NCBI GenBank assembly: GCA_965276825.1
Contig: OZ255630.1
Span: forward strand, 2,812,411 to 2,836,410
Length of the DNA stretch: 24,000 bases
From: Acidimicrobiales bacterium
Lineage (GTDB): Bacteria > Actinomycetota > Acidimicrobiia > Acidimicrobiales > Palsa-688
Reading direction: 5' to 3'
In this document: piece by piece, positions 1 through 24,000 of the stretch
Position numbering within the stretch: the first letter of the stretch is position 1
Layout: each line of letters begins with the position of its first letter
Made by a program: the position numbers and the translations under genes
The notes under the pieces: generated by a model
Seen by the model: the letters and a program-made list of their open reading frames with translations, nothing else
Told to the model about the DNA's origin: nothing
Databases searched by the model: none

Positions 1-1
1 G

Positions 2-115
2 TCGACCCCGTCGGGCGATCGGCTGGCTTCGATCGGCTACGCCATCCTGCGCCCCGACTGGGAGTCCGGATCGGTGACGCCGGTGGACTGGGACGACGAG
101 CCGGGCGCCAGGTAG
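2..115 (+). CDS. 3' end of an unidentified protein-coding gene (partial, runs off the left edge)
   Basis: Frame 2 is open from the window edge and reads STPSGDRLASIGYAILRPDWESGSVTPVDWDDEPGAR, then TAG at 113-115. Strong G/C bias at third codon positions. No family recognised. Confidence 0.35.
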   Translation, partial: STPSGDRLASIGYAILRPDWESGSVTPVDWDDEPGAR

Positions 116-260
116 ACACGCCCCAACGTCCAGACCGGCGCTCTCGGTGTCACACCGGTCTGAGGTGGGGCTGCGCCCCGCCCGACACCCCTGACCCGAG
201 CGGACCACCCCGCTGAGGGACCCGCGCCGCAGCTTCGATCGGGCGGCGACGGTCCGTGCC

Positions 261-400
261 CGCCATCTCGGGGCCCTCCACGTGGGTAACCGACGCAGAC
301 CACCCCGAGGTCACGGCCGAGCAGGCCGGCCGCCATCTCGGGGCCCTCCACGTGGGTAACCGACGCGGACCACCCCGAGGTCCCGCCCGAGCGGGCGTTG
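261..400. repeat. Tandem direct repeat, 2 x 70 bp (261-330 and 331-400), about 60/70 identical
   Basis: Both copies begin cgccatctcggggccctccacgtgggtaaccgacgc[a/g]gaccaccccgaggtc and diverge only in the last ~15 nt. Each contains the 8-bp palindrome CCACGTGG. A degenerate partial relative (cgagcggaccaccccgctgagggacccgcgcc) lies at 197-228. Confidence 0.9.
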
Positions 401-405
401 CGGGG

Positions 406-759
406 TCAGGAGCGCAGGGGGCGCCGGCGAGGGTCGGTCCCGGTCGACAGCACGGCCCCGTCGGGGAACTGCTCCTCGGCGAAGAGGTGGGCGACGAGCT
501 CGGCGGGTGGTCTGCGCAGCGCACCGGTGTCGACCTGGCCCGACCACGCCACCGTTCCCGCCCGCGCCACCTCGAGGCGGACGGCCAAGTGGCCGGCGTC
601 GACCTCCCAGGCCGGGCGGATGCCGGTGGCGAGGGCGCACGACCCGGCATAGACCTTGGCCTGGGGCAGGTAGAGGGGGTTGTCGCCCTCGATGGACCGG
701 GACGAGACGTCGTTGCAGACCGTCCAGCCGACGATCTCGCTCCAGCCGACCGACGGGCA
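406..759 (-). pseudogene. Fragment of a fumarylacetoacetate hydrolase (FAH) family gene (KdaD-like dehydratase type), central part only
   Basis: The minus-strand ORF 406..948 is FAH-like only in its distal ~118 aa (EIVGWTVCNDVSSRSIEGDNPLYLPQAKVYAGSCALATGI...PPAELVAHLFAEEQFPDGAVLSTGT). The proximal 60 aa are low-complexity and overlap the DeoR fragment on the other strand. The expected C-terminal ~40 aa after STGT is also missing. Confidence 0.55.
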
Positions 760-769
760 CCGCAGCGGC

Positions 770-1168
770 GCCATCCTGACGGGGGGTGAGTTCCGCACCC
801 CGTCGGACGCGCTGGTCGGGCCGACCGCGGACGCCACCATCCGGTCCATGTACGTCGACGTGCTGTTCCTCGGCGTGCACGGCATGGACCCCGTCGCCGG
901 CCTGACGACCCCCAACCTCTCCGAGGCGGAGACCAACCGGGCCTTCATCGCCCACGCCCGCCGCGTCGTCGTCCTGGCCGATCACACCAAGTGGCGGACC
1001 GTCGCCCTCGGCATCATGGCCCCGCTCGACCGGGCCCAGGCGGTGATCACCGACGCCGACATCACCGACGAGGGCCGCCAGGGGCTGGCCAGCCACATCG
1101 GCGACGTCCGCTTCGCCGCCGTCGGGTCCCGCGCCGGCGAGGAGCTCAACCGGTCGGCCGGGGCCTGA
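770..1168 (+). pseudogene. C-terminal fragment of a DeoR/GlpR-family transcriptional regulator (sugar-binding DeoRC domain only; HTH missing)
   Basis: ILTGGEFRTPSDALVGPTADATIRSMYVDVLFLGVHGMDPVAGLTTPNLSEAETNRAFIAHARRVVVLADHTKWRTVALGIMAPLDRAQAVITDADI matches the second half of the DeoR C-terminal domain. Sequence upstream of ~770 is not DeoR-like and no room is left for the N-terminal ~110 aa. TGA at 1166-1168. Confidence 0.6.
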
Positions 1169-1250
1169 CGACCCGTCGGGACCACCCGGGCCCCGGGGGT
1201 TAGGGTCGGCCCACGGGAGGATTCCGCCGGGGGGGAGGGAAGGGCCGGAC

Positions 1251-1580
1251 GTGCACGAGCTGTCGGTCACGCAGAGCATCGTGGATCAGGTCGCGCAGCG
1301 GTTGGAGGGCAGGCAGGTCGAGTCCGTGCAGCTCGAGATCGGAAGGCTCTCGGGCGTGGTGCCCGACTCGGTGAGGTTCTGCTTCGACCTCGTCACCGCC
1401 GGCACGGCGCTCGAGGGATCGACCCTGCAGATCGGCGAGCCCGAGGGCCGGGGTCGGTGCCGTCGGTGTGGCGACGACTTCGCCCTCGAGGACCTGATCC
1501 TCCTGTGCCCGTGTGGCAGTGCGGATGTGACCATCATCAGCGGCGACCAACTGCTGATCAAATCGGTAAAGGTGCGCTGA
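1251..1580 (+). CDS. hypA: Hydrogenase nickel-insertion metallochaperone HypA
   Basis: 109 aa with a GTG start preceded by GGGAGGGAAGG. N-terminal MHELSVTQSIV is the conserved HypA Ni-binding start. Zinc-site cysteines are CRRC(70-73) and CPC(86-88). Confidence 0.9.
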   Translation: MHELSVTQSIVDQVAQRLEGRQVESVQLEIGRLSGVVPDSVRFCFDLVTAGTALEGSTLQIGEPEGRGRCRRCGDDFALEDLILLCPCGSADVTIISGDQLLIKSVKVR

Positions 1581-1582
1581 CG

Positions 1583-2386
1583 ATGTGTGGAGTTTGCGGA
1601 TGCGGTGAAGGTGACCAGGCCCGACTGACGTCGATGACCGGGAGAGCCGACGAACACGGCGGCCACGACCATGCCGCCGACGACCGTGCCGCCCACGACC
1701 ATGCCGGCCATGATCATGCCGGCCATGATCACGACGAGGGCAGGAACGTCGTGCTCGAGGACCGGGTGCTGGCCAAGAACGACGCCCTGGCGGCCGGCAA
1801 CCGCGGCTGGCTGGAGGAGCGGGGCGTGCTGGCCGTCAACCTGATGAGCTCGCCCGGCTCCGGCAAGACCACGCTGCTCGAGCGTACGATCCGCGACGTG
1901 GGCGGCGAGCTCTGCGTCTCGGTCATCGAGGGCGACCAGGAGACCCCGATCGACGCCGAACGGATCCGCGCCACCGGCCGGCCTGTCGTGCAGGTCAACA
2001 CCGGGTCCGGCTGCCATCTCGACGCCGCCATGGTCGAGCGGGCCATGGGCCTCATCGACCCGCCCACCGGCTCGGTCGTGTTCATCGAGAACGTGGGCAA
2101 CCTCGTCTGCCCGGCGCTCTTCGACCTGGGGGAGCGGTCCCGGGTGGTGATCATGTCGGTGACCGAGGGGGCCGACAAGCCGCTGAAATACCCGCAGATG
2201 TTCCACGGCGCCGATCTCGTCATCGTCAACAAAGCCGACCTCCTGCCGTACGTCGATTTCGACCTCTCGGCCTTCGGTGACGCCGTGCACAAGGTCAACC
2301 CCGGGGTGGCCATCCTGGTGCTGTCCGCCACGACAGGCGCGGGCGTGGCCGCGTGGTACCACGAGCTTCGTGCGTTGAGGGGTTGA
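1583..2386 (+). CDS. hypB: Hydrogenase nickel-incorporation GTPase HypB with His-rich tract
   Basis: ATG at 1583, 2 nt after the hypA stop. N-terminal MCGVCGC (CxxCGC high-affinity Ni site). His-rich HGGHDHAADDRAAHDHAGHDHAGHDHD at ~1649-1737. P-loop SSPGSGKTTLLE, ENVGNLVCPA and NKADL GTPase motifs. Confidence 0.92.
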   Translation: MCGVCGCGEGDQARLTSMTGRADEHGGHDHAADDRAAHDHAGHDHAGHDHDEGRNVVLEDRVLAKNDALAAGNRGWLEERGVLAVNLMSSPGSGKTTLLERTIRDVGGELCVSVIEGDQETPIDAERIRATGRPVVQVNTGSGCHLDAAMVERAMGLIDPPTGSVVFIENVGNLVCPALFDLGERSRVVIMSVTEGADKPLKYPQMFHGADLVIVNKADLLPYVDFDLSAFGDAVHKVNPGVAILVLSATTGAGVAAWYHELRALRG

Positions 2387-2459
2387 CATCAGCTCGCCGC
2401 AGGGTTAGACCCATTTGCGGGACTTCAGCTGCAGTTCCGAGAGCCGAGGGGGACGCCAG

Positions 2460-3515
2460 ATGCCGACCGAAGAGGCTATTCGGGCCGAGGACACACTGGT
2501 CCACGTGCTGTGGATCAACGCCGGTCTGAGCTGCGACGGTGACTCCGTCGCCCTCACGGCGGCCACGCAGCCGAGCATCGAGGAGATCGCGCTCGGCGCT
2601 CTCCCCGGGCTGCCCAAGGTGGCGGTGCACTGGCCGCTGATCGACTTCGAGTGCGGGCCGGCCGGGGGTGCCGATGACTTCCTGGAGTGGTTCTGGAAGG
2701 CCGACCGCGGCGAGCTCGACCCCTTCGTGCTCGTCGTGGAGGGGTCCATCCCCAACGAGAAGCTCCACGAGGAGGGCTACTGGAGTGGGTTCGGCAACGA
2801 TCCCACCACGGGTCAGCCCGTCACCACCAGCGAGTGGCTCGACCGCCTGGCGCCCAAGGCCCTGGCCATCCTGGCCGCGGGCACCTGCGCCACCTACGGC
2901 GGCATCCACGCCATGGCCGGCAACCCGACCGGGGCCATGGGCGTGCCCGACTACCTCGGCTGGTCGTGGAAGTCCAAGGCCGGGCTGCCCATCGTGTGCG
3001 TGCCGGGGTGCCCGGTCCAGCCCGACAACCTGTCCGAGACCATCACCTACCTGCTGTACCAGGCCACCGGCCAGGCGCCCATGATCCCCCTCGACGACGC
3101 CCTCAGGCCGACGTGGCTCTTCGGCGCCACCGTGCACGAGGGCTGCGACCGCGCCGGCTACTACGAGCAGGGCGACTTCGCCACCGAGTACGGATCGCCC
3201 AAGTGCATCGTCAAGCTCGGTTGCTGGGGACCCGTCGTCAAGTGCAACGTGCCCAAGCGCGGCTGGATCAACGGGGTGGGGGGCTGCCCCAACGTGGGCG
3301 GCATCTGCATCGGCTGCACCATGCCCGGCTTCCCCGACAAGTTCATGCCCTTCATGGACGAGCCGCCCGGCGGCCTCGTCTCCACCACCGTCTCCGGGGT
3401 GTACGGCTCGGCCATCCGCTCGCTGCGGAAGGTCACCCAGAAGACGATCGACAAGGAGCCGAAGTGGAGGAAGCCGGGGCGCACGCTCACCACCGGAGCG
3501 ACGCGCACCTGGTAG
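2460..3515 (+). CDS. hhyS: [NiFe]-hydrogenase small subunit, group 1h/5 type, no Tat signal
   Basis: 351 aa, ATG 2460 with GAGGGGGA 6-7 nt upstream. Fe-S cysteine pattern GLSCDGDS, GTCATYGG, VPGCPVQPDN, HEGCDRAGYY, GCWGPVVKCN, GGCPNVGGICIGCTMPGFPD. The N-terminus MPTEEAIRAEDTLVHVLWIN has no RRxFxK twin-arginine leader. Confidence 0.9.
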   Translation: MPTEEAIRAEDTLVHVLWINAGLSCDGDSVALTAATQPSIEEIALGALPGLPKVAVHWPLIDFECGPAGGADDFLEWFWKADRGELDPFVLVVEGSIPNEKLHEEGYWSGFGNDPTTGQPVTTSEWLDRLAPKALAILAAGTCATYGGIHAMAGNPTGAMGVPDYLGWSWKSKAGLPIVCVPGCPVQPDNLSETITYLLYQATGQAPMIPLDDALRPTWLFGATVHEGCDRAGYYEQGDFATEYGSPKCIVKLGCWGPVVKCNVPKRGWINGVGGCPNVGGICIGCTMPGFPDKFMPFMDEPPGGLVSTTVSGVYGSAIRSLRKVTQKTIDKEPKWRKPGRTLTTGATRTW

Positions 3516-3587
3516 GTGCAGACGCCGGGGCGCTCCGCCGCTCCGGCCCCCATCCCAGCCGGACCACCGACGCAGGAAAAAGGACCG

Positions 3588-5384
3588 ATGACCGCGACGC
3601 GCACCTCCCCCAAGAGCCGAGACGACAGCACGGGGTCCAACCTCGTCGACATGTCGTGGGACCCGATCACCCGCATCGTCGGCAGCCTCGGGATCTACAC
3701 CAAGATCGACTTCGACCAGCGGGTCGTGGCCGAGTGCCACAGCACGTCGTCGATCTTCCGCGGGTACTCGATCTTCATGAAGGGCAAGGACCCCCGCGAC
3801 GCCCACTTCATCACCAGCCGCATCTGCGGCATCTGCGGGGACAACCACGCCACCTGCTCCTGCTACGCCCAGAACATGGCCTACGGCGTCAAGCCGCCGC
3901 ACCTCGGTGAGTGGATCGTCAACCTCGGCGAGGCCGCCGAGTACATGTTCGACCACAACATCTACCAGGAGAACCTGGTCGGGGTGGACTACTGCGAGCG
4001 CATGGTGGGCGAGACCAACCCGGGCGTGCTCGAGCGGGCCAACACCACCGAGGCCCCCCACGCCGGCGAGCACGGCTACCGGACCATCGGCGACATCATG
4101 CGCTCGCTCAACCCCTTCAGCGGGGAGTTCTACCGGGAGGCGCTCCAGGTCAGCCGCTCCACCCGGGAGATGTTCTGCCTGATGGAGGGCCGGCACGTCC
4201 ACCCGTCCACCCTCTATCCCGGCGGGGTCGGCACGGTGGCCACCATCCAGCTGATGACCGACTACATCACCCGGCTGATGCGCTACGTCGAGTTCATGAA
4301 GAAGGTCGTCCCCATGCACGACGACCTCTTCGACTTCTTCTACCAGGCCCTCCCTGGCTACGAGCAGGTCGGCTTCCGGCGCACGCTGCTCGGGTGCTGG
4401 GGCGCATTCCAGGACCCCGAGGTCTGCAACTTCAAGTACCAGGACATGACCGAGTGGGGTCGCAAGATGTACGTGACCCCCGGCGTGGTGGTGGACGGCA
4501 AGCTCGTCACCACCGACCTCGTCGACATCAACCTGGGCATCCGGATCCTCCTCGGCAGCTCGTACTACGACGACTGGGAAGACCGGGAGATGTTCGTCAC
4601 CCGGGATCCTCTCGGCAACCCGGTCGACCGTCGCCACCCGTGGAACCAGCACACCAACCCCCGTCCCCAGAAGCGGGACATGGACGACAAGTACTCCTGG
4701 GTCATGTCCCCGCGGTGGTTCGACGGCAAGGACTACCTGGCCCTCGACACCGGGGGCGGCCCCATCGCCCGGCTGTGGACCACCGCCCTGGCCGGGCTGG
4801 TCGACATCGGCTACGTGAAGGCCACCGGGACCAGCGTGCAGATCAACCTGCCGAAGACGGCGCTCAAGGGCCCCGCCACCCTGGAGTGGAAGATCCCCGA
4901 GTGGAGCAACGCCATCGAGCGCAACCGGGCCAGGACCTACTTCCAGGCATACGCGGCGGCCTGCGCGCTGCACTTCGCCGAGAAGGCGCTGGAGGAGATC
5001 CGGGCCGGGCGGACCAAGACGTGGGAGAGCTTCGAGGTGCCCGAGGAAGGGGTGGGCTGCGGCTTCACCGAGGCGGTGCGCGGGGTGCTGTCGCACCACA
5101 TGGTCATCCGGGACGGCAAGATCGCCAACTACCACCCGTACCCGCCGACGCCGTGGAACGCCAGCCCTCGCGACAGCTACGGGACGCCGGGGCCCTACGA
5201 GGACGCCGTGCAGGGCACTCCGATCTTCGAGGAGAACGACCGGGAGCACTTCAAGGGCATCGACATCATGCGCACCGTGCGCAGCTTCGACCCCTGCCTG
5301 CCCTGTGGCGTGCACATGTACCTCGGCGAGGGCAAAAGCCTGGAGACGCTGCACTCGCCGACGCAGTCCGCCGGCACCGCGTGA
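3588..5384 (+). CDS. hhyL: [NiFe]-hydrogenase large (catalytic) subunit, group 1h/5 type
   Basis: 598 aa, ATG 3588 preceded by AGGAAAAAGGA. N-terminal metal-binding motif TSRICGICGDNH (~3819-3848). C-terminal SFDPCLPCGVH (~5289-5315) followed by a 22-aa extension, the substrate for the maturation protease. Confidence 0.95.
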   Translation: MTATRTSPKSRDDSTGSNLVDMSWDPITRIVGSLGIYTKIDFDQRVVAECHSTSSIFRGYSIFMKGKDPRDAHFITSRICGICGDNHATCSCYAQNMAYGVKPPHLGEWIVNLGEAAEYMFDHNIYQENLVGVDYCERMVGETNPGVLERANTTEAPHAGEHGYRTIGDIMRSLNPFSGEFYREALQVSRSTREMFCLMEGRHVHPSTLYPGGVGTVATIQLMTDYITRLMRYVEFMKKVVPMHDDLFDFFYQALPGYEQVGFRRTLLGCWGAFQDPEVCNFKYQDMTEWGRKMYVTPGVVVDGKLVTTDLVDINLGIRILLGSSYYDDWEDREMFVTRDPLGNPVDRRHPWNQHTNPRPQKRDMDDKYSWVMSPRWFDGKDYLALDTGGGPIARLWTTALAGLVDIGYVKATGTSVQINLPKTALKGPATLEWKIPEWSNAIERNRARTYFQAYAAACALHFAEKALEEIRAGRTKTWESFEVPEEGVGCGFTEAVRGVLSHHMVIRDGKIANYHPYPPTPWNASPRDSYGTPGPYEDAVQGTPIFEENDREHFKGIDIMRTVRSFDPCLPCGVHMYLGEGKSLETLHSPTQSAGTA

Positions 5385-6322
5385 CGGCGGCCGACGACCC
5401 CATCCCGGGCCCGGACCTGCGAGCGACGGGCGAGCGCATCGAGACGCTGCTCGAGGCGGCCTCGGCCGGGGGCGTCCTCGTGCGCGAGCGCTCCGAGGAG
5501 CTGGTGCGCCTCGTGGTGGACCTCTATGGCGCCGGCATCGAGCGGATCATGGAGATCCTTGACGACCGGGGGCGCCTCGACGACGAGGTGCTCGACGCGC
5601 TGGCCGGTGACGACCTGGTGGCCAGCCTGCTGCTGGTCCACGGGCTGCACCCCGAGGACGTCCCGGCACGGGTGGAGCGCGCCCTGGCCGGGGTGCGGCC
5701 CTACCTCGACTCCCACGGGGGCAACGTGGAGCTGCTCGGCATCACCGAGGAGGGCGTGGTCAAGCTTCGCCTGCTCGGCAGTTGTGACGGGTGCGCCTCG
5801 TCGTCGGCCACGTTGACCCTGGCCGTCGAGGGGGCGGTGCTGGAGGCCGCGCCCGAGGTGACCGGCATCGAGGTGGAGGCGCCGTCGGCCGCCCCCGGAG
5901 CGGTGCGCGCCGGGGAGCTCATCCCGCTGGAGACGCTCCGCGTCCGCCAGCCGGACGGCTCGAGCGGGCAGCTGGCGGACTGGCAGGCCGCCCCCGGCCT
6001 GGTCGACCTCGAGGCGGGTCAGGTCACCGGCGTGACCGTCGGCCCCACCGCGCTGGTCGCCTGCCGGATCGGTTCGGAGCTGTTCGCCTTCGCCGATGCC
6101 TGTGCGTCCTGCGGCGCCAGCCTGGCGGATGGCAAGGTCGAGCGGCGACTCGGGTCGGCCATCGGCGGTGGGGTGCTCCGCTGCCCGAGGTGCCACGCCC
6201 ACTACGACGTCCGCAACGCCGGCGCGGCCGTCGACGGTGGGGACACCCACCTCGACCCGGTGCCGCTGCTCACCCGCCACGGGGTGGTCGAGGTGGCCGT
6301 GCCGAGGCCGGTCAGGGTATGA
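5381..6322 (+). CDS. hhyE: HhyE-like putative Fe-S protein: NifU C-terminal-like domain fused to a Rieske-fold-like domain
   Basis: GTG 5381 overlaps the hhyL TGA (GTGA). Nfu/NifU_C-like segment VRPYLDSHGGNVELLGITEEGVVKLRLLGSCDGCASSSATLTLAVEGAVLEAAPEV. The C-terminal half has ACRIGSELFAFADACASCGASLADG...LRCPRCHAHYD, i.e. a Rieske-like spacing of two metal-binding boxes. Confidence 0.8.
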   Translation: MTAADDPIPGPDLRATGERIETLLEAASAGGVLVRERSEELVRLVVDLYGAGIERIMEILDDRGRLDDEVLDALAGDDLVASLLLVHGLHPEDVPARVERALAGVRPYLDSHGGNVELLGITEEGVVKLRLLGSCDGCASSSATLTLAVEGAVLEAAPEVTGIEVEAPSAAPGAVRAGELIPLETLRVRQPDGSSGQLADWQAAPGLVDLEAGQVTGVTVGPTALVACRIGSELFAFADACASCGASLADGKVERRLGSAIGGGVLRCPRCHAHYDVRNAGAAVDGGDTHLDPVPLLTRHGVVEVAVPRPVRV

Positions 6323-6993
6323 CCGCGCCCCGGCCCCCGGCGCCGGCCGCCGAGGCCGGGCCGCTGGCGGTGCTGCGACGCATCGCCGCCCAACGCCGTC
6401 CGCCCCCACCGGGCGAGCGCTGCGAGATGTGCGGCGTGGCCATCGCCGACGAGCACGGTCACGTCGTCAACACCGAGCAGCGCAGCCTGCTGTGCTCCTG
6501 CCGCCCGTGCTACCTGCTCTTCACCGCCGACGGTGCCGAGCTCAAGTTCAAGGCCGTCCCCGACCGCTACCTCCGCTTCGGCGACTTCCGCCTCGGCTCC
6601 GCGCAGTGGGACGAGCTGGAGATCCCTGTCGGACTGGCGTTCTTCTTCCGCAACTCCGACATGGACCGGATGGTGGCCTTCTACCCGGGACCCGCCGGGG
6701 CCACCGAGTCGGAGCTGGCCCTGTCGGCCTGGGACGCCGTGCTCGGCGCCAACCCCGAGCTGACCACCCTCCGATCCGACGTCGAGGCCCTCCTCATCCG
6801 GGCCGTCGACCAGGACCGCTCCGACTTCGACTGCTTCCTGGTCCCCATCGACCGGTGCTACGAGCTCGTCGGCCAGCTCCGCCAGGTCTGGCGCGGCTTC
6901 GACGGCGGCCAGGAGGCTCGTCGGTGCGTCGACGAGCTCTTCGACGACGTCAGGCGCCGGAGCCGCCCTGCGCCGTCGATGGTGGAGCGATGA
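6319..6993 (+). CDS. Hydrogenase-cluster conserved protein of unknown function with CxxC-x19-CxCxxC motif
   Basis: 224 aa. ATG 6319 overlaps the upstream TGA (ATGA). High GC3 in frame. Cysteine cluster CEMCGVAIADEHGHVVNTEQRSLLCSCRPC near the N-terminus. Position conserved within the hyp/hhy operon context. Confidence 0.75.
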   Translation: MTAPRPPAPAAEAGPLAVLRRIAAQRRPPPPGERCEMCGVAIADEHGHVVNTEQRSLLCSCRPCYLLFTADGAELKFKAVPDRYLRFGDFRLGSAQWDELEIPVGLAFFFRNSDMDRMVAFYPGPAGATESELALSAWDAVLGANPELTTLRSDVEALLIRAVDQDRSDFDCFLVPIDRCYELVGQLRQVWRGFDGGQEARRCVDELFDDVRRRSRPAPSMVER

Positions 6994-7679
6994 CCGAGCT
7001 GACCTTCTCCGTCGTCGACATCGTCCCCGATCAGTACGCGGCGTCGCCGATGCTGACCGCCAGGGTGCGCATCGAGGAGGGGACGCAGACCGTGGTGCAC
7101 GCCATCGCCCTGCGCTGCCAGGTGCGCATCTCGCCGCAGCGCCGCCCCTACGGCGCCCCCGAGGCCGAAGGGCTGGCCGACCTCTTCGGTGGGCGCGAGC
7201 GGTGGAGCACCACGCTCAAGCCGTTTCTCTGGATGCACACCACCGCCATGGTCAAGGGGTTCACCGGCAGTGTGGAGGTCGACCTTCCGCTGCCCTGCAC
7301 CTACGACTTCGAGGTGGCGGCGACCAAGTACCTCCACGCCCTGCGCGATGGCCACGTCCCGTTGTCACTGATGTTCAGCGGCACCGTGTTCACCCGCGGT
7401 GCGACCGACTTCCAGGTCGAGCAGATCCCCTGGCACAGCGACGTCGACCATCGGATGGCGGTGCAGGCGTGGCGCCAGGCCATGGACGTGTTCTTCCCCG
7501 ACAGCGGATGGATCCGCGTCCCGACGGCGACCCTGGACGCGCTGGCGCGGTTCAAGTCCGATCGTGGCCTGCCGACGTGGGAGGAGGCGTTCGCCGTGAT
7601 GGTCGAGCGCGCCGGGCGACCCGATCCCCGGGAGGTCATGGTCGGAGCCGACGACAACGGCGCCAGGCGGGCGCCGTGA
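6990..7679 (+). CDS. Hydrogenase-cluster conserved protein of unknown function
   Basis: 229 aa. ATG 6990 overlaps the upstream TGA (ATGA). Globular-looking composition (MTELTFSVVDIVPDQYAASPMLTARVRIEEG...). No motif recognised. Confidence 0.75.
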   Translation: MTELTFSVVDIVPDQYAASPMLTARVRIEEGTQTVVHAIALRCQVRISPQRRPYGAPEAEGLADLFGGRERWSTTLKPFLWMHTTAMVKGFTGSVEVDLPLPCTYDFEVAATKYLHALRDGHVPLSLMFSGTVFTRGATDFQVEQIPWHSDVDHRMAVQAWRQAMDVFFPDSGWIRVPTATLDALARFKSDRGLPTWEEAFAVMVERAGRPDPREVMVGADDNGARRAP

Positions 7680-9133
7680 ACCTCGAGCTGGCCAAGACGG
7701 TGGCCGACGCCGTGCTCTACGAGGGTTACCTGCTGTACCCGTACCGCTCCACCTCGTCCAAGAACCAGGTGCGATGGCAGTTCGGGGTCCTCGGGCCTCC
7801 CGGTTCCTCCGAGGCCGGGTTCGGCGAGGCGTCGGCCCTGCACGCCGAGTGCCTGGTGCGCCCAGGGCCCGACGCCCGGGTGACCGTGCTCCTGCGCTTC
7901 CTGCAACTCCAGGCCCGCGGTGTGGAGCGGGCCGACCCGGCCGACCCGGACGGGTTCACCGCCGTCTCGCACCTGCGCGTCGGCGACGCCGACCTGCTGG
8001 CGTGGGACGAGGCCGTCGAGGGCAGCGTCGAGCTCGGCCCCTACGAGCTCTCCGACCTGGCCGCCGGGCTGGACACCACCGCGGAGGTCGCCGGTGGGCG
8101 GGAGGTCGAGCCCGCGATCGCGCCCGACGGCCGCGTGGCGGGCCGCGTGGTCCGGCGTCGGTGGCCCCTCGTGGCCGCCTTCCACCTCGAGGCCGTCGAG
8201 CTCCCCGCCGACGGCGCCGTGCGCCTGGTCGTGCAGGTCGACAACGCGCACCCCTCCTGCGCCGCGGACCGGGACGAGGCCACCAGGGTCTCGTTCCTCG
8301 GGGCCCACCTGCTGCTGCAGGCGGGCGACGCCGAGTTCGTCTCGCTGCTCGAGCCTCCCGACGGTCTGGCCGCGGCTGCGGCCGCCTGCCGGAACGAGCG
8401 GTGCTGGCCCGTGCTGACCGGCGTCGAGGGCGACACCGACCTCGTGCTGGCCTCCCCCATCATCCTCTACGACTACCCGGCGGTCGCCCCCGAGAGCGCA
8501 GGATCCCTCTTCGACTCGACGGAGATCGACGAGATCCTCACCCTGCGGGTGATGACCCTGACCGACGAGGAGAAGGCCGCCGCCCGGGCCACCGATCCGG
8601 CCGCCGCGGCCATCATCGACCGCTGCGAGGCCATGTCGCCCGAGGACATGCAGCAGCTGCACGGCGTGCTGCGCGACCCGCGGGCCATCCCGAGCGACGG
8701 GCTCGCCGCCGCCGGGCTGCGCAGCGACGGGTTCGCGGGCGGTGGCTTCCCTGACGGCCTCGACATCCCGACCCTGACCACCCCCGGGGAGGAGCCTGTG
8801 GCCCCCGGACCCGAGGCGCCGTGGTGGGATCCAGGCGTCGACGCCTCGGTGTCGCCCACCTCCGACGTGGTGGTCATCGACGGTGTGGCGGTCGGCAAGG
8901 GCAGCCAGGTGCGGCTGCACCCGCGGCGCCAGGCCGACGCCCAGGACCTGTTCTTCGCCGGCCAGACAGCCAAGGTCTCGGCCGTCTACTTCGACGTCGA
9001 CGGGTCCACCCACCTCGCCGTGGTCCTGGTCGACGACCCGGCCGCCGACCTGCACGAGTGGTACGGCCGGTACCTCTACTTCGCGCCCGACGAGGTCGAG
9101 CCGCTCGCCTCGCCCACGCACCGACCCAGATGA
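7676..9133 (+). CDS. Hydrogenase-cluster conserved protein of unknown function (two domains joined by an Ala/Gly/Pro linker)
   Basis: 485 aa. GTG 7676 overlaps the upstream TGA (GTGA). N-terminal VNLELAKTVADAVLYEGYLLYPYRSTSSKNQVRWQFGVLGP. Low-complexity linker around 8690-8830. C-terminal ~95-aa domain VVVIDGVAVGKGSQVRLHPRRQADAQDLFFAGQTAKVSAVYFDVDGSTHLAVVLVDD. Confidence 0.75.
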   Translation: MNLELAKTVADAVLYEGYLLYPYRSTSSKNQVRWQFGVLGPPGSSEAGFGEASALHAECLVRPGPDARVTVLLRFLQLQARGVERADPADPDGFTAVSHLRVGDADLLAWDEAVEGSVELGPYELSDLAAGLDTTAEVAGGREVEPAIAPDGRVAGRVVRRRWPLVAAFHLEAVELPADGAVRLVVQVDNAHPSCAADRDEATRVSFLGAHLLLQAGDAEFVSLLEPPDGLAAAAAACRNERCWPVLTGVEGDTDLVLASPIILYDYPAVAPESAGSLFDSTEIDEILTLRVMTLTDEEKAAARATDPAAAAIIDRCEAMSPEDMQQLHGVLRDPRAIPSDGLAAAGLRSDGFAGGGFPDGLDIPTLTTPGEEPVAPGPEAPWWDPGVDASVSPTSDVVVIDGVAVGKGSQVRLHPRRQADAQDLFFAGQTAKVSAVYFDVDGSTHLAVVLVDDPAADLHEWYGRYLYFAPDEVEPLASPTHRPR

Positions 9134-9158
9134 CGAGACGACAAGAGAGAGGAATGCC

Positions 9159-9278
9159 ATGCGAGCCATCGGCAGGTTGACCACGGTAGGGCTGCTCATC
9201 GCGATGGGGGTGGCCGCCTCCTTCGGCTGGAAGTCGCGCGGTGACCTCCAGCGCTACCTCAAGATGCGCAGCATGTGA
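9159..9278 (+). CDS. 39-aa single-pass membrane micro-protein
   Basis: ATG 9159 with GAGAGGA 6 nt upstream. MRAIGRLTTVGLLIAMGVAASFGWKSRGDLQRYLKMRSM has one hydrophobic helix followed by a basic tail. Its TGA overlaps the GTG of the protease gene (GTGA). Confidence 0.5.
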   Translation: MRAIGRLTTVGLLIAMGVAASFGWKSRGDLQRYLKMRSM

Positions 9279-9814
9279 CGGCGTCGGTGCACCCGTCGCG
9301 GACCCTGGTCGCCGGCGTCGGGAACATCTTCCTGAGCGACGACGGCTTCGGGTCCGAGGTGGCCCGACGTCTGTCCGGTTGCGCGGTGCCACCCGGTGTC
9401 AGCGTGACCGACTACGGCATCCGGGGCACCCACCTGGCCTACGACCTGCTGGCGGGCTACGACGCCCTGGTCCTCGTCGACACGGTCCCCGCCCGGGGGG
9501 AGGCCGGCCGCCTGCACGTCATCCAGGTCGAGGCCGACGACGTCGACGGCTCGGCCTTCGACCCCCACGGGATGGACCCCAACTCGATGCTGGCCAGCCT
9601 GCGCTCGCTCGGCGGGGTCCCCCCGCCGACCGTCGTCGTCGGCTGCGAGCCCGCCGTGCTCGACGAGGGCATCGGGCTCTCACCCGAGGTGAGCGACGCC
9701 GTCGGGCTCGCCGTCACCACGGTGCTCCGGCTGGTCGGCGCACCATCACCCGCACCGGGGACGATCCCCGGGAGAGGAGGACCGACATGTGCCTCGGCAT
9801 CCCCGGTCGAGTGA
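9275..9814 (+). CDS. Hydrogenase maturation endopeptidase (HyaD/HybD/HupD family)
   Basis: 179 aa. LVAGVGNIFLSDDGFGSEVA (GxGNxxxxDDGxG), LVLVD and FDPHGM supply the conserved Asp/Asp/His metal ligands of the family. The partner large subunit has a C-terminal extension. Confidence 0.85.
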   Translation: MTASVHPSRTLVAGVGNIFLSDDGFGSEVARRLSGCAVPPGVSVTDYGIRGTHLAYDLLAGYDALVLVDTVPARGEAGRLHVIQVEADDVDGSAFDPHGMDPNSMLASLRSLGGVPPPTVVVGCEPAVLDEGIGLSPEVSDAVGLAVTTVLRLVGAPSPAPGTIPGRGGPTCASASPVE

Positions 9815-10044
9815 CCGAGCTGGTCGCCGGCTACCACGACCAGATCGCCATGGTCGACGTGGTCGGGGCCACCCGCCAGATCAACGTCGGCATGCTGGAG
9901 CAGCCCGTCAGGCCGGGCGACTGGGTGATGATCCACCTCGGCTTCGCCGTGGAGGTGGTCGACCAGGCCGAGGCCGAGCGGGCCCTCTCCGGCCTCGAGA
10001 TGATGGGCCGTCCGAGACGGGACGAGCCCCAGGCCAGCGTGTGA
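9787..10044 (+). CDS. hypC: Hydrogenase assembly chaperone HypC/HupF family, copy 1
   Basis: 85 aa. ATG 9787 preceded by GGGAGAGGAGGA. N-terminal MCLGIPGRV with the essential Cys2. Overlaps the protease gene 3' end by 28 nt. Confidence 0.85.
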   Translation: MCLGIPGRVTELVAGYHDQIAMVDVVGATRQINVGMLEQPVRPGDWVMIHLGFAVEVVDQAEAERALSGLEMMGRPRRDEPQASV

Positions 10045-10820
10045 GCGCGCCCGCTGGCTCGATCCGCCCCTCCCCCCCGGCCGGCGACGTGCTCTTCGCC
10101 CGCTACGCCTACCCACCCAACCAGCTGGGCTACTGCGGACCCGGCGACGGGCGCGAGCTGCTCGAGCTGGCCGCGGGGGTCGGTGACGACGACGTCGCGG
10201 CGCGGGCCCCCCGCTTCGACGGGGCCTGGCCGTACCTCGAGGTCATCGCCTCGTCGACGGGCATCGACGACCCGCTCGACCCTCGCGTGGTGGAGGCCTA
10301 CTGGCTGGGCAGCGACCTGCTCGACGCCGTCGACGCGCGCGCATTCGCCGACATGGCCCGGCGAGCGTTTGCCGGCCAGGTCGGCGCGGAGTGGCACTGC
10401 CTCGACCCCTCCCAGCCGGTGCCGCCGACCCCGCACCACAGCTTCCACGTCCTCGCCATCTATCCGTGGATGGGCCTGCTCAGGTCGGGTCGGGGGGGAC
10501 CCGCCCTCACCGTCCTCGACCGGTGCCGCATCCGCTGGGGCCAGATCGTGACCGTCGGCCGGGAGCACGTGGAGGTGCGGAGCCAGCCCCTCACCTGGGA
10601 CGGACAGGTGCTCGGTCTGGGCGAGGAGCAGGTCGAGACGGCGCGGTGGGCCGACGCCGGCCGGTCGCTCTCGGCGCCAGTGGCGCCCGGTGAGTGGGTG
10701 TCGCTGCACTGGGACTGGGTGTGCGACCGGCTGACCCCGACCCAGCTCGACCATCTGCGCCACTTCACCGCCCGCCAGCTCGACCTGACCAACCGGACCG
10801 TGGCCACCGACCCCCGATGA
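10041..10820 (+). CDS. Hydrogenase-cluster conserved protein of unknown function
   Basis: 259 aa. GTG 10041 overlaps the hypC TGA (GTGA). FARYAYPPNQLGYCGPGDGRELLELAAG...HHSFHVLAIYPWMGLL...WVSLHWDWVCDRL. High GC3. No catalytic motif recognised. Confidence 0.7.
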   Translation: MSAPAGSIRPSPPAGDVLFARYAYPPNQLGYCGPGDGRELLELAAGVGDDDVAARAPRFDGAWPYLEVIASSTGIDDPLDPRVVEAYWLGSDLLDAVDARAFADMARRAFAGQVGAEWHCLDPSQPVPPTPHHSFHVLAIYPWMGLLRSGRGGPALTVLDRCRIRWGQIVTVGREHVEVRSQPLTWDGQVLGLGEEQVETARWADAGRSLSAPVAPGEWVSLHWDWVCDRLTPTQLDHLRHFTARQLDLTNRTVATDPR

Positions 10821-10871
10821 CCAGCGACCCGCGATGACCGCCGACCCGCGATGATCAGCGACCTCCCGACC
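10804..10871 (+). repeat. 17-bp tandem repeat x3 (plus a diverged 4th unit) spanning the stop/start junction in front of hypF
   Basis: Units are ccaccgacccccgATGA (10804-10820), ccagcgacccgcgATGA (10821-10837) and ccgccgacccgcgATGA (10838-10854). A diverged unit tcagcgacctcccgacc follows at 10855-10871. Each unit ends in an ATGA overlap. Confidence 0.9.
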
Positions 10872-13220
10872 GCGGGCACCCGCGCCGCGGTGCGCGTCCG
10901 GGTCACCGGGGTGGTCCAGGGGGTCGGCTTCCGTCCGTTCGTGCACCGCCTGGCCACCGAGCTCGGCCTCGACGGCACGGTGGGCAACGACACCAGCAGC
11001 GTGTTCGCCGAGCTCGAGGGCCCCGCCGCCCAGCTCGAGGCCTTCGTCGCCCGGCTGGGCGCCGAGGCCCCCCCGCTGGCGGCCATCGAGGCCGTGGAGG
11101 TGACGGACGCGGTGCCGGCGGGCCGGAGCGGCTTCCGGATCGTCGAGAGCCGCCCGGGCTCGGGTGCGGTGACACTGGTGTCGCCCGACATCGCGGTGTG
11201 CGACGCCTGCCTGGCCGAGATGCGGGACCCGACCAACCGCAGGTACCTCCATCCGTTCATCACCTGCACCGACTGCGGACCTCGTTTCACCATCACCCGG
11301 CGCCTGCCCTACGACCGCCCCGACACCACCATGCGGGGCTTTTCCCTCTGCTCCTCCTGCCGCGCCGAGTACGACGACCCGGCCGACCGGCGCTACCACG
11401 CCCAGCCCATCGGCTGCCACGACTGCGGGCCGGTGCTCACCTTCCGGCTCGGTGACGGGCCGACCTCCCGGCGGGGAGCGGCGCTCGACGCCGCCCGCCA
11501 CGCCCTGCGCAGCGGATCCATCCTCGCCGTCAAAGGCGTCGGCGGCTACCACCTGGTGTGCGACGCCACGTCGGACGCGGCGGTGGCGGAGCTGCGGCGC
11601 CGCAAGGGCCGCGCCGACAAGCCCCTGGCGGTGATGTGCGCCGATCTCCGCACCGCCGCCCAGCTGGGCGAGCTCGGAGACGACGAGATCGGTTGGCTGC
11701 GCTCACCGGCCCGTCCCATCGTGCTCGTCCGTGCCCGCCCCGGCGGGAGCCTGTCGCCGCTGGTGGCGCCGGGCAACCCGCTCGTCGGGCTGGTGCTGCC
11801 CTACACGCCGCTGCACCATCTGCTGTTCTCCGGCGCGGCGCCCGACGGAGCCGCCACAGCCGACGGAGCCGCGGCGCTCGACGGTGGAGAGGCGGCCCTC
11901 GGCCCGTTGGTGGTGACGAGCAGCAACCCGAGCGGCGAGCCCATCTGCTACCGCGACGACGGGCTGCTCGAGCGGATCGGCCACCTGGTCGACGGCGTGC
12001 TCGCCCACGACCGGCCCATCCACGTGCCCTGCGACGACTCAGTGGTGCGGGTCGCCGACGGCCGGCTCCTCCCGGTCCGTCGCTCCCGCGGCTACGCCCC
12101 CCTCCCGGTGCGCGTCCGGCCGTCCCCGCTCGACGTGCTGGCCGTCGGGGCCGAGCTCAAGAGTGCCTTCTGCGTGGCCACCGGCGAGTGGGCCTGGATG
12201 AGCCAGCACATCGGCGACATGGGCAACATCGAGACCCTCGACGCCTTCGAGCGGTCGGTCCGCCAGTTCTGCGAGCTGTACCGCGTGGAGCCGGCCGTCG
12301 TCGCCGTCGACTCCCATCCCGGTTACCTCAGCTCCCGGTGGGCCAGGTCCCGCTACCCCCACGCCGTCGTCGAGGTGCAGCACCACCACGCCCATGTCGC
12401 CTCGGTGATGGCCGAGCACGGCCTCGACCCCGACCGCGAGGTGATCGGCGTCGCCTTCGACGGCACCGGATACGGCGACGACGGCACGATCTGGGGTGGC
12501 GAGGTCCTCGAGGCGACCGCCGGCGGGTACCGCCGGGCCGCCCACCTGACCGCTGTGCCCCTCCCCGGCGGCGACGCCGCGGTCCGCCATCCCTGGCGCG
12601 TCGCCCTCAGCCATCTGCGCTCGGCCGGCGTCGCGTGGACACAAGACCTGCCACCCGTCCGCCAGGCCGGCGAGGTCGAGCTCGGGGTGCTGGCCCGACA
12701 GCTGTCGACGGGACTGGCCTGCGTGGCGACGACCAGCATGGGCAGGCTCTTCGACGCCGTCGCCTCGCTGCTCGGGCTCCGCCACGACGTCACGTACGAG
12801 GCCCAGGCGGCCATCGAGCTCGAGCACGTCGCCGCCGGCCACCTCGACGACGCCCCGGCCCTGGGCTTCGACGCGGGCAGGGACGGCGCCTACGACGCCG
12901 CCCCGGTGATCGCCGGGCTGGTCGCGGCGCGCCGGGGAGGGTCCACGGTCGGGGCGGCCGCCGCCGGGTTCCACCTCGCCGTCGCCGACCTGGTCGGGCG
13001 CGCCGCGGTGGCCAGCCGGGCGCGGACGGGCTCGTCGACGGTGGTCCTCTCCGGCGGCGTCTGGCAGAACACGCTGCTGAGCGGGCTGGCCGAGCGCCGC
13101 CTGCGCCACGATGGCTTCGAGGTCCTCACCCACCGGCTGGTGCCGCCCAACGACGGTGGCCTGGCCCTCGGTCAGTTGTACATTGCGGCTCACGGAGCCA
13201 CACCGACGAAGGAGGCCTGA
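10851..13220 (+). CDS. hypF: Carbamoyltransferase HypF
   Basis: 789 aa. Acylphosphatase-like N-terminus (VRVRVTGVVQGVGFRPFV). Two zinc-finger pairs (CDACLAEMRDPTNRRYLHPFITCTDCGPRFT and CSSCRAEYDDPADRRYHAQPIGCHDCGP). YrdC-like segment (LAVKGVGGYHLVCD) and a Kae1-like C-terminal domain. Confidence 0.95.
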   Translation: MISDLPTAGTRAAVRVRVTGVVQGVGFRPFVHRLATELGLDGTVGNDTSSVFAELEGPAAQLEAFVARLGAEAPPLAAIEAVEVTDAVPAGRSGFRIVESRPGSGAVTLVSPDIAVCDACLAEMRDPTNRRYLHPFITCTDCGPRFTITRRLPYDRPDTTMRGFSLCSSCRAEYDDPADRRYHAQPIGCHDCGPVLTFRLGDGPTSRRGAALDAARHALRSGSILAVKGVGGYHLVCDATSDAAVAELRRRKGRADKPLAVMCADLRTAAQLGELGDDEIGWLRSPARPIVLVRARPGGSLSPLVAPGNPLVGLVLPYTPLHHLLFSGAAPDGAATADGAAALDGGEAALGPLVVTSSNPSGEPICYRDDGLLERIGHLVDGVLAHDRPIHVPCDDSVVRVADGRLLPVRRSRGYAPLPVRVRPSPLDVLAVGAELKSAFCVATGEWAWMSQHIGDMGNIETLDAFERSVRQFCELYRVEPAVVAVDSHPGYLSSRWARSRYPHAVVEVQHHHAHVASVMAEHGLDPDREVIGVAFDGTGYGDDGTIWGGEVLEATAGGYRRAAHLTAVPLPGGDAAVRHPWRVALSHLRSAGVAWTQDLPPVRQAGEVELGVLARQLSTGLACVATTSMGRLFDAVASLLGLRHDVTYEAQAAIELEHVAAGHLDDAPALGFDAGRDGAYDAAPVIAGLVAARRGGSTVGAAAAGFHLAVADLVGRAAVASRARTGSSTVVLSGGVWQNTLLSGLAERRLRHDGFEVLTHRLVPPNDGGLALGQLYIAAHGATPTKEA

Positions 13221-13222
13221 CC

Positions 13223-13519
13223 ATGTGTCTCGCCGTACCCGGCCGGATCGTCGAGATCCGGGAAGAGCGCCAGAACCGCATGGCCACCATGGACTTCGAC
13301 GGCATCCGCAAGGACGTCTGCCTGGCCTACCTGCCCGACGCCGCCGTCGGTGACTACGCCATCGTGCACGTCGGCTTCGCCATCTCCAAGGTCGACGAGA
13401 CCGACGCCGTCGAGACGTTGGCCATGTTCCAGCAGCTCGGCACGCTCGAGGAGAACCTCGGAGGCGAGCCCCTCCCCCAGCCCGAGCCGGCCACCCAGTC
13501 CAACGGGAGGCCGGCGTGA
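13223..13519 (+). CDS. hypC: Hydrogenase assembly chaperone HypC/HupF family, copy 2
   Basis: 98 aa. ATG 13223 preceded by GAAGGAGG. N-terminal [12 protein letters not shown]. Pro/Glu-rich C-terminal tail. Confidence 0.85.
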
Positions 13520-14637
13520 AGTACCTCGACGAGTTCCGCGATCCCGCGCTGGCCCGGCGCCTGTTCGACGAGATCGCCAGGATCACCACCCGTCACTGGG
13601 CGATTATGGAGGTGTGCGGCGGCCAGACCCACGCCATCATCCGCAACGGCATCGACCAGCTGCTGCCCGACGACGTCGAGCTGATCCACGGCCCCGGCTG
13701 CCCGGTGTGCGTCACCCCGCTCGGCATGATCGATAAGGCCCTCGACATCGCGGCGCGCCCCGGCGTGATCTTCTGCTCCTTCGGAGACATGCTGCGGGTG
13801 CCGGGCAGCCGGCGGGACCTCTTCGCCGTGAAGAGCGAGGGGGGCGACGTGCGGGTGGTGTACTCGCCGCTCGACGCCGTCCAGATCGCCGAGGACAACC
13901 CCGACCGCCAGGTGGTGTTCTTCGCCATCGGCTTCGAGACCACCGCCCCGGCCAACGCCATGGCCGTCCACCAGGCCGAGCAGCGGGGGCTCACCAACTT
14001 CTCCGTGCTGGTCAGCCATGTGCTGGTGCCGCCGGCCATCGAGGCCATCGTCACGTCGCCGACCAACCGGGTCGACGCCTTCCTGGCCGCCGGCCACGTC
14101 TGCTCGATCATGGGCACCTGGCAGTACGGCCCGCTCGTGGACGCCCACCGGATCCCGATCGTCATCACCGGCTTCGAGCCGCTCGACGTCCTCGAGGGGA
14201 TCCGCCGGGTCGTGGTGCAGCTCGAATCCGGCCGGGCCGAGATGGACAACGCCTACTCCCGGGTGGTCACCGAGGCCGGCAACGTGCCCGCCCAGCGCAT
14301 GCTGGCCGACGTGTTCGAGGTCTGCGACCGCCGCTGGCGGGGCATCGGCGAGATCCCGGCCAGTGGCTGGCGGCTGAGCGAGCGGTACCGCGACTTCGAC
14401 GCCGAGGCCCGCTTCGACGTCGACGACGTGGACGCTCCCGAGTCGACGCTGTGCCGCAGCGGCGAGGTCCTCCAGGGCCTCATCAAGCCCAACGAGTGCG
14501 AGGCGTTCGGCAAGGAGTGCACGCCGCGCAACCCGCTCGGGGCCACCATGGTCTCGAGCGAGGGGGCGTGCGCCGCCTACTACCAGTACCGCCGGCTCGA
14601 CGACGGGCCCGTGCCGGTGGAGCTCCGCGTTGGCTGA
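13516..14637 (+). CDS. hypD: Hydrogenase Fe(CN)2CO-assembly protein HypD
   Basis: 373 aa. GTG 13516 overlaps the hyp[13 protein letters not shown] start, [24 protein letters not shown] and a C-terminal Cys cluster (CRSGE...[10 protein letters not shown]...GACAAYY). Confidence 0.95.
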
Positions 14638-15688
14638 GGCCCCCGACTTCGAGTCGTGGTCGTGTCCCGTGCCGCTGCGCGACCACGACCGGGTGGTGAT
14701 CGGCCACGGTGGTGGCGGCCGGCTGTCCGCCGAGCTGATCGAGCACCTGTTCCTCCCGGCGTTCGGCGTCGAGCCCTCCGACGTCCTCCACGACGCCGCG
14801 ACGGTCACCATCGGCGGCCAACGGGTCGCCTTCTCCACCGACTCCTACGTCGTGCGCCCGCTGTTCTTCCCCGGTGGCTCGATCGGGGAGCTGGCCGTCA
14901 ACGGCACGGTCAACGACGTGGCCATGGCCGGGGCCACGCCGGTGGCCCTTAGCAGCGGGTTCATCCTGGAGGAGGGTCTGCCCCTGGATGTGCTCGGTCG
15001 CGTGGCCACCGAGATGGGAAAGGCCTCGCAGCGTGCGGGGGTCAGGTTGGCGACGGGGGACACCAAGGTGGTCGACGCCGGCCTGGCCGACGGGCTGTAC
15101 ATCAACACCGCAGGGATCGGCCTGATCCCCGAGGGCGTCGACATCCGCCCGACGCGCGCCACCCCCGGCGACCGGGTGATCGTCAGCGGCCCCATCGGCC
15201 TGCACGGCGTGGCCGTGATGTCGCAGCGCGAGGGGCTCGAGTTCGGCACCGAGATCCGCTCCGACACCGCGCCGCTGGCCGAGCTGGTGGGGGTGATGCT
15301 CGCCGCCTGCCGCGACCTGCACGTGCTGCGCGACCCGACCCGCGGCGGCCTGGCCGCGTCGATGTGCGAGATCGCCACCGCCGGCGGCGTGGGCATCGAG
15401 TACGACGAGACCGCCGTACCGGTGCCTGCGGAGGTGGCCGCCGCGTGCTCGCTGCTCGGCCTCGATGCCATCAGCGTGGCCAACGAGGGCAAGCTCGTCG
15501 CCGTCGTCCCCGACTCGGCGGTCGACGCAGTGATGGCCGCCATGACGGCCCATCCCGACGGGCGTGGCGCCGTGGTGATCGGCCGCGTGACCGACGCCCA
15601 TCCCGGCGTGGTCGTCGCCCGCACCTCCTTCGGCGCCCGGCGCATCCTCGACCTGCCGCTCGGCGAGCAACTTCCCCGCATCTGCTAG
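14630..15688 (+). CDS. hypE: Carbamoyl dehydratase HypE
   Basis: 352 aa. AIR-synthase/PurM-like fold motifs (HGGGG, DSYVV, GDTKV) and the diagnostic C-terminal PRIC. The TTG 14630 start (8-nt overlap with hypD) is uncertain by a few codons; GTG 14669 is the alternative. Confidence 0.9.
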
Positions 15689-15743
15689 CAGCTAGCCGCC
15701 TGTCTCGGCTGGTTGTGGCCCAGATGGCCCACCACGCAGAGGA

Positions 15744-16076
15744 TCACGGCACCGGTGCAAGGGACGTGCCCCCACCAGGAGGTGCCTGCACCGGCAGGTT
15801 GTAGCCATTGACGTACACCTGGGGGGACACGCCCCGGCCACTTCGGAGCCACGACAAGGTGACTTCTCGGCGTTCGCCGGGCAGCAACCACAGGTAGTTG
15901 TCGCTGTAGATGGTGGGCAGGATCCGCTCCCCGGTAAACCGGTCGCGCAGGGACACGACCACCATGGTCGCGACCGAGCTGCCGTGGTTGGTGAGGGTGA
16001 CGGTCAAGGGGCCGATCGGCTCGGAGCGCCGCTGAGGGTCGGGTCGCTCCCCTCCAGCTGGCGGCGAGTGGCTCAT
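15744..16076 (-). pseudogene. C-terminal remnant of a glycoside hydrolase (GH2 beta-mannosidase/glucosaminidase-like Ig-fold tail)
   Basis: The 110-aa ORF contains LTVTLTNHGSSVATMVVVSLRDRFTGERILPTIYSDNYLWLLPGERREVTLSW...PQVYVNGYN, the pattern of the last beta-sandwich domain of large GH2-type enzymes. The several hundred aa of catalytic region are absent. The GNAT gene starts 14 nt beyond its 5' end. Confidence 0.45.
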
Positions 16077-16090
16077 CTACGCTTGGCGGC

Positions 16091-16549
16091 GTGAGCGTCG
16101 TGTACGAGTGGCGTGGGGGGTTGGGCAACCTGGAGCTCGAGGCGCTGCACGCCGAGGGGTTCGGGCACGGGCTCTCCGATTTCGACTGGACGGCCAGGCT
16201 GGAGCGGCACAGCCTGGGATGGGTGTGCGCCCGGCGGGATGGCACGCTGATCGGGTTCGTCAACGTCGTGTGGGACGGTGGGAGCCACGCCTTCATCTTG
16301 GACACCCTGGTCGCCGCCGGCGACCGGCACTGCGGGGTGGGCACCGGCGTGGTGTCAGTTGCTGTGCGGGAGGCGGCTGCGGCGGGATGTGAGTGGCTGC
16401 ACGTGGACTTCGAGGAGCATCTCCGGGCGTTCTACCTCGAGTCCTGCCGGTTCACGCCGACTGAGGCCGGGCTGATCCGCCTGGATCGCGCCGGCGCGGA
16501 TCACGCGGGCCGCGGCGGGACCAGCGCGGCCGTGGGCCTCGGCGACTGA
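16091..16549 (+). CDS. GNAT-family N-acetyltransferase
   Basis: 152 aa, GTG start. GWVCARRDGTLIGFVNVVWDGGSHAFILDTLVAAGDRHCGVGTGVVSVAVREAAAAGCEWLHVDFEEHLRAFYLE matches the GNAT beta4-alpha3 acetyl-CoA-binding core. Confidence 0.75.
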   Translation: MSVVYEWRGGLGNLELEALHAEGFGHGLSDFDWTARLERHSLGWVCARRDGTLIGFVNVVWDGGSHAFILDTLVAAGDRHCGVGTGVVSVAVREAAAAGCEWLHVDFEEHLRAFYLESCRFTPTEAGLIRLDRAGADHAGRGGTSAAVGLGD

Positions 16550-16563
16550 AGTCGGAGGTGGGC

Positions 16564-16986
16564 ATGGATGTGGGTGAGTTTCTAACCCGACCGCTGGTCG
16601 CTCGGGTGGCGGTGACCGGCCGGGCCGGGGAGCCGACGGTCCGGCCGGTGTGGTTCCTGTTCGAGGACGGCTGTCTGTGGTGGCTGACCGCCTCGTCGTA
16701 TTCGCAGGTCCCCGAGCTGCTCGCCGCCGATTCGCGGGTGTCGGTGGTGATCGATACCTGCGACCTGGCCATCGGCGAGGTGCTGGCCGTGACCGTCAAG
16801 GGGACCGCGGAGATCCGTCCCTTCGACGCCGCCCTGGCCGGCAGGAAGCTGACCAAGTACCTGGGCCCGGACCGTGAGCGGTGGCCGGCACGTTTCCGGG
16901 ATGCGTTCGATGATCCGACCTCGGTCCTGGTGTCGTTGCGCCCCCAGCGTCGCCCGGTCCTTCGAGCCAGCTCGATCAGCGAGTGA
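16564..16986 (+). CDS. Pyridoxamine 5'-phosphate oxidase (PPOX) family / split-barrel flavin-binding protein
   Basis: ATG 16564 lies 5 nt after GGAGG (16554-16558). FLTRPLVARVAVTGRAGEPTVRPVWFLFEDGCLWWLT...VVIDTCD...VLAVTVKGTAEI is typical of the PPOX-class split barrel. Confidence 0.75.
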   Translation: MDVGEFLTRPLVARVAVTGRAGEPTVRPVWFLFEDGCLWWLTASSYSQVPELLAADSRVSVVIDTCDLAIGEVLAVTVKGTAEIRPFDAALAGRKLTKYLGPDRERWPARFRDAFDDPTSVLVSLRPQRRPVLRASSISE

Positions 16987-16999
16987 CCGCGGCCGCCCA

Positions 17000-17340
17000 T
17001 GACCGTCAGCTGGTCGGCGTCGAGATGGGAGCGGCCACGTCTGCGAGTAGCAGTCTTCGGTGGCGGTTTTCCATCCCGTGGGAGTGGGCTCGAGGGAGGG
17101 GAGCAGTGTCGCGATGGGCGTGGCCGGCGCGACGACGCGGTGGCAGCCGGGTCGTAGTCCCCACCTGCGGTTGTCCAGGTGGACCAGGAGGTGTTGTCGG
17201 TCCAGGTGGCGTCCTCGTTCCACCAACTGGTTACCGGATGGGCATCGACCACGGGCAGTGAAGTCGTTGCCGTCGTCGGCGACGGTTGACCTGGAGCTCG
17301 GCGCGCATGACCGTCCCGAACGGGACGACCACGAGGGCAC
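17000..17340 (-). pseudogene. Possible frameshifted remnant of a secreted carbohydrate-binding/DNRLRE-like domain gene
   Basis: Three minus-strand frames each carry a coding-looking piece in succession: ALVVVPFGTVMRAELQVN / VADDGNDFTA / VVDAHPVTSWWNEDATWTDNTSWSTWTTAGGDYDPAATASS. They are joined only if two single-base shifts near 17255-17290 are skipped. No start codon or N-terminus. Confidence 0.25.
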
Positions 17341-17469
17341 ATAACTTCAGATCAGAGCAGCGTAGACGGCCTTCCCCCCGTGGCCCCCGCCGGCCGTGAA
17401 ACCTCGGGCCGACGTGGGACTCTCTCGGGCTCACTCGACCCGCTGGTCGCGGAACACCCCGGCCTCCCA

Positions 17470-17507
17470 GGCCGCCCCACGAACGACTCCCAGTCCGTAG
17501 GGCGGCC
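17470..17507. terminator. GC-rich imperfect hairpin immediately 3' of the NTF2-like gene
   Basis: GGCCGCCC (17470-17477) pairs with GGGCGGCC (17500-17507), with inner pairs ACG/CGT and GACT/AGTC. It lies 4 nt beyond the minus-strand stop at 17512-17514. No U-tract, as is common in high-GC actinobacteria. Confidence 0.4.
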
Positions 17508-17511
17508 GATG

Positions 17512-17979
17512 TCAGTCCTTCACCGCCGCCATCGACGCTGCGAGCAGCGCCTCGTTCTCCTGGTGGCTCAGGGTCAGCTTGACCGAGCTCAGCCGCCAGC
17601 CCTCGGGAGTTCGCACGGCGACGTCGTCGTAGAAGCCGACGACCAGCCAGCAGTTCGATCCGCCGGCCGCGACCTCGGGGGGAGCCCAGTGCTCGACGCG
17701 GATGTGGGCCCGGATGGTCGCACGATCACCGTCGATGGCGATCCGATGGTTCGTGATCGCATGGTGGGTCGCCGTCCAACCGGCGAACGCCTGCTTCGAT
17801 TGCTGACACCAGACGTCACGGCTGACCGTCGTGACCGGTGCGCCGAGTGAGCTGAAGTCGCTGATGAACTCGTCGCAGAACACCGACCGCGGCAACTCCT
17901 CCCAATTCTGGGTGTCCGGCATGTTGGCGTAGCGGCTCATGAGCTCCACGAGCTCGTCACGGTCATGTTGTTCGGTCAT
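17512..17979 (-). CDS. SnoaL-like / nuclear transport factor 2 (NTF2) family protein
   Basis: 155 aa. ATG preceded by AGGAGGGAGCG. DELVELMSRYANMPDTQNWEELPRSVFCDEFISDFSS...THHAITNHRIAIDGDRATIRAHIRVEHW fits the SnoaL_4/NTF2-like cone fold. Confidence 0.8.
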   Translation of the reverse strand: MTEQHDRDELVELMSRYANMPDTQNWEELPRSVFCDEFISDFSSLGAPVTTVSRDVWCQQSKQAFAGWTATHHAITNHRIAIDGDRATIRAHIRVEHWAPPEVAAGGSNCWLVVGFYDDVAVRTPEGWRLSSVKLTLSHQENEALLAASMAAVKD

Positions 17980-18121
17980 CGCTCCCTCCTGGTACTCGTA
18001 CTTGTACGGAAGGTTCTCACAGGGTCAGTGGACCTGTGGGGCGGTGCCGCAGGTGCCGTCCCACCCCTGGGGGCATCATCGAGTCGTCGGGAGATCGCTC
18101 TGAGGGAAAGGTCTGAGGGCG

Positions 18122-18650
18122 TTGTGCATCGTCGGTGCCAAAGAGAGACAGCCGCCAGGCGTGGAGAGCTTCGGTGCTGCTCAGGCCGAAAATGCCGGTG
18201 ACGATAGGACAGGGGTGCGGAGCCTCGTGCTGCGTCGTACTGATGGGTGCAGGTGTTGTGGTCGGGCTCTTCAGGCCGGTCAGCAAGCATGGTGGGATCC
18301 GTCGACTTCGACGGTGGTCTGCGACAGCTGTGGCCCGCTGCCGGCTGAGTGATCACGTGAGCTGGGCCGGGCGGCACGGTCGGCCGGACGGGAGGCGGTG
18401 CGTCGCCGAGCGCGCCATCAGGCCATCCAGGCTGGGCGTGTCGCGGCCGACGGTGCTCGCCGGGAGCGTGTCCTAGCCGAACGTCCGTTCGTCGGCCGGG
18501 TGCTCGACGCCATCGACGGGATCACCGTCGTTCATGATCGGCGTGATCCCTGGTCGCCGGTCGAACATCGACCACCTCGCAGTGTGCGCTGGCTGGGTGT
18601 GGGTGATCGATTCCAAGCGGTATGTCGGCCAGCGGGGCGGCCAACCGTCG
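18122..18650 (+). pseudogene. NERD (nuclease-related domain) gene, disrupted and 3'-truncated
   Basis: N-terminal zinc-ribbon-like CRCCGRALQAGQQAWWDPSTSTVVCDSCGP, then an in-frame TGA at 18350-18352. The same frame continues GREAVRRRARHQ...GARRERVLAERPFVGRVLDAIDGITVVHDRR. The core motif IPGRRSNIDHLAVCAGWVWVIDSKRYVGQ is in the +1 frame (extra G near 18547). Similarity is lost after ~18640. Confidence 0.55.
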
Positions 18651-18843
18651 GGGCCTGGATGCAGGAAGCCGGTGGCTGGACATCCGCCAGATCTACGACG
18701 ACCTCGGCGTGTCATCGTCCACGGCCTACAAGTGGTCGGCTCGGGGATCGCCCTGGTTTCCCCGGTCCATCCGGCTGCACAACGGCGACATCCGGGTCCG
18801 GCGGGACTGGCACGAGACGTCGCTGGACGCGCTGGAGGTCTGA
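18622..18843 (+). CDS. Excisionase/AlpA-like helix-turn-helix DNA-binding protein
   Basis: 73 aa, ATG 18622. WLDIRQIYDDLGVSSSTAYKWSARGSPWFPRSIRLHNGDIRVRRDWHETSLDAL matches the winged-HTH pattern of small Xis-type proteins of actinobacterial integrative elements (Lt..e.a..LgVs..T.Y.W...G.gP....l..g.irvrr.d.d.Wl). Confidence 0.55.
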   Translation: MSASGAANRRGLDAGSRWLDIRQIYDDLGVSSSTAYKWSARGSPWFPRSIRLHNGDIRVRRDWHETSLDALEV

Positions 18844-18888
18844 GGGATCCGTCGGTTTGGCTGACCCGGCCTGCGATCTTTGTGCTTG

Positions 18889-18905
18889 GCCGCCTTGCTG
18901 GCGGC
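18889..18905. terminator. Short GC hairpin between convergent genes
   Basis: GCCGCC-ttgct-GGCGGC, located between the stop of the HTH gene (18843) and the stop of hicB (18927). Confidence 0.25.
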
Positions 18906-18926
18906 AACCCGGCGGCGCAGGACCGA

Positions 18927-19313
18927 TCAGCTGGCGAGAAGCTGCTGGACCCTCTGGTGGGAGATTCCCAGCAACTCCGCCGCGTCCCGACGGGACAGGC
19001 CCATCTCGGTGAGCTCCCTCACGGCCTCAGCGGTCGCCTCCTTGGCCGCCGTGCCGGCCCGCTCGGCCTGGGCCCGGGAGCGGGCGACGCGGGCCGCCGT
19101 CGCCTGCAGCTCCGCAGGCAGTTGGTCGACGATGGCCAACACGTCCGGCTCGGAGTCCAGCCACGCGGCCAGCGCCTCGCGGATGCGCTCGGCGGCCTGA
19201 TGCAGGCTGCGGCCATAGGTCTGGCAGCCCGGATTCCCTTTGATTCGAACTAGCCAGGCGTCACTCTCGGGGTCACGCTCGTACACCGCGACGTATCTCT
19301 TGGCTCGACTCAT
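18927..19313 (-). CDS. hicB: HicB-family antitoxin with C-terminal HTH
   Basis: 128 aa from ATG 19313. RYVAVYERDPESDAWLVRIKGNPGCQTYGRSLHQAAERIREALAAWL is the HicB RNase-H-like fold signature. C-terminal LSRRDAAELLGISHQRVQQL is an HTH. The start overlaps the hicA stop (ATGA). Confidence 0.8.
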   Translation of the reverse strand: MSRAKRYVAVYERDPESDAWLVRIKGNPGCQTYGRSLHQAAERIREALAAWLDSEPDVLAIVDQLPAELQATAARVARSRAQAERAGTAAKEATAEAVRELTEMGLSRRDAAELLGISHQRVQQLLAS

Positions 19314-19513
19314 CTCCGCCACCCATCTCCGAGGCCTGGTGCGAGCGACCGCTCGATCGATCGCAGGGTTCCGATGGCAACGTCCTGGCTGCGGTGGTTC
19401 GGGATGACGCTCTGGCAAGCGCCGGGGCGGCGCACCACCACGTGGGAACCGCGTCGGCGGATCCTCTCGCAGCCCGTTCGCTCGACGGCTCGACGTACCT
19501 CTCGCCCGGTCAT
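19310..19513 (-). CDS. hicA: HicA-family mRNA interferase toxin
   Basis: MTGREVRRAVERTGCERIRRRGSHVVVRRPGACQSVIPNHRSQDVAIGTLRSIERSL carries the HicA GSH and xPxH...GTL motifs. The start was chosen by homology (ATG 19513). In-frame alternatives are at 19525, 19540 and 19570. Confidence 0.75.
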   Translation of the reverse strand: MTGREVRRAVERTGCERIRRRGSHVVVRRPGACQSVIPNHRSQDVAIGTLRSIERSLAPGLGDGWRR

Positions 19514-19761
19514 CGCGTCTAACATCGTAGACGACCGCATGGTCGGAGGCCGGCTCGCCCGCTCGGCCAAACTCTAGGTTGAATCGGGGCGACGATCGCC
19601 GGCTCGGGTCGCTCTCGGGAGGGCCGACACCAGCAGCCACATTGCCGGCCAGGCGCTCAGCAAGGCGTCCTCGCTACCGGCCAGGCCCCCCTTGAGCAGG
19701 GATTACGTGCTCGTCGGGCCTCGGTCGCCCCGCTGACGCCCACCGACTACAGTTGAAGAAG

Positions 19762-19838
19762 GGAGAGGTGCGAGAGCGGCCGAATCGGACTCACTGCTAA
19801 GGGTCTGATGGTGCCTACTGCCGCATCACCTCTGACCA
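19762..19838 (+). pseudogene. tRNA-Ser(GCU)-like pseudo-tRNA (authentic-looking 5' half, aberrant 3' half)
   Basis: GGAGAGG-TG-CGA-GAGCGGCCGAA-TCG reproduces a class II tRNA acceptor strand and D-arm. The loop CTGCTAA gives anticodon GCT. However, the anticodon stem only forms (GACTC/GGGTC) with an 8-nt loop and no GTTCRANNC T-arm exists. The 3' strand CACCTCTG pairs only partly and is followed by ACCA. Confidence 0.3.
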
Positions 19839-20609
19839 GGGGCGTTGTCGATAGTGGCTGTTCAGGCGGCCGATTGGCCGCTCGGCGTCCATCCGGTGGC
19901 TGTCACTGTTTGCCATCAACCGCAGCGAGGAAGTGAAACTGGGATGAAAGCAGGCGGGCGTCCCAACGACGGTCCTCCGTCAGCAGGGCGTCGTAGGCGA
20001 GGGGCTGGTTAGGGCCCGCAGCGGCTTCGTGATCACGGGGCGGGGGACGCCCGTCACGCCGTGACCTGCGGCATGCCAGTGACGTCAGCCTTCTCGGCGG
20101 TGCTCGCGCCTCTCCGGCGGCCTTCGGATGGGAGCGGCGGGATCCCCTGCTCGGCTGGGACGGCCCTCCGGCGGGTCTCGTGCTTGATCCTTCGCTGTCA
20201 CAGCGGTCTGCGTACCATGGTGTCATGGTGCGAGCTGCGGGTCCGCTCGAGGCGACGTCAATGATCGTCGGGTCCGCCGACGACTCCGAAATGCAGGAGG
20301 CTGTCGCCGCCACCCTCGCCGCTGCAGGGGTCACCGCCGAGGAGCTCCGCCAACAGGCTGTCCAGAGCCGCTTTCGTATCCGAGCGTGCACGCACGGCGT
20401 GGTTCGTTCCGCCGGCGCAGCGGGTCGACGGAATCGCTCCAGATCTTTGCAACCCGGCACGGCCAAGGGGCGCACCCGGTAGTCTACGCTAAGTCGAACT
20501 TATGTTCGACCTCACCAGCCGGCCTGCTGGGGCCCGACTGGGGCGATAAATGAGCGCAGGGATCTCAAGATGCTTCACCCGATGACCGATCTACCGACAG
20601 GAGACGACC

Positions 20610-20846
20610 GTGTCCGAATTTTCTCTCGACCACCTCTTTGACCCCACGGCGGATAGCCCGGCGTCGGGTCCGCATGGTGTCGCCGAGACAGTCACCCAGG
20701 CGAATGAAGCTATCTTGCGTACTCAGCGGCGCATCATCGAGAACGAGGATGGCAGAGGACCGTTGTTGACGCGATCGGAGGCCGAGCACATGTTCGCCGA
20801 TCTGCGCAAAGAGCTGCTCGCTGTGATTGAACACAAAGACCGCTGA
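20610..20846 (+). CDS. Hypothetical small protein (78 aa)
   Basis: GTG 20610 lies 6 nt after AGGAGA. The sequence is acidic and helical-looking (…AILRTQRRIIENEDGRGPLLTRSEAEHMFADLRKELLAVIEHKDR). No competing ORF is convincing here and no family was recognised. Confidence 0.4.
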   Translation: MSEFSLDHLFDPTADSPASGPHGVAETVTQANEAILRTQRRIIENEDGRGPLLTRSEAEHMFADLRKELLAVIEHKDR

Positions 20847-21814
20847 ACATACGGCCAAGTTACGCCGATCAACCGCCGCCGTGCGGCGTGGCCAATTCCG
20901 CTCATGGCATCTCGCTCCTTTATGGACTGATCGAGAAGCACCCGCCAACGGTGTCGTCGTGGTTGAAAAGAGACGTACCGCTGGCGGCTCGACAGCCATC
21001 GGCTGGGCGCGTGGCGGTGGCCGACGAGGCCGGGCGACTCGGGTAGACCGGCTGCTCGAGGCGGGCGACGCCGAGGGCTGGGTCGCCGACGACGCCGGTA
21101 GCCAAGTGTGGATCGCTCGACGGTCAAGTTGGCCTTGGGGGTGGCGAGGAACCGGTGGTCGGGGCCGTTGGGTCGCAGATGAGACCGCTGGCTCGCACAG
21201 CGCCGACGATCCCGAAGGATCCGCCGCGCTGGCCGTCGGCAAGCTTGCTCTGGTGGTGCCGGGCCACTCGACGCATGCTCACCCTCAGCCTCTACGGCTA
21301 CGTCCCCGGCCAAGATGTCGCCGAGCCGTCGACCCCCGCTGACTGTCCCGCCGCTTCTGGCATAGAGTCTCCGCGACCATACGCTCTTTGCGGTCGGACT
21401 AGGACTAAGAGAACCTCCGACCTCAGCCTTATCAGGTCTGTGCAGGCAACCCGGCTGACCTGCCCAAGCGCACGAAACCGCAGGTCAGGCGCCATGTGAG
21501 CCTGACCAAAGCTGCCCTCTGATGACCCTTCCTGGCCAACGCTCATGGTGCATCCGTGGTGGAGAGCAGCTCCGGGAACCGACCTGGACTCCGGTCGACT
21601 CGCCGCTCCTACCCAGAAGTCGCCCCCCCTCCTAACCAGCCGCCTTCCGCCCGAGCCAGACGCACCGGGCAACGCGCAGCGGGAGCGACGCTGAGAACGT
21701 GGGTCTCCGAGCCCGATGTAGAGGCCCGAGCCGGGGCGTCACAGGAGGCATTTCTCCAGGGCAGTGCGGATTTAGCTCAGAGGCAGTCATCTCATGGCGC
21801 TCACACATCTCTTA

Positions 21815-21839
21815 GAGGCTGTCGCGAATTTTTACCCTG
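21815..21839. repeat. IS terminal inverted repeat (transposase-distal end)
   Basis: gaggctgtcgcgaatttttaccctg. It contains the transposase stop codon (TAA, complement of 21832-21834). Confidence 0.8.
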
Positions 21840-22632
21840 CGCGAGTTGGGGGTGGGGGTGTGGTGAGTCGGCGGAGGAGTAGCCGGCTGTGGGCGGCCCA
21901 TACGAATCCTTCGGTGACGGCAGGGTCGCGTTCATAGTCGACTTGTAGCCGCCGGTTGTTCATCAGCCACGACCAGGTTCGTTCCACGATCCACCTTTTC
22001 GGGAGCACCTCGAAGCGCCCGGGATGGATCTTGTTCACGACCTCGGCAGAGACGTGCCGGGCGGCGAGCTGGGCCTTGAAGGTCTTTTTGAACCCGCCGT
22101 CGCAGAACACTTTCGACCATCGGGTCGACTTGGGCCAGGCGTCGAGGAAACAACCGGTGCCGCCGACGTTGTCACTGGCGCTCGCCGCGAGGATGACCAC
22201 CCCGACGAGGAGACCGAGGGTGTCGACGATCCCGAAGCACTTCCGCCCCGAGATCTTCTTCCCGGCGTCATAGCCCCTGGTCGGGGCGGTGACGGTGGAC
22301 GCACCCCGCACGCTGCGGGCATCGACGATCCCCGCTGAGGGTTCGGGATCGTGGCCTTCGCGCTGGCGGACCAGGGCCCGCAGACGGTCGGCGATCTCCT
22401 CCCAGGTGCCGTCGCGTGACCAGCGGAGGTGGTAGCGGTGCACGGTGTTCCAGTTCGGGTAGCAGGCGGGCAGAGCCCGCCACTGGCAGCCGGTCGCGGC
22501 CACATAGAAGATGGCGTCAACGATGGCCCGCCGGTCGTGTTGGAGGGGCCGGCCGATCTTGCCCTTTCCGGTGAACACCGGCACCAGGTCAGCGATCAGT
22601 TCCCACTCGGCGTCGGTCATATCACCGTGCAC
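21832..22632 (-). CDS. IS5-family DDE transposase
   Basis: 266 aa. MTDAEWELIADLVP...GRPLQHDRRAIVDAIFYVAATGCQWRALPACYPNWNTVHRYHLRWSRDGTWEEI is the canonical IS5/IS427-type N-terminus. DARSVRG, GKKISGRKCFGIVDTLG and IVERTWSWLMNNRRL carry the DDE region. The start is GTG 22632 or ATG 22620. Confidence 0.9.
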   Translation of the reverse strand: MHGDMTDAEWELIADLVPVFTGKGKIGRPLQHDRRAIVDAIFYVAATGCQWRALPACYPNWNTVHRYHLRWSRDGTWEEIADRLRALVRQREGHDPEPSAGIVDARSVRGASTVTAPTRGYDAGKKISGRKCFGIVDTLGLLVGVVILAASASDNVGGTGCFLDAWPKSTRWSKVFCDGGFKKTFKAQLAARHVSAEVVNKIHPGRFEVLPKRWIVERTWSWLMNNRRLQVDYERDPAVTEGFVWAAHSRLLLRRLTTPPPPTRAG

Positions 22633-22726
22633 CGTCCGCCACGTGGTGCCATATCCATCCGGAAGATTCTCGATAGCTATATCCTATTCGATCCCGCTAC
22701 CCGCCATGGCCGAAACAGCCATCTAC

Positions 22727-22751
22727 CAGCGAAAAATTAGCGAACAGCCTC
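22727..22751. repeat. IS terminal inverted repeat (transposase-proximal end)
   Basis: cagcgaaaaattagcgaacagcctc, the reverse complement of the other end with one indel and two mismatches. Confidence 0.8.
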
Positions 22752-22777
22752 TTAGATCTCGTCGACCTCTGCTGGCG

Positions 22778-22917
22778 TCACAAGCACTGAGCGTCTCGTA
22801 GCCGTGCTCTGGCGCCGCCGGCGGTGAACTGCGGGTCGAGGGCTCGCTTGTTCGAGTAGGCCCGGACGGCGGCGAGGACCTCGCCGAGGACGAGGTCCTC
22901 GTCCCCGGCCCGATACC
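22778..22917 (-). pseudogene. Short orphan coding remnant (C-terminal ~46 codons of an unidentified gene)
   Basis: The minus-strand frame reads GYRAGDEDLVLGEVLAAVRAYSNKRALDPQFTAGGARARLRDAQCL then TGA, with high GC3. It is preceded by an in-frame TGA and has no start codon. It sits between the IS end and the PAS-AraC gene. Confidence 0.2.
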
Positions 22918-22996
22918 CTTGGCCGCCTCAGCGCCGATCATTGTCAACAACCACCCACTCACCCACCAATACCTTACCCGAGGATCCAAGCGATTC

Positions 22997-23707
22997 GTGA
23001 CCCTGGCCGCTAACCTCCAGCCCCTTCTAGAGCTCTTTGAGGGTTTCCCCAACGTACTATTCTGCGCTAAGGCACCCGACGGCCACTACCTTGCCGCCAA
23101 CCAAGCTTTCGCTGAGCGAGTCGCATTGAAGAGTTCAGCGCAGGTCGTTGGCCGGTGCGCTCGCGAGCTTTTCCCTGCACCGTTAGCCCGTTCTTACGAT
23201 GCCCAGGATATAGTCGTCCTCAAGACAGCGAGGCCATTGCGCCGATACTTCGAACTCATCACTCAACCAGACGGGACCCTTGGCTGGTATATTACAAACA
23301 AGACAGTTCTTATCGTCGCGCATCCCCCTAGCCAAATTGTCATCGCTACGTCCCTAGATCAGCGCTCTCCTGAGGGGCATGCAGCGATGCAGAGCATCGC
23401 TGACGTCGTTAACTACGTCCGCGACCGACACGCGTCACACATCACCGTCAAAGATCTGGCGTGCATCGCAGGCATATCCCCGACTCTGCTAGAGCGCAGA
23501 ATGCGTCGGCTCCTCGGTGTGGCCCCTATCCAACTCGTCCAGCGTGTCCGCGTAGAGGAGGCCGCCTACCGCCTAATCGCTACCGACGACACGATACGGG
23601 AGATTGCCATAGCCTGCGGTTTCTTCGATCAGCCCTCGATGACGCGGCACATGAAACACATGCTTGGTATAACCCCAGGTAGGTTAAGACGCTCCACTGA
23701 AGCGTGA
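22997..23707 (+). CDS. PAS-domain AraC-family transcriptional regulator
   Basis: N-terminal PAS-like LLELFEGFPNVLFCAKAPDGHYLAANQAFAERVALKSSAQVVGRCARELFP...DIVVLKTARP. C-terminal AraC double HTH ITVKDLACIAGISPTLLERRMRRLLGVAPIQLVQRVRVEEAAYRLIATDDTIREIAIACGFFDQPSMTRHMKHMLGITPGRLR. The start is uncertain: GTG 22997 with GAGGA 12 nt upstream, or TTG 22919. Confidence 0.8.
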   Translation: MTLAANLQPLLELFEGFPNVLFCAKAPDGHYLAANQAFAERVALKSSAQVVGRCARELFPAPLARSYDAQDIVVLKTARPLRRYFELITQPDGTLGWYITNKTVLIVAHPPSQIVIATSLDQRSPEGHAAMQSIADVVNYVRDRHASHITVKDLACIAGISPTLLERRMRRLLGVAPIQLVQRVRVEEAAYRLIATDDTIREIAIACGFFDQPSMTRHMKHMLGITPGRLRRSTEA

Positions 23708-23746
23708 ACCTCGCCACCCTTTCGAACCAAGCGAGCGTCATTGATT

Positions 23747-24000
23747 TCACGGTTCCACAATCACGTCCTCTCGCTTGGGCGACCAAGCATCAGCAAAGCA
23801 GCCCATCGAAGAATACTCCCAGTCCGGGGCGACCAAGGAACGTGGCGACGGCGTCGCTCCCCAACCCGACCGACCTTGACGTCGATTAATCCAAACGGTT
23901 GACAAGCCCGCCTGCTTCGCCGGCACATGATCGTGAAACAGGCTTTGGGCCACATGGATTAGCCGTGCTCGGTCGATCCCGGAGCCCTCTACCATAGACA
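23747..24000 (-). CDS. HAD-superfamily hydrolase, haloacid dehalogenase type II-like (partial; 5' end beyond the right edge)
   Basis: GIDRARLIHVAQSLFHDHVPAKQAGLSTVWINRRQGRSGWGATP...PDWEYSSM matches the C-terminal motif IV region (hVA.S.fHD..pA...G..tvWInR) of type II HAD dehalogenases. The frame stays open to position 24000. Confidence 0.7.
   Translation of the reverse strand, partial: SMVEGSGIDRARLIHVAQSLFHDHVPAKQAGLSTVWINRRQGRSGWGATPSPRSLVAPDWEYSSMGCFADAWSPKREDVIVEP

Follow-up and report, generated by a model that had tools for sequence, protein, structure and literature searches.

The closest described counterpart of the locus analysed here is PHG066-PHG070 on plasmid pHG1 of Cupriavidus necator H16, where the genes run, as they do here, in the order small subunit, large subunit, NifU-like, DUF5947, DUF6084, ~480-aa protein, protease and hyp, with the same 4- and 8-nt overlaps (tblastn E-values 1e-46, 4e-54 and 3e-73). 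The pHG1 NifU-like protein differs in being short (192 aa) and without a Rieske-like domain, and pHG1 has no 39-aa micro-protein because its 485-aa homologue overlaps the protease gene directly. On the basis of position, we regard PHG066-PHG070 as the counterparts of MSMEG_2718-2715 in M. smegmatis and of the conserved hypothetical genes of group 1h operons that the literature already names hhaABC, which T. roseum upregulates along with hhyLS when nutrients are limiting. In M. smegmatis, a table that covers 'selected' proteins only gives HhyS and HhyL alone for the active band on native gels. Deletion of hhyE abolishes activity, an artificial acceptor does not restore it, and the authors deem an assembly role possible; the same study terms MSMEG_2717/PHG067 a 'proposed electron acceptor' (PMC6883350). 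Methylacidiphilum has an active 1h enzyme with the cluster hhyS-hhyL-hupD and no hhyE (PMC5364354); therefore, the module is not indispensable to every 1h hydrogenase.

A comparable operon logic, with a hydrogenase-specific gene set beside the endopeptidase gene, is found in the O2-tolerant group 1d operons with hyaDEF of E. coli and hoxMLOQRTV of R. eutropha, which encode a protease, subunit-specific chaperones and a rubredoxin. Like the block, these sets combine a small Cys-rich metal protein with cofactor-free proteins, and aerobic maturation is known to be helped by a rubredoxin-type protein (work cited in PMC6883350). No sequence or fold relation between the group 1d accessory proteins and the block was detected, and the likeness is an analogy of working and not of membership. 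Furthermore, group 1h small subunits carry no Tat signal, so Tat proofreading is not the task of the block. HucM, the scaffold of the group 2a Huc complex (PMC10017518), is likewise an accessory protein of an atmospheric-H2 oxidiser, a likeness of description and not of compared sequences. HucM reportedly accounts for the coupling to membrane and quinone in a complex that has no cytochrome b, and it is said to belong stably to the complex as purified, whereas no block protein has been reported from active preparations of Hhy.

The window, a stretch of 24,000 nt from an Acidimicrobiales bacterium, contains the following features.

2415-3515, plus strand: hhyS, group 1h [NiFe]-hydrogenase small subunit (Pfam Oxidored_q6, NiFe_hyd_SSU_C)
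3516-5384, plus strand: hhyL, group 1h [NiFe]-hydrogenase large subunit (Pfam NiFeSe_Hases)
5381-6322, plus strand: HhyE-like gene, 313 aa (Pfam NifU 1.5e-20, Rieske 1.4e-4; GTGA overlap with hhyL)
6319-6993, plus strand: DUF5947 gene, 224 aa, PHG067/MSMEG_2717 equivalent (Pfam PF19372, 243.9 bits with the gathering cut-off at 25; profile covered from position 1 to 176 of 177)
6990-7679, plus strand: DUF6084 gene, 229 aa, PHG068 equivalent (Pfam PF19562, 299.2 bits with the gathering cut-off at 25; profile covered from position 1 to 209 of 213, on residues 1-209)
7676-9133, plus strand: 485-aa gene, PHG069 equivalent (no Pfam or NCBIfam family)
9146-9152, plus strand: Shine-Dalgarno-like AGAGAGG, 6 nt ahead of the ATG of the micro-protein gene, within a 25-nt spacer
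9159-9278, plus strand: 39-aa micro-protein, DUF6893 (Pfam PF21833, 35.9 bits against a cut-off of 24.6)
9275-9814, plus strand: hupD-type maturation endopeptidase, 179 aa (Pfam HycI, TIGR00072 at 2.6e-35; 4-nt overlap with the micro-protein gene)

The translated HhyL contains the 1h signatures L1 TSRICGICGDNH and L2 SFDPCLPCGVH, compared with the large-subunit motifs quoted in PMC5364354, and is 72-84% identical to 13 plasmid-borne 1h large subunits. The true start of hhyS is probably at Met16 (about 2460), that of hhyL probably lies downstream of 3516, and no twin-arginine signal is visible in the translated HhyS. The HhyE-like protein begins with a helical region, continues with a NifU-like domain that carries C-x2-C and ends in a Rieske-like domain with four Cys.

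The HhyE-like gene is the first in a conserved coupled chain. Its start overlaps the hhyL stop at GTGA 5381-5384, and further 4-nt stop/start overlaps lie at ATGA 6319-6322, ATGA 6990-6993, GTGA 7676-7679 and GTGA 9275-9278; all five had been placed correctly in the first-pass annotation, as had the lengths of 224, 229 and 485 aa. That annotation had also described an unbroken chain from hhyL to the protease, and here the overlaps stand but the junction of the 485-aa gene (end 9133) and the micro-protein gene (start 9159) does not: the 25-nt spacer with AGAGAGG interrupts the chain and is its sole non-overlapping junction in the window. The 4-nt motif alone is weak evidence, because for 58-69% of all TGA triplets in the window the preceding base makes an overlapping start codon. 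That the overlaps go beyond chance follows from starts that match homologue N-termini and from their retention in orthologous loci. Position 1 of the Pfam DUF6084 profile falls on residue 1, the alignment of the 485-aa family begins at 'M.L.LA+TVADAVLYEGY', which matches the predicted start, and the overlap is kept in 52/75 loci for HhyE/DUF5947, 59/76 for DUF5947/DUF6084 and 63/79 for DUF6084/485-aa. In addition, the 224-, 229- and 485-aa genes are strongly coding (GC3 of 0.93, 0.93 and 0.95 against a GC2 of ~0.50), and with the conserved overlaps this confirms them as real and translationally coupled genes. The hhyL/HhyE overlap occurs in only 8/72 loci, most of which have gaps of 3-10 nt; the coupling is therefore conserved among the genes of the accessory block but not across its border with hhyL, and the 'fixed stoichiometry with the hydrogenase' that had been read from it is not supported.

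No assignable motif had been seen in the DUF5947 protein, but alignments that include the Cupriavidus and Methylocystis proteins show an invariant C-x2-C-x7-H-x-H-x10-C-x-C-x2-C plus C180. The N-terminal Cys5His2 cluster (C35, C38, H46, H48, C59, C61 and C64) is a putative zinc-ribbon or rubredoxin-like metal site, at which Fe-S, Zn or Ni may be bound. An alpha/beta domain is predicted after the cluster (AF2 model, mean pLDDT 87.9), and Foldseek against the PDB returned no solved fold relative of the model (best E-value 0.08) and only weak zinc-finger/zinc-ribbon hints (probability 0.28-0.47). A rubredoxin of the HoxR-HupI type was rejected, as there is no rubredoxin match in Pfam/NCBIfam and the cysteines do not form two CxxCG-type knuckles ~29 residues apart. 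A ferredoxin-type Fe-S carrier, as proposed in print for PHG067/MSMEG_2717, is not supported either, with no Fer2/Fer4-type domain in Pfam/NCBIfam and no fold match. The DUF6084 family alignment has no conserved Cys/His cluster, and neither DUF6084 nor the 485-aa protein has a transmembrane helix by hydropathy or a conserved redox-cofactor motif. HyaE/HoxO, HyaF/HoxQ/HupH and HypC/HupF were considered for these two proteins and rejected: none of the three block proteins gave such a match in Pfam/NCBIfam, nor did these profiles match any of 51 family members scanned at E<=1.

The 485-aa family comprises at least 7898 clusters at 90% identity, with 4559 representatives at 50% identity. The AF2 model predicts a conserved N-terminal segment (1-40), a beta-sandwich (54-260), an invariant segment (261-295), helices to ~345, a variable linker and an SH3-like domain (398-476). 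The only significant Foldseek match of the model is the DISARM protein DrmA (PDB 7s9v_A, E=1.1e-5), but TM values of 0.21 and 0.09, an rmsd of 19 A, 15% identity and the absence of a helicase domain argue against DrmA, and the model suggests at most a local beta-domain resemblance. The C-terminal domain resembles PetP-type SH3-like subunits (PDB 7r0w_V, 2n5u; target-normalised TM 0.77, probability 1.0) at an E-value of only 0.04 and 14% identity; barrels of this kind are widespread, the domain also matches BAH domains and phage proteins, and no function can safely be inferred from the likeness. The phage tail assembly chaperone family Phage_TAC_7 on residues 279-329 was also rejected (19.9 bits against a cut-off of 25, no support from the viral fold library); the weak match recurs in 49/51 members, which are close relatives and not independent. 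Apart from the local DrmA and SH3-like matches, profile searches with the three proteins and Foldseek searches with the DUF5947 and 485-aa models found no solved or sequence-detectable fold relative, in agreement with the earlier statement that none could be assigned a known function or fold.

The micro-protein has one hydrophobic helix (hydropathy maximum 1.63) followed by a basic tail with the consensus RSIPD..RYLK.R.M, which makes it a candidate membrane anchor of the module. A homologous micro-ORF directly follows the 485-aa gene in 77/79 loci; its product is exactly 39 aa long in 59/60 loci, and it overlaps the 485-aa gene by 4 nt in 29/60. The operon had been called otherwise fully explained, but DUF6893 and DUF6390, both part of it, are also unexplained.

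We inspected 80 genome loci from among the closer members of ~580 genome hits. The order NifU-like, DUF5947, DUF6084, ~480-aa and endopeptidase gene was colinear after 1h-type hhyS-hhyL in all 80, and hupD lay within 1.5 kb downstream of the 485-aa gene in 79/80. The same 13 of 72,556 plasmids hold HhyL, DUF5947 and the 485-aa protein, and 11 of those 13 hold DUF6084. No copy of the block away from a 1h locus was found in the 80 genome loci and 72,556 plasmids; the genes are thus dedicated to this hydrogenase class, as had been proposed, and homologues are not routinely found elsewhere. Order and overlaps are kept in Actinomycetota, Alpha- and Betaproteobacteria and one Sericytochromatia MAG, and the same order is found on Cupriavidus pHG1 and Methylocystis pMpar-2, where the block also lies between the structural genes and hupD/hyp. 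S. cattleyicolor pSCAT is without DUF6084, and its 485-aa gene is relocated. The block had been presented as an undescribed module, but two of its genes are Pfam DUF5947 and DUF6084, and the gene set is already known as PHG067-069 on C. necator pHG1 and as hhaABC; new here are the fusions, the DUF5947 Cys/His cluster, the regularity of the micro-protein and the divergence rate.

Among the 150 best representatives of the family, seven distinct clusters at 50% identity contain an in-frame fusion of the 485-aa protein to the HycI/HupD protease. Several of these fusions are found again with the same length in independent data sets, their linkers are clean, and one was confirmed on its own contig (L084). 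DUF6084 is fused N-terminally to the 485-aa protein in a protein of 765 aa (P0485, a cluster of 28 members), and the HhyE-like protein is fused to DUF5947 (375 aa) on two independent contigs (L085/L086), with loss of the NifU-like CxxC. A protease that works only during maturation would hardly be expected as the lasting partner of a subunit that transfers electrons; among the functions first listed for the block, the fusions speak more for assembly than for electron transfer. Furthermore, median identity to orthologues is 53-60% for the block proteins, 56% for HupD and 52% for HypF, against 86% for HhyS (63 loci) and HhyL; the block diverges at the HupD/HypF rate and not at the HhyS/HhyL rate.

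Our preferred reading, which in our judgement could go either way, is that the three genes, the HhyE-like gene and the micro-protein form a group-1h-specific assembly and maturation module that acts with the endopeptidase HupD. The five proteins would be made in fixed ratios via termination-reinitiation at the 4-nt overlaps and would form a transient complex outside the finished catalytic core. HhyE, through its NifU-like domain, and DUF5947, through its Cys5His2 site, would handle a metal or Fe-S cluster. As scaffold or chaperone, DUF6084 and the 485-aa protein would keep the large subunit, the small subunit or both, still immature, at the HupD step, at which the C-terminal tail of HhyL would be cleaved and the two subunits would join. 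In actinobacteria, the micro-protein would put this complex at the membrane. The complex, its client protein and the chemical step are what we infer from the following evidence. Neighbouring genes are fused, above all the 485-aa gene with the maturation protease; the block sits between the structural genes and hupD/hyp in 80/80 loci; and its identity levels resemble those of HupD/HypF. HhyE has a NifU-type Fe-S scaffold domain and DUF5947 an invariant Cys/His cluster, and loss of hhyE is not rescued by an artificial acceptor (PMC6883350). The lack of transmembrane helices and redox-cofactor motifs in DUF6084 and the 485-aa protein, and the native-gel band for which HhyS and HhyL alone are given among 'selected' proteins, point the same way. 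The C. necator enzyme, too, reportedly contained no subunits other than the small and the large when it was purified and crystallised (Schafer et al. 2013, 2016). Against assembly, profile searches with the three proteins and Foldseek searches with the DUF5947 and 485-aa models found no homology or fold likeness to HypA-F, HyaE/F or HoxL/O/Q/R/T/V, the protease fusion indicates a functional linkage without specifying the step, a membrane micro-protein is not obviously required by maturation, and the 1h enzyme of Methylacidiphilum is active without hhyE.

The block might instead be an electron-output and membrane-tether module, which we consider rather unlikely. Electrons would pass from the distal cluster of HhyS through HhyE to the DUF5947 metal site, with DUF6084 and the 485-aa protein as adaptor and the micro-protein as anchor near menaquinone. 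Hhy is membrane-associated and menaquinone-linked, yet without a known anchor or cytochrome b, and PHG067/MSMEG_2717 has already been proposed as acceptor (PMC6883350). The invariant Cys/His cluster of DUF5947 suits a relay, and translational coupling fits a multi-subunit complex. A tether is also suggested by the transmembrane micro-protein, which follows the block in 77/79 actinobacterial-type loci and is missing from Cupriavidus, a bacterium with a soluble enzyme, and by the likeness of the 485-aa SH3-like domain to PetP, a small peripheral cytochrome b6f subunit. However, fusions of the 485-aa protein with the maturation protease recur, the NifU-like CxxC is gone in the HhyE::DUF5947 fusion lineage, and neither DUF6084 nor the 485-aa protein shows a cofactor motif, transmembrane segment or quinone-site feature. 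The block also diverges as fast as maturation factors, no active preparation of the enzyme is reported to contain its proteins, and the artificial acceptor fails to rescue hhyE loss (PMC6883350).

An O2-protection or repair system that keeps or restores the Fe-S clusters or the Ni-Fe site appears improbable. It would give the block an ongoing role, not a one-off assembly role, for an enzyme that has to last for weeks in air in starving cells, and is consistent with a NifU-like domain beside a Cys/His protein, with the restriction of the block to an O2-insensitive, persistence-phase enzyme and with the response of hhaABC and hhyLS in T. roseum. However, it leaves the fusion to an endopeptidase that acts once unexplained, and profile searches and Foldseek searches with the DUF5947 and 485-aa models found no similarity to known repair proteins. 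The equally O2-insensitive group 2a Huc has HucE, a relative of HhyE, and is not known to have the rest of the block, which also argues against repair. Finally, incidental operon compaction in GC-rich actinobacteria, with unrelated or dispensable roles of the proteins, is hardly credible: the overlap motif alone is expected at over half of TGA stops, pSCAT is without DUF6084 and has its 485-aa gene moved, and Methylacidiphilum does without hhyE, but order and overlaps are kept across phyla up to the Sericytochromatia MAG, the families have very many members and are well conserved, and fusions arose several times independently, so that the conservation data have largely refuted it already.

A broader form of the assembly reading, which we offer as tentative and somewhat doubtful, is that HhyE, DUF5947, DUF6084, the 485-aa protein, the micro-protein and HupD make up one dedicated machine, docked at the membrane, for the 'maturation and docking' of hydrogenases that use atmospheric H2, with two folds that have no solved relative and a new putative Cys5His2 metal site. 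If true, one machine would finish the enzyme in air and pass it to the membrane, which would account jointly for Hhy assembly under oxygen and for membrane association without an annotated anchor.

Group 1h hydrogenases enable soil bacteria to subsist on H2 from the air, account for a major share of the uptake of atmospheric H2 by soil and are under development as air-stable catalysts. The block is the obvious unexplored part of each 1h operon and bears on how these enzymes assemble in air and reach the respiratory chain, and heterologous production of active enzyme probably needs it. Given the fusions, the invariant putative metal motif and a 39-aa membrane protein that had been overlooked, these 'conserved hypotheticals' become open to specific experiments.

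Pfam and NCBIfam scans identified a complete group 1h [NiFe]-hydrogenase locus on the + strand of the window (GC ~70%). The translated HhyL contains both of the 1h signature motifs quoted in PMC5364354, TSRICGICGDNH and SFDPCLPCGVH. The features were located as follows.

680-1168, +, DeoR-type regulator fragment, upstream of hhyS
1457-2386, +, HypB-like (CobW/HypB-type) GTPase, upstream of hhyS
2415/2460-3515, +, hhyS
ending at 5384, +, hhyL
5381-6322, +, HhyE-like NifU/Rieske protein
6319-6993, +, DUF5947 protein, 224 aa
6990-7679, +, DUF6084 protein, 229 aa
7676-9133, +, 485-aa protein without a Pfam or NCBIfam family
9159-9278, +, DUF6893 micro-protein, 39 aa
9275-9814, +, HupD-type endopeptidase
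9789-10820, +, DUF6390 protein (longest ORF), right after hupD
after DUF6390, +, HypF, HypD and HypE
16091-16549, GNAT acetyltransferase, after hypE

Neither hypA nor hypC was identified among the ORFs scanned in the window. A 1019-aa ORF opposite hhyS and hhyL (2295-5354, -) is almost certainly a shadow ORF typical of GC-rich DNA and not a gene. The three middle genes (DUF5947, DUF6084 and 485-aa) have a GC3 of 0.93-0.95, a codon-position GC pattern of real genes. The first-pass annotation had put forward the block, of unknown mechanism, as a candidate for an undescribed module. Its function is indeed unexplained and it is dedicated to its hydrogenase, but the genes are not undescribed: on C. 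necator pHG1 they are labelled by NCBI as 'NifU family', 'DUF5947 family', 'DUF6084 family' and 'hypothetical protein', and papers on 1h operons mention 'conserved hypothetical proteins hhaABC' (PMC6776052) or 'conserved hypothetical proteins (HP)' (PMC5900883). Literature searches turned up no work on the function or structure of the three genes. Their existence is thus already on record, and the block seen here is an ordinary example of a gene set that is known but uncharacterised.

Using one genome per species, a genome scan recovered at least 580 proteins related to the 485-aa protein, and the best 80 loci, all from Actinomycetota apart from one Sericytochromatia MAG, were analysed. All 80 were colinear and on one strand; where enough upstream DNA was available, DUF6084 was found in 76/76, DUF5947 in 75/75, HhyE in 73/73, HhyL in 63/63 and HhyS in 62/62. 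Furthermore, among 72,556 plasmids the 1h large subunit, DUF5947 and the 485-aa protein occurred in the identical 13 records (DUF6084 in 11 of them), each time as a single copy adjoining the hydrogenase genes. C. necator pHG1 (Betaproteobacteria) and Methylocystis parvus (Alphaproteobacteria) share this gene order. An exact match to the DUF5947 protein of the window was looked for on contigs, and there was none. The single exception found was S. cattleyicolor pSCAT (NC_016113.1 555000-575000), where the 485-aa gene precedes hhyS, the HhyE protein is short, DUF5947 has diverged to 35% identity and DUF6084 was not detectable within 10 kb. All three families are large: the 485-aa family comprises at least 7898 clusters at 90% identity and 4559 representatives at 50% identity, and the other two families comprise 3604 and at least 7804 clusters of the 90% kind. 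As far as tested, these results bear out the dedication of the block to the 1h hydrogenase. The module is not universal, since Methylacidiphilum has an active 1h enzyme encoded by an hhyS-hhyL-hupD cluster without hhyE (PMC5364354), a caveat for any assembly or relay model alike.

Two further observations concern annotation of these loci. In RefSeq, the 1h small-subunit genes of C. necator pHG1 (L081 4208-5263) and Methylocystis parvus pMpar-2 (L082 4302-5381) are labelled 'hydrogenase expression protein HypE', which looks like a misannotation because they are 66-67% identical to the HhyS of the window. DUF6390 is a further conserved unknown of 1h loci, which most of the 80 carry at a distance of no more than 10 kb. 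The first 96 residues of its longest ORF in the window are Arg/Pro-rich and lie outside the Pfam match, and this ORF has a lower GC3 (0.81), so that its true start is probably near 10070; such a start would leave ~250 nt after hupD without explanation.

The genes had also been proposed to form one translationally coupled chain with the hydrogenase, and all five 4-nt overlaps were confirmed in the sequence at the positions given (beginning at 5381, 6319, 6990, 7676 and 9275). The motif alone proves little, as 58-69% of the TGA triplets in the window have a preceding base that makes an overlapping start codon; the overlaps become meaningful because the starts match the N-termini of homologues and the overlaps are kept in orthologous loci. 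Within the block they were kept in 52/75 (HhyE/DUF5947), 59/76 (DUF5947/DUF6084) and 63/79 loci (DUF6084/485-aa), but at the hhyL/HhyE junction in just 8/72. In the window, the chain is interrupted ahead of the micro-protein gene by a 25-nt spacer that holds a Shine-Dalgarno-like ribosome-binding site. In 29 of 60 other loci, the micro-protein gene too shares a 4-nt overlap with the 485-aa gene. A promoter and terminator scan, little suited to a GC-rich actinobacterium, detected none inside the block. Junction conservation therefore defines a coupled unit of HhyE, DUF5947, DUF6084 and the 485-aa protein, often with the micro-protein, and places the catalytic subunits outside it.

No usable sequence relative of the three middle proteins was found among all PDB chains, whether these were queried with single sequences or with family profiles; the best match for DUF5947 was to TFIIIA zinc fingers (E=0.07), and matches to 3C-like protease and proline racemase were chance matches. 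Comparing the three families with hhalign gave probabilities below 1%, and the families are therefore not paralogues. None of the proteins has a transmembrane helix. The DUF5947 model was confident (pLDDT 87.9), and Foldseek against the PDB returned nothing better than E=0.08 for it. DUF5947 has an invariant N-terminal cluster of ~30 residues, C-x2-C-x7-H-x-H-x10-C-x-C-x2-C, plus Cys180; retained in Cupriavidus, Methylocystis and one fusion protein, the cluster is a putative metal site. No conserved Cys/His cluster was present in the DUF6084 alignment. The 485-aa model has a confident beta-sandwich (54-260), followed by a helical region, then a variable linker and, at the C-terminus, an SH3-like domain. 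Its residues 1-40 and 261-295 are among the most conserved, almost invariant across phyla, yet are modelled with low confidence, and we infer that they may be segments of the kind that order only on a partner. Foldseek against the PDB matched this model to DrmA (E=1e-5, TM 0.21), which at this TM probably reflects no more than a local beta-domain resemblance, and to PetP/BAH-type SH3-like barrels; a viral library gave small SH3-like domains and nothing else. A weak Phage_TAC_7 Pfam match under the cut-off was not relied on.

Gene fusions link the block to a maturation enzyme. Among the ten longest of the best 150 of 4559 family representatives of the 485-aa protein, seven, from seven separate 50%-identity clusters, were in-frame fusions to a HycI/HupD endopeptidase domain, and one carried DUF6084 at its N-terminus. 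Independent data sets contain these fusions again at identical length: the DUF6084 fusion has 28 members and several of the protease fusions have 2-4, among them an NCBI Acidimicrobiaceae MAG protein. The linkers look natural on inspection. Both types were confirmed on contigs, the protease fusion on L084. On the DUF6084-fusion contigs the preceding gene encodes a 375-aa HhyE-like::DUF5947 fusion, which has lost the NifU CxxC and kept the DUF5947 Cys/His cluster. In the lineages represented by L086 (3035-4162) and L084 (6112-6657), the HhyE-like domains have a lost or altered NifU C-x2-C and the DUF5947 cluster is retained, which argues that the DUF5947 site rather than the NifU site is the indispensable one. 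Thus, with the exception of DUF5947/DUF6084, a fusion was found for every two neighbours between HhyE and HupD. Such fusions are a classical sign of proteins acting together, and the protease fusions connect the block with an enzyme whose action is confined to maturation. In the best 80 loci, median identity to orthologues was 52-60% for block proteins, HupD and HypF and 86% for HhyS and HhyL; divergence of the block at the HupD/HypF rate is consistent with a maturation link.

The micro-protein, a single helix, directly follows the 485-aa gene in 77 of 79 loci and is absent from the Cupriavidus and Methylocystis loci. Its length is exactly 39 aa in nearly all cases, and its consensus is M..G..[hydrophobic helix]..RSIPD..RYLK.R.M. 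L036 (11452-11722) and L076 (11428-11698) have the gene twice in tandem, between the 485-aa gene and hupD. In the fused-gene lineages (L084 9935-10565, L085 4252-4873), a 34-aa version follows the protease gene instead of preceding it, and a YceI-family gene comes next. YceI is a family of polyisoprenoid/quinone-binding proteins, so this neighbour is a possible link to quinone coupling.

The block may well be a 1h-specific assembly and maturation module working with HupD, a reading to which we give about even weight. Metal handling would fall to HhyE and DUF5947; DUF6084 and the 485-aa protein would act as a scaffold or chaperone for immature subunits, and the micro-protein would provide a membrane dock in actinobacteria. 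The main rival, a published idea that we consider rather doubtful, is that the block is an electron relay or membrane tether. It would account for the membrane association of Hhy, otherwise without explanation, and would suit the putative DUF5947 metal site and the micro-protein that so regularly follows the block. An artificial acceptor does not restore activity when hhyE is lost, and an assembly role is regarded as possible by those who made the observation (PMC6883350). In a table of selected proteins, just HhyS and HhyL are listed for the active M. smegmatis band. Both results point towards assembly, and the two models are not fully exclusive. Taken together, the evidence leans towards assembly over electron transfer. 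The fusions, the DUF5947 metal motif and the micro-protein are new leads, and the question on which they bear is the mechanism of the block.

Follow-up and report, generated by a model that had tools for sequence, protein, structure and literature searches.

The window, defined here as the whole 24,000-nt stretch of DNA under study, is a group-1h-type [NiFe]-hydrogenase locus in which the small and the large subunit are encoded at positions 2409-3515 and 3516-5384, respectively. The junction described here involves three consecutive genes on the forward strand. The first, a hypC-like gene (9787-10044), was assigned from a PF01455 match and from a codon-usage gene map, and its stop codon overlaps the start of the second gene in a GTGA at 10041. 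This second gene (10041-10820), also found in the gene map, encodes a DUF6390 protein of 259 amino acids (PF19927, E-value 5.7e-94), which has orthologues at the related loci L142, L145, L144 and L148. The C-terminus of this protein reads TVATDPR and is followed by a TGA stop codon at 10818-10820. The third gene, hypF (10851-13220), encodes 789 amino acids starting with MISDLPT and comprises the five HypF Pfam domains, with the acylphosphatase domain beginning at residue 15. According to the codon-usage gene map, hypC, hypD and hypE lie downstream of hypF.

The DUF6390 gene and hypF are connected by a tandem array with a 17-nt unit at positions 10804-10871. Tandem Repeats Finder (TRF) describes it with a period of 17, 3.8 copies and a score of 81 (10804-10869). 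The array can be divided into four units on the forward strand, U1 (10804-10820, CCACCGACCCCCGATGA), U2 (10821-10837, CCAGCGACCCGCGATGA), U3 (10838-10854, CCGCCGACCCGCGATGA) and U4 (10855-10871, TCAGCGACCTCCCGACC). Units U1, U2 and U3 differ from each other at 2 of 17 bases in each pairwise comparison. U4 is diverged, with 9 of 17 positions identical to U2, eight of which fall within the first nine. Furthermore, when the array is read in the phase of the ATG codons, a diverged unit 0 precedes it at 10800-10816 (forward strand, GTGGCCACCGACCCCCG); it matches the next unit at 13 of 17 positions and codes for the final residues of DUF6390. TRF also detects other tandem repeats in the window, namely a 70-nt repeat in two intergenic copies (260-396), a 15/30-nt array (1646-1725) and a 9/18-nt array inside hypF (11834-11884).

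An ATGA is found at 10817, 10834 and 10851, and these three successive 4-nt stop/start overlaps link the DUF6390 stop, two ORFs of six codons and the hypF start. The first mini-ORF (10817-10837, forward strand) encodes MTSDPR; its ATG lies on the DUF6390 TGA, and its own TGA (10835-10837) lies on the next ATG. The second (10834-10854, forward strand) encodes MTADPR and terminates with a TGA (10852-10854) on the hypF ATG. Neither has a plausible protein function. The first-pass annotation had described this chain of 17-bp units with ATGA stop/start junctions, the two mini-ORFs and the hypF start at 10851, and both direct reading of the sequence and TRF agree with it. The relay is unbroken because the 17-nt unit, which is one nucleotide short of 18, carries ATGA. 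Its being in frame is no additional coincidence, since any tandem unit that bears an ATGA and has a length of 2 modulo 3 yields such a relay. The three variable positions would spare every ATGA with a chance of about 0.4, so that the intact ATGAs are weak evidence. The further claim of the annotation, that gain or loss of units never breaks the coupling, is true by construction, as each unit has its own ATGA and a length of 2 modulo 3.

The three steps of -1 sum to zero, and consequently the DUF6390 gene and hypF are in one reading frame, separated by the TGA and ten sense codons (10041-13220). A DUF6390-HypF fusion made by readthrough was considered and rejected, as the orthologous genes are offset by -1 and no such fusion was seen. 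P0062, a long homologue of HypF, lacks a DUF6390 domain, and the extension at its N-terminus is unrelated.

In the real genome, 533 arrays reach a TRF score of at least 80, compared with 0 and 2 in two random genomes (4.1 Mb) generated with an order-3 Markov model. Scores this high are thus scarce in random sequence, and the repeat is real and beyond chance. That it is an artefact of assembly or sequencing is very improbable. Such a reading draws on nothing beyond the general trouble that assemblers have with repeats, and against it the genome is a single contig of 4.12 Mb, the units have diverged from one another, and the flanking genes are both intact and of orthologous length.

Searches for DUF6390 covered 41 relatives, 401 genomes from the class and further genome contigs. 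The best DUF6390 match is 66% identical. In these searches hypF is usually not the next gene, and it was found directly downstream only in L087, a locus from a MAG, in which DUF6390 and its TGA are followed by 5 nt and then by the GTG of hypF. A search with the HypF protein gave homologues that are 66-75% identical and are labelled Acidimicrobiales by their sources, and their contigs supplied ten more junctions. The DUF6390-hypF junctions among them are GTGA in L142, ATGA in L145, GTGA in L144 and TGATG in L148, and the junctions between an NHL-like gene and hypF are ATGA in L140, L141 and L143 and GTGA in L146, L147 and L149. The hypF start thus overlaps the upstream stop at 10 of 11 related loci, with a gap of 5 nt at the remaining one, which suggests that coupled translation of hypF is the norm in the clade. 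In these nearest homologues (L140-L149), hypF directly follows DUF6390 at some loci and the NHL-like gene of about 370 amino acids at the others, always with a stop/start overlap; as this partner varies, the placement of hypF in the hydrogenase locus is fluid in the clade.

TRF finds a junction array at none of the 11 related hypF loci, and the window alone has one. L142 has the gene order of the window, namely protease, hypC, DUF6390, hypF, hypC, hypD and hypE. The DUF6390 tail past a conserved TNR is 7 amino acids long in both, and the lengths of the DUF6390 tail and of the HypF N-terminus in the window equal those of the orthologues in L142, L145, L144 and L148. Neither the DUF6390 protein nor HypF is altered by the array. 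With the repeat missing from the 11 related loci, the array can be described as two units (34 nt) gained in this lineage on an ancestral single overlap. The first-pass annotation had proposed that the coupling junction was duplicated serially, and this is borne out by the orthologous DUF6390-hypF junctions, which are single and free of repeats, and by the equal lengths of the flanking proteins. A close strain was absent from the collections, in which the top HypF match is 75% identical, and a 21-mer scan of metagenome contigs for a near-identical strain returned just four chance matches in unrelated genes.

We consider it likely that the array arose when an overlapping stop/start junction was duplicated in tandem within this lineage, and that it is near-neutral and tolerated since its length preserves the hand-over of ribosomes. 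Ancestrally, the DUF6390 gene and hypF would have shared a single NTGA overlap, into which replication slippage would have inserted two 17-nt copies of the junction (34 nt). Slippage was probably seeded by two similar words already present 17 nt apart, CCACCGACC and TCAGCGACC. A first slippage event between them would give TCAGCGACCCCCGATGA, from which the observed middle units differ at 2 and 4 bases, two of these differences being common to both units. These mismatches suggest that duplication took place in at least two rounds and that a few substitutions came later. Moreover, the divergence of the units at 2 of 17 bases indicates that the duplications are not very recent.

The unit is of local origin and is neither mobile nor dispersed. 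When up to 3 mismatches are allowed, each unit has fewer matches in the genome than in a random genome from a Markov model, and a genome search with the junction region gave a single other match, a weak one outside the repeat. Two dispersed families, with lengths of 65 and 68 nt, do occur in the genome; membership in them was rejected, as their nhmmer profiles miss the junction. The 65-nt family has 19 nhmmer matches and a MIRU-like look, with a GTGA on the upstream stop and an ATGA or GTGA on the next start. Its copies have a hairpin ahead of the 3' end and are sometimes in tandem; examples outside the window are found at contig positions 490600-490668 (-), 1739419-1739487 (-), 2259253-2259386 (+), 2537589-2537722 (+) and 3551454-3551522 (+). 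Elsewhere, about 27 matches, including arrays with a spacing of 65 nt, are found in G014, which belongs to another genus of the same family, and a few in G001, G007 and G016. The second family, of 68 nt, has 16 nhmmer matches and an equal GTGA...ATGA bridging layout, with examples, also outside the window, at contig positions 799136-799207 (+), 824717-824788 (-), 1189385-1189456 (-), 1214222-1214293 (-), 2486379-2486450 (-) and 3639267-3639338 (+). One copy of it, with 89% identity, is present in the relative G011.

Junctions like that of hypF were then surveyed in the whole genome with a home-made codon-usage gene map. A 4-nt overlap is present in 506 of 2483 co-directional pairs of neighbouring genes. 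NTGA-to-NTGA chains that connect coding-like ORFs were also scanned for; the bridge is a single mini-ORF at 95 junctions and two or more mini-ORFs at 11. Besides the hypF array, about 16 junction duplications have a frame-closing length. Relays were found between ruvA and ruvB (contig positions 955404-955435, two copies of 17 nt), between a sensor kinase and a response regulator (3361028-3361217, six copies of 32 nt), at 1944219-1944267 and 2809906-2809954 (three copies of 17 nt each) and at 2372331-2372356 (two copies of 14 nt). The relays with three copies of 17 nt include one at a leuA-like gene and one at a gene pair that lies 2.5 kb left of the window. The sequences of the units in the other relays are unrelated to the hypF array. 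A special role of period 17, which occurs in 4 of about 9 relays, was rejected, as this period is also common among all arrays whose period is indivisible by three and the difference is not significant.

Arrays that copy a predicted gene stop were divided according to whether a start codon overlaps the copied stop. With an overlapping start, the periods of 0, 1 and 2 modulo 3 number 7, 3 and 16, respectively, and without one they number 20, 19 and 18. A period of 2 modulo 3 is thus found in 16 of 26 arrays in the first class and in 18 of 57 in the second (Fisher test of 2 modulo 3 against the rest, p=0.016). This excess of frame-closing lengths is confined to stops that are overlapped by a start, a pattern indicative of selection for ribosome hand-over. 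A mutational bias in phase was tried as its cause and rejected. Exact microhomologies flanking NTGA at the 506 intact junctions are at a distance of 2 modulo 3 in 37%, 35%, 29% and 19% of cases (k=5, 6, 7 and 8, respectively), and this distribution is too flat to yield 62%. The near-flat phases make it more likely that the length bias reflects a selective filter for ribosome hand-over, for which the evidence, from small counts and from the home-made gene map, is suggestive.

At the hypF junction, each copy of the unit is predicted to behave as a self-contained ORF of six codons, the stop of which overlaps the following start. Ribosomes that end translation of DUF6390 would reinitiate at 10817, 10834 and 10851 in turn and so reach hypF. 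The array would survive because its length leaves this hand-over intact, and it would at most lower the output of hypF somewhat; such a modest drop is possible. We infer that the mini-ORFs are translated and that hypF depends on the hand-over. No Shine-Dalgarno core is present ahead of the ATG at 10817, 10834 or 10851. This absence was rejected as an argument for obligatory coupling, because about 70% of the predicted starts in the genome, from crude start calls, also lack the core, and it is therefore not discriminating. A terminator pattern was not found at the junction.

Alternatively, the mini-ORFs could be irrelevant, with hypF initiating de novo at ATG 10851 or at the in-frame GTG at 10890, and with the duplication serving as a neutral spacer. 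Most predicted starts of the genome are without a Shine-Dalgarno core, which makes initiation independent of such a sequence common, and GTG 10890 is located just ahead of the acylphosphatase strand. However, the alignment of the orthologous HypF N-termini fits a start at 10851 but not one at 10890. Orthologous hypF genes that start elsewhere with an RBS of their own, which the first-pass annotation had named as grounds against its reading, were not seen, and the orthologue starts sit at the junction. The overlap at nearly all orthologous starts also argues for coupling, and the bias to frame-closing lengths is seen specifically where a start overlaps the copied stop. In addition, no promoter-like site was found in 10400-11000, a search that is a weak test for this phylum. 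Initiation of hypF de novo is thus rather improbable.

In line with the damping or metering of hypF that the first-pass annotation had suggested, the array could also be viewed as an adaptive attenuator, in which every added step of termination and reinitiation sheds ribosomes and the copy number sets a low ratio of HypF to DUF6390 that is kept by selection. HypF is a catalytic maturation enzyme and is plausibly needed at a low level. The chain has stayed unbroken despite substitutions at 2 of 17 bases between units. The efficiency of coupling is known to depend on context (PMC12548453), which would also favor an attenuator. However, the array is missing from all 11 related hypF junctions, and it is thus not a conserved regulatory device. 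Similar arrays at unrelated junctions, for example ruvA-ruvB, favor a general mutational process over a device specific to hypF. Furthermore, the RNA at 10780-10940 is no more stable than its shuffled versions (z = -0.69), and so a signal of RNA structure is absent. An adaptive attenuator is therefore an unlikely explanation. A regulatory leader peptide or uORF attenuator was likewise rejected from the same fold score, from the absence of an Rfam match at the junction and from the absence of the array at the 11 related loci.

As a single locus, the array has little weight by itself, with the proteins unchanged and the array not conserved, and the modest interest of the hypF array stems mainly from the genome-wide length bias. 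The array provides a clear example, dated by orthologues, of how short duplications of a stop/start overlap persist when their length lets ribosomes pass between genes. The length bias at start-overlapped junctions provides indirect in vivo evidence of selection on translational coupling. The locus is also a simple natural construct, with 0, 1, 2 or 3 relay steps, in which the efficiency of termination-reinitiation could be measured. A broader reading, which we put forward tentatively and hold to be possible but on balance doubtful, is that selection keeps frame-closing junction duplications throughout the genome, and that hand-over at overlaps is the main route of translation for downstream operon genes such as hypF in this Acidimicrobiales lineage. 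If true, local relay minisatellites would offer a natural series of copy numbers from which reinitiation efficiency could be measured, and they may be the raw material of dispersed MIRU-like elements, among them the two families (65 and 68 nt) of this genome.

Three known systems can be compared with the hypF array. Like phase-variable contingency loci, it is made of short tandem repeats that are able to change copy number by slippage. However, in those loci a change in copy number flips a frame or a promoter on or off, whereas the hypF array keeps the hand-over at every copy number. Such a change cannot break the chain, and the array therefore cannot be an on/off switch; its assignment as a contingency locus was rejected. 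Ordinary gene pairs with an NTGA overlap are translationally coupled by termination-reinitiation or by ribosome scanning (PMC12548453). The hypF junction has the co-directional genes and the 4-nt stop/start overlap of these pairs, and each of its three junctions is a standard -4 overlap, as at the orthologous hypF junctions; it differs in that three overlaps are chained through two ORFs of six codons.

The closest resemblance in design is to the MIRUs of mycobacteria. In the part of PMC12548453 that cites Supply et al. 1997, MIRUs are described as inserting at start codons, with an ORF within the unit that is coupled to the gene at a spacing of -4, and the intergenic region of senX3-regX3 has MIRUs of 77 bp and 53 bp (PMC4213456). 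The first-pass annotation knew of no described example of a chained junction. This claim did not stand, as mycobacterial MIRU arrays have exactly such a design, in PMC4213456 and in the above part of PMC12548453. In both systems, tandem units are located at a gene start inside an operon, with a small ORF in each unit and coupling through a 4-nt overlap. Moreover, the unit lengths are 2 modulo 3 in both (77 and 53 bp there and 17 nt here), so that the chain is kept at any copy number. In contrast, MIRUs are dispersed and apparently mobile elements of about 50-100 bp in Mycobacterium, while the hypF unit is 17 nt long, local and carried by an Acidimicrobiales-like host, and the array falls outside the MIRUs in dispersal, unit size and host. 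Apart from these three differences, the hypF array repeats the known MIRU design on a small scale and with a locally generated unit, and it is not a new kind of regulator.
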